Source of the DNA: Collinsella sp.
Lineage (GTDB): Bacteria > Actinomycetota > Coriobacteriia > Coriobacteriales > Coriobacteriaceae
Length of the DNA: 49,450 nt
Direction: 5' to 3'
Assembly (NCBI GenBank): GCA_022720335.1
Contig: JAIHVJ010000001.1
Location: forward strand, 1 to 49,450
Shown here: positions 1 to 49,450 of the stretch, piece by piece
Numbering within the stretch: position 1 is the first letter of the stretch
How the letters are laid out: each line of letters starts with the position of its first letter
Notes under the pieces: model-generated
What the model was told of the DNA's origin: nothing
Databases searched by the model: none
What the model saw: only the letters and a program-made list of their open reading frames with translations
Program-made: the position numbers and the translations under genes

Positions 1-53
1 AACCTGTTGTTGTGGTGATTTCAGATTCTAGGACGAAGGCCGTTCTTCGTTAA

Positions 54-1061
54 ACGGGCGCTAGGGCGTCACCCTTACACCAACATTTTCGACGCGATCA
101 ACAAATCGGCCTTATCTGTGGCTATGAAATCAGTGTCACAAGGGAAGGAAGCCCTTACGGTTATTTAATACTTGACGCATCATATCCTGGGCTTCTGAAG
201 GAGATAACCCTCGGCGATACCATTCTCCCGATTTCAGCTTCTCTATCAAACGCCATTTCAACTTATTCCGGCCAACAGGCCACAAACCCAACCGTACTAA
301 TTTCGTACAACGATATTGAATATGGAACTTTGGTGCCAGGAACTAGAGACTGTGTAACCAACTATAACAATATACGGTCTGTCCCAATTGTCACCGAAAA
401 GGGTATAGCACCTCAAAGCAATAACCCAACTTCATGGGATGCAGTCATTATCAATGAAGATGACTTGATGTTGCATTTCCAAATAGACGATTTAAACGGA
501 ATACCGTTCCGAGGAGTCTCGGAATCATTAGTTGAAGCCCGCACTAATAAGTATGCATGCGTCGTTTCTGCCTTGTACGCTGTATCAATGCATTACGGTC
601 TCACCAGTTCAAACGCTAATCAATTTAATCCCGATTATTATAAAGAAATATGGAACGTCACTGGCACAACAACGTATAAGACCAATGATCAGGGCGTCGA
701 GTACGGAAGCACGATCATCCCAGATGGAATTGTTCCGTTTAAAAGTCTTGCCGCTCAAAAGGGTAGAGCACTTAATACTCAATTTTTCGGTTATCAGCCT
801 CAATTCGCTCAGTACAGAGCAACTATCGATCAAGGGAATATCGGCTTGTATCATATGTGGATCAACAGCCGAAACAGTGAAGGATCCGTCGAGCTATCAG
901 GTCATACAGTCACGGTAACTGGCTATTTTACTGGGCATAATGGAAGCTCTGGCATCGAACTGCAGTGGCTCGAAGTATTCGACGGATGGAACACTTATCC
1001 CCGAGCGATTAACTATGCAACGCCCAATATGGTCAAATTAAACGGAACAGTCTTTTGGTAG
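54..1061 (+). pseudogene. Papain-fold (C39/C10/C47-like) cysteine peptidase, apparently 5'-truncated
   Basis: Frame is open from 54 (after TAA at 51-53) to 1061; the first start codon in the ORF track is TTG at 330, but residues upstream look protein-like (GYEISVTREGSPYGYLILD). Catalytic-triad-like motifs: YACVVSA (Cys), GHTVTVTGY (His), VFDGWN (Asp). AT-richer than flanking core genes. Confidence 0.55.
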
Positions 1062-1066
1062 ACCGG

Positions 1067-1453
1067 ATGGCACCATCAAAATGCTATGGCACCACGGCCT
1101 TTGCCCTGGTTACGATATTGGTGATTTTCGCTATGTTTGCATCCGTTTCTTCATGCACAGATAGAGCCCGCTATAGCGGAGGAGATGATTACCTTGTCTT
1201 TGGAGCCGGCAGCGTTCATTCTATTGAGGGAACGGAACTCGTAATCCAAACAGACAACAGTCCCCGCTACACCGACGCTGGAAAGCAAACCCGGATTACA
1301 TTCCCCTCATCTGGCCGAATCAAAGACAAGCTTTCCCAAATCAAAGTTGGGACAAGAGTTTCCTACTCACGCTTTGAGTCGGTAGACGCATCTGGATCAT
1401 ACGAGGGAAACGATATCGAAATTGAACAGGCAAACACTATAAGGAGATGTTGA
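1067..1453 (+). CDS. Small putative lipoprotein
   Basis: ATG 5 nt after the peptidase stop; hydrophobic N-terminal stretch ending in lipobox-like VSSC; same AT-richer composition. Confidence 0.6.
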   Translation: MAPSKCYGTTAFALVTILVIFAMFASVSSCTDRARYSGGDDYLVFGAGSVHSIEGTELVIQTDNSPRYTDAGKQTRITFPSSGRIKDKLSQIKVGTRVSYSRFESVDASGSYEGNDIEIEQANTIRRC

Positions 1454-1483
1454 GGAACTGAGCCTCTGCGCAGTTCCTCAACA
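1448..1483. terminator. Bidirectional hairpin between convergent genes
   Basis: Perfect 13-bp inverted repeat TGTTGAGGAACTG / CAGTTCCTCAACA between the lipoprotein and ligA stops. Confidence 0.7.
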
Positions 1484-1488
1484 AATCA

Positions 1489-3789
<2,301 letters not shown>

Positions 3790-3826
3790 TCAAACCGCAC
3801 CGAATCGGCAGCGGCCGGACCGGGGC

Positions 3827-4028
3827 GGACAGTTAGTTCAGATACGTATAAATCCTAGAGCTGGATCAGGCACGAACACCCCTGTTTCAACTAATTTGAG
3901 CTCCTCGAAACCATGTAAACGTCCCGCTCGCCCTCCCAAGCACCCATTCAAGCCCCATCTCAATCAAAAAATTGCTCAAAACGCATCCCAAGCTGCCCCA
4001 GATTTATACGTATCTGAACTAACTGTCC
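3827..4028. mobile_element. 202-bp MITE-like element with perfect 28-bp terminal inverted repeats
   Basis: GGACAGTTAGTTCAGATACGTATAAATC (3827-3854) and its exact reverse complement (4001-4028); non-coding interior; no clear target-site duplication. Confidence 0.6.
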
Positions 4029-4103
4029 AGACCATTACGAACCAGGCCTCTTGTCAGCCCCAAGTGATCCGTTTTCCTCCGTCCCCAACGGATCAACAAG
4101 AAA

Positions 4104-4140
4104 AGAGGGGCTGTCCCACACTTGGCGGGACAGCCCCTCT
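4104..4140 (-). terminator. Intrinsic terminator of htrA
   Basis: AGAGGGGCTGTCCC / GGGACAGCCCCTCT stem followed by a T-run on the minus strand. Confidence 0.75.
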
Positions 4141-4166
4141 GGCTTCGGCATATGCGAAACGGCTCG

Positions 4167-5621
4167 CTAGTAGCCCTGGCCGTAGCCCTGGCCCTGCTGG
4201 CCTAGCAGCTCCTCCAGGTACTGGCGCAGCTGCTCGTCGGTAATACCGCCGTTGCCGGTGTCGGTCGAACTGTCGTCCTGCTGCTGGTTCTGCAGCTCCT
4301 CATCGGAGCCCAGCTCAACCGTGACCTTCTTCTCTTCCTTGCCGCGCATGAGCGTGATTTCGACTTTCTCGCCCACCTCGTGGCTGCGCAGCGCAATGAT
4401 CAGGCCATCGGCGCTCGTGATCTCGTCGTCGTCCAGCTTGGTAATGACATCGCCCTCTTGGATGCCAGCCTTGGCAGCAGGGCCATCCTCAACGACGCTC
4501 GCCACATACGCGCCGCTATCGGTGCTCAGCTTGTTGGTACGGGCGTTGAGCGCGTTGACGCTCGAAAGCGTAGCGCCCATGTACGGATGCACCGGCGTCT
4601 TGCCGTCGATGATCTGGTCGGCAATGTTCTTGGCATAGTTGACCGGAATGGCAAAACCCACGCCCGAGCTGGAGCCCGAGTAGCTCTCGATGAGCGAGTT
4701 GATACCCACGAGCTCGCCATTGTCGTTGACGAGCGCGCCGCCGGAGTTGCCTGGGTTGATGGCGGCATCGGTCTGAATCATGTTGGCATAGATGGTGTTA
4801 CCGCTGGTAGAGCTCATGGCCGTGGAGCGATACAGCGCCGACACAATGCCCGTAGAGACAGACTGTTCGTTACCGAACGGCGAACCGATTGCCATGACCC
4901 ACTCGCCCACGTTAAGCTTGGAGGAATCACCCATCTCGATCGGCGTGAGCTTGGAAGCGTCGGCGTCCTTAAGCTTGATGACGGCCAGGTCGCTCGAGGC
5001 GTCGTTGCCCACGAACTCGGCCTCATAGGTGGTGCCGTCGTCCATGGTCACCACGTACTGGTCGTAACCATCGACCACGTGGTTGTTGGTGAGGATGTGG
5101 CCCTCGGTATCGAGCACTACGCCCGAACCGACGCTGCCCGAGCTGTCCGACTCGTCGGCAGACTGCGAAAGCGAGCCATTCTGGCTGCCGCTCGAAGTGG
5201 CGGTGATGGAAACCACGGAGGGCAATGCCTTGGCAGAAACGGCCTCGGCCAGCGTAGTATCCTCGGAGTCAATGGTGATCTTTTGCGTCGACGAACCCGA
5301 AGCACCCGCCGTCACGGCGTTCTTTCCGCCGCCAATGTTGAGCGTGCCGCTCATAATGAGCGCAATGACCAGCAGGGCTCCGCAGGCACAGCCGGCAAGC
5401 GCCGTAATAAAGATCGGCAGCTTTTTGGTCTTGGTCTTGACCACCGTGTGCTTGTTCACGACCTGCTGGCCACCCAGCGGCTTGCCGGTCTGCGTGTCGT
5501 AGGCCTGCACGTAGGGAATGTTACTGCCGGCAGGCGTCGACTCCACCTGCACACGCGGCTGCTGCTGGGTCTCGCCGGCGTTGCCCGCATCCTGGGGACG
5601 CTGGGAATCGTACTCGCTCAT
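4167..5621 (-). CDS. htrA: HtrA/DegP-family membrane-anchored serine protease with PDZ domain
   Basis: TM helix, ILTNNHVV (His), DLAVIK (Asp), QTDAAINPGNSGG (Ser), one PDZ domain; GAAAGGA RBS before MSEYD. Confidence 0.93.
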   Translation of the reverse strand: MSEYDSQRPQDAGNAGETQQQPRVQVESTPAGSNIPYVQAYDTQTGKPLGGQQVVNKHTVVKTKTKKLPIFITALAGCACGALLVIALIMSGTLNIGGGKNAVTAGASGSSTQKITIDSEDTTLAEAVSAKALPSVVSITATSSGSQNGSLSQSADESDSSGSVGSGVVLDTEGHILTNNHVVDGYDQYVVTMDDGTTYEAEFVGNDASSDLAVIKLKDADASKLTPIEMGDSSKLNVGEWVMAIGSPFGNEQSVSTGIVSALYRSTAMSSTSGNTIYANMIQTDAAINPGNSGGALVNDNGELVGINSLIESYSGSSSGVGFAIPVNYAKNIADQIIDGKTPVHPYMGATLSSVNALNARTNKLSTDSGAYVASVVEDGPAAKAGIQEGDVITKLDDDEITSADGLIIALRSHEVGEKVEITLMRGKEEKKVTVELGSDEELQNQQQDDSSTDTGNGGITDEQLRQYLEELLGQQGQGYGQGY

Positions 5622-5829
5622 GGCTGCGATCCTTTCGTCAAATAACCAAAGGCCCGCCAAACATGTGGCGGGCCATCATTGTTCACGTTGAGTTGTACCC
5701 CAATATGCGGGTGCACGTGTATGAGAACGCAATCTTTTAGGAAGGCTTAAGTTCTGTTGCGGACCCGAAAGGAACCCACGCATGCGGCAAAACCACCACA
5801 AAGGTGCCTGTCCCCTTTGTGGTGAAAAG

Positions 5830-6492
5830 CTAGTCCTTAAACAGATAGCCCACGCCGCGGACGGTGGTGATGTGTGCCGCAATCTGCGGGCCCACCTTGG
5901 AGCGGATGCGTCGGATGTGCACGTCGACGGTACGGGTGCCGCCGCAGTACTCAAAACCCCACACGCGGTGCAGCAGCACCTCGCGGCTGTAGGCACGGTT
6001 GGGATGCGTCGCCAAAAAGCTCAGCAGCGAGTACTCCATCAGCGTCAGGTCGATGGGCTCGTTATCGAGTGTCACCTGGTAGGTGGCCAGGTTAATCTCG
6101 AGGTTATCGATGTTGAGCACATCGTCGGCGGTGACGGTCTCCTCCTCGCCCATCAGACGCTGCGCGCGAGCCTTGAGCTCGTTGGGCGTTGCCGTGGGAC
6201 ATACAAAGTCGGCATGCGCGTGATTCGGCAGGCGCAAGGTGCCGAGTGCCTCGTCATCGACGATCACCAACATGGGGACGCCGCCGCGATCGTCAAGCCA
6301 CTTGGCAATCTGATCGATGCGGTCGCTGCGGATGCCATCGCAATCGAGGATCAGCAGGTCAAAGTCGTGCGCCGCAGTCGGCGAATCGGGGGTGGCCAGG
6401 CTCACCTCGACACCCAGGGTGGTCGTCAAGCTGCGGGCAAACTCGTGGAAGCGCGTCGTGCGCGCCATGAACAGGGCACTCTTTTCGGACAT
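5830..6492 (-). CDS. glnR: OmpR-family response regulator, GlnR-like
   Basis: C-terminal winged helix (LTLMEYSLL...VWG...RTVDVHIRRIRSK), degenerate receiver domain, directly downstream of glnA; no cognate kinase nearby. Confidence 0.7.
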   Translation of the reverse strand: MSEKSALFMARTTRFHEFARSLTTTLGVEVSLATPDSPTAAHDFDLLILDCDGIRSDRIDQIAKWLDDRGGVPMLVIVDDEALGTLRLPNHAHADFVCPTATPNELKARAQRLMGEEETVTADDVLNIDNLEINLATYQVTLDNEPIDLTLMEYSLLSFLATHPNRAYSREVLLHRVWGFEYCGGTRTVDVHIRRIRSKVGPQIAAHITTVRGVGYLFKD

Positions 6493-6542
6493 ATCGGCCT
6501 CCAAAGAAATGAGCTCAATCGTACTGGAACAAGCCAGCGCGA

Positions 6543-7880
6543 TTAGGAGTTCGCCAGGTAGTGCTTGATCTCCCACTCGGTGATCGTGGACTCGAACTTA
6601 TGCCACTCGTCGCGCTTCTTTTTAAGGAAGAAGCTGTGGATGTGCTCGCCGAGGGCATCCTTCATAAACTGCGAGTCCTCAAACACGTCGAGCGCCTCTT
6701 TGAGCGAGCGCGGCAGCGGCGCGTAGCCGGCCTCGACCATCTGGCGGTCGGTGAGCTTGAGCGTCTCGGCCGTGGCCTCGGGCGGGAGCTCCAGCTTGCG
6801 CTCGATGCCGTCCAGACCAGCCGCCAGCGTGACGGCGTTGACCAGGTACGGATTGGCCATGGGGTCGGGGCTGCGAAGCTCGATGCGCGTGGACAGCTGC
6901 TTGCCGGGCTTGTAGACCGGGATGCGGACCATGCTCGCGCGGTTGCGCAGGCCCCACGTGGCGTACTGTGGCACGGAGTCGCCGCCCGTGGTGATGCGCT
7001 TGTACGAGTTGACCGTGGGGTTGGTGATAGCGCTGATCTCGCGGGCATGCGCCAGGATGCCGGCCATATAGTGCTTGGCGACGTCGGAGAGATGGTACTT
7101 CTCGTCGTCCTCGCCCCAAAAGACGTTGTTGCCGTCATGGTCGAACAGCGACTGGCACAGGAACATAGCACTGCCGTCCTCGCCCGCCAACGGCTTGGGC
7201 ATAAAGGAGGCGTGGCAACCGCTCTCGTAGGCCTGCTGCTTAATGATGAGCTTGGCCGTGGTGATGGCGTCGGACATGCTTAGGGCCTCGGCGTGGCGCA
7301 GGCTCATGCCGTGCTGCGAGCGACCGGCGGCGTGGAAGGTGTACTCCACGGGCACGGACATCTTCTCGAGCGTGAGGACCGTGTTGCGGCGCAGGTCGCG
7401 AGCGGCATCGCTCACCGAAAGATCGAAGTAGCCCACGTTGTCGAGCGGCTCGGGGGTGTGCTCGTCGGGGAAGTAATAGTACTCCAGCTCGGCGCCCACA
7501 TTGAGCAGGTAGCCAGCCTTCTCGGCCTTGCGGAACATGCGGCGCAGGGCATCGCGCGGGTCGCCGGCAAACGGCTTGCGATCGGGAGTGCACACGTCGC
7601 AGAACACGCGGGCGACGCCATTGTGGCTCGGGCGCCACGGCAAAATCTGGAAGGTCGAAGCATCGGGAAACGCCAGCATGTCGGCTTCCTCGGGCGTGGC
7701 AAAGCCCTCGATGGCGGAGCCGTCAAATCCAATACCCTCCTCAAAAGCGACCTCGAGGTCCTCGGGGCTAATGGCAAAGTTCTTGAGGCGGCCGAGAATG
7801 TCGACAAACCACAGACGCACAAAGCGGATGTCACGCTGCTCTACGGAGCGGAGTACGTAATCGATGTTCTGCTGGTTCAT
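6543..7880 (-). CDS. glnA: Glutamine synthetase type I family
   Basis: FDGSAIEGF, SFMPKP, NPTVNSYKR, NRASMVRIP, RIELRSPDPMANPY. Confidence 0.9.
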   Translation of the reverse strand: MNQQNIDYVLRSVEQRDIRFVRLWFVDILGRLKNFAISPEDLEVAFEEGIGFDGSAIEGFATPEEADMLAFPDASTFQILPWRPSHNGVARVFCDVCTPDRKPFAGDPRDALRRMFRKAEKAGYLLNVGAELEYYYFPDEHTPEPLDNVGYFDLSVSDAARDLRRNTVLTLEKMSVPVEYTFHAAGRSQHGMSLRHAEALSMSDAITTAKLIIKQQAYESGCHASFMPKPLAGEDGSAMFLCQSLFDHDGNNVFWGEDDEKYHLSDVAKHYMAGILAHAREISAITNPTVNSYKRITTGGDSVPQYATWGLRNRASMVRIPVYKPGKQLSTRIELRSPDPMANPYLVNAVTLAAGLDGIERKLELPPEATAETLKLTDRQMVEAGYAPLPRSLKEALDVFEDSQFMKDALGEHIHSFFLKKKRDEWHKFESTITEWEIKHYLANS

Positions 7881-7945
7881 GTCGCTCCCCTTTCTTTCGG
7901 GCGGGTTTCGACTGGTCTATATCGCAGATACTATCGCAGAAAAAT

Positions 7946-7961
7946 GTTTCCGCAGGGTTAA
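7946..7961 (-). promoter_or_regulatory. GlnR-box-like site upstream of glnA
   Basis: Minus strand reads TTAAC-CCTGCG-GAAAC, matching the actinobacterial GlnR consensus gTnAc-n6-GaAAc. Confidence 0.55.
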
Positions 7962-7967
7962 AGCGTA

Positions 7968-8867
7968 TCAAGCGCTCAAAAAACGTGTGGTGTCTTGCGC
8001 TGCTGTGGTCACACCGCCAAAGAGCACGTGGTTCCAAGGATAATCGTCAAACGTCGCAATCTTAAGACCAGCCGGTAACGAGGGTCCCAACTGCGCCAGA
8101 GCCTCGGTCAGACGCAGGAAGACCAGGCCGTTGACGGCAATCAGGCCGAGCTTTTTGCCGGCATAGTCACGCATGGTCTCGTCCAAGCGGCCGATGCCCG
8201 TGGCGCCACCGTCGGCCAGGGTGACAACCTCGCCCGCAAGTCCGCGGCGCGAAAGCTCGTCGGTAAAGGCCTCGGCGCGCTCTCGACGCACGGGGCTATC
8301 GTCGCTTGCCTCGGTGAGCAGGCACAGGCGCTCGCTGCCCGCAGCGGCCAAGGCGTCTACCAAGCCGGCGACTAGCTCACGGTTGTTAGATGTCACCAGA
8401 TCGACACCGCCGTCGGCAACGTCGCGGTCGAGCAGCACAACGGGCAGACGTCCCGCTGCCGCGGCGATCGCCTCGTCATTGCCTCCGCAGGTGTTGACGA
8501 CCAGGCCGTCCACGCCGGCATCGATAAGCCTGGTGAGCGACTCCGCTTCCTTAGCGGGGTCGTTGCCGCTAATGGCCGTCATGAGCGAGCAGCCGCGCGC
8601 GGCGGCGCTGACGGAAAGCCCTTCGAGCATGGCGCTGGAGAACGGGTTGGCGATGTCGGCCAGGATCACGCCGATGAGGTTGGTGCGCGAGCTGCGTAGA
8701 TTGCGCGCGGCGGCACGCGGGCGATAGCCGGTGCGCTCGATAACCGCCGCGATGCGAGCACGGGTTTCCTCAGTCATTTGCCCGGGGCGGTTGTTGAGAT
8801 AGCGCGAGACCGTGGCCGGGCTCACGCCCGCCTCGGCGGCAATGTCCTTGATTCTCATCTGCGCCAT
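7968..8867 (-). CDS. LacI-family regulator (KdgR/RegR-like), C-terminally truncated
   Basis: IKDIAAEAGVSPATVSRYLN HTH and periplasmic-binding-like domain; stops right after VTTAAQD, lacking the usual last helix and strand. Divergent from kdgK. Confidence 0.8.
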   Translation of the reverse strand: MAQMRIKDIAAEAGVSPATVSRYLNNRPGQMTEETRARIAAVIERTGYRPRAAARNLRSSRTNLIGVILADIANPFSSAMLEGLSVSAAARGCSLMTAISGNDPAKEAESLTRLIDAGVDGLVVNTCGGNDEAIAAAAGRLPVVLLDRDVADGGVDLVTSNNRELVAGLVDALAAAGSERLCLLTEASDDSPVRRERAEAFTDELSRRGLAGEVVTLADGGATGIGRLDETMRDYAGKKLGLIAVNGLVFLRLTEALAQLGPSLPAGLKIATFDDYPWNHVLFGGVTTAAQDTTRFLSA

Positions 8868-8932
8868 AACGCACCCCGTTTCCCAATTGTCGGCGGTCTG
8901 AGCCATTTTAGGCATTTTTTTAAAAATCTCGG

Positions 8933-8997
8933 TTGCAAAACGCTGTAGGTGAGTATACTACAACTCGAAACGAAACCGATTTCGTAAACCGATTTCG
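8933..8997 (+). promoter_or_regulatory. kdgK promoter with tandem LacI-type operators
   Basis: TTGCAA (8933) - N15 - TATACT (8954), then CGAAACCGATTTCG (8971-8984) and AAACCGATTTCG (8986-8997). Confidence 0.7.
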
Positions 8998-9001
8998 GTG
9001 A

Positions 9002-9059
9002 GCGTTGGCACGCAGGTGCAAAGACGCACCCTACCGTCTTGGCACCTGCGTGCCAACGC
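9002..9059 (+). ncRNA. Candidate structured 5' leader hairpin, copy 1 (CACCCUAC loop)
   Basis: 18-bp stem, A.G mismatch, 6-bp stem, loop CACCCTAC; homologue with compensatory changes at 12934-12993. Confidence 0.55.
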
Positions 9060-9102
9060 CATATCAAAGGTGTACGCACGAGCAAGAAGGAGCTACGCGA
9101 CC

Positions 9103-10137
9103 ATGGGTAAAACGGTTCTTACCTTCGGCGAGATCATGATGAGGCTATCGCCCAAAGACCACCTGCGCATTGAGCAGGCGACCGAGTTTGATGTCCGCTA
9201 CGGCGGCGCCGAGGCAAACACCGCGCTTTCCCTGGCCTACCAGGGCGACAAGGCCGCTTACGTCTCCGTTGTCCCGGCCAACCGTCTGGGCGAGTGCGCC
9301 CTGCGTTCGCTGAAGGCCTACGGCGTCGACACCACGCGCGTCGTGCGTCAGGGCGACCGTCTTGGCTCCTATGTGTTTGAGGTCGGTGCCTCGCAGCGCG
9401 GCAACGGCTGCGTCTACGACCGCAAGTTCTCTGCCATCAACATGGCCAAGCGCGATGTTTTTGACTGGGACGAGATCCTCAAGGGCATCGATGTCTTCTA
9501 CTTCTCCGGCGTGACCCCCGCCGTCTCCGACGAGATGGCCGCCGCCTGCAAGGAGGCTCTCGCCGTCTGCCGCGCCAAGGGCATCACCACCGTGTGCGAC
9601 GTGAACTATCGCGGCAAGATGTGGTCGCCCGAGAAGTCGCAGGCCACCATGAGGGAACTCCTGCCGCTCGTCGACATCTGCATCGCCAACGACGAGGATG
9701 CGCCTGCTGGCCTCGGTATGACCTGCGTCTCTGGCTCCCTTGCCCACGGCATCGAGGAGCGCGACACCTATGTCGAGATGGCCCGTCAGATCTGCGCCGA
9801 GTACGGCTGCAAGAAGGTCGCCTCGGTCGTCCGTAACATCTCCTGCGTCGAGCGCTCCATCTGGATGGGCATGCTCTTTGAGGCCGAGAGCGGCGAGCAC
9901 TGGTTCTCCCCTGCTCACGACGTGCACGTACTCGAGGGCGTTGCCGCCGGCGACGCTTTCAACGCCGGCCTCGTCCATGCCCTCATCAACGACTTTGACC
10001 CGCAGGACGCTGTCAACTACGCGATTGCAGCCTCGATCCTCAAGCTCACTATCAAGGGCGACTCCAACTTGGTGACCGCAGACGAGATCGCTGCCGTGGC
10101 CAACGCCGCCGACGGCGGCACCCGCGTCGCCCGTTAA
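9103..10137 (+). CDS. kdgK: 2-keto-3-deoxygluconate kinase (PfkB family)
   Basis: TFGEIMMRLSP, YGGAEANTA, DVNYRGKMWS, AGDAFNAG; AGGAG RBS; adjacent to eda. Confidence 0.9.
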   Translation: MGKTVLTFGEIMMRLSPKDHLRIEQATEFDVRYGGAEANTALSLAYQGDKAAYVSVVPANRLGECALRSLKAYGVDTTRVVRQGDRLGSYVFEVGASQRGNGCVYDRKFSAINMAKRDVFDWDEILKGIDVFYFSGVTPAVSDEMAAACKEALAVCRAKGITTVCDVNYRGKMWSPEKSQATMRELLPLVDICIANDEDAPAGLGMTCVSGSLAHGIEERDTYVEMARQICAEYGCKKVASVVRNISCVERSIWMGMLFEAESGEHWFSPAHDVHVLEGVAAGDAFNAGLVHALINDFDPQDAVNYAIAASILKLTIKGDSNLVTADEIAAVANAADGGTRVAR

Positions 10138-10224
10138 TTCGTTCCCCATTCCGCGGGCTGCAGTTTCCCATACCCATACCCCTGCAGCCCGCTCCCCGAT
10201 TCCTCCGGCCAGGTAGAACCACTT

Positions 10225-10343
10225 AGTCCCATTCCGGCTCTGCCTGGCATTCCTTCACGACTGGCCTCGTAGCCGGTTCCGAAATTGCTTGTGACCCAAG
10301 CAGTGCCTCCGATAACCAATCCGGAACCGGCTCATGGCCAATC
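10225..10343 (+). ncRNA. Candidate structured intergenic element, copy 1 (AGCAGUGCCUCCGAUAA core)
   Basis: Shares AGTCCCATTCCGGC, ACGACTG and AGCAGTGCCTCCGATAA with 13030-13140; 11-bp closing stem AGCCGGTTCCG / CGGAACCGGCT. Confidence 0.5.
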
Positions 10344-10391
10344 TTCTTAGCAATAACGCGCACTCGCGCGCCGTACATCGAAAGGAACATC

Positions 10392-11033
10392 ATGTTCGAT
10401 CAGTTCTACACCACGCTTGAGTCCCTGGGCATCGTGCCGGTCGTCGTGCTCGACAAGGTCGAGGATGCCGCTCCGCTCGCTCACGCCCTTATGGCCGCCG
10501 GCATGAAGTCCGCCGAGGTCACCTTCCGCACCGCTTGCGCCGCCGAGTGCATCGCCGCCATGGCCGAGGCCGAGCCCGAGATGTGCGTTGGTGCCGGCAC
10601 CGTCCTGACCGTCGAGCAGGTCGAGCAGGCCCGTGCCGCCGGCGCCAAGTTCATCGTCTCCCCGGGCTACAACGAAGACGTCGTCAAGCACTGCATCGAC
10701 ATCGACCTGCCCGTGCTGCCCGGCACCGTGACCCCCTCCGAGGTCACCGCTGCCGTCAACCTGGGTCTCAAGGTCACCAAGTTCTTCCCGGCAGCCCAGT
10801 ACGGCGGCCTCAACAACATCAAGGCCCTCGCCGCTCCGTTTGTCGGCCACCGCTTTATGCCCACCGGCGGCGTGAGCACCGCAAACGTCGAGGAGTACCT
10901 GAGCTCCTCCGCCATCATCGCCTGCGGTGGCACCTGGATGGTCAAGCCGGCCCTGTTCGTCGACGGCGACTTCTCCAAGGTCGAGCAGATCGCTCGCGAG
11001 GCCATGGACGTCGTCAAGAAGGTCCGCGCCTAA
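10392..11033 (+). CDS. eda: KHG/KDPG aldolase
   Basis: EVTFRT, VGAGTVL, FIVSPG, KFFPA, PTGGV motifs. Confidence 0.95.
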   Translation: MFDQFYTTLESLGIVPVVVLDKVEDAAPLAHALMAAGMKSAEVTFRTACAAECIAAMAEAEPEMCVGAGTVLTVEQVEQARAAGAKFIVSPGYNEDVVKHCIDIDLPVLPGTVTPSEVTAAVNLGLKVTKFFPAAQYGGLNNIKALAAPFVGHRFMPTGGVSTANVEEYLSSSAIIACGGTWMVKPALFVDGDFSKVEQIAREAMDVVKKVRA

Positions 11034-11051
11034 TCCAGCTCTCTATCGTGA

Positions 11052-11082
11052 AGGGCGCGATCTAGACCGCGCCCTCTTTTTT
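11052..11082 (+). terminator. Intrinsic terminator after eda
   Basis: AGGGCGCG / CGCGCCCT stem followed by a T-run. Confidence 0.75.
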
Positions 11083-11329
11083 GAAGCGGCTCGGAAGCGT
11101 GCCGTTTCCGTCACGGACAAGAACCGAAACCGTCTTGTATGCTGATAGAACGTGACGGAAGCGACACGCCCCCGAGCCGCTTTTTCTTCGGCTGAACCTT
11201 TGCCCCAACATAGTCCAGAGCGCAAAAACAAATGCGGTGCCGTCTGGAGGAATCGACCCCTTGCTTCCGGTCTGTTCCTCCAAACGGCACCGCAGCTTTT
11301 TGCTTGCGAGCGAGCCTTGCCCCCAACGC

Positions 11330-11396
11330 AGTTGCGGTGAAATAGGGACTGCCTGCGCCTCCTGGGCCGCAAAACAATCCCTATTTCACCGCAACT
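11330..11396. repeat. 67-bp palindromic repeat, copy 1
   Basis: AGTTGCGGTGAAATAGGGA ... TCCCTATTTCACCGCAACT. Confidence 0.85.
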
Positions 11397-11410
11397 TATA
11401 AGGGGATAGA

Positions 11411-12103
11411 TTAGATGGACGAGCTTTTGGGGAGCTCGAAATAGTCGGGATACAAAGCGATGACCGGACCCTGTTCCTCGGGCATAAGATGCAAGTGCGT
11501 CTCTGCCAGGTAGCTCGCCGTATCGGTGTCGCCGTCCATGATGGCATTGAGAATCCGACGGTGCTGGCGGCGGATCGGCTCCCAGTCCAAGTCCTGTGAC
11601 ACGGCACGCAGCCAGTTATACCGTTCAAAATGTGTGTTGACGCTCTTCATCCAATCCCACAGCATGTGGCGGCCGGCAATCTCAAAGCACGTCTCGTGAA
11701 ATAGATTGTCCAGATCAAAGAAGCGACGCGTCTCACTGTGGTCGAGCGACTCGGACTCGGCGAGAATCTGCTCGAGCCGGCGCTTTTGCTCGGGCGTGGC
11801 AGCCGAGCAGCACTTGATCAGCACGCTTCTCTCGAGCTTCTCACGCAGAAAACAGGCGTTCTCGGCGCGTTCCATGCTAATTTTTGAGACATAGGTACCG
11901 CTTTTAGGGCGCGTTTCCACCAGCTCCTGCTCGCGCAGGCGCACAAAGGACTCGCGGATGGGCGTGCGACCGATCCCCGTCTCCTTTTCCAGACCAATCG
12001 CCGAAAGGCGCGTGCCGGGCTTGAGCTCGGCATAGATGATCTTGGAGCGCAATGCGCTGTATGCCTGGTCTTGCAGACTCTGATAATGCTGGTGCTGTTC
12101 CAT
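11411..12103 (-). CDS. GntR-family regulator (FCD domain, RspR/YdfH-like)
   Basis: AYSALRSKII..ELKPG..GIGRTPIRES..PKSGTYV HTH and FCD domain (LDNLFH..QHRRIL..HL). Confidence 0.88.
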   Translation of the reverse strand: MEQHQHYQSLQDQAYSALRSKIIYAELKPGTRLSAIGLEKETGIGRTPIRESFVRLREQELVETRPKSGTYVSKISMERAENACFLREKLERSVLIKCCSAATPEQKRRLEQILAESESLDHSETRRFFDLDNLFHETCFEIAGRHMLWDWMKSVNTHFERYNWLRAVSQDLDWEPIRRQHRRILNAIMDGDTDTASYLAETHLHLMPEEQGPVIALYPDYFELPKSSSI

Positions 12104-12161
12104 AAAGCCCTCGGTTAGTCGAATACCACCATGCAATACTATCGCATCCCCCGCCCCCATA

Positions 12162-12228
12162 AGTTGCGGTGAAATAGTTCCTGCTCGCAGCCTTCAGCAG
12201 CAAAACCAGGAACTATTCCACCGCAACT
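12162..12228. repeat. 67-bp palindromic repeat, copy 2
   Basis: AGTTGCGGTGAAATAGTTCCTG ... CAGGAACTATTCCACCGCAACT. Confidence 0.85.
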
Positions 12229-12248
12229 TATGAGGGGGCGAAGGGGTT

Positions 12249-12683
12249 TTACAGGTTGTCGATGATTGCCTGGGCAATTTCGTCGTACTGGGCCGGCTCG
12301 AGCGTGACGCGACCGGGGTTCATAGCAAACACATCGCCAAACTCAAACGGGTCGTCCTTGTACTTGGGGACGATATGCACGTGCAAATGATGCATGGTGT
12401 CGCCGTAAGCACCAAAGTTAATCTTGTCGGGGTTGAACGCCTTGTGCAGCGCCGCCGCGACGTGGCGGACATCGGCCATAAAGGCGGCGGCGTCCTCCTC
12501 GGACATACAGGAGATGTCGTCGACATGCTGCTTGGAGGCCACGATCACGCGGCCTTTGTGGCTTTGCTCCTTAAACAGGATAAGCTTGCTGGCGGGCAGG
12601 TCGAGCATGGGGATGCCAAAGGCATCGACGAGCGTGTTGTCGGTCCCGCACATGCAGTACGAGCAATCGGTGTGCTGTTCCAT
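12249..12683 (-). CDS. HIT-family (histidine triad) hydrolase
   Basis: N-terminal CxxC and HHLHVHIVP triad; GAAAGGA RBS before MEQHT. Confidence 0.88.
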   Translation of the reverse strand: MEQHTDCSYCMCGTDNTLVDAFGIPMLDLPASKLILFKEQSHKGRVIVASKQHVDDISCMSEEDAAAFMADVRHVAAALHKAFNPDKINFGAYGDTMHHLHVHIVPKYKDDPFEFGDVFAMNPGRVTLEPAQYDEIAQAIIDNL

Positions 12684-12791
12684 GGTGATCCTTTCGATCT
12701 GGGTGAAGGCGTTCGCCGCAACACGACCGGCGGGCGCGACCAAGCTGCCCGGCAATCTATGACGAACGTACAATGCGCTCTCTAACCGTTG

Positions 12792-12930
12792 CGAAATCGG
12801 TTTCGAGCATGTCCTTGCCATGATACCGCCAACGAGTTGTTTCGATTAGGTGAACGTTCCCTTTTTATTATTTTTCTCTTTGCAAAAAGAATCCCGTGCG
12901 TATACTAAGGCTCAAGCGAAACCGATTTCG
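12792..12930. promoter_or_regulatory. Divergent promoter region with two types of LacI operators
   Basis: CGAAATCGGTTTCG (12792-12805), AGGTGAACGTTCCCT (12848-12862), TTGCAA (12880) - N15 - TATACT (12901), CGAAACCGATTTCG (12917-12930). Confidence 0.7.
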
Positions 12931-12933
12931 TTA

Positions 12934-12993
12934 AGCGTGGGCAATAGGATGCTAAGACGCACCCTACCATCTTGGCATCCTATTGCCCACGCT
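12934..12993 (+). ncRNA. Candidate structured 5' leader hairpin, copy 2 (CACCCUAC loop)
   Basis: 19-bp stem AGCGTGGGCAATAGGATGC / GCATCCTATTGCCCACGCT with the same apical AAGACG-CACCCTAC-CRTCTT as copy 1. Confidence 0.55.
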
Positions 12994-13029
12994 ATGTCAT
13001 TTGCTTTCCTCCCGTCTCGTTGGCCCTTC

Positions 13030-13140
13030 AGTCCCATTCCGGCACAGCGAGACATTTCCTAGACGACTGACCGTGGGGCCGGCTTTTCTGCTTTTACAGC
13101 AGTGCCTCCGATAATCCTCTTTTGCCGGCCCAGGTCAGCC
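13030..13140 (+). ncRNA. Candidate structured element, copy 2 (AGCAGUGCCUCCGAUAA core)
   Basis: Homologous to 10225-10343; stems CTGACC/GGTCAG, GGGCCGGC/GCCGGCCC and CTGCT/AGCAG. Confidence 0.5.
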
Positions 13141-13173
13141 CTTTTCTTCACAACCGAAAGGACGGGTAGCAGC

Positions 13174-13854
13174 ATGCGACCGCTCATCATCATGAATGGC
13201 GAGAAGATCGATTGGTGCCACACCGTCATTAGGATGCTGATGTATTTAGCAGGCGTCGCGACGCTTGCCCTCGGCATGAGCATTCAGACCGCTTCGGGCC
13301 TGGGCGTCGCCGCGCTTACCTGTTTTGCCACAACGTTGTCCATGTTGACCGGCAAGACACTCGGCTTTTGGATTACCGCGACCTATGTCGCCTACATTGC
13401 CGCACAGGCAGCCATCTTGCGCCGCGAGTTTCAGCCGCGCATTTTGCTCGAGCTCTTTTTCTCAACGCTGATCGGCGGCTTTACCGATTTCTTTATGAAC
13501 GTTAACCCTCTGCACCCCACCGCGCTGCCGGCACAGGTCGTAACCATGCTGCTCTCGCTTGCCATCACCGCGTTTGGCGTAAGCCTCGTCGTCAATATGG
13601 GCGTCGTTCCCAACGCACCCGACGGCTTGGTACAGGTCATTGCCGAAAAGTTCAAATGCCGCTTTGGCGATGTGAAGGTCGTATTCGATTGCTCGCACGT
13701 CGCCGCCTCGCTCGCGCTGTCGCTGGTCTTTATGCACAACCTGGGCGGCTTTGGCGTCACGACCGCCATCTCGGCACTGTTCCTGGGCCATGTCATCAAC
13801 GTCGCCAATAAGCTCTTCGCCCAGCGCTTTATCCGCGTGGCCTTTGGAAAATAG
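13174..13854 (+). CDS. YczE/YyaS (YitT/DUF6198-like) membrane protein
   Basis: Multiple TM helices, SGLGV, VVPNAPDGLV, GDVKVVFD, GVTTAISALFLG pattern; GAAAGGA RBS. Confidence 0.75.
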   Translation: MRPLIIMNGEKIDWCHTVIRMLMYLAGVATLALGMSIQTASGLGVAALTCFATTLSMLTGKTLGFWITATYVAYIAAQAAILRREFQPRILLELFFSTLIGGFTDFFMNVNPLHPTALPAQVVTMLLSLAITAFGVSLVVNMGVVPNAPDGLVQVIAEKFKCRFGDVKVVFDCSHVAASLALSLVFMHNLGGFGVTTAISALFLGHVINVANKLFAQRFIRVAFGK

Positions 13855-13880
13855 CGCCACCGCAAGAACCCGCGAGCAGC

Positions 13881-13950
13881 GCTATACGTTGCTATATCTC
13901 ACTATACTTTGCTATATCTTGCTATACTTTGCTATATCTTGCTATATTTT
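13881..13950 (+). repeat. Seven tandem 10-bp repeats (GCTATAYyTT)
   Basis: gctatacgtt gctatatctc actatacttt gctatatctt gctatacttt gctatatctt gctatatttt, ending just before the ATPase RBS. Confidence 0.9.
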
Positions 13951-13967
13951 GAGCAAAGGTGGCTCGC

Positions 13968-15059
13968 ATGCAAACAAACCCTTTTAAGCCCACAGCAGGC
14001 AAAACACCTCCCACGATTATCGGCCGCGAAGATGTCCTCGAGGAATTCAATGAAGGCCTCGTCAACGGGCCTGGCGCCCCGGGACGCCTTATGCGCATAG
14101 CCGGCGTCCGCGGAACGGGCAAGACGGTCCTCCTTGACGAGTGCTCACGTTTGGCGCAAAGCCATGGCTGGACGGTCATAAAAGAAGTCGCAACCGAAGG
14201 ACTTTGTCAGCGCATTCTCGAGCAGCTGCAGCCCAAATTCCAGGCCAAACACGCCAGATTTGAGCCAAGCGTAGCTGGCATATCCATCGGCAGCATAGAC
14301 ATTGAGCGAATCGGCCCATCGCTGCGTGACGCCATGAGGCAGGCAATATCAAAGAACGGCAATGGTCTGCTCATCACCCTCGATGAGGTCCAAGACGCAG
14401 AGCTCGAAGAGGTCCGAACGCTCTCCATTGCGATTCAGCAGGTTATCGGCGAAGACCTTGATATCGCCTTTGTTTTTGCGGGGCTGCCTTCGATGATAGA
14501 AAGCGTCATCAACGGAAAGACACTTACGTTTTTGCGCCGTGCCCTCCCCTTTGATCTGAAGGCTGTGGCAGTAACCGAAGTGTCGTACTCCCTCGAAGAA
14601 ACCATTGAAGCGTCTGGCATGGAGCTGCAACCAGGTATTGCCGGCCAACTTGCCGAGGCAACGCAAGGCTACCCCTTTATGATTCAGCTCGTTGGATATT
14701 ACGCATGGCAACTGGCACGACGCGCCCATACAACTGTAATTGGAGAGGAAGAGGCAAAGCGAGGCATCGCAACAGCACGCGAACGCTTCTGCGCAATGGT
14801 GATTGAGCCCGCGCTGCAGCGCATTCCGCCCACGTGCATCGCTTATCTGCTGAGCATGGCGTCCTTAGGGCAGACGAGCTCGACCAGCATGGTTGCCGAT
14901 GACTTAAACAAGACACCTCAACAGGTAAGTTCCATCCGCAGTCGTCTGCTGAGAGAGTCGATCATTGAGGCGCCCTCGTACGGCAAGGTCTCATTTGCCA
15001 TCCCCTACATGCGCGACTACCTCAACGAACACAAAGCCGAACTGGAAGCTGAACTGTAG
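13968..15059 (+). CDS. AAA-family ATPase (AAA_16-like) with C-terminal winged helix
   Basis: NPFKP..IIGRE N-terminus, Walker A GVRGTGKT, Walker B LLITLDEVQ, GYPFMIQ, C-terminal HTH (VSSIRSRLL..YGKVSF). Confidence 0.85.
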   Translation: MQTNPFKPTAGKTPPTIIGREDVLEEFNEGLVNGPGAPGRLMRIAGVRGTGKTVLLDECSRLAQSHGWTVIKEVATEGLCQRILEQLQPKFQAKHARFEPSVAGISIGSIDIERIGPSLRDAMRQAISKNGNGLLITLDEVQDAELEEVRTLSIAIQQVIGEDLDIAFVFAGLPSMIESVINGKTLTFLRRALPFDLKAVAVTEVSYSLEETIEASGMELQPGIAGQLAEATQGYPFMIQLVGYYAWQLARRAHTTVIGEEEAKRGIATARERFCAMVIEPALQRIPPTCIAYLLSMASLGQTSSTSMVADDLNKTPQQVSSIRSRLLRESIIEAPSYGKVSFAIPYMRDYLNEHKAELEAEL

Positions 15060-15083
15060 AGGCGCCAATATCCCAGAGGACAG

Positions 15084-15115
15084 CAGGCCCCAAGCCGGTG
15101 TAGGCTTGGGGCCTG
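15084..15115. terminator. Bidirectional terminator between the ATPase and AlbA_2 genes
   Basis: CAGGCCCCAAGCC / GGCTTGGGGCCTG stem with downstream T-run. Confidence 0.75.
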
Positions 15116-15138
15116 TTTTGTAGCTTTGCTCTTTTGAG

Positions 15139-16398
15139 CTATGCGCGCTCGTATTTCGTGGCGCGTCCTGTCCCCCGCCTTACGATCGAGTTTCGGTTGA
15201 GCAAAGATTCAAGCGCCGTCAACGTGCGCGTGCGGCTCAATCCTGTCTGTTGCTCAATCTCGCCCCGCGACAGTATTCGTCCGCCTGACAAAGCCTTGAG
15301 AACCTGGACCTCTTCCTCAGACCCTTCAAAGGCATCGATAACGGGCAATGTGACGGCCACCATGCCGCCGCGAACATCAAATACCGGCTGGCTCAAAGAA
15401 TCTCGATACGCACGCCTGATTCGCGCGATTCCCGTACCAAATTTCTCGATGTAATCCAGCTTTAGAAAGACCTCAGCGACAATTGGGTTTCTGAGCACGG
15501 ATATCTGCCCATACAGGTATTGTTCCGTCGTCAAACCGGCGGGCAGCGGTCCGGGTGAAGTCACAACGACGCGATCGTCGTACAGGGCAATTTGAACGTT
15601 CGCCCGAACGTCCCATGTCCGATGCACCAAAGCGTTTGCGACAGCTTCGCGGAACGCCTCAAGAGGAATTCGATCGGTTTGGACGCGTTCCATCCCCTCG
15701 ATACGTTCATAACGGTAGTAGCGTGCAAACATAGCAACCGCCCTGTCCACCTGCTCAATTGCGGATAGACCTGTCGCCGTCTCGCGATCCAAGATCACAT
15801 CCTCGGTATCGCCAAAACGGACGCAGTCAATGCCCGGAAAATCATTCTTATCCGCCAAAATCGCCGCGGCATTGGTATAGCCATCCTTGCCGAGCAAGCG
15901 GAGCGTACGCATGATATCCGGCGTTAGCTCGGAAATGCCGAGGTGTTCAACACACTTATGCTCAAGCGTGTGAAAACTCAAGTCCTGGCGAGCCGACGCG
16001 AGCGCGTCGAACGTTACGTTGCTGCCTTCGAGCGTCAGCCTGCCATACTCAAACCGGTCGACCTCCACCGTCGCCGAATCGTTTCGTCTGTAGGCCTTTC
16101 CCTTGCTTCGATAGGGTTTGTCCTGGCCCTCATAAACCGTAAGGATTACGGTCCCGTGTTTCTCATCGGGCTCAAGCGAGTAACGGGGCGCGGGATCCAA
16201 GCTGTCATTAATCATATTTTCGATGCGCAGACATTCAGCAACCGGATCTGCAAGACCGACGGCAATACCCTCGTCATTAACGCCAAACTCAATCTTGCCC
16301 GTCCCGTAGTTTGCATAGGCGCTCACCGTTTTAAGAAACGTCGGCGTAACGCTTTCCTTGTATTCGACTGTAGGGCCCTCTCTAACAACCATATGCAT
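15139..16398 (-). CDS. Schlafen/AlbA_2-domain protein with HATPase_c_4 ('RecG C-terminal-like') and HTH domains
   Basis: EGPTVEYKES..KTVSAYAN..G.I.FGVND (AlbA_2); FREAVANALVHR, SPGPLP, RNPIVA, IEKFGTGI; C-terminal wHTH. Alternative start at 16392. Confidence 0.85.
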   Translation of the reverse strand: MHMVVREGPTVEYKESVTPTFLKTVSAYANYGTGKIEFGVNDEGIAVGLADPVAECLRIENMINDSLDPAPRYSLEPDEKHGTVILTVYEGQDKPYRSKGKAYRRNDSATVEVDRFEYGRLTLEGSNVTFDALASARQDLSFHTLEHKCVEHLGISELTPDIMRTLRLLGKDGYTNAAAILADKNDFPGIDCVRFGDTEDVILDRETATGLSAIEQVDRAVAMFARYYRYERIEGMERVQTDRIPLEAFREAVANALVHRTWDVRANVQIALYDDRVVVTSPGPLPAGLTTEQYLYGQISVLRNPIVAEVFLKLDYIEKFGTGIARIRRAYRDSLSQPVFDVRGGMVAVTLPVIDAFEGSEEEVQVLKALSGGRILSRGEIEQQTGLSRTRTLTALESLLNRNSIVRRGTGRATKYERA

Positions 16399-16587
16399 AA
16401 CCCCTTCGTTTCGTACTTTTCACGACCGTATTATAAGACGAAAACCGTTTGCGTACGGATTTAAGCCAGACGTAAACGGTTTTCGTCTTGATTTGCGTCC
16501 TGATTTAAGACGTAAATTGCGCTTTCGTACGATTTTACCCCAGACGCAACACGCTTTCGTCTGGCAATACGTCTGCAATCCAAACGA

Positions 16588-16623
16588 AAAGAGCCCCGAG
16601 CTCGTATGAACTCGGGGCTCTTT
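16588..16623. terminator. Orphan terminator-like hairpin
   Basis: AAAGAGCCCCGAG / CTCGGGGCTCTTT; no intact gene ends here. Confidence 0.6.
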
Positions 16624-16690
16624 GTGCCGCGCATCTATGAGAGGAGAAATTCGATGCGTACGGGCGCTACTCCATGTAGTCACCCTGAAT

Positions 16691-16918
16691 GGCGGCAACC
16701 TCGTCGTTCCCCGCCTGATGGGCGTGCTCAAGGCATCCGTTCCCCTCTTTATCGACGTTACGGGCAAAAAGCTCGTCGAGGAGACCATCCGCACACACCG
16801 CGGCGTGGCCGACGCCATCGAGGCGCGCAACCCCACCGCCGCGCACGATGCGATGTATCTGCACCTGGTCTACAACCGCAACATGATCGCGGAAGGCGCA
16901 CAGGCGAAAAGTGAGTAG
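16691..16918 (+). pseudogene. 3' remnant of a FadR/GntR-family regulator (FCD domain end)
   Basis: GNLVVPRLM...THRGVADAIEARNPTAAHDAMYLHL is an FCD C-terminal signature; there is no HTH or credible start upstream. Confidence 0.7.
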
Positions 16919-16960
16919 GGGGCATCGCAACAACTAATTTCAACCGTTCACCTTTTAAAA

Positions 16961-16972
16961 GTGAACGTTCAC
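16961..16972. promoter_or_regulatory. LacI-type operator GTGAACGTTCAC
   Basis: Perfect palindrome, also at 29625-29638 and 29662-29677; partial copies at 16943-16952 and 17051-17060. Confidence 0.75.
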
Positions 16973-17077
16973 CTTTTTTAAGGAGAATAGGGGCGTTAAT
17001 TCCTTCACTTCTCCTATACTGAGCTTGTATTAGAAGCAAGACTTATATAGATGAACGTTTCTTTTGAAAGGATCGCT

Positions 17078-17887
17078 ATGTCTGATCTTATGGACAGCTT
17101 CCGCCTGGATGGCAAGGTCGCACTCGTAACCGGCGCCACCTATGGCATTGGCATGGCCATTGCCGAGGCGCTTGGCGAGGCCGGCGCCAAGATCGCCTTT
17201 AACGCACGTCATGCCGACAAGGTCGCCGAGGCCGAGAAGCACTACCGCGAGCTGGGCTTTGAGGCTCACGGCTACGTGGCCGACGTCACCGACGAGGCTG
17301 TCGTCGCCGAGCTCGTCGCCAAGATCGAGGCCGATTTTGGCACCACGCCCGATATCCTGGTCAACAACGCTGGTGTTATCCAGCGCACCCCCATGCTCGA
17401 CATGAGCGCCGAGGACTTCCGTCGCGTCGTCGACATCGACCTTAACGCCCCGTTCATCGTCTCCAAGGCCTGCCTGCCCGGCATGATCGCCAAGGGTCAC
17501 GGCAAGATTATCAACATCTGCTCGATGATGAGCGAGCTCGGCCGCGAGACCATCGCTGGCTACGCCGCTGCCAAGGGCGGTCTGAAGATGCTCACCAAGA
17601 ACATCTGCTCCGAGTTTGGCGAGGCCAACATCCAGTGCAACGGCATTGGGCCTGGCTATATCGCCACGCCGCAGACCGCGCCGCTGCGCGAGACGCAGCC
17701 CGATGGCAGCCGTCACCCGTTTGACCAGTTCATCATCGCCAAGACCCCGGCCGCCCGTTGGGGCACGCCCGAGGACCTGAAGGGCCCTGCCGTATTCCTG
17801 GCCTCCGACGCCTCGAACTTCGTCAACGGCCACATCCTCTACGTCGACGGCGGCATTCTCGCATACATCGGCAAGCAGCCCCAGTAG
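17078..17887 (+). CDS. SDR oxidoreductase, gluconate 5-dehydrogenase / DhuD(KduD)-like
   Basis: TGATYGIG, NNAG, YAAAKGG, NGIGPGYIATPQTAPLR...HPFDQFIIAKTPAARWG. Confidence 0.85.
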   Translation: MSDLMDSFRLDGKVALVTGATYGIGMAIAEALGEAGAKIAFNARHADKVAEAEKHYRELGFEAHGYVADVTDEAVVAELVAKIEADFGTTPDILVNNAGVIQRTPMLDMSAEDFRRVVDIDLNAPFIVSKACLPGMIAKGHGKIINICSMMSELGRETIAGYAAAKGGLKMLTKNICSEFGEANIQCNGIGPGYIATPQTAPLRETQPDGSRHPFDQFIIAKTPAARWGTPEDLKGPAVFLASDASNFVNGHILYVDGGILAYIGKQPQ

Positions 17888-18028
17888 GCGCTGCGCGGGC
17901 TTGAGACGGGCATCTTGCCTTTCAATCGTCGGTCGCGTACCCAAGTACGCTTCCCTCCTCTTTCAAGGCAACCTGCTCCGTCTCAAGCCCGCTCGCTCAC
18001 CGCGCTCCCACATTTAGGTTCATTTAGT

Positions 18029-18095
18029 AGTTGCGGTGAAATAGGGATTGATTTTGACTTCTACCAGGCAAGACGGTCCGTATTTCACCGCAAGT
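18029..18095. repeat. 67-bp palindromic repeat, copy 3
   Basis: AGTTGCGGTGAAATA ... TATTTCACCGCAAGT. Confidence 0.8.
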
Positions 18096-18118
18096 TAGAA
18101 ATAGGAAGGTATTTCGCA

Positions 18119-18760
18119 ATGAAGATCGCTCTGATCAATGAGAACTCTCAGAACTCCAAGAACCCCATGATCGAGGCTGCCCTTAAGAAGGTTGTCGAGC
18201 CCATGGGGCACACCGTCTTTAACTATGGTATGTATGCCGACGCCGACTCCAAGCCCCTCACCTACGTGCAGAACGGCATCCTTGCCGCCGTGCTGCTCAA
18301 CTCCGGCGCTGCCGACTACGTCGTGACCGGCTGCGGCACCGGCGAGGGCGCCATGCTCGCCTGCAACTCCTTCCCCGGCGTGCTGTGCGGCCACGTTGCC
18401 GACCCGCTCGACGCCTACACCTTTGCCCAGGTCAACGATGGCAACGCCGTCGCCATGCCCTTCGCTCTTAAGAACGGCTGGGGCCAGGAGCTCAACCTCG
18501 AGTACACCTTCGAGAAGCTCTTTGGCTTTGGTTCGGGCAACGGCTACCCCGCCGAGCGTGTTGAGCCCGAGCAGCGCAACAAGAAGATCCTCGACGGCGT
18601 GCGCGCTGTGACCATGCGTCCGCTCGTCGACGTCCTGGGCGAGATCGACCAGGACCTGGTCAAGGGTGCCCTGGCTGGCGAGCACTTCCAGGAGTACTTC
18701 TTCGCCAACGCCACCGACGAGGCAATCATCGCCAAGGTCAAGGAGCTCCTGGGTCTCTAA
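18119..18760 (+). CDS. RpiB/LacA/LacB-family isomerase, DhuI-like (4-deoxy-L-threo-5-hexosulose-uronate isomerase)
   Basis: MKIALINENSQ, TGCGTGEGA, QVNDGNA; paired with the DhuD-like SDR. Confidence 0.82.
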   Translation: MKIALINENSQNSKNPMIEAALKKVVEPMGHTVFNYGMYADADSKPLTYVQNGILAAVLLNSGAADYVVTGCGTGEGAMLACNSFPGVLCGHVADPLDAYTFAQVNDGNAVAMPFALKNGWGQELNLEYTFEKLFGFGSGNGYPAERVEPEQRNKKILDGVRAVTMRPLVDVLGEIDQDLVKGALAGEHFQEYFFANATDEAIIAKVKELLGL

Positions 18761-18785
18761 TCGCACGACCCATCGCAGCGAACGC

Positions 18786-18825
18786 AAACGGCGGCCGCCC
18801 CAACACGGGACGGCCGCCGTTTTTT
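18786..18825 (+). terminator. Intrinsic terminator
   Basis: AAACGGCGGCCG / CGGCCGCCGTTT stem with T-run. Confidence 0.75.
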
Positions 18826-18887
18826 GCTATCAAATGGTGCAATGGGGTCAGGTTATCTCACACCATGTTGGCTCAAAGAGAGCAAGA

Positions 18888-19253
18888 TTAGGATTCCTCG
18901 ATAATCTGTCGGCATGCCGCTGCAAGAGCGGGAAACTCTGATGTCACCGCGTCCCAAACCACGGCGCGATCGACGTTGCCGTAATCATGGGCAAGATAGT
19001 TACGCATCCCCACTATACCGCGCCACTCAATCTCGGGATGTAGTCGCTGCGCCTTCTCGGACAGCTTACCCGCCTCCTCCGTCACCCTGAGGGCACACAT
19101 AAGGAGAGAATCGGCGAGTGTCCTGGCCTTGATGTCATCCGCATGGAGGAACTCGTCTTCCGTCACACCGAACGCTTTGATTCTCTCGGTCGTCTCATCA
19201 ATCGCCTCGAGAATCTCCTGGGCGCGCAACGCATCTGATTTACGGGCGAACAT
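18888..19253 (-). CDS. HEPN (DUF86/HepT-like) ribonuclease toxin
   Basis: EWRGIVGMRNYLAHDY carries the R-X4-H RNase motif; start overlaps the upstream antitoxin stop. Confidence 0.88.
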   Translation of the reverse strand: MFARKSDALRAQEILEAIDETTERIKAFGVTEDEFLHADDIKARTLADSLLMCALRVTEEAGKLSEKAQRLHPEIEWRGIVGMRNYLAHDYGNVDRAVVWDAVTSEFPALAAACRQIIEES

Positions 19254-19728
19254 ACAGCACCACACCCTCCCTCTCGATGGCATGCGCAATGTCTTCTCGC
19301 AAGTGTTCGCTCGAAACGACGTCGACCTGCTTGCCTGTTGCCTCTTTGATCTCCTCCGCGAACGAGGAAAGAGCGAATAACCCAAATGTCGCATCGGAAT
19401 CGACCTCTATACGCAGGTCGATATCGCTATCGGTATTTGCGTCACGTCGAGCATACGAGCCGAACAACGTGACCGACCGAATCGCCTTTCGAGTACCCGC
19501 CGCGCGAGCAACGGCATCCCTGATTTCAGCAACGGTCAAAACGTCGGTCTTCGCCTCGTCCCGTTTGACTGAAAGAGAAGGGGTAAATGGAAGCGACCGC
19601 TCCCGCAGCATCTGACGCATGAACATGTTGACCGCCACGGAAGACGTCATGCCGAGCTCCTCGCAGAGCTCGGCAAACGATTCCTTAATTGATGCATCAA
19701 CACGGACGCTCAAAACTGAAGCACTCAT
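19240..19728 (-). CDS. RelB/DinJ RHH domain fused to a minimal nucleotidyltransferase (MNT) antitoxin
   Basis: N-terminal VLSVRVD..ELGMTSSVAVNMFMRQ..SLPF (RelB/DinJ); C-terminal LFGSYARRDANTDSDIDL (GS-X10-DXD). AGGAGG RBS. Confidence 0.85.
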   Translation of the reverse strand: MSASVLSVRVDASIKESFAELCEELGMTSSVAVNMFMRQMLRERSLPFTPSLSVKRDEAKTDVLTVAEIRDAVARAAGTRKAIRSVTLFGSYARRDANTDSDIDLRIEVDSDATFGLFALSSFAEEIKEATGKQVDVVSSEHLREDIAHAIEREGVVLYVRP

Positions 19729-19783
19729 CTTAGCCTCCTGTATGACAGTAGCTATACAATATCATACAGAGAAGCAAGATGAC

Positions 19784-19848
19784 TGGTGCAAAGGGGTCAG
19801 GTTTACATGCATCAACTTGGTGCAAACTAACCTGACTCCCATGCACCA
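19784..19848. repeat. Inverted pair of REP-like GGGGTCAGG hairpins
   Basis: TGGTGCAAAGGGGTCAGGTT..TGCATCA, followed by an inverted copy; related single copies at 18834-18866, 5794-5824 and 31331-31357. Confidence 0.6.
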
Positions 19849-19857
19849 AGGGAGCGA

Positions 19858-21807
19858 CTAGAGCTCGCAGGCGACCTTGTAGCCATCGCCGATGGCGTCG
19901 CGGATGTTGCCGCACTTGTTGGCGTCGCCCAGCACGTGGGTGGCAACGCCGGCAGCGGCAAGGTCGTCGGCCAGTTTGGTGTTGGGACGATAGCCCATGG
20001 CAAGCACCAGCGTATCGGCACCGGCGATGGTGTGGGCCTCGCCGTCCTTCTCGTAGCTGATAGTGTCCTCGGTAATCTCGGTCACCTTGGCCTCGGTCAG
20101 CACGTGAACGCCCTTGGAGAGCATGCGCGTGATGAGAACCGCGCGACCGGCACCACCCTCGTTGGCGGCGAGCGTCTTGGTCATCTCGATAACAGTGACA
20201 TCGCGGTTGGCCGGCGACAGGTCGTTGACCAGCGGGGCCAGGTAATCTGCCGTCTCGCAACCGACGGTGCCGCCGCCCACGATGACGATCTTCTTACCCG
20301 GGAAAGCCTTGCCGCCCAGCAGGTCGTCGGCCGTCATAACCTGCTTAAAGCCCTGCATGAAGGCCGGAGCGATGGGCTCGGCGCCATAAGCCAGGACAAC
20401 CTCGTAACCCGCGTAGTCGCGCTGAATGTCCTCGGCAGTAAGCTCGGTGCCAAATATGCACTTCACGCCCGCCTCGGCCAGGCGGCGATACTGGTACTTG
20501 ATCACGCGGGTGAGCTCCTGCTTTGCCGGCGGCACGGCCGCGATGCGCATCTCGCCACCCGGTTCGTCCTGTTTATCCACGAGCACCACGTTATGACCGC
20601 GCTTGGCGGCAATGTAGGCTGCCTCCATACCCGCAGGACCAGCACCCACAACGAGCACGTTCTTGGCCTCGGCGGCAGGCTCGTAGCCAGCCTCGTCGCG
20701 CTCCACGTCCGGGTTGACGGTGCAGGAGATGCGCTTGCCGAACATGATGCCGTTCAGGCAGCGCAGGCAACCGATGCAGGGGCGGATGTCGTCGGCGTTG
20801 CCGGCAGCAGCCTTGTTGCAGAACTCGGCATCGCACAGATTGGCGCGGCCCATCATGCAGATATCGGCAGCACCGTCCTCGATCAGCTCCTCGGCAATCC
20901 ATGCCTCGTTGATGCGGCCGACCGTGGCGACGGGAATGTTCACATGCTTCTTGATCTCACGCGAGCAGGCGGCATGCGAGGCCTGCTGCGTACCGGCGGC
21001 GGGAATCGCGGAGCCGCGCTTGATGGTAGTACCGCCCGACACGTGGATCATGTCGACGCCGGCTTTCTCCAGGCGACGCGAGACGTAGATCATGTCGTTG
21101 AGGGTCAGGCCGCCATCGGTGTACTCATCGCCCGAGATACGGACGTCGATGATGAAGTCCTTGCCGCAGCGCTCGCGAATCTCGGCGATGACCTCGAGCA
21201 AGAAGCGCATGCGGGCGTCGAGCGAGCCGCCGTACTCGTCGGTGCGTTTGTTGTAGAGCGGAGTCAAAAAGCCGCCGAGCATACCGTGGGCGTGCGCCGC
21301 ATGGACCTCGACGCCATCGACACCGGCCTTCTGCATACGCACGGCAGCGTCGCCAAACTGATGCGTGAGCTCGTGAATCTCATCGACCGTGATGGGGCGC
21401 GGCGCCTCGCGGGCATAGGACGGGCCCACAAAGGACGGAGCGATCAGGCGCGGCGTGCCCGGAATGTTAAAGGCCATGTAGGCGGGGTGGAAGAGCTGCG
21501 GCATGATCTTGCAGCCGTACTCGTGGACGGCTGCGGCGAGCTTTTCCCAGCCGGGGATAAACGTGTCGTCGTAGCAGCACATGTCACCCGGCAGATAGGT
21601 ATAGGTGGGCTCGACCGTCACGACCTCGGTAATGATGAGGCCCACGCCGCCCTTGGCGCGGGCACGGTAATGATCGACCAAGTCGTCGGTCACATAGCCG
21701 TGATCGGCCAGGTTGGTGGACACCGGCGGCATAAAGACGCGGTTCTTGACCTCGGTCGTACCGACCTTGATCGGGCTAAAGAGCATCGGGTAGGCGGATG
21801 ACTCCAT
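19858..21807 (-). CDS. NADH:flavin oxidoreductase (Old Yellow Enzyme TIM barrel + Fe-S + FAD/NAD domain; BaiH/FadH-like)
   Basis: LFSPIKVG..KNRVFMPP, NKRTDEYGGSL, CIGCLRC..C cluster motif, VVGAGPAG and IVGGGTVG Rossmann motifs. Confidence 0.9.
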   Translation of the reverse strand: MESSAYPMLFSPIKVGTTEVKNRVFMPPVSTNLADHGYVTDDLVDHYRARAKGGVGLIITEVVTVEPTYTYLPGDMCCYDDTFIPGWEKLAAAVHEYGCKIMPQLFHPAYMAFNIPGTPRLIAPSFVGPSYAREAPRPITVDEIHELTHQFGDAAVRMQKAGVDGVEVHAAHAHGMLGGFLTPLYNKRTDEYGGSLDARMRFLLEVIAEIRERCGKDFIIDVRISGDEYTDGGLTLNDMIYVSRRLEKAGVDMIHVSGGTTIKRGSAIPAAGTQQASHAACSREIKKHVNIPVATVGRINEAWIAEELIEDGAADICMMGRANLCDAEFCNKAAAGNADDIRPCIGCLRCLNGIMFGKRISCTVNPDVERDEAGYEPAAEAKNVLVVGAGPAGMEAAYIAAKRGHNVVLVDKQDEPGGEMRIAAVPPAKQELTRVIKYQYRRLAEAGVKCIFGTELTAEDIQRDYAGYEVVLAYGAEPIAPAFMQGFKQVMTADDLLGGKAFPGKKIVIVGGGTVGCETADYLAPLVNDLSPANRDVTVIEMTKTLAANEGGAGRAVLITRMLSKGVHVLTEAKVTEITEDTISYEKDGEAHTIAGADTLVLAMGYRPNTKLADDLAAAGVATHVLGDANKCGNIRDAIGDGYKVACEL

Positions 21808-21926
21808 ACAGGCTTCCTTTCGTTTGAGCCGCTCGGCGGCAGTTGCTAACGTACCTATCGTATCAGTATCCGCCGCATTCGCACTCGCTCGCACTCCCCC
21901 GCCTTTAATCCCGACCCTCACAAAAA

Positions 21927-21993
21927 AGTTGCGGTGGAATAGTTCCTGAATGAGGCGCTTGGGGCACCAAGCAGAAACTATTTCACCGCAACT
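21927..21993. repeat. 67-bp palindromic repeat, copy 4
   Basis: AGTTGCGGTGGAATAGTT ... AACTATTTCACCGCAACT. Confidence 0.85.
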
Positions 21994-22009
21994 GATGGGC
22001 GGGATGGAG

Positions 22010-23227
22010 TTAGAGGCCCAGATAGGTGGTCATGCCTTCGACGGCGAGCTTGGCGCCCGCCACGGCATGAACCACGGTGAGCGGGCCGTTAACCACGTCG
22101 CCGGCGGCAAAGACGCCAGGCACGGTGGTCATACCGCATTCATCGACCGAAAGAAGGCCGCGATGGTCGGTCTCCAGACCGCCCGTCGTAAGCACAAGCT
22201 TGTCCTTGGGCACTTGAGACGCCGCAATCACAACTGTGTCGGCAGACGCATGGTCGAGCTCTTCCTCGTAGCCCACCACGTTGTTGTCCTCGTCAAAGAT
22301 AGCCGTCTCGAACACCGGACCGTTATCATCGATGGCGCAGATCGCCTTGCCGCGCACAATCTCGGCACCGTCAAGCTCGGTCAACTCCACCTCGTCATCG
22401 ATGGCAGAGATGTGGCGCGACCGGGCGTACACGGTAACCTTGCGGGCACCCGAGCGAAGCGCCGTACGGGCCACATCCATGGCTACGTTGCCGGCACCGA
22501 TTACGGCCACGTTTTCGCCGATCGCCACGCTCGTGGGGTCAACGAGGTAGTCGATACCAAACAGCACGTTGCCGCGCGACTCGCCGGGAATACCAAGCTT
22601 GCGAGCGCGCCAGGTACCGGTACCAACAAAGACTGCATCGTAGCCGTCGCGCAGCAGGTCGTCAATGTGGAGCGCACCGCCGATGGTGGTCGAGGGGCGA
22701 ACGCGCACGCCGAGCGAGCACATCACGTGGCGGTACTTTTGCACGAGCGAGCGCGGCAGACGGAACTCGGGGATACCGTACTCCAGCACGCCGCCGATCT
22801 CGGGCCGCTGCTCAAAAACGGTGACGGCGCAACCCAGCTGCGCCATCTTAATGGCCACGGTCATGCCGGCAGGGCCGGAGCCGACCACGGCGACCTGTTT
22901 GCCGCACGACGGCACGGGTTTCCATTCTTTGCGGTCCAAATACGCCGTAGAGATATAGTTCTCGATGCTCGAAAAATGCACGGGCGCGCCCTTTCGGCCC
23001 TGGATGCACGCGCCCTCGCACTGGCCCGAATGGTTGCACACCATGGAGCAGACCGCACTCATCGGGTTATTCTGGAACAGCAGCTCGCCCGCCTCTTGCA
23101 GACGGCGCTGCTTAAAGAGGTCGATAACCTGCGGAATGGGCGTCTGCACCGGACAGCCCTTTATTTGACAGAACGCCTTTTTGCAGCCCAGACAGCGATT
23201 TGCTTCCTCAACGATGTGGATAGCCAC
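22010..23227 (-). CDS. GltD/NfnB-like Fe-S FAD NAD(P)-dependent oxidoreductase
   Basis: EANRCLGC..C..GCPV, VCSMVC..QCEGAC, VVGSGPAG, YGIPEFRLP, IGAGNVAMD, FAAGD; no gltB or nfnA partner adjacent. Confidence 0.85.
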   Translation of the reverse strand: MAIHIVEEANRCLGCKKAFCQIKGCPVQTPIPQVIDLFKQRRLQEAGELLFQNNPMSAVCSMVCNHSGQCEGACIQGRKGAPVHFSSIENYISTAYLDRKEWKPVPSCGKQVAVVGSGPAGMTVAIKMAQLGCAVTVFEQRPEIGGVLEYGIPEFRLPRSLVQKYRHVMCSLGVRVRPSTTIGGALHIDDLLRDGYDAVFVGTGTWRARKLGIPGESRGNVLFGIDYLVDPTSVAIGENVAVIGAGNVAMDVARTALRSGARKVTVYARSRHISAIDDEVELTELDGAEIVRGKAICAIDDNGPVFETAIFDEDNNVVGYEEELDHASADTVVIAASQVPKDKLVLTTGGLETDHRGLLSVDECGMTTVPGVFAAGDVVNGPLTVVHAVAGAKLAVEGMTTYLGL

Positions 23228-23431
23228 GCAATTCCCCTCTATCGACCTGGACGAAATCGGCTTCTTAAACCAATTTGCCCGAATTTATAACCATAGATAC
23301 GTCAACAGTGCGGAAAAGGGCACCGAAAAGCATCTCACAAACGCGCAGCAGCCCTTTCCTCGCACAGAACCACCATGCAGCCCCGTCATCGAGACCCAAA
23401 GATCCGCCACCCCTACGAATGGCGAGTCTCT

Positions 23432-24916
23432 CTACAGGCAGACGCCGTCTTTCCAGATGCTGATCTCGTGGCAGCCGCGGCGCTCGGCGCTCGTTAGCTT
23501 ACCGCTCGCCGTCTCCAACACCAGCTGGTACAGGTCGCGGGCAGCCTCGTCGAGTGTGCGCTCACCTGTGGCAATCACGCCGGCATTAAAGTCCATCCAG
23601 TTGGCCTTGTGGTCGCACAGACGCTGATTGGTGAACACCTTGAGCGTAGGCGCCGGCGCGCCAAACGGCGTGCCGCGGCCGGTCGAGAACAGAATCACGT
23701 GGCAGCCGGCTGCCGTCAACGCCGTGGTGGACACCATGTCGTTGCCCGGGCCGCACAGCATGTTCAGGCCATGCTTGGTGACCTGACCGGCATACGGCAG
23801 CACGTCGACGATGGGGGCAGATCCACCCTTTTGCACGCAGCCGCAACTCTTGTCCTCAAGCGTGGTGATGCCACCGTCCTTGTTACCGGGACTCGGGTTC
23901 TCGTAGACCACCTCACCGTGGCTGATAAAGTAATCCTTAAAACCGTTGAGCATGTCGGAGGCGGCGCTAAAGACCTGCTCGTTCTCGCAGCGATCGAGCA
24001 GGATACTCTCGGCGCCAAACATCTCGGGCACCTCGGTAAGCACCGACGTGCCGCCGCGGGCGACGACCATATCGCTCACGCGACCGATCGTGGGGTTGGC
24101 TGTAATGCCCGAAAGACCGTCAGAGCCGCCGCACTTAAGACCAATAACCAGCTCGGAGGCCGGAATGGGCTCACGCTTGGCCTGCTTGGCCAAGTCAGCC
24201 AGCTCGGACAGAATCTTGTGGCCCTCGATCTGCTCGTCGGCTACATCCTGGCAGGTGAGAAAACGAACGCGCTCGTGATCGAAGTCACCGAGCTCGTCGA
24301 GCACCTGCTGATGCGTGCAGTTCTCGCAACCGAGCGACAAGAACAGCACGCCCACAGCGTTTGCGTGACGCGACAGTGCCACCAGCAGACGACGGGTCTG
24401 GGCATGGTCGGCGCCGGTCTGTGAGCAACCGAACGGATGTGGGAAGTAATAAACGCCCTCCAACGAGCCCTCGACCAGGTCCTGAGCCTGCTCGCACATG
24501 GCACGAGCGACTTCGTTGACGCAACCGACGGTGGGAATGATCCACAGCTCATTGCGCGTGGCGGCACGACCGTCGGCACGGCGGAAGCCCATAAAAGTCT
24601 CGGCCTCGACCGGTTCAACGACCGGATGTGTCGGATTGTAGGTGTACTCGACCTCACCCGAGAGGTTGGTCTTCACGTTGTGCGTGTGCAGCCACTGGCC
24701 GGGCTGAATGTCCTTCGTCACGTGACCGATGGGAAGACCGTACTTGACGACATCCTCACCGGCTGCAATGGCGCGCACGGCCATCTTGTGGCCCTGCGGG
24801 ATATCCTCCGCGGCAACGACCTCGCCCACGCCGGGAACCTCGACGGCAGCACCCTTGGCGAGCGGCGACAGCGCAACGATGACGTTGTCGGCCGGATTGA
24901 TCTGGATAGTGTTCAT
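23432..24916 (-). CDS. uxaA: Altronate dehydratase
   Basis: SAF domain, IPTVGCVN, HPFGCSQ, GLKCGGSD, YENPSPGNKDGG, FSTGRGTP. Confidence 0.93.
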   Translation of the reverse strand: MNTIQINPADNVIVALSPLAKGAAVEVPGVGEVVAAEDIPQGHKMAVRAIAAGEDVVKYGLPIGHVTKDIQPGQWLHTHNVKTNLSGEVEYTYNPTHPVVEPVEAETFMGFRRADGRAATRNELWIIPTVGCVNEVARAMCEQAQDLVEGSLEGVYYFPHPFGCSQTGADHAQTRRLLVALSRHANAVGVLFLSLGCENCTHQQVLDELGDFDHERVRFLTCQDVADEQIEGHKILSELADLAKQAKREPIPASELVIGLKCGGSDGLSGITANPTIGRVSDMVVARGGTSVLTEVPEMFGAESILLDRCENEQVFSAASDMLNGFKDYFISHGEVVYENPSPGNKDGGITTLEDKSCGCVQKGGSAPIVDVLPYAGQVTKHGLNMLCGPGNDMVSTTALTAAGCHVILFSTGRGTPFGAPAPTLKVFTNQRLCDHKANWMDFNAGVIATGERTLDEAARDLYQLVLETASGKLTSAERRGCHEISIWKDGVCL

Positions 24917-24994
24917 TACAAAGAGTCCTAACCCTACAGGTTGAGCAGAAGTCGAGTGACGCCCGCCAGTTACCCGACGGGCGTACAGAAGGAT

Positions 24995-26509
24995 TTAGGC
25001 CTGAGCGTTCGCGAACGCCTGCTTGACGCCCTCGGAGCGCACGACGGCGAGAGCGTTGACGACAAACTCCTCCAGGCCGGCGATCTGCGTAAGATCCTCG
25101 CCCCACATTTGCTCGTTGGTGAGCACATCGTGCACCAGCTCGGCGTCGTCGGCGCCGGCGCGGGCGGCGTAGAAGTCGAGCACGAAGGCGTCGTCCTGAG
25201 CGGTGTACTCGGTGCCGTCGGAGCGACGCAGGTGCAGACCGTCGCCCTCGCGGGACACGAGCTCCTGCGTGTAGAAGGAGATGAGCGTGGCCAGGCTCGT
25301 CGCCAGGCACTTGGGCAGGTTGCCGGTCTCGGCAACGTAATCCTTGAGCGTGGGCAGGTCGCGGGCACGCCACTTAGCCGTGGAGTTGAGGCAGATGGAG
25401 AGCAGCGCGTGGTCGATAAACGGGTTGTCGAAGCGGTTCTCAACAGCGGCAGCAAAGGCCTTGCAGTCCTCGACATCCAGGTCGGCGGCGAGCGTTGGGA
25501 TGACCTCGTCGTAGAGCATGGTGTTCATGAAGCCACGAACAGTCTCGTCGTGCATGCAGTCGCGCACGATATCAAAGCCGGCAACCCAGGAACCCGGAAC
25601 AAAGGCGGTGTGGGCACCGTTGAGGATGCGGACCTTGCGCTTCTTGTACGGGGTGACATCGGGGGTCACAAAGACACCCGGCAGACCGGCCTTCACGAAA
25701 GGCAGACGCTCCTTGAGCGACTCGTCACCCTGGATACCCCACATCTGGAAGGGCTCACGCACGGCCAAGAACGGATCTTCATAGCCCAAGCGCTCGGCCA
25801 CGGCAGCGGCCTCCTTGGGATCGCGGATGCGGCCCGGAACGATGGTGTCGACGAGCGTGGTGCAGACGGTGCAGTCGCTGGCCATCCACTGCGAAAACTC
25901 GTCCTCCCAGCCCCAGTCGCTCACGTACTGGTTCATGATACGCAGCAGCTCCTCGCCGTTATGGTCGATGAGCTCGCAGGCGAGCACGATGACGCCCGGC
26001 TTGCCGGCAGCCCAGCGGGCATGGAGCACCTGGGCAAGCTTGGCAGGGAAGCTCGCGGGGGGCATGTCGTCGGCCTTGCAGGACGGATCGTAGGCGATAC
26101 CGGCCTCGGTGGTGTTGGAGACGATAATCTCCAGGCCGTCGGAAACGGCGACCTCCATCATGGCACGGTAGTCAGCCTCGCGATACGGATTGAGGCAACG
26201 GCTGCAGGCGCTGATCACGCGGGTATCGTCAACCGTGTCACCGTTCTCCTTGCCGCGCACCAGTACGGTGTACAGGCCATCCTGGGCATTGATACCATCG
26301 GCGAAATCGAAGGCGCCGCTGATGGGCTGCACCATGACGACCTTGCCGTTCCAACCGGTGGCCTCGTTGCCCATATCGAAGAAACGATCGACGAAGGCGC
26401 GCAGGAAATTGCCCTCGCCAAACTGCAGGACCTTCTCGGGGGCGTCCTTGGGCAGCACGTAGCCCTCGTAGCCGATCTTCTCGAGCGTCTCGTAGCTGAT
26501 GTTATTCAT
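24995..26509 (-). CDS. uxaB: Altronate oxidoreductase (tagaturonate reductase)
   Basis: LQFGEGNFLRAFVD, VSNTTEAGI, YKKRKVRILNGAHT, RFDNPFIDH. Confidence 0.93.
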   Translation of the reverse strand: MNNISYETLEKIGYEGYVLPKDAPEKVLQFGEGNFLRAFVDRFFDMGNEATGWNGKVVMVQPISGAFDFADGINAQDGLYTVLVRGKENGDTVDDTRVISACSRCLNPYREADYRAMMEVAVSDGLEIIVSNTTEAGIAYDPSCKADDMPPASFPAKLAQVLHARWAAGKPGVIVLACELIDHNGEELLRIMNQYVSDWGWEDEFSQWMASDCTVCTTLVDTIVPGRIRDPKEAAAVAERLGYEDPFLAVREPFQMWGIQGDESLKERLPFVKAGLPGVFVTPDVTPYKKRKVRILNGAHTAFVPGSWVAGFDIVRDCMHDETVRGFMNTMLYDEVIPTLAADLDVEDCKAFAAAVENRFDNPFIDHALLSICLNSTAKWRARDLPTLKDYVAETGNLPKCLATSLATLISFYTQELVSREGDGLHLRRSDGTEYTAQDDAFVLDFYAARAGADDAELVHDVLTNEQMWGEDLTQIAGLEEFVVNALAVVRSEGVKQAFANAQA

Positions 26510-26587
26510 AGAGGTTTTCCTCTCAACTCAAGTCCCGGTACGGCATCGCCGCACCGGGTTGCATTCATGATTTTTCAAGCAGCGGGG

Positions 26588-28093
26588 CTATTTATCGATC
26601 GTCTCGATAGTGCTCTCGCCGATCTTGCCGCGCTCCCAGCGACCATTCGACAGGTCGTTGGAAATGGAATTGAACTTCTTCTCGGTAATGTCGTAGAGAG
26701 CGAAGATGATCAAGGCTGCCACCAGAAGGGCGCAAGCGGGATAAATCGTCAGAGCGCCCTTGATGCCAAGCAGCGTGGCGGCCGTCTGGGGCTTATTTGC
26801 CACATATCCGGTAAGGGCAAGGATGCCGCCGGAAATGATCGCGGCAAGGGATTGCGCAAGCTTACGAGAAAAGTTGAACGCGGCGTAGGTCGTACCCTCC
26901 TTGCGGATTCCCGTGTGCCATTCACCGTAATCGATAACATCGGAAACCAGGTTCCAGGTGATACCGTTGGGGATGGCAAGTGCGACGTAGCCGATGGTGA
27001 CGAAGATGATGAACGTCACGGTATTGGTCGGCAGGATGAAGTTGAGGCCGTTTGCCACGGCACCGACGATAAAGCAGGCAACGCACGTGCGCTTCTTGCC
27101 AAAATGCTTGACGAGCGTCGGGATGGCGAGAATGGCGACAACCGACGTTCCGATCATGATGCCGTTGACAATGGGCTGCAACGCGATGTTACCCAGGTTG
27201 TACTGGCAGAAATACACCATCATGGTGTTGTTGGTGTTCATGGCCGAAATGGTAAACAGCGTAAGCAGGATAACTGCTCCCAGGTTCTTGTTGGTGAAAA
27301 CGACCTTGAAATACGTGCTGAATGCGCTCGACTTCTTGCCGGCCTTTCCCGCAGCCTTCTCCTCGGCCTGTCGATCGATACGGATATGCTCGCGCGTTCC
27401 CAAAAAGCAGATGGCGAATCCGGCGATGCCGCACAGTCCCATGACGACAGCTGCAATCGTATAGCCGTGCGGATTGCCGTCGAGCGTGTCGCCACCCGCA
27501 AAGAACAGGACCAATGGGATGAACGCTACGCCCGTGATGAGCTGTGCGCAAAGCGAACCGGCCTGGCGCGTTGACGCCATGTGCGCGCGGTCATCGACGT
27601 CACGCGTCATTACCGTGGCCAGAGATCCGTATGGCACGTTGGTGAAGCTGTATACGACGCCCCAGATCATGTAAGTTATCAGCGCATAGGCAATTTTACC
27701 TGCCATGGGAATATCGGGCGCAGTGAAGGTCACCACGGTTAGAACGGCAAGGATCACGGCCGAAACCATCATGACCGGACGAAACCGACCGTGCTTGCCA
27801 ATCTTCTTTCTACCGTCGACGAATGCACCGGCAATCGGGTCCATGAACGCATCGAAAATCTTGGTGACGGCGAAAATCAGGCTCACTACGCCTGGCGAAA
27901 TCAGACAGATGTCAGTGTAGAACTTGGTCAGATATGCTTGACCAAGATCGAACATGAATCCGTTGCCCAAATCGCCAAAGCCATAGCAGATTTTCTCACG
28001 CCAGCTCAGCTTGATATCCTGCGAGCTCTGCATCGATCCCGAATCCGCCTGAGCAGACACAATCTGCTCGTTTTTCTGTTGCCCTGTTCCCAT
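26588..28093 (-). CDS. GPH (glycoside-pentoside-hexuronide):cation symporter
   Basis: EKICYGFGDLG, IFDAFMDP, GRFRP, NVPYGSL, DYGEWHTGIRKEG; lies within the uxa operon. Confidence 0.9.
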   Translation of the reverse strand: MGTGQQKNEQIVSAQADSGSMQSSQDIKLSWREKICYGFGDLGNGFMFDLGQAYLTKFYTDICLISPGVVSLIFAVTKIFDAFMDPIAGAFVDGRKKIGKHGRFRPVMMVSAVILAVLTVVTFTAPDIPMAGKIAYALITYMIWGVVYSFTNVPYGSLATVMTRDVDDRAHMASTRQAGSLCAQLITGVAFIPLVLFFAGGDTLDGNPHGYTIAAVVMGLCGIAGFAICFLGTREHIRIDRQAEEKAAGKAGKKSSAFSTYFKVVFTNKNLGAVILLTLFTISAMNTNNTMMVYFCQYNLGNIALQPIVNGIMIGTSVVAILAIPTLVKHFGKKRTCVACFIVGAVANGLNFILPTNTVTFIIFVTIGYVALAIPNGITWNLVSDVIDYGEWHTGIRKEGTTYAAFNFSRKLAQSLAAIISGGILALTGYVANKPQTAATLLGIKGALTIYPACALLVAALIIFALYDITEKKFNSISNDLSNGRWERGKIGESTIETIDK

Positions 28094-28143
28094 ATGGTCC
28101 CTCCCCTTTGCAACCGATTTCACCAATCGGAACACATACAGAT

Positions 28144-29571
28144 CTATGCCTCGACAGTGTCCAGATCGAAGCCAAAGTAGCGAACGGAGTTGTTGTAGCT
28201 GATGTCACGCACGATGGTGCCCAGCAGCTCCATGTCGGCCGGATACTTGCCTTGCTCAACCCACTCGCCGATCACGCTGCACAGCACGCGACGGAAATAC
28301 TCGTGACGCGGATAGGACAGGAAGGAGCGGGAGTCGGTGAGCATGCCGACAAAGTTGCCCAGGACGCCCTCGTTAGCCAGAGCCGTGAGCTGCTCGCGCA
28401 TGCCGACCTCGTTGTCGTTGAACCACCAGGCGGAGCCGTTCTGGATCTTACCGGCAGTCGGAGCCTCCTGGAAACAGCCCATCACGGTATCGATCATGGT
28501 GTTGTCGATGGGGTTCAGGCTGTACAGAATGGTCTTGGGCAAGCCGCAGGTCTCCTGGATGGAGTTGAGGAATTCGGCGAGCTGGTCGGACGGCGTGTAG
28601 TTGGAGATGCAATCGTAGCCGGTGTCGGGACCGAGCTTGGCGAACATAGCGCGGTTGTTGTCACGCTTGCAGCCAAAGTGCAGCTGCATGGCCCAGCCAA
28701 GGCGGACATACTCGCCGGCGACAAACTGCATAAAGGCGGTCTTGTACTTGAGGACCTCTTCCTCGGTAAGCGGCTCGGCAGCCAGACCCTTGGCAAAGAT
28801 GGCCTCGATCTCATCGTCGGTAGCCGGGACGTACATAACGTAATCGAGTGCGTGGTCGGAGGCGCGGCAGCCCAGCTCGTGAGCAACGTCGTAGCGCTTG
28901 GAGATTGCAGACTTCATGCCCTCAAAGTCGCTGACCTCAACGCCGGCAACCTCGGAAAGGTGCTTGCAGTAGTCGGCAAACTCCTGGCCGCGCTCGATGC
29001 GCAAAGCGGCATCGGGGCGCATGGCGGGAACGACCTGAACGTCAAAGCTGTCGTCGGCGGCAATCTTCTTGTGCCACTCAAAGCTGTCGGCGGGGTCGTC
29101 AGTAGTGCAGATCATGCGGACGTTGGACTGCTTGATCAGGTTGCGGCAGGTGAAACTGGCCTCGGCGAGCTTGGCGTTGGCAAGGTCCCAAACCTCCTGG
29201 GCAGTCTTGCCGTTGAGGACGCCCTCGAAGCCAAAGTAGCGCTTAAGCTCCAGGTGGCTCCACTCAAAGACGGGGTTGCCGACGCAGCGACCCAGGGTCT
29301 CGGCCCACTTTTGGAACTTCTCGCGAGCAGGGGCGTCGCCAGTGATAAAGCGCTCGTCGACGCCGTTGGCACGCATCAGGCGCCACTTGTAGTGGTCGCC
29401 GCCCAGCCAAACCTCGGTGATGTTCTCGAAACGCTTGTCCTCCCAAATCTCCTTGGGAGAAATGTGGCAGTGGTAGTCGACGATGGGCATGCCCTCGGCA
29501 AAGTTGTGGAACAGCTCCTCGCCGGTCTTGGTGCTCAGCAGGAAATCCTGATCGTCCATGAAGTTTTTCAT
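28144..29571 (-). CDS. uxaC: Uronate (glucuronate/galacturonate) isomerase
   Basis: PIVDYHCH, GDHYKWRLMR, CTTDDP, GSAWWFND, GMLTDSRSFLSYPRHEYFRR. Confidence 0.96.
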   Translation of the reverse strand: MKNFMDDQDFLLSTKTGEELFHNFAEGMPIVDYHCHISPKEIWEDKRFENITEVWLGGDHYKWRLMRANGVDERFITGDAPAREKFQKWAETLGRCVGNPVFEWSHLELKRYFGFEGVLNGKTAQEVWDLANAKLAEASFTCRNLIKQSNVRMICTTDDPADSFEWHKKIAADDSFDVQVVPAMRPDAALRIERGQEFADYCKHLSEVAGVEVSDFEGMKSAISKRYDVAHELGCRASDHALDYVMYVPATDDEIEAIFAKGLAAEPLTEEEVLKYKTAFMQFVAGEYVRLGWAMQLHFGCKRDNNRAMFAKLGPDTGYDCISNYTPSDQLAEFLNSIQETCGLPKTILYSLNPIDNTMIDTVMGCFQEAPTAGKIQNGSAWWFNDNEVGMREQLTALANEGVLGNFVGMLTDSRSFLSYPRHEYFRRVLCSVIGEWVEQGKYPADMELLGTIVRDISYNNSVRYFGFDLDTVEA

Positions 29572-29624
29572 CAAACAACCCCTTTGTTTGCGGAGCGGGC
29601 GCACAATACGCTCGTCATCTTCTA

Positions 29625-29677
29625 GGTGAACGTTCACCATCTTAGTGCAAAATGCGTTATAAGGTGAACGTTCACCT
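29625..29677. promoter_or_regulatory. Tandem GGTGAACGTTCACC operators upstream of uxaC
   Basis: Perfect palindromes at 29625-29638 and 29662-29677. Confidence 0.8.
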
Positions 29678-29855
29678 AACCATCATGGGGCGAACGGTAG
29701 GTTTTGACCGCTTAACGGTTGCCGAGCCATGGATCCTGCGTTGGATCGGCACAAAGAAAGGCCGCTGACGGCAGATTCGCCATCAGCGGCCTTCGAAACA
29801 ATTTTTCGATCCCCTGCCAAAAAGTACGCGGCAAGTAAGGAACTCCCTAAACGCA

Positions 29856-30935
29856 TTAGATTCCGGCGAGCTCGCAGTAACGATCGACGTTGCTAGCAAA
29901 CACCATCTCAACGGCCCCCTTTTGCACAGGCTCTGCCGGTGTCTTTCCCCACAGCAGGTAATCGCCTAAGGTCTTGGCGCCACGGTATGCCAAACTCACC
30001 GGATCCTTGTAGACGATGTTGGTAAAGATGCCCCGACGCAAGGCCAGCGCACTTTCTGGGAACAGGTCGTTGCCGATCACCATCACTTCGCCGGCCTTGT
30101 TAGCCGAGACAAGCGCATCGGCAATCAGCTCAGAGCCCACGGCGAACACGCTGCAGATCAACTCGGGGGCTTCCGATGACTTTAGACGCTGATTGAGCTC
30201 GTGCTCGAGCTGCTTGACCTGAGCATGAGCGCCGGTCAGATCCTCGACCTGCCAGGGAACATTGTGCTCGCGAAGGTAATTGTGGAAGGCGCGAGCGGTC
30301 AAATAGTGCGAGTCGGTATAGGGGTCGCCCGCCAATAAAAGCACGCGGGTATCGGCCCCGGAAGCGTGAACCAGGTTGGCCGCCTGCTCGGCCATCAGGC
30401 TTCCCGCCGTGGAGTAGTCGGCCAAACTAGCGCCCAGACGATCGAGGTGAGGGCGGTCGCCGTCAACGAGCTCAATCGTCACGCCCGCCTCGGCGATCTG
30501 TCCCAAAAGCTCAGTCGCGCGATCGTCGCCCGGCGCATAGGCGAGCAAGCCATCAATCTTCTCGCCCACCTGCAGACGCTCGTCGATTTGCTCGAGTGCA
30601 TCAGCGTAGCCGCCCACGCCAAATTCAATGCGTTCAACGGTAATGCCCTGGTCGATGACCTCTTGCTCAAAGCGATTGCAGCCTTCCCATAGGTAACGAT
30701 AGAAATAAGCGCCCTCACGCGATGCGCATGGCAGACAAAACAGCAGATTGATGTCCTTACGACGCAGGCTCGAAGCGCTCGTGTTTCGGTGATAGCCCAT
30801 CTCCCCAGCCTTAGCATTAACCTTGGCACGCACAGACTCGCTCACGCCAGCCTTGCCCGTAAGGGCCTTATGCACGGTGTTAATGGAAACGCCAAGCTCG
30901 GCGGCTATGTCCTTCATGGTGACGCGTGCGCTCAT
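29856..30935 (-). CDS. LacI-family regulator (probable uronate regulator)
   Basis: VTMKDIAAELGVSINTVHKAL HTH and sugar-binding domain; directly upstream of uxaC. Confidence 0.88.
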   Translation of the reverse strand: MSARVTMKDIAAELGVSINTVHKALTGKAGVSESVRAKVNAKAGEMGYHRNTSASSLRRKDINLLFCLPCASREGAYFYRYLWEGCNRFEQEVIDQGITVERIEFGVGGYADALEQIDERLQVGEKIDGLLAYAPGDDRATELLGQIAEAGVTIELVDGDRPHLDRLGASLADYSTAGSLMAEQAANLVHASGADTRVLLLAGDPYTDSHYLTARAFHNYLREHNVPWQVEDLTGAHAQVKQLEHELNQRLKSSEAPELICSVFAVGSELIADALVSANKAGEVMVIGNDLFPESALALRRGIFTNIVYKDPVSLAYRGAKTLGDYLLWGKTPAEPVQKGAVEMVFASNVDRYCELAGI

Positions 30936-31079
30936 AGGGTTACTCCGGTACAGACGGGCAGCTAATAAACAATTGAGTTAACGATACCCCAAAATAACCC
31001 AGCAACTCGCCACGCCCACCCTCAAAAGCGAAAAACACCCCGCGAACGGATGCTCGCGAGGCGCTTAGATGTCTGGACC

Positions 31080-31280
31080 TTATTTGATACCGCGGCCCAA
31101 GTCTTCGGCGATTTTGTCCACGCCCTTAAGTGCGGCGCACGTCTTTTTGTTGGAGCAATGCCCCGTGCAAACGCCACCCTGAGCGCAGTCGGCGCAGGTG
31201 CCCTTGCGGTAGATGCGCACGCATACCGCGACAAACGCAATACCAATAACAGCCAGTACAACAATATCGATAGGTGCCAT
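31080..31280 (-). CDS. FeoB-associated Cys-rich small membrane protein
   Basis: TM helix, then C-x2-C-x5-C-x3-C; AGGAGG RBS; downstream of feoB. Confidence 0.75.
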   Translation of the reverse strand: MAPIDIVVLAVIGIAFVAVCVRIYRKGTCADCAQGGVCTGHCSNKKTCAALKGVDKIAEDLGRGIK

Positions 31281-31455
31281 AGCAAGCCTCCTCTAGTTAA
31301 CCACCACTTACTTTACCCCATTCTCCACCTACCAAAAAGGGACAGGTTTGTTTTGGTCGGTTTTATCTGCGGAAACGCCACATCTCTCCCACCAAAAAGC
31401 CCGAGTGTCGCTGGGACACCCGGGCTCGTGGAAAGGGGTTAATCCTTATTCGGAC

Positions 31456-33783
31456 TTAAGCGGAAACTGCGGCGGAAGCAGTGTTGGTCTCGTCCTCATC
31501 GGTCCATACATGCTTGGGCATGGGACGGAAGATCTGGAAGAGCATCGCAACCAGCAGCACAATGGCCACAACCGTCCAGATACCAAACTGCCCAAGGACA
31601 AGCAGGTTGTAGAACTGGTTGATGAACAGGCCGATCACCCAAGCGAAGGCGCACTCGTAGCCGATGGCAGTCGCGGTCCACTTGCCAGAGTCCATCTGGT
31701 TGCGGATGGTGCCAATGGCGGCAAAGCACGGAGCGCACAGCAGGTTGAAGGCGCCGAAGGCAACGCAAGCGCCCATGGTGGGGAACATGCCGGCAAACGC
31801 GGTCCACAGGCTCGGGTCGGTCTCGCCCGCGTCGGCGACGGACAGCAGCGAGCCGGCGGTGGCGACGACGTTCTCCTTGGCGACGAGGCCAGAGACGGTC
31901 AGCGCGGTGGCCTGCCAGGTGCTAAAGCCGAGCGGGGCGAAGATCCAAGCGACCAGGTTGCCGAGCATGGCGAGCACGGAGTAGTCCATAAACTCCTCGG
32001 GGATGCCGTCCATCGCAGGCAGGAAGCCAAAGGAACCGTTATAGCTACCAAAGTTGGAGAGGAACCAAACGACGACGGTGGACGCAAAGATGACCGTGCC
32101 GGCCTTCTTGATAAAGGCCCAGCAGCGCTCCCACACGTGCAGCGCCCAGGAACGGATCGCCGGGAAGTGGTAGGCAGGAAGCTCCATGACAAACGGGGTC
32201 GGACGGCCGGCGAAGAGCTTGGTCTTCTTGAGCATGAGGCCCGAGGCGATGACGGCAAAGACGCCCAGGAAGTAGAAGAGCGGGCTGATCCATGCGGCCG
32301 TGGTGGAAGAATCGCCAATGATGGAGCCCATGAGCAGGGCGATGATCGGCAGCTTGGCGCCGCAGGGGATGAACGTGGTGGTCATGACCGTCATGCGGCG
32401 GTCCTTCTCGTTCTCGATGGTCTTGGTGGCCATGACGCCGGGGACGCCGCAGCCCGAGGACACGAGCATGGGGATGAACGACTTACCGGACAGGCCAAAG
32501 CGGCGGAACACGCGGTCCATGATAAAGGCGACGCGGGCCATGTAGCCGCAGTCCTCCAGGAAGGACAGCATCACGAACAGCAGGAACATCTGCGGCACAA
32601 AGCCGAAGATGGCGCCCAGGCCGCCAACGATGCCGTCGCAGACCAGCGAATCGACCAGGCCACCGTCCTCGGTGCCACCCGCCACGAGGGCATCGTGCAC
32701 CATGGTGGTGATACCCGGGACATAGGGGCCGTACTGTGCCGGGTCGACCGAGTCGGCGTCGTCACCCGCGGCCTCGACAGCCGCGTCGTAAGCGTCGCGG
32801 CCCTGACCGAGCACGTACCAGCCGTCGGTGCCGAAGAGCTGGTCGTTGGTGAAGTCCGTCACCGTGCCACCCAAGGTGGAAACGGCGATGTAGTACACGC
32901 AGAACATGATGACGACAAAAATCGGCAGGCCCAGGATACGGTTGGTAACCACGCGGTCGATCTTCTCGGAGGTGCTCATCTTGGCCGGGGCCTTGGTGAG
33001 GCACTCGTCGATGATGTGTGCGATCACGCCGTAGCGCTCACCGGTGATGATGGACTCGGCATCGTCGTCGCAGTCCTGCTCGCACTGAGCGACCAGCTCC
33101 TCCACGCGAGCGGCCTTCTCCTTGGTGAGGTTGATGAGCTTGCAGGCGTCCGCATCACGCTCGAACAGCTTGACGGCGTAATAGCGGCGCTTGTTAGCGG
33201 GAACGCTCGCAGGCAGATTGTTTTCGATGTGGTCAAGAACGTCCTCGATGGAGGAGTCGAACTTGTGCTCCGGCACCTGGCCCTTGGAAGCTGCAGACTT
33301 CTTGACCTGCTCGAAGAGCTCCTTGATGCCCTTGTTCTTAAGAGCGGAGATCATCATGACCGGGCAACCGAGCTTCTTGGAGAGCTTGTCCGTATCGATC
33401 TTATCGCCGTTCTTCTCGACCAGGTCGGCCATGTTGAGGGCGACGACCACGGGCAGGCCGGTCTCGATAACCTGAAGCGCCAGGTACAGGTTACGCTCGA
33501 GGTTGGTGGCGTCGACCACCTGGACGACAACATCGGGCTCGCCGCTCATGAGGTAATCGCGCGAGCACTGCTCCTCGGGGCTGTAGGGGGAAAGCGAGTA
33601 GATGCCGGGGAGGTCCGTGATGGTAACGTTCTTGTCGCTTAGGAGCTTGGCTTCCTTTTTCTCAACCGTGACGCCGGGCCAGTTGCCAACGTAGCCGTTG
33701 GCGCCGGTGATCAGGTTGAAAAGCGTGGTCTTGCCGCAGTTGGGGTTACCCGCCAGCGCGACATGGATCTGAGAATCCGCCAT
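31456..33783 (-). CDS. feoB: Ferrous iron transporter B
   Basis: GNPNCGKT, VGNWPGVTVEKK, DLPGIYSL, LEDCGYMAR, FVMELP. Confidence 0.96.
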   Translation of the reverse strand: MADSQIHVALAGNPNCGKTTLFNLITGANGYVGNWPGVTVEKKEAKLLSDKNVTITDLPGIYSLSPYSPEEQCSRDYLMSGEPDVVVQVVDATNLERNLYLALQVIETGLPVVVALNMADLVEKNGDKIDTDKLSKKLGCPVMMISALKNKGIKELFEQVKKSAASKGQVPEHKFDSSIEDVLDHIENNLPASVPANKRRYYAVKLFERDADACKLINLTKEKAARVEELVAQCEQDCDDDAESIITGERYGVIAHIIDECLTKAPAKMSTSEKIDRVVTNRILGLPIFVVIMFCVYYIAVSTLGGTVTDFTNDQLFGTDGWYVLGQGRDAYDAAVEAAGDDADSVDPAQYGPYVPGITTMVHDALVAGGTEDGGLVDSLVCDGIVGGLGAIFGFVPQMFLLFVMLSFLEDCGYMARVAFIMDRVFRRFGLSGKSFIPMLVSSGCGVPGVMATKTIENEKDRRMTVMTTTFIPCGAKLPIIALLMGSIIGDSSTTAAWISPLFYFLGVFAVIASGLMLKKTKLFAGRPTPFVMELPAYHFPAIRSWALHVWERCWAFIKKAGTVIFASTVVVWFLSNFGSYNGSFGFLPAMDGIPEEFMDYSVLAMLGNLVAWIFAPLGFSTWQATALTVSGLVAKENVVATAGSLLSVADAGETDPSLWTAFAGMFPTMGACVAFGAFNLLCAPCFAAIGTIRNQMDSGKWTATAIGYECAFAWVIGLFINQFYNLLVLGQFGIWTVVAIVLLVAMLFQIFRPMPKHVWTDEDETNTASAAVSA

Positions 33784-33858
33784 TCAATCCTTCTTCCTTG
33801 TGTGCCTGCGCTGCTTTCTCCGCGCAGGCTGGATAATGTGCTTCAAAAATGCTGCATT

Positions 33859-33878
33859 AAGTTAGAAATACCTAACTT
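33859..33878. promoter_or_regulatory. DtxR/MntR-type metal-regulator box candidate
   Basis: Palindrome AAGTTAG-N6-CTAACTT upstream of feoB; related sites at 34455-34474, 34485-34504 and 31294-31313. Confidence 0.55.
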
Positions 33879-33906
33879 TATCTGCAGAAACATACGCCGC
33901 GAGCCC

Positions 33907-34128
33907 TTATTGGACCTCGACGACGGCCGCCTCCTCCTTGCGGATGGAAAGCTCGTAGCCGCGCACGTTGATCTCGACCGGATCACCGAGCGGTGCAACC
34001 TTCACGACCTTGAACGAAGTGCCCTTGATGAGCCCCAGGTCCATAAGGTGGCGGCGAAGCGCACCCTCACCGTGAAGCTTGACGATGGTGGAGCTCTCGC
34101 CCACCTTAACGTCACCCAACGTCTTCAT
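33907..34128 (-). CDS. feoA: FeoA protein
   Basis: LRRHLMDLGL..G..VAPLGDPVEINVRGYELSIRK. Confidence 0.93.
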   Translation of the reverse strand: MKTLGDVKVGESSTIVKLHGEGALRRHLMDLGLIKGTSFKVVKVAPLGDPVEINVRGYELSIRKEEAAVVEVQ

Positions 34129-34167
34129 CCTCTTGTCCCCCTTTCGGTTTTTATGAAATGCTGCAGA

Positions 34168-34410
34168 CTAACCGACGGTCATGATGTGCATGGCAACCTT
34201 GGAATCGATACCAAAGCGTGCGCCCAGCACAGTGACGATGATATTGGCGCCACTCGAGCTCACCACGTGGATTTCGCTGCCCTCGACAAAGCCGAGGTCC
34301 TTGAGGTGGTGCTTCATATCCTCATTGCCCTTTACACGAGACACGCGCACGGTTTCGCCCGCTTTTACCATCGAAAGCGGCATTGCCGGCATCTGCGGTC
34401 CGCAAGACAT
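34168..34410 (-). CDS. feoA: FeoA protein (second paralogue)
   Basis: MPLSMVKAGE..HLKDLGFVEG..ARFGIDSKVA. Confidence 0.85.
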   Translation of the reverse strand: MSCGPQMPAMPLSMVKAGETVRVSRVKGNEDMKHHLKDLGFVEGSEIHVVSSSGANIIVTVLGARFGIDSKVAMHIMTVG

Positions 34411-34598
34411 GAGTGGCTCCTAACGTCAGTTCGTCCTCAACATCGACGCGGTAAAAGTTAACCACGCCTATGTTCGCTTTAGTAAACTAACACGTGGTTA
34501 ACTTTTTGGAAAGGGTCCCCATTCAGATTTCGAAAAAGTTTCCTATACGAAACAAAAGGGCACGGCAAAGGACCATCCTTTACCACGCCCTATCATGC

Positions 34599-34847
34599 TT
34601 AGAGTGAGAGATTTCTGATCGACGTAACGCAGGAAGCCTCGTCTACGCCCGAAACGCGGAAGATGATGTCCTCGCCGCACTCGCCGTAGAGAGCCATGAG
34701 TCCCATGACATCGCGGCCATTCGTGTGGCGATCGCCGATACTGACTGACACGTCGCAACGATGCTTGGCAATGATGTCATAGAGCAGCGCAACCGGGCGG
34801 GCATGTAATCCCAACGGATCTTTAATCGTCTTTGTAAACTCGACCAT
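34599..34847 (-). CDS. HPr-family phosphocarrier protein (His15 intact, Asp at position 46)
   Basis: GLHARP with His at residue 15; NGRDVMGLM in place of canonical N-x-K-S46-I-M-G; GGAGG RBS. Confidence 0.85.
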   Translation of the reverse strand: MVEFTKTIKDPLGLHARPVALLYDIIAKHRCDVSVSIGDRHTNGRDVMGLMALYGECGEDIIFRVSGVDEASCVTSIRNLSL

Positions 34848-34940
34848 GTCCCCTCCCACGACATCGTACATTCGGCTGGCAAACCCAGCCATGTGGTAGT
34901 TATTGTAGCGTTAGATGCTTGTCGAGGACCCTTTCGGACA

Positions 34941-35168
34941 CCCCGTGGACAAAAAGTGGCAAATATGAGTACTGTCACAAATTTAGTAGCAGCAGAATTG
35001 AGAGCAAATTGGCCGATTTGGCCGATTTTAATGTTTTGGAAGCCATCGAATCGCGTCTATAGGGGGTTAGATAAATTGATTTTGAGCCCATTTTCGCTCA
35101 GAACAGGCCGAAAAATATGACACCTCTTTTGCAACAGTACTCATATTTGGCATTTTTTGCCCACAGGG
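34941..35168. mobile_element. 228-bp MITE-like element with ~41-bp imperfect terminal inverted repeats
   Basis: CCCCGTGGACAAAAAGTGGCAAATATGAGTACTGTCACAAA versus the reverse complement of 35128-35168 (6 mismatches); AT-rich non-coding interior. Confidence 0.55.
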
Positions 35169-35193
35169 TCCAAAACCATGCTCCAAAACACAA

Positions 35194-35221
35194 AAGGAGG
35201 GGCCTCGTAAGGCCCCTCCTT
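35194..35221 (-). terminator. Intrinsic terminator of the ebg operon
   Basis: AAGGAGGGGCCT-CGTA-AGGCCCCTCCTT with T-run on the minus strand. Confidence 0.75.
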
Positions 35222-35268
35222 AGGAAAGGGAATCGATTTATTCCACAGCCGTAGATTAATCCTAGCCG

Positions 35269-36744
<1,476 letters not shown>

Positions 36745-36885
36745 TCATCTATTAAATGTCATCTAAACCCGTCCGAGCTGCAAGTGCAAACACGGACGGC
36801 GCACCTGCTAAGGGGAATGGGGAAAAGGGAGTCAACAAAGCCATCCCCCTTAACGGCGCGAAGCAAACGTCCAGGCGGACGAATA

Positions 36886-37341
36886 CTACTTGTTGGGGAA
36901 GGAATAACCTTCGACCGTCACGTGCAGTACCACGACGCGGGGATCCGCGGCATCGGCCACGACACGGTAGGCCTCGTCAATTTCGACGACGGCAACGCCG
37001 CCGGCGGGAATCGTCACGGTCTCCCCCGCCCCCTCAAAGCGCTCGCGATCATCGATATCGCTGTAAGCGCGGGTGCAGGTGAGGCCTGCCTTGGGGGCAA
37101 CCTCGACGGTCAGGTCGCCGTCGAGCGGAGCGAGCACGGCATGGTAGCGACGGTGACCGACCAGGTCGGCGGTTGCGGCCTCGCGGGCATAGACCCACCA
37201 GTACACCAGCGAGTCGCCGATGGAGTACGCCACATCGTGCTGCAGTTCAGAAACGCCGTCGAGCGCCTGGCCGGTACGCATCCACTTCTTGACGGACTTC
37301 ATCTGAGCGTCGAAATCGGCGCGCGAGTTAAAGACATGCAT
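36886..37341 (-). CDS. ebgC: Beta-galactosidase beta subunit (YhcH/YjgK/YiaL family)
   Basis: YSIGDSLVY, VGHRRYH, YSDIDDRE, HVTVEG..FPNK; immediately downstream of ebgA. Confidence 0.8.
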   Translation of the reverse strand: MHVFNSRADFDAQMKSVKKWMRTGQALDGVSELQHDVAYSIGDSLVYWWVYAREAATADLVGHRRYHAVLAPLDGDLTVEVAPKAGLTCTRAYSDIDDRERFEGAGETVTIPAGGVAVVEIDEAYRVVADAADPRVVVLHVTVEGYSFPNK

Positions 37342-37344
37342 GGC

Positions 37345-40368
<3,024 letters not shown>

Positions 40369-40384
40369 TCATCGTAGTGATTCT

Positions 40385-40489
40385 TGTGCAACCGGTTGTC
40401 CTTATCTTACGGTCGATGCAAAAAACTGTGCAACCGGTTGTCCGCTGAACGGTCGATTTGGTCGGGTTAACTGTGCAACCGGTTGTACA
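40385..40489. promoter_or_regulatory. Three TGTGCAACCGGTTGT operators upstream of ebgA
   Basis: Copies start at 40385, 40427 and 40472; LacI-type palindrome with central CG. Confidence 0.8.
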
Positions 40490-40729
40490 ACCGCCTCACT
40501 TATGTCACCCTGAGTATCGACACTCAGCGCAAGACATCGTTCTTAAGCTCGTAGGCAACCACCACGCCCGCTGATATCTCACCCACACGAGACGTATTCG
40601 ATTGTGGCTTGGTTGCAAAACGACACCGGTCACCGGATACCATGAACGCTGTTCAGGCGCACTATAGTAAGCTGTATCCGCACCAACCCGTATCAGCGAC
40701 AACATCGACCGCATTCTCCAGGAGACGCC

Positions 40730-41746
40730 ATGACCCAACCAGTTCGCACCGCACCTACGCTTGCCGAGGTTGCCGCAGCTGCCGGCGTGTCGCGCTCCAC
40801 GGCATCGCGCGCTCTCAACGATTCGCCCCGCATTAGCGAGGAAACCAAAAAGCGCGTCCGCGCGGCGGCCAAGGAAGTCAATTTTGTCCCCAACGCTCGT
40901 GGCCGAGCGCTCGCTGTCGGGCGCACGGAAATCATCGCCGTGCTCGTGACCGAGCCCCTAAGTGAACTCTTCAGCGACCCCACCTATAGCGAGTTTTTGA
41001 GCGGCATTACCGAGGAACTGTCGGAGTCGTCCTATCTGCCCGTTATCTTGCAGGCGTCTTCTACGCATGAGCGCAACCGCGCACGCGAGCACTTTGAGCG
41101 CCGCTCGTTCGACGCCGTGATCGACGTCTCCCCCTACAAGGGCAGCGAGCTGCTCGAGGTGCTGCGCGAGCTGGGCGTACCCACCGTGTTGTGCGGCCAG
41201 CTCGAGGGCCACCCCTATCGCGATGTGTTCTCGACAGTCTACTCTGACGACGAAGAGGGCGGACACTTTGCGGCACTCGCCATGAAGGAACGCGGGCGCA
41301 AAGATATCGTCGCCGTGTTGGGACCGCAAGACAACCCCGCTGTTGTCGACCGCCTGCGCGGCTACCGTGCCGTCTTGGGCGAAGACCTCCCAGACGCAAA
41401 CGTTATCTATACCGGCTGGAACAACGGAGACGGCTATCAGGCCATGCACCAGATCCTCGCGCGCGAGATTGCTTTCGATGGCGTGCTCTGCGGATCGGAC
41501 CGTATCGCGGCTGGCGTCATCACCGCGCTCAACGAGGCAGGCCTATCCGTTCCTGCGGACGTTTCTGTCGTCGGCTTCGACGATCACGAGATTGCGACGC
41601 GCTGCGTCCCCGCGCTCACGACCGTCCGCCAGCCCCTGCGCGAAGAAGGCCACATGGCCGCCAACATTGTGCTCGACATGATCAAGGGTGCCGAGCCCAC
41701 CACCTCCGTGATGCACATGCAGCTGATCCAGAGAGACTCGCTATAA
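40730..41746 (+). CDS. LacI-family regulator, divergent from ebgA
   Basis: TLAEVAAAAGVSRSTASRALN, SVVGFDD, LTTVRQP. Confidence 0.92.
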   Translation: MTQPVRTAPTLAEVAAAAGVSRSTASRALNDSPRISEETKKRVRAAAKEVNFVPNARGRALAVGRTEIIAVLVTEPLSELFSDPTYSEFLSGITEELSESSYLPVILQASSTHERNRAREHFERRSFDAVIDVSPYKGSELLEVLRELGVPTVLCGQLEGHPYRDVFSTVYSDDEEGGHFAALAMKERGRKDIVAVLGPQDNPAVVDRLRGYRAVLGEDLPDANVIYTGWNNGDGYQAMHQILAREIAFDGVLCGSDRIAAGVITALNEAGLSVPADVSVVGFDDHEIATRCVPALTTVRQPLREEGHMAANIVLDMIKGAEPTTSVMHMQLIQRDSL

Positions 41747-41750
41747 GAAA

Positions 41751-41963
41751 CTGGGGCAGGCTTTCCGCCAGACAGTTGTTGCGGAAAGCCTGCCCCGTTT
41801 TGAGCGCTCATTCTGGGGCACAGTTTCCGTTAGACGGCTCAACCGGAAACTGTGCCCCATTATTTTGCCGAATTCTGGGTCGCGCTTTCCCAGAGGACCC
41901 CCTTTGGGAAAGCGTGACCCGTTCTGGACGCAAATTCCGGGACGCAGCTTCCTCGACGTCCGG
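41751..41963. repeat. Tandem array of 62-bp hairpin units (3 complete + 1 partial)
   Basis: Units start at 41751, 41813, 41875 and 41937; each complete unit has a GGG...TTTCC / GGAAA...CCC stem with compensatory changes. Confidence 0.8.
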
Positions 41964-41997
41964 TCACCCCATGCCCTCACAACCTCGGCGCATAAAA

Positions 41998-42028
41998 AAC
42001 GAGGGAAGGCACGCGTCCTTCCCTCGTT
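41998..42028 (-). terminator. Terminator of aspS
   Basis: AACGAGGGAAGG / CCTTCCCTCGTT stem with T-run on the minus strand. Confidence 0.7.
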
Positions 42029-42051
42029 GTGGGCATTATGTAGCCGCTCGC

Positions 42052-43839
42052 CTACATCAGGCGCAGGCTGACGTCCTTGAGCTGGGCGCCGGAAACGGCA
42101 CTCGGGGCGCCCGACATAAGGTCGGAGCCGCTGGCCGTCTTGGGGAACGCCATGACGTCGCGGATGGAGTCGGAACCGGTGAGCAGCATGCACACGCGGT
42201 CCAGGCCCAGAGCGAAACCGCCCATCGGGGGCGCACCAAACTTGAGGGCCTCCATGAGGAAGCCGAACTGAGACTCGGCGCGCTCCTCGGTAAAGCCCAG
42301 GAGCTTGAGCATGGACATCTGCATCTCGGCGTTGTGGATACGCATACCGCCGCCGCCGGCCTCAAAGCCGTCCATGACAAAGTCGTAGGTGCAAGAACCG
42401 GCTGCCAACGGGTCGGCCTCGATCTTAGCGATGTCGGTCTCGGTCGGCAGGGTGAAGGGCTGATGCTCGGCGGCATAGGCCTTGCGGTCCTCATCCCAGT
42501 GGAACAGCGGGAAGTTGACGACCCACAGGAAGTCGTGGCCCTCGCGCTTGATCTCAAGCGCGTTGGCCATGTGGGAACGCATGCCACCCAGGATCTCGTC
42601 GGAAAGCAGGCGCGGGCCGGCGGCGAACATCACAAGGTCGCCGGGCTCGACATCCATGCGCTCGCGCAGAGCCGCCATCTCCTCGTCCGAGAAGAACTTG
42701 ACGATGGGGCTGTTGATGGAGCCGTCCTCGCGGAAAGCGATCCACGCCAGACCCTTGGCGCCAAACGTGGAGGCCACGCCGGCAAGCTTATCGATCTTGG
42801 CACGTGCCCAGGCACCGGCGCCCTTGGCGTTGATGGCCTTGACGACAGAGCCCTCCTCATTTGCGGCGGTCGCAAAGACCTTGAACTTGGAGTTGGCAAA
42901 GATGTCGGTCAGGTCGACCAGGTGCATGCCATAGCGGGTATCGGGCTTGTCGGAGCCATAGGTGTCCATGGCATCCCAGTAGTTCATGCGACGCAGCGGC
43001 GTGGGCATCTCGACACCCATGCGACCGAAGGCATCGGCAAGAACCTCTTCGAGCGCGCTCATGACATCGTTCTGGTCCACGAAGGACATCTCGATATCGA
43101 CCTGGGTGAACTCGGGCTGACGGTCGGCACGCAGGTCCTCGTCGCGGAAGCACTTGGCAACCTGGTAGTAGCGCTCGACGCCACCGACCATGAGCAGCTG
43201 CTTCAGAAGCTGCGGGGACTGCGGCAGGGCGTAGAAGTTGCCCGGCTGGATGCGGCTGGGGACGATGAAGTCGCGGGCGCCCTCGGGCGTGGACTTGAAC
43301 AGGGAGGGCGTCTCGACCTCCATGAACTCACGGTTGTGCAGCGCCTCGCGAATGGCAAAGGTAAAGTCGGAGCGCAGCTTGAGGTTGGCCATCATCTCGG
43401 GACGACGGAGGTCAAGATAGCGATAGCGCAGACGGGTGTCCTCGCTGGTCTCGATGCCGTCCTCGATCTGGAACGGCGGGGTGACAGACGTGTTGAGCAC
43501 CTCGGCGTGGTCGGTCAGGACCTCGATCTCGCCGGTCGCGAGCTTAGTGTTGGTGGTCTCCTCGCCACGGGCGCGCACGACGCCGTGGATCTTGATGGGC
43601 CACTCGGGGCGCATGGTCTCGGCGATCTTAAAGGCATCGCCGTCGGAGTGCTCGGGGTCGAAGGTGAGCTGTGTGATGCCCTCGCGGTCGCGAAGGTCGC
43701 AGAAAATAAGGCCGCCGTGGTCGCGGCGACGGCTCACCCAACCGGTGAGGGTGACCTCTTCGCCCACGTTCTCGCGGCGAAGCTCGCCGCAGGTACGGGT
43801 GTGCATGGAATGCTCGTCGATGGGACGGGTCTGGCTCAT
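42052..43839 (-). CDS. aspS: Aspartyl-tRNA synthetase
   Basis: RRDHGGLIF, RYRYLDLRR, TPEGARDF, ALPQSPQ, FRDEDLRADRQPEFTQ, GLDR. Confidence 0.97.
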   Translation of the reverse strand: MSQTRPIDEHSMHTRTCGELRRENVGEEVTLTGWVSRRRDHGGLIFCDLRDREGITQLTFDPEHSDGDAFKIAETMRPEWPIKIHGVVRARGEETTNTKLATGEIEVLTDHAEVLNTSVTPPFQIEDGIETSEDTRLRYRYLDLRRPEMMANLKLRSDFTFAIREALHNREFMEVETPSLFKSTPEGARDFIVPSRIQPGNFYALPQSPQLLKQLLMVGGVERYYQVAKCFRDEDLRADRQPEFTQVDIEMSFVDQNDVMSALEEVLADAFGRMGVEMPTPLRRMNYWDAMDTYGSDKPDTRYGMHLVDLTDIFANSKFKVFATAANEEGSVVKAINAKGAGAWARAKIDKLAGVASTFGAKGLAWIAFREDGSINSPIVKFFSDEEMAALRERMDVEPGDLVMFAAGPRLLSDEILGGMRSHMANALEIKREGHDFLWVVNFPLFHWDEDRKAYAAEHQPFTLPTETDIAKIEADPLAAGSCTYDFVMDGFEAGGGGMRIHNAEMQMSMLKLLGFTEERAESQFGFLMEALKFGAPPMGGFALGLDRVCMLLTGSDSIRDVMAFPKTASGSDLMSGAPSAVSGAQLKDVSLRLM

Positions 43840-44095
43840 ACCAGTGATCCTCCTTTATGGATCTGTGCCGCCCCGTGTCGTTCCGGGCGGCGTCGTACAG
43901 ATTTGCCCAGCCTGCGTAAACCGCGCAGCCGGACATGGCGTTCTATCTTATCGCACCCGCGTCGATGTGCCGCGAAAAAGTAGTTCTCGCCCAAAGACTT
44001 GACGGAGACGAAACAATTGACGCAGCCTGGCCGTCGCCAAGGCGCGCCGCGTGCGACAATGTGCCCCAATACAACTGCACTCGGAAAGGCCCGCC

Positions 44096-44731
44096 ATGAC
44101 TGCACGCCTCATCGTTATGGATATCGACTCCACGCTCATCAACCAGGAGGCCATCGACCTGTTGGGCGAGGAGGCCGGCGTAGGCGAGCAAGTGGCGAAG
44201 ATCACTGAGCGCGCCATGCGCGGCGAACTGGACTTTAAGCAGGCACTCGAGGAGCGCGTGGGGCTGCTTGCCGGCTTGGATGAGAGCGTGTTCGAGCGCA
44301 CCTTTGAGCGCGTGACGTTTACCCCCGGCGCGCTGGAGCTTGTGCGCTCGGCGCACAGCAAGGGCTGGAAGGTCGGCGTGGTAAGCGGCGGCTTCCACGA
44401 GGTCGCCGATAAGATCGTGGCCGCCGCGGGTATCGACTTTTGCCTGGCTAACCGCCTGGAGGTCGTGGACGGCAAACTCACCGGTAAGCTGGCGGCAGAC
44501 ATCGTGACCAAGGAGTCCAAGCTCATCCAGCTGCTGGATTGGGCAGTTGAGTGCGGTGTCGATATGGCCCATACCGTCGCGATCGGCGACGGCGCCAACG
44601 ACATCCCCATGATTCAGGCCGCGGGCACGGGCATCGCGTTTTGTGCCAAGCCCAAGACGCGCGAAGCCGCCCCGTTTGCCATCAACGAGCGCAACCTGAT
44701 GCTCGCCATGGACATCATCCTGCGTGACTAG
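44096..44731 (+). CDS. serB: Phosphoserine phosphatase (HAD family)
   Basis: MDIDSTL, ITERAMRGELDF, VSGGF, IGDGANDIPM. Confidence 0.9.
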   Translation: MTARLIVMDIDSTLINQEAIDLLGEEAGVGEQVAKITERAMRGELDFKQALEERVGLLAGLDESVFERTFERVTFTPGALELVRSAHSKGWKVGVVSGGFHEVADKIVAAAGIDFCLANRLEVVDGKLTGKLAADIVTKESKLIQLLDWAVECGVDMAHTVAIGDGANDIPMIQAAGTGIAFCAKPKTREAAPFAINERNLMLAMDIILRD

Positions 44732-44767
44732 TCGATCCGTCTAACAATTGAATCAGTCTGTCCTATA

Positions 44768-44801
44768 GTTTCCGAACAATTTTGTCTTAGTGTTCGGAAA
44801 C
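44768..44801. promoter_or_regulatory. Palindromic operator candidate upstream of larB
   Basis: GTTTCCGAACA-N12-TGTTCGGAAAC. Confidence 0.55.
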
Positions 44802-44845
44802 ATACCCTTTGAGTGCTAGACTTTGCGCCGTCGAAGGGAACATAT

Positions 44846-45628
44846 ATGGATAAGCGAGATCTTGAGCAATTGCTGAGCGATGTTGCCGACGGAGCAGTCG
44901 CCCCGGCAGTCGCCCTCACGCGCATCCAGACGGCGCCAACTGCCGATCTGGGTTTTGCGCAGCTCGATCTTTCGCGCGGGGTGCGCCAGGGAGCCGGCGA
45001 GGTTGTCTACGGTGCCGGTAAAACCGCCGAGCAGATTGCCGCCATTATCGAAGCACTGCGCGATGCCGGCCAGGAGCGCATCCTGGTCACGCGCCTGGAT
45101 GCCGAAAAAGCCGCTCGCACCGCTGAGCTTCTCGGCAACGGCATTGACCTGGGATATGTCCCGAACGCACAGCTCGCCCTCGTGGGCGGCAAGCCCTCCC
45201 CTACCGGCAACGGACGCATCGTCGTCGCCTGCGCCGGCACGAGCGACTTGCCCGTCGCCGAGGAAGCCGCGTTGACGGCCGAATTCTATGGCAACGAGGT
45301 CGACCGCCTCTACGACGTGGGTGTCGCCGGCCTGCACCGCCTGCTCGCGCATGCCGAGGAACTTGCGCAGGCGCAGGTGATCATTGCCGTCGCCGGCATG
45401 GAGGGCGCGTTGGCGAGCGTTATCGGCGGCCTGGTGAGCTGTCCGGTCATCGCCGTTCCCACCAGCGTGGGCTACGGCGCAAGCTTTGGTGGCGTAGCCG
45501 CGCTGCTCGCCATGCTCAACTCCTGTGCCAGCGGCGTTTCGGTCGTCAATATCGACAACGGCTTTGGTGCCGCCTACCAGGCAAGTCTTATCAATCATCT
45601 GAGCGCCGGCACATCCCGCGCCCGATAA
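44846..45628 (+). CDS. larB: Nickel-pincer cofactor biosynthesis protein LarB
   Basis: GEVVYGAGKT, AGTSDLPVAEEA, DVGVAGLHRL, VAGMEGAL, PTSVGYG, VVNIDNGFGAA. Confidence 0.93.
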   Translation: MDKRDLEQLLSDVADGAVAPAVALTRIQTAPTADLGFAQLDLSRGVRQGAGEVVYGAGKTAEQIAAIIEALRDAGQERILVTRLDAEKAARTAELLGNGIDLGYVPNAQLALVGGKPSPTGNGRIVVACAGTSDLPVAEEAALTAEFYGNEVDRLYDVGVAGLHRLLAHAEELAQAQVIIAVAGMEGALASVIGGLVSCPVIAVPTSVGYGASFGGVAALLAMLNSCASGVSVVNIDNGFGAAYQASLINHLSAGTSRAR

Positions 45629-45638
45629 GGAGCATTCC

Positions 45639-46550
45639 ATGTCCAACCATCAGCACACGCTTATCATCGACGGTACCTCGGGCATCAGCGGCGATATGAC
45701 CGTCGCGGCCCTGCTCGACCTGGGCGCCAGCGAGGAGCACCTGCGCGAACAGCTCGCCACGCTGCCGGTCGACGGCTTTACGATCGCCGTCACGCGCGTA
45801 AACAAGCATGGCATCGACGCCTGCGATTTCGACGTTCAGCTGGCAGAAGAGCTCGAGAACCACGACCACGACATGGCATGGCTCTACGGCAACGAAGCAG
45901 CTGCCGAGCACACGCACGAGCACGAGCACCACCATCATGACCATGACGAGCATGAGCACTGCCATGAGCATGATCATGAGACCCACGGCCATGGCCACGA
46001 GGGTCACCATCACGCCCACCACCATCACCACCGTTCTTTGGCGGACGTCACCGCTATCATCGACGGCTCGCAGCTAAGCGATGGCGCCAAGCGCCGTGCG
46101 CTCGCCATCTTTACCGCGCTCGCCGCCGCCGAGGCAAAGGCCCACGGCAAAAAGCCCGAGACCGTCATGTTCCACGAGGTAGGCGCCGTCGATTCCATCG
46201 TCGACGTCTGCTCTGTCGCCATCTGCCTCGATGACCTAGGTATTGAGGACATCGTGGTCGAGTCGCTCTCCGAAGGCCACGGAACCATTCGCTGCGCCCA
46301 CGGCCTTATGCCCATTCCCGTCCCCGCTGTCGTCAACCTGTGCCAGGCGGGCAATATCGCCCTCACGCCCGCACCGGTCGCTGGCGAGCTCGTGACGCCC
46401 ACGGGCGCCGCCATCGTCACCGCGCTGCGCACGTCCGAGCACCTGCCGGCACGCTACCACATCGAAGCCGTCGGCTACGGCGCCGGCAAGCGCCCCTACG
46501 AGGGTTGCTCCGGCACGCTCCGTTGTCTACTCGTTCACGTGGATGCATAG
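45639..46550 (+). CDS. larC: Nickel insertion protein LarC, N-terminal (LarC1-like) part only
   Basis: SGISGDM, His-rich tract, AEAKAHG..FHEVGAVDSIVD, GELVTPTGAAI, GYGAG; ends before the LarC2 domain. Confidence 0.88.
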   Translation: MSNHQHTLIIDGTSGISGDMTVAALLDLGASEEHLREQLATLPVDGFTIAVTRVNKHGIDACDFDVQLAEELENHDHDMAWLYGNEAAAEHTHEHEHHHHDHDEHEHCHEHDHETHGHGHEGHHHAHHHHHRSLADVTAIIDGSQLSDGAKRRALAIFTALAAAEAKAHGKKPETVMFHEVGAVDSIVDVCSVAICLDDLGIEDIVVESLSEGHGTIRCAHGLMPIPVPAVVNLCQAGNIALTPAPVAGELVTPTGAAIVTALRTSEHLPARYHIEAVGYGAGKRPYEGCSGTLRCLLVHVDA

Positions 46551-46552
46551 CC

Positions 46553-47092
46553 ATGGATGCCCGCAAAGAAAAAAGCCGCGCTGCCATCGTTGCAGCGTTC
46601 TCCGAGCTGCTACGCGAAGAGGATTACGGCAAGATTACCGTCGGCGACATCATCGCTCGTGCCCATGTTGGTCGGGCCACATTCTACGGCCTCTTTAAGA
46701 GCAAAGACGACCTACTGTCCGAGCTCGTGAGCGACATCTGCGCCCACGCCCTCGACGACGATGGTACGCCGCTCGACGACCCACTCGTGCAAGTCGAGCA
46801 TATCCTCAACAACCTCTGGGAACGCCGTCAGGGCGTTCGAGCCCTCGTAGCCGGAGCCGGCTCGCGCGTCTTCGCCGACTGTCTCCGCAAGACCATCATG
46901 TCACGAGCAGCCGAAACCGTCCCTACCGACCCAAACGGCCCCGCCGCCACCATGGACCGAAGCTTCCTACTACACCACATAGCCTCAAGCTTCGTAGGAA
47001 TGGTCCAATGGTGGGCCTGGCACAACTTCCAAGCAGATAAGGCCGAAGTAGCCAAAGACTACCTATCAGCCATAAAGCCCCTCTTCACCTAA
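46553..47092 (+). CDS. TetR/AcrR-family regulator
   Basis: MDARKEKSRAAI..ITVGDIIARAHVGRATFY HTH; ATG 2 nt after the larC stop. Confidence 0.88.
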   Translation: MDARKEKSRAAIVAAFSELLREEDYGKITVGDIIARAHVGRATFYGLFKSKDDLLSELVSDICAHALDDDGTPLDDPLVQVEHILNNLWERRQGVRALVAGAGSRVFADCLRKTIMSRAAETVPTDPNGPAATMDRSFLLHHIASSFVGMVQWWAWHNFQADKAEVAKDYLSAIKPLFT

Positions 47093-47260
47093 ACACCCCA
47101 TCCCATTCCAAGGCGGCGCCCCTTCCCAAAGCACCGCCCTCATCTCAAAGCACCCAACAGCCAAGCGCCCACCACATCCAAATTCAGATATATATGTGGG
47201 TTGCTTGTTCGAACGCAACAAAGACCCCATGCGGTCAGCGGACAACTATGTAGCCTTTGA

Positions 47261-47992
47261 CTAGAACATGCCCAAGAAACCGTGCACAAACAGTGCGGCC
47301 AGAGCGGCACCGATAAACGGTGCGATGCCAGGAACAAGCAGGCCATACTTCCAGTTGTTGTCGGCCTTGTTCTTGATCGGCAGTACCTGGTAAGCCATGC
47401 GAGGACCAAGGTCACGAGCCTGGTTCATGGCGAAGCCGGTGATACCGCCCATGCCCATGCCAACGGCCCAAACGATCAGACCGACGCAGATGGCGAGCAT
47501 CAAAACGTTCTCGCCAGCGCGGCTAGCGGCAGCAAGGATGGCGCTGATGAACACGAAGGTGCAGATGGCCTCACAGAAGAAGTTGCGGGCATAGTTCGTG
47601 CCCTCGGTGGTGGGGTTGGTCGAGAAGATGTTGCGCTGGGCAATGGGGTCGACGACGCCCTCGGAAGCCTTGAACTCATCGGCATACATCAACCAAGCGA
47701 TTACGGCGCCCACAAAGCCGCCGAGCATATCGGCAAGCATGAAGGGGATGCAGCTGCTCCACGGCACCAGGCCTACGATGCACTGGGCAAGCACCATGGC
47801 GGGGTTCATGCACACGGCGCCGCCAAAGACAAACAGGCAGACCGAGATGCCAAAAGACCAGGTGGTGATGGCAAACATGTGACCGGAGCCCTGATACTTG
47901 GTGCCCTTGAGCACGGTATCGCAGTGTACGCCCACGCCAAAGATGATCATGAGGGCCGTTGCGCCGAATTCGCAGAGGAGTTTGGTAAGCAT
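47261..47992 (-). CDS. MIP/aquaglyceroporin (LarD/GlpF-like channel)
   Basis: NPA and NQARDLGPR motifs, 6 TM helices; downstream of larA. Confidence 0.88.
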   Translation of the reverse strand: MLTKLLCEFGATALMIIFGVGVHCDTVLKGTKYQGSGHMFAITTWSFGISVCLFVFGGAVCMNPAMVLAQCIVGLVPWSSCIPFMLADMLGGFVGAVIAWLMYADEFKASEGVVDPIAQRNIFSTNPTTEGTNYARNFFCEAICTFVFISAILAAASRAGENVLMLAICVGLIVWAVGMGMGGITGFAMNQARDLGPRMAYQVLPIKNKADNNWKYGLLVPGIAPFIGAALAALFVHGFLGMF

Positions 47993-48041
47993 AAAACCTT
48001 ATCTTTCTTGTCGGTTATAAACGATTCGTTTAGGCCGCGTA

Positions 48042-49319
48042 CTAGTGCTGCGCGACGACAACGCCCAGGCCATCGGGAATGACGGCCACCTTGGCATCGG
48101 CACCCTTCATCTCAAAGGCGAGCTTGAGCGCCTCATCGAGAGTGTTGACCGGCGTCATGTGCATATCCTTGATCATCTGGTGATTGCACAGATCGGTAAC
48201 CATGATCACAGGGTGATGCGCCAGGATGCGGGCAAAGATCTGGCTCGTCCACTGGTCGGGCAGGGTCTCGTCCTTGGGACGATCGATGCAGGCACGCTCA
48301 AACTCCGCCGGATCGTTGTCGGCGATGTTGTGATAGAAGCCCTCGCCACCGTGGCCGTCGGCACAACCGGCGACGTCGATGATCACGCCGCCCTCGGGAA
48401 GCGTAGCCTCGGCAGAGCACATGCCCTTCACGGCCTGATAGATGTTCTGGTCGAGCGGGTAGCCGCCGTTGGTGGTGATGGCGATCTCGCACTCGACGGG
48501 CTCAACGCCGGCAAGGCTCTTCACGAACTCGCAGCCAGCCTCGTGTGCCTTATGGATGTCGCCTGCAAAGGAGCCGATAACCTCGTGCTTGCCGTTGAGC
48601 ACCACATTAAGCACAAAGGCAAGGTGAGCCATCTCGGCAGCGGCAAACATGTCCTCGCTCACGTGGTTGTGGCACAGGTTGCCGGCACGCGAATGGGAAT
48701 CGTTCACAAACTGACCGTTGTGGTTGTACATGATGGTCTTGTAGCTGGCGATGCCAGGCAGGACGGACTTGCGGCTACCAGAGAAACCGGCAAAGAAGTG
48801 CGGCTCAATAAAGCCCTCGGCAAGCAGCAGATCGCAATCGGCAGCAATCTTGTTGATGATGCACTCGCCACCAGAAGGCAGGGTGCCGATCTTTTTCATC
48901 ATGCTGTCGTCAGTCGCGACGTGCATAACGATTTCCTCGTTGGCAACGATCTCCTCGCCGTACTTGTTGACGAGCTCCTCGTGCGTCGACGGACGATGCA
49001 TACCCGTAGCAACCAAAATACGCACTCGAGCCTCGGGCGCAGCGGAATGGATGTGATGCAGCAGAATAGGCATCGTCACACGCGAGGGAACGGGGCGCGT
49101 ATGATCGGAGCTAATAATGACGATATCCTTCTTGCCAGCACAAAGCTCCTCGAGCGAAGGCGAACCATAAGGGTTGGCAAGCGACTCCTCTACCAGCTCT
49201 TCCTGCGATTTTGTAGTCTTAAACTCGTTTTGATGACCTTCCATCACACCCGCGAAGTTCTTATCCTCGAGCTCCAGATGCAACGTCTTGTGGTCAAACG
49301 GCAGTTCACATTCAAACAA
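48042..49319 (-). CDS. larA: Nickel-pincer-dependent lactate racemase family protein
   Basis: SDHTRP, ATGMHR, EPHFFAGFSGSRKS, GGYPLDQNIYQAVKG; probable TTG start at 49319 after an AAAGGA RBS. Confidence 0.9.
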   Translation of the reverse strand: MFECELPFDHKTLHLELEDKNFAGVMEGHQNEFKTTKSQEELVEESLANPYGSPSLEELCAGKKDIVIISSDHTRPVPSRVTMPILLHHIHSAAPEARVRILVATGMHRPSTHEELVNKYGEEIVANEEIVMHVATDDSMMKKIGTLPSGGECIINKIAADCDLLLAEGFIEPHFFAGFSGSRKSVLPGIASYKTIMYNHNGQFVNDSHSRAGNLCHNHVSEDMFAAAEMAHLAFVLNVVLNGKHEVIGSFAGDIHKAHEAGCEFVKSLAGVEPVECEIAITTNGGYPLDQNIYQAVKGMCSAEATLPEGGVIIDVAGCADGHGGEGFYHNIADNDPAEFERACIDRPKDETLPDQWTSQIFARILAHHPVIMVTDLCNHQMIKDMHMTPVNTLDEALKLAFEMKGADAKVAVIPDGLGVVVAQH

Positions 49320-49450
49320 TGACGAGCGCCCTCTTCCTTTCAACTGACACACTAGATAAACCGTTGGAAGGATACGCCGCTCACCGAAAACCACCACCGT
49401 CCACCGACTCATTAACACAACGTTCATATTTGACCCACAACAAAACGGCC

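Follow-up and report, generated by a model that had tools for sequence, protein, structure and literature searches.

Hairpin modules with conserved single strands in the kdgK-eda leader and spacer of Collinsella, and their apparent duplication upstream of a YczE-like gene

Introduction

The cuckoo sRNAs of alphaproteobacteria (RSs0680/CcsR, ar14) consist of two to four adjacent hairpins with variable stems and conserved loops, and the loops all carry CCUCCUCCC in the family as it is presented in PMC4615179. The 6C sRNA of high-GC Gram-positive bacteria is actinobacterial, and its C-rich loops pair with mRNAs without a chaperone, by the description in PMC6486639. In the Ruminiclostridium cip-cel system, strong intergenic stem-loops of selective RNA processing and stabilisation (SRPS) lie within a carbohydrate operon of an RNase Y/J organism; specificity resides in the stems and the flanks of the cut sites are unconserved, as stated in PMC10311766. 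For Collinsella itself, the Collinsella-1 motif is given as an Rfam family in PMC2864571, and we found no published work on RNA-level regulation in the genus.

Here we describe a set of hairpins, named H1, HA, HB and HC, in a window of 49,450 nucleotides from a Collinsella sp. genome (the whole stretch of DNA that was analysed; contig JAIHVJ010000001.1, forward strand). They are real, lineage-restricted structured RNA modules that have apparently not been described before. An earlier note on this DNA had recognised no matching RNA family, which agrees with the absence from the window of any Rfam 15 family at gathering threshold, save the known aspS RNA (RF02930) at 43851-43934, upstream of aspS. 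Rfam scans by E-value with both leaders and the spacer returned sub-threshold matches only, mostly to microRNA models, and the Collinsella-1 model did not match the set. In supplement 2 of Fremin and Bhatt (PMC8040213) the 12/12 KdgK rows, the 3 KDPG aldolase rows and the 1 YczE row are not from Collinsella, and files 7 and 8 of that study may still hold a match.

The set shares the hairpin array of the cuckoo RNAs, but not the CCUCCUCCC in each loop: the Collinsella loops differ from each other and only HC has CCUCC. Moreover, the Collinsella set belongs to another phylum, Hfq was not found in its genome, and in one copy the modules are split by a gene, none of which fits the family of PMC4615179 as described there. 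Relative to 6C as characterised in PMC6486639, the set lacks an Rfam match, is confined to one species group, and is known here from sequence rather than as a separate transcript. As in the SRPS of PMC10311766, strong stem-loops stand between co-oriented genes in a genome encoding RNase Y and J; however, the Collinsella loops are conserved and the stems free. We tentatively read the modules, with a probability of roughly two in five, as cis elements for mRNA stability or processing whose loops are read by a putative factor.

Results

Organization of the two copies

The layout of the modules, how they fold and covary, the conservation of their motifs, the homology between copy 2 and leader plus spacer, the narrow phylogenetic range and the RNase gene content were all computed. 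The promoter-operator-hairpin order reported by the earlier note as duplicated is indeed present twice. Copy 1 is placed between a divergent LacI-family gene and kdgK-eda, and copy 2 between gntR/HIT and a YczE-like gene. The features are:

7968 to 8867, minus strand: LacI-family regulator gene (KdgR-like by context), presumed operator binder, divergent from kdgK (Pfam LacI, NCBIfam).
8933 to 8959, plus strand: putative promoter 1 (TTGCAA, 15 nt, TATACT), hexamers at 8933-8938 and 8954-8959.
8971 to 8997, plus strand: two overlapping LacI-type operators with central CG in copy 1, 8971-8984 and a second at 8985-8997.
9002 to 9059, plus strand: H1 of copy 1, a hairpin of 25 pairs with loop 9027-9034 (folding, covariation, orthologue alignment).
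9103 to 10137, plus strand: kdgK-like PfkB kinase gene (Pfam, NCBIfam).
10153 to 10192, plus strand: HA, an 18-nt C-rich loop on an 11-bp stem, missing from copy 2 (folding, orthologues).
10208 to 10248, plus strand: HB, a 15-nt loop on a stem, with conserved AGTCCCATTCC inside the loop (folding, orthologues).
10261 to 10341, plus strand: HC, a branched hairpin exposing TGCCTCCGATAACC, including an anti-SD-like CCTCC (folding, orthologues).
10392 to 11033, plus strand: eda, KDPG/KHG aldolase gene (Pfam, NCBIfam).
11052 to 11083, plus strand: terminator-like hairpin 3' of eda (terminator scan).
11411 to 12103, minus strand: GntR/FCD regulator gene between eda and copy 2 (Pfam, NCBIfam).
12850 to 12861, unstranded: degenerate operator of a second type (GTGAACGTTC-), also at the kduD and uxaC leaders (sequence comparison).
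12880 to 12906, plus strand: putative promoter 2, hexamers at 12880-12885 and 12901-12906.
12917 to 12930, plus strand: LacI-type operator with the same sequence as the first operator of copy 1.
12935 to 12992, plus strand: H1 of copy 2, loop 12960-12967 (folding, covariation).
13014 to 13053, plus strand: HB of copy 2, same loop core, stem rewritten (folding, alignment).
13067 to 13138, plus strand: HC of copy 2, same single strand, stems rewritten (folding, alignment).
13174 to 13854, plus strand: YczE/DUF6198-like membrane protein gene, led by copy 2 (Pfam DUF6198; NCBIfam YczE match far below cut-off).

The duplicated leader hairpin is real, but H1 is only one module of a larger set, whose other members HA, HB and HC had been missed. 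These three make up the fold of the kdgK-eda spacer, with C-rich single strands (z -7.8), and each of the four hairpins lies 5' of a coding gene. A BLAST search with the long leader of copy 2 also matched this spacer. Copy 2 comprises promoter, operator, H1, HB, HC and ribosome site without kdgK and HA, and by this homology would be a duplicate in which the kdgK leader was joined to the kdgK-eda spacer with loss of kdgK and HA. Among loci of at least 1500 bases only, which come from kin and are not independent, copy 1 lies upstream of kdgK in 67/67 and copy 2 upstream of the YczE-like gene in 41/43, the two exceptions being one contig end and one rearranged hairpin.

The ATRTCA following the hairpin, listed earlier as a shared motif, is not kept by copy-2 homologues and was dropped. 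A 22-codon upstream ORF in copy 2 was also dropped because its start codon is missing in several homologues. Near position 3000 of locus L071, a copy-2 hairpin has one arm gone and its loop inverted, as an assembly error or a template-switch product. RNA-library contigs of one study, which alone do not show transcription, span the kdgK-eda spacer and copy 2, and in 3/3 runs of that study they break across H1 of copy 1. A single contig of run X1 (window 9012-9087) joins the 5' arm of H1 to bases beyond the hairpin through a short word common to both places; as a lone case in one run it carries no weight as evidence.

Promoters and operators

Both hexamers of promoter 1 are invariant in 25/25 kdgK orthologues, and similar boxes were read by eye at distant kdgK orthologues. 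The 15-nt spacing of the -35 and -10 hexamers is short for a sigma-70 promoter. In a promoter scan copy 2 alone was called, with the -35 shifted so that the spacer is 16 nt, and calls came at chance frequency (2 found, 1.6 expected).

The CGAAACCGATTTCG operator is an even palindrome with a central CG that co-occurs with the LacI regulator, and is predicted to be a LacI-family operator. A central CG is typical of LacI-family sites, according to a statement in PMC4052901. The operator is found at 9/9 distant kdgK leaders beside a LacI orthologue (three read by eye) and at 0/6 beside GntR. The earlier claim of one operator in both copies stands for the first operator of copy 1, which copy 2 repeats; the second, overlapping operator of copy 1 (8985-8997) had escaped it.

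The kduD and uxaC leaders carry a palindrome different from the CGAAACCGATTTCG operator. This second type occurs at window positions 12850, 16961, 29626 and 29664 (copy-2, kduD and uxaC leaders); its regulator is likely the product of the LacI gene at 29856-30935, and control of copy 2 may be dual. KdgR-type operators that lack an H1 also stand at window 12793-12804 (gntR/HIT side) and 28110-28121 (before an MFS transporter gene), and elsewhere in genome G000 at C56:4455-4468 and C447:188-201, before a gene that from its start resembles lactate dehydrogenase.

Fold and loop of H1

H1 has predicted folding energies of -47.8 (copy 1) and -43.6 kcal/mol (copy 2), with z-scores of -9.7 and -11.6, and 0/200 shuffles were as stable in either copy. 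It had been claimed that every stem change is compensated. This is true of the 18-bp lower stems, which are fully paired in both copies, but not of two apex differences (A-G versus U-G, and C-G versus C-A). The lower stems differ at 6 pairs in an ungapped alignment; shifting both arms by one base, with about 3 changes, accounts for these differences as well.

Neither H1 has a U-tract or was called terminator-like, in keeping with the earlier statement that it is no plain terminator. Across both strands the terminator scan called none of H1, HA, HB and HC, and in none of them is the hairpin followed by a U-tract. A BglG/LicT antiterminator (RAT) site is a RAT hairpin overlapping a terminator; no terminator overlaps H1, though the genome has 5 CAT_RBD matches.

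The H1 loop is not strictly invariant as had been thought: 5 of the 25 protein-identified orthologues have T as its first base, and the ACCCTAC of the loop is the same in 25/25. Searching the whole genome for the 20-nt apex with up to 3 mismatches returned the two copies and one unrelated 3-mismatch match. Between paralogues the loop alone is identical at 8/8 positions versus 21/42 in spacers (p=0.015), and the evidence from this loop by itself is modest. Within the 25 kdgK orthologues found by protein, H1 is variable at 7/58 columns versus 108/190 fourfold sites, and is no more conserved than neighbouring non-coding DNA (7/58 versus 15/65 variable columns, p=0.16).

Conserved single strands on rewritten stems

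For the whole set, paralogue identity is 32/33 in single-stranded motifs, 61/107 in stems with pairing kept, and 21/42 in spacers; motifs versus spacers give a Fisher p of about 5e-6, with segment borders chosen post hoc, after the alignment had been seen. In alignment sets that were partly gathered via the loop motifs, 93% of H1 cells are paired and 10/25 pairs are changed on both sides (51 haplotypes), compared with at most 44% paired when H1 partners are slid as a control; for HB/HC, 98% of cells are paired and 12/19 pairs are changed on both sides. One-sided intermediates segregate. Most of the covariation comes from one paralogue split, and hence from few events. Across the 25 protein-identified kdgK orthologues the HB core does not vary and the HC strand does so at 1/16 columns. 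The motifs are predicted to be unpaired with probabilities of 0.78-1.0. Folding, covariation and the retention of the motifs support the proposal, made from the letters alone, of selection on RNA structure together with sequence-specific single strands.

Covariation carries less weight, however, against the genomic background of 165 perfect inverted repeats of at least 16 bp and of families that rewrite their stems. These repeats, and families with conserved cores inside copy-specific perfect stems, are what one would expect if the hairpins were near-neutral products of template switching, with arms kept perfect and loops that seem conserved from recent duplication. Template switching can create and repair stems, as reported in bioRxiv 10.1101/2021.04.15.439925, and the element is young, with H1 apparently an insertion. 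By reasoning, though, template switching should let loops and stems diverge alike, which is at odds with motifs at 32/33 and spacers at 21/42, with borders chosen post hoc. Mismatches near the H1 apex also persist uncorrected, and G-U intermediates are common. Template switching would account for the perfect stems, yet not for loops diverging less than spacers do, and we hold it improbable as a full account.

A similar weighing applies to whether DNA or RNA is under selection. DNA could itself be the selected object, as hairpins or cruciforms or as duplex sites for a DNA-binding protein. The stems are near-perfect Watson-Crick, H1 contains A-C pairs including a C-A fixed in copy 2, and H1 adjoins the operators. 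On the other hand, G-U pair types outnumber A-C (26 versus 13, p=0.053), an excess favouring the transcribed strand that speaks mildly for sense-strand RNA. Internal loops interrupt the branched HC, and the motifs lack symmetry and all lie on the transcribed strand. We consider a DNA-level role very improbable.

The sister lineage L365, which was found through the HC motif, diverges by 38-43% at fourfold sites; its stems of HA and HC are new and its 15-nt HB loop is retained. No genome resembling L365 was found among the 251 searched. The spacer holds 6 instances of a CC(C/G)AT(T/A)(A/C)C-like word, which clusters nowhere else in the genome as densely; the test is circular in that the word was derived from the spacer. 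A genome-wide bias toward C-rich loops, 9 versus 0 in a first count, was rejected, as it was gone on unstructured loops (17 versus 18).

Phylogenetic range and the second gene

Apart from G000, a kdgK of at least 96% identity is encoded by 24 of the 301 genomes searched from the order. H1 is present in 24/24 of these close orthologues, and copy 2 in 7 of the 24. By covariance model, H1 was found at 0/18 more distant kdgK loci, 9 of which keep the LacI regulator and operator. At three distant kdgK loci, read by eye, the bases that follow H1 here directly adjoin the operator, and for this reason H1 looks like an insertion. The element is young, and was probably gained in the Collinsella aerofaciens group.

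The searches outside this group point the same way. The covariance-model search proposed in the earlier note gave no convincing match outside close Collinsella in 150 genomes of the order: the H1 model matched 3/150, all close Collinsella, and the HB-HC model the same 3/150 plus one match at E 0.38. In 5 more distant Collinsella the HB-HC model gave only E-values above 1. BLAST with copy 2 matched 25/301 genomes of the order, all in one genus, and the exact H1 apex, among the 80 matches listed, occurred in Collinsella or uncultured bacterium throughout. The exact two-motif HB-HC pattern is present in 219/401 genus genomes, at most twice in each, with 0 control matches. No match was found in the plasmids and phages searched; one apex match in viral contigs, lacking a long stem, was taken as chance. 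In a metagenome scan with the HC motif, HB lay upstream in 52/127 matches, and the other 75/127 were unrelated, save one cut by a contig end.

The hairpin had been placed in uronate-regulon leaders in general, a view that is not supported: across the window, which includes the kduD, uxaC and transporter leaders, the covariance model matches H1 at its two copies alone, and of the distant kdgK loci it matches 0/18. Nor is it a dispersed REP, a caution the earlier note had itself raised. REP/MITE-like extragenic palindromes are long intergenic inverted repeats, whereas the Collinsella set has 2 copies in G000 and none above 2 in 401 genus genomes, always at this locus, in a fixed orientation and context, and with the loop rather than the arms conserved. 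The window does contain one REP/MITE-like inverted repeat (11331-11400), in which the arms are conserved and the loop varies; 58 matches to its arm pattern occur in G000.

Close YczE-like orthologues found by protein have copy 2 in 7/8. In the eighth (G264) the YczE-like gene stands directly behind eda, without gntR and copy 2, which fits a duplicate recruited when gntR cut the YczE-like gene off from the operon; loss in G264 also fits. The eda-to-YczE-like spacer of G264 (L252) has other long hairpins, related to window 11034-11330. In a distant Collinsella, G061 (L210 / L192), unrelated long stems with pyrimidine-rich loops stand in the kdgK leader and the kdgK-eda spacer.

Candidate pairing with the ndk leader

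C-rich loops held on stable stems could pair with G-rich mRNA leaders without Hfq, in the manner of a trans-acting cuckoo- or 6C-like RNA processed from the spacer, of which copy 2 would be a compact version. The candidate target is the ndk leader, through a loop-loop kissing contact. The high predicted accessibility of the motifs suits such an RNA, and Hfq was not found in this 94% complete genome. HC with its CCUCC pairs with start regions more strongly, on average, than shuffled seeds do (-9.9 versus -8.2 +/- 0.7 kcal/mol). HB has a perfect complement in the ndk leader of 14 nt from the spacer and 16 nt from copy 2, top of 1857 leaders for both copies, with a duplex energy beyond all 12 shuffles for each. 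The ndk site lies in a leader hairpin loop that costs 1.7 kcal/mol to open, its 13 nt are identical in 29/30 close genomes, and shorter HB complements occur at the starts of ptsI, a PTS IIB gene, glpK, gldA and ppc.

The ndk match is nevertheless borderline, given that several modules were tested: shuffle p is 0.155 (spacer, 14 nt), 0.010 (copy 2, 16 nt) and 0.053 (motif set, 13 nt), and the BLAST E-value is 3.9. A loop-only, accessibility-aware ranking did no better than shuffled seeds (-14.3 versus -13.4 to -19.6), the complement word ranks only 27 of 168 permutations, and the ndk site is just as conserved in genomes without the element. No terminator was called 3' of HC. The H1 loop lacks an anti-SD, its targets do not exceed chance, and the antisense or kissing partner once suggested for it did not emerge, as none beat shuffled seeds; an 11-nt match at the fabD start was rejected as being at chance level. 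A trans-acting role is the main rival of the cis reading, and somewhat less likely than it. An extended version, rather unlikely in our estimate, would see here a regulatory RNA at birth: operon leader and spacer would act as a distributed multi-seed RNA, and duplication and deletion would have produced a compact, repressor-controlled RNA that pairs loop to loop with the ndk leader and with carbon-uptake mRNAs without Hfq.

The ndk leader hairpin (L245:3150-3215, G000 C106) has a G-rich loop and is nearly invariant in 30 close genomes. A similar word occurs in G015, a more distant genome; G029 lacks it. At L241:3265-3315 (G000 C357), a hairpin with an HA-like loop and C-rich flanks lies in a spacer of an apparent PTS sugar operon, its genes named from their starts.

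Discussion

Position, strict linkage to the downstream gene and the lack of a terminator favour control of mRNA fate in cis. H1, HA, HB and HC would then be cis-acting RNA stem-loops in the leader and spacer of a LacI-repressed kdgK-eda operon. Release of the repressor from the promoter by an inducer, presumably KDG or a derivative, would allow transcription. In the transcript H1 would fold about 20-35 nt from the predicted 5' end, and HA-HB-HC upstream of the ribosome site of eda. Their long GC-rich stems may block or guide the RNase Y / RNase J / RNase III machinery, and so might set mRNA stability and the kdgK:eda ratio, while the C-rich single strands would be held open and read by a putative sequence-specific protein or RNA partner. 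Where gntR parts the YczE-like gene from eda, that gene appears to carry a duplicate of the control package minus kdgK and HA, with the order of events as proposed above.

Genes for RNase Y, RNase J, RNase III and Rho are present, and searches of this 94% complete genome detected no RNase E, Hfq or CsrA. The predicted position of H1, 20-35 nt from the 5' end and not at the end, counts against the cis-stability reading. In addition, stems rather than loops carry specificity in cip-cel as presented in PMC10311766, which makes a loop-reading partner an added assumption. The cip-cel model taken alone leaves the invariant loops unexplained.

The modules might instead work as a switch. HB-HC, together with H1, would respond to a ligand or to ribosomes and hide or free the ribosome site of the next gene. 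HC is branched, and in both copies it has a conserved unpaired strand that lies 35-75 nt upstream of the ribosome site. Partial pairing is also predicted for the SD (unpaired 0.43 at eda and 0.12 at the YczE-like gene). However, the SD-blocking pairings differ between the copies, and we found no conserved alternative fold and no Rfam match for such a candidate. The range of one species group, unusual for riboswitches, also speaks against it, and a switch has a low probability in our judgement.

Three loop motifs kept through a duplication while their stems were rewritten, beneath a sugar-responsive repressor, make a small testable case in a common gut genus. The two copies show how an operon's untranslated segments can be compacted and put to use again. 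A loop reader, once found, would point to a C-rich RNA-binding factor or to a chaperone-free base-pairing RNA in this lineage. The general reach is limited by the narrow range.

Separately, G000 contains a dispersed family of 24 copies with a conserved branched core and, in most copies, copy-specific perfect closing stems of up to 41 bp; examples are C435:17588-17736 (L414), C197:1877-1995 (L415) and C211:7307-7443, with 21 more. Ten repeat loci tested against Rfam gave no family at threshold. Two smaller families, of 4 and 5 copies, have the same design, and the 24-copy family is possibly a finding of its own.

Follow-up and report, generated by a model that had tools for sequence, protein, structure and literature searches.

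Paired hairpins with conserved C-rich loops in the leaders of hexuronate genes in a Collinsella lineage

Two copies of an RNA element, each made of two hairpins (H2 and H3), lie in a 49,450-nucleotide stretch of Collinsella DNA (the window; source assembly 2.6 Mb, 59.8% GC, 94% complete), one in the spacer between kdgK and eda and the other in the leader of yczE, a gene for a DUF6198 membrane protein. The element is real and under selection, and its loops are selected more strongly than its stems. It apparently represents a lineage-restricted structured RNA that has not been described before. Because the stems have changed and the exposed C-rich loops have not, the element probably serves as a docking site for a specific RNA or protein rather than as a metabolite sensor. 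It is likely that some partner recognizes it sequence-specifically, and the best reading, to which we give a probability of roughly 0.38, is that it forms a scaffold whose C-rich seeds pair in trans.

Anatomy and genomic setting

An earlier note on this DNA had described a twice-present structured element with three shared blocks, and all three are where it placed them: the 14-mer AGTCCCATTCCGGC (10225-10238 and 13030-13043), ACGACTG (10257-10263 and 13063-13069) and the 17-mer AGCAGTGCCTCCGATAA (10299-10315 and 13098-13114). The 17-mer has 2 matches at two or fewer mismatches where 0.02 are expected, a number reached by 0 of 100 shuffles. Folding reproduces the claimed stems, AGCCGGTTCCG/CGGAACCGGCT and GGGCCGGC/GCCGGCCC, as well as the TGCT-loop-AGCA cap, and CGAAAGGA does lie (at 10379 and 13155) 36 and 15 nt past the ends assigned to the two copies. 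The bounds themselves need revision, however, as the 14-mer supplies the loop and the 3′ strand of H2, a covarying hairpin in its own right that begins farther 5′, and each copy is larger than had been proposed.

H2 is a hairpin of 12-13 bp, and H3 is a long stem with interruptions that carries a small cap and, on its 3′ side, an internal loop (Table 1). A further hairpin, H1, stands first in both leaders, and H0 is specific to the eda spacer. The kdgK-eda spacer and the yczE leader fold with z = -8.25 and z = -8.33, respectively, with 0 of 200 shuffles equally stable, and the H2 and H3 loops are predicted to be unpaired (0.86-0.94). The earlier note suggested that H1 and the element may form a single bipartite RNA system. 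Folds of the whole spacer and the whole leader gave no pairing between H1 and H2/H3; a single duplication of the segment from promoter to RBS would suffice to explain their co-occurrence.

Table 1. Features of the locus and the ndk leader hairpin, in window positions unless a contig is named
Feature	Position	Strand	Remarks
LacI-family repressor	7968..8867	-	Pfam LacI and Peripla_BP; divergent from kdgK
Promoter-like P1 (TTGCAA ... TATACT)	8933..8959	+	Sequence reading, by resemblance to P2; absent from promoter scan output
Two LacI-type operator-like palindromes (CGAAACCGATTTCG)	8971..8997		Related sites upstream of distant kdgK orthologues
H1 hairpin, kdgK leader	9002..9059	+	Loop CACCCUAC (9027-9034); fold z -7.76; repeat family D10
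kdgK-like PfkB sugar kinase	9103..10137	+	
H0 hairpin	10153..10192	+	Loop UUUCCCAUACCCAUACCC; eda spacer only; CCCAUA exact in 15/15 distinct spacers
H2 copy 1	10208..10248	+	15-nt loop 10221-10235 ends with AGUCCCAUUCC (10225-10235)
Single-stranded linker	10249..10260	+	Conserved
H3 copy 1	10261..10341	+	Basal stem, middle stem (10271-10281 with 10322-10332), cap hairpin, 3′ internal loop UGCCUCCGAUAA (10304-10315)
RBS of eda (CGAAAGGA)	10379..10386	+	
eda, KDPG/KHG aldolase	10392..11033	+	TIGR01182 above cut-off
Intrinsic terminator-like hairpin 3′ of eda	11052..11083	+	
Promoter-like P2 (TTTGCA ... TATACT)	12879..12906	+	Promoter scan; paralogous to P1
LacI-type operator-like palindrome	12917..12930		Pairwise diversity 0.004; another at 12792-12805
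H1 hairpin, yczE leader	12935..12992	+	Loop CACCCUAC (12960-12967), exact in 73/80 leaders
H2 copy 2	13014..13053	+	Loop 13026-13040 ends with AGUCCCAUUCC (13030-13040)
H3 copy 2	13067..13138	+	Internal loop UGCCUCCGAUAA at 13103-13114
RBS of yczE-like gene (CGAAAGGA)	13155..13162	+	
DUF6198 membrane protein (YczE-like gene of the earlier note)	13174..13854	+	PF19700
ndk leader hairpin	G000:C106:3165-3180		Loop GGAAUGGGACU, exact complement of H2 loop; probable 5′ leader; NDK domain

The gene order is lacI (minus strand), kdgK, eda, gntR (minus), HIT (minus) and the DUF6198 membrane gene, and nearby are genes for a 5-ketogluconate reductase and a GPH transporter together with uxaA-like, uxaB and uxaC genes. 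The lacI-kdgK-eda locus and its uxa neighbours thus point to the hexuronate pathway. Both kdgK and yczE are preceded by a paralogous promoter-like region with TATACT and a CGAAACCGATTTCG palindrome, and sites akin to these palindromes occur upstream of distant kdgK orthologues. From what is known of its family, the LacI-type repressor is likely to regulate both promoters, and the promoter-like and operator-like sites suggest that the transcripts carrying the two copies both begin with the CACCCUAC hairpin. Contigs assembled from RNA runs, which carry neither transcript ends nor levels, span both copies. The same operator-like palindrome lies upstream of another gene on contigs C56 and C447 of the genome (G000), which suggests a LacI regulon wider than this locus; from its N-terminus we take that gene to resemble lactate dehydrogenase.

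Other features of the window were also recorded. Beyond the eda terminator are two long imperfect hairpins (11085-11310), and in some relatives the DUF6198 gene directly follows hairpins of this type without a leader of its own. Tandem 10-nt repeats (TTGCTATA(C/T)T-like) occupy the promoter region of an AAA ATPase gene (13881-13951), and a RelB-nucleotidyltransferase fusion adjoins a HepT-like ribonuclease (18888-19728, minus), likely forming an MNT-HEPN toxin-antitoxin pair. A long hairpin with a 20-nt C/U-rich loop lies in the spacer (36733-36885, minus) that separates an ebgC-like gene from an APC transporter gene, an aspS RNA motif (RF02930; 43851-43934, minus) lies upstream of the aspartate-tRNA ligase gene, and the lactate racemase genes larB, larC, larD and larA are found at 44846-49319.

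Covarying stems, conserved loops and range

When 15 eda-type and 15 yczE-type copies are aligned with plain MAFFT, 97.5% of the 570 cells are paired, compared with 27-43% in slid controls, and 0 of 500 shuffles equal this value. Two-sided changes occur in 9 of 19 pairs, much of this joint signal being supplied by the split between the paralogues, which is one event. Among eda-type copies alone, 98.0% of 684 cells are paired and 4 of 36 pairs show two-sided changes, and the yczE-type copies have stem swaps of their own. Distinct variant pair types comprise 19 G-U against 8 A-C, which favours an RNA read from the plus strand; a minus-strand reading, as a GGA sponge, was rejected on these variants and on the failure to find CsrA. 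One model-fitted alignment (29 rows) misplaces the cap hairpin in 5 rows, alifold on the yczE-type copies missed the H2 stem through misalignment, and one false-positive row was left out of the counts of variant pairs, weak matches and RBS pairing.

The consensus sequences of the two paralogues agree at 12 of 26 positions in the H2 stem, 12 of 14 in the H2 loop and 11 of 13 in the linker; for H3, the corresponding values are 29 of 46 in the stems, 14 of 18 in the internal loop and 8 of 23 at other unpaired bases. To avoid ascertainment, loci were also picked by protein. This yielded 88 yczE loci, 80 with promoter and leader, 4 with a different upstream region and 4 that were too short. Exact copies of AGTCCCATTC and GCCTCCGATAA are present in all 80 leaders, those of the 17-mer and of CACCCTAC in 73, and those of ACGACTG in 53. 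The 17-mer is therefore not invariant as had been thought; its AGCAG is a stem strand, and in some strains the U-A pair of the cap is replaced by C-G.

Pairwise diversity among 48 distinct yczE leaders is 0.007 in the H2 loop, 0.003 in the H3 loop and 0.021 in the H1 loop, compared with 0.004 in the operator, 0.063 in stems and 0.103 at other unpaired bases. Likewise, the H2 and H3 loops are invariant in 15 distinct eda spacers (stems 0.083, other unpaired bases 0.133), the silent-site yardstick being a diversity of 0.15 at 172 four-fold sites of kdgK. These pair and diversity counts bear out the central proposal of the earlier note, a conserved covarying RNA structure with conserved unpaired bases. 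That note had named a lack of covariation with uniform decay as the outcome that would speak against it; instead, stems covary and loops are far less diverse than stems.

A covariance model of both types scores 87 of 151 Collinsella genomes as positive, all at 122-152 bits with no intermediate scores. It recovers two full copies in the genome studied here, and the type strain of the gut bacterium Collinsella aerofaciens, ATCC 25986, carries the eda copy. The element pattern matches in at least 152 genomes, and the 80 named matches listed comprise 76 Collinsella, 1 Coriobacteriaceae bacterium and 3 uncultured bacterium entries. With strict filters and 39 candidates scored per genome, the model did not find the element in a hand-picked set of 80 genomes, made up of 18 Collinsella (including 5 aerofaciens-like ones without a pattern match), 6 other Coriobacteriaceae and 56 from other families; 75 of the 80 lie outside the aerofaciens-like group. 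Three weak matches in this set were discarded, two reading as coding sequence and one as a terminator hairpin. At 14 distant kdgK orthologues (61-78% identity) the spacers are short and lack the element, and on both lines of evidence it was not found in the genomes searched outside the aerofaciens-like group.

At the two corresponding positions, the Collinsella genome G061 carries simple hairpins whose loops are rich in C and U. Strong model matches lie on separate contigs in G349 (C53 and C67, both of eda length) and in G378 (C3 and C7), and these may be extra copies or assembly duplicates. A phage or plasmid origin was rejected, as three viral pattern matches were chance occurrences without structure and phage and plasmid collections gave no BLAST match. 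Four AGTCCCATTCCGGC matches outside the genus showed no sign of the element. With Rfam 15, the aspS motif is the one gathering-score match in the window, and nothing overlaps H2/H3 at E up to 10.

Candidate partners and competing explanations

As covariation and conservation show, the element in its mRNA leader or spacer combines stable, sequence-tolerant stems with fixed C-rich single strands that remain exposed. These strands may serve as seeds for pairing in trans, without Hfq, to G-rich stretches of other mRNA leaders, in the manner proposed for 6C/B11 and cuckoo RNAs. The RNA would be made upon release of the LacI repressor during growth on uronates or KDG, and its active form could be either part of the mRNA or a fragment excised by RNase Y. 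The predicted partner of the H2 loop is the ndk 5′ leader loop GGAAUGGGACU, and the H3 loop could use CCUCC to bind ribosome sites of the GGAGG type. The genome encodes Rho and RNase Y; searches of this 94%-complete sequence found no Hfq, CsrA or RNase E/G.

The sequence AGUCCCAUUCC/AGTCCCATTCC occurs four times on the two strands of the 2.6-Mb genome, each time in the loop of a hairpin that is noncoding or located at a stop codon: in the two H2 copies, in a hairpin of the ygeY-ygeW spacer and antisense to the ndk leader loop. Of 20,000 shuffled 11-mers, only 0.3% are found in one or more of the 2,717 loops predicted in intergenic DNA. Among 2,159 leaders, a set that is approximate because gene starts outside the window come from a purpose-made codon-score caller, ndk gives the strongest predicted duplex with each of the H2 copies (-30.9 and -35.2 kcal/mol, against -27.0 for the next leader), and none of 14 shuffles attains -35.2 kcal/mol. 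The 11-bp duplex between the loops is worth about -17 kcal/mol net of opening costs, with kissing geometry outside the calculation. Moreover, all 11 distinct leaders found via the motif keep the ndk loop intact, as do all 5 genomes that were searched with flanking DNA.

The ndk match was noticed post hoc, and its rank depends on the query. Whole-leader BLAST gives E 0.12 for a 16-nt match. When the 15-nt loop alone is used, ndk comes second and 11 of 14 shuffles equal the best real match; with 20 nt and accessibility correction, it is ninth of 60 re-scored leaders. No compensatory changes between the loops and ndk were seen, and G028, G192 and G258 combine deviant loops with the usual ndk loop. 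In other lineages the ndk loop is different in 8 of 8 leaders, including that of G187 (93% protein identity; stem kept), and ndk was not found in 7 of 15 genomes. Because all carriers form one lineage, the co-occurrence of element and ndk loop is not independent. The H1 and H3 loops have no standout target among leaders, and the H2 and H3 loops rank unremarkably against the start regions of kdgK, eda and yczE. H0 scores in the top 1% against the start of a uronate transporter gene, which was also noticed post hoc. Pairing of the loops to 16S rRNA was considered and dropped, as it does not exceed shuffles (longest-run test 19, 45, 118 and 120 of 200).

The hairpin on G000:C173 that repeats the H2 loop covers the ygeY stop codon, ahead of ygeW, with a stem unrelated to that of H2; the AG of its loop belongs to the stop codon, and the loop is exact in 14 of 15 distinct aerofaciens-group sequences. 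The spacer as a whole, in a purine/urate degradation cluster (G000:C173:908-1126, minus), forms four hairpins, for which there is no Rfam match at gathering level among matches with E of 5 or less. A second loop in it, with core UCUCCCAUGCUU (UCCCCAUGCUU in G075), is held by different stems across five Collinsella genomes, and this ygeW-leader core is conserved more deeply than the H2/H3 element. The loop is kept in G061, G068, G075 and G117, in which ndk was not found; a AGCATGGGAAA stretch in the first three was rejected as its partner because it sits inside an open reading frame. It is conceivable, although we think it unlikely, that a chaperone-free network of mRNA-mRNA kissing loops joins the G-rich ndk leader loop to the exactly complementary C-rich loops of the uronate (eda, yczE) and purine-degradation (ygeY-ygeW) operons and couples nucleotide supply to the carbon or purine source.

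Recognition of the loops by a protein or nuclease is nearly as probable as pairing in trans. A core, UCCCAU-N-C, is common to loops with unrelated stems, the next base differing, in H2 (UCCCAUUCC), H0 (UCCCAUACC), the ygeY-stop hairpin and the ygeW leader (UCUCCCAUGCUU), and such sharing points also to a protein reader. The elements are placed between or ahead of cistrons, RNase Y and Rho are encoded, and the part of PMC10311766 drawn on here offers a precedent. Loops with CCCAU.C lie in sense rather than antisense orientation by 7 to 1 in this genome and by 3 to 1 in 800 kb of G061, but this bias is weak, the counts are small and the motif was picked post hoc; YTCCCATDCYY is not above its reversed control in 26 genomes. 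No candidate protein was identified, CsrA and RNase E/G being among those not found, and a protein reader would make the exact ndk complement a coincidence and would not account for the H1 and H3 loops.

It is doubtful that the hairpins are passive stabilizers or domesticated REP-like palindromes, spread by one duplication, with loops that are G-poor filler. The genome is rich in palindromic repeats; the arm CAGTCCCTATTCC of one family is one base off the H2 loop, and another family has GTCCCATTCC in 1 of 22 copies. The absence of the element at the 14 distant kdgK orthologues and the other upstream region at 4 of the 84 yczE loci with enough flank also fit this explanation. However, diversity in the loops is as low as in the operator, whereas other unpaired bases vary (0.10-0.13), and the paralogues P1 and P2 have drifted apart in the middle of the promoter spacer. 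In addition, C/U-rich loops show no general preference for the sense strand (16 versus 20; 5 versus 6), the covariance model finds no dispersed copies, and varying arms with fixed loops are the opposite of REP-like palindromes.

Palindromes of the REP-like type, 72 nt long with conserved arms and a variable centre, occur in the window at 11330-11401, 12162-12233, 18029-18100 and 21927-21998, and the family gives 87 strand-hits (about 44 copies) genome-wide. A second palindromic family (GAAA..TCCC...GGGA..TTTC) has 22 intergenic copies, on contigs C219, C220, C418, C434, C458 and others, often in arrays with a period of ~61 nt; none is present in 800 kb of G061.

The earlier note proposed a riboswitch-like or protein-binding fold in which CCUCC could act as an anti-Shine-Dalgarno, and a switch for KDG, KDPG or a uronate would account for the pathway genes downstream of both copies, the conserved unpaired bases and the asymmetric internal loop of H3. 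We consider such a switch very improbable. The best fold avoiding H3 costs about 14.5 kcal/mol (14.6 and 14.5 for the two copies), as computed by folding programs blind to tertiary and ligand-bound states. The conserved bases are pyrimidine-rich single strands for which no complement was found within the RNA, no terminator is called 3′ of H3, no Rfam match appears to E = 10, and the motif was found in one species complex only; the LacI operator would presumably already offer ligand control. Nor does CCUCC reach the RBS, with a mean pairing probability of 0.000 (maximum 0.016) over 87 eda-type and 67 yczE-type leaders. That site is GAAAGGA rather than GGAGG, and in yczE it is partly occluded by a U/C tract 3′ of H3, not by CCUCC. 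A self-cleaving ribozyme, for which the conserved unpaired bases and nothing else speak, is scarcely credible, as ribozyme families give no match at E up to 10 and the loops have no visible pseudoknot partner.

Relation to known RNAs

The literature searched on RNAs of Collinsella and Coriobacteriia, on C-rich loops and on mRNA-mRNA pairing yielded no description of the element, nor did we find RNA regulators of this kind described for Coriobacteriia. Catalogues of the Weinberg 2017 type were covered via Rfam only. In the portion of the PMC8040213 table (3,161 candidates) drawn on here, no Collinsella row is present among 3 KDPG_aldolase, 1 YczE, 1 ygeW and 9 of 12 KdgK places, and an earlier unnamed prediction may exist elsewhere in it. 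Two other candidate structured RNAs from the same host group, Collinsella-1 (RF01700, in the part of PMC2864571 used) and aspS (RF02930), have models that do not match the element.

The element is recently evolved and duplicated and has loops conserved at the level of an operator, which makes it a small, directly testable entry point to post-transcriptional control in a commensal common in the human gut. Its narrow range and putative partner limit the interest for now. The ndk kiss, if true, would be an unusual case of one loop sequence common to several mRNAs.

Three known systems resemble the element in part. Cuckoo/CcsR RNAs of Alphaproteobacteria (RSs0680, ar14), in the sections of PMC4615179 consulted, likewise consist of neighbouring hairpins whose stems vary and whose C-rich, anti-SD-like loops are fixed, and have paralogous copies co-transcribed with a protein gene; 2-4 adjacent hairpins of this description are what the Collinsella leaders contain. 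Cuckoo RNAs, however, repeat CCUCCUCCC in every apical loop, whereas the element has CACCCUAC, AGUCCCAUUCC and UGCCUCCGAUAA, one of them internal, and RSs0680a is bound by Hfq, whereas the element lies inside leaders and spacers of a genome in which Hfq was not found.

The 6C/B11 RNAs share an actinobacterial host and C-rich loops proposed as pairing seeds, the model cited in the part of PMC7142372 used here being that these loops pair with G-rich stretches of mRNAs. 6C is a stand-alone, widely conserved gene with two hairpins and loop runs of at least six C; the longest C run within the conserved loops of the element is three, and the element was found in one species complex only and has no Rfam match. 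SRPS of the Ruminiclostridium cip-cel operon (PMC10311766, in the portion cited) are, like the element, stable hairpins rich in GC that lie between the cistrons of a catabolic operon, and the kdgK-eda spacer shows this trait (z -8.25). In SRPS, stems and structure guide cleavage, whereas in the element the loop sequence is most conserved. We conclude that the element probably acts like the cuckoo and 6C seed scaffolds or like SRPS signals while being a member of neither group.
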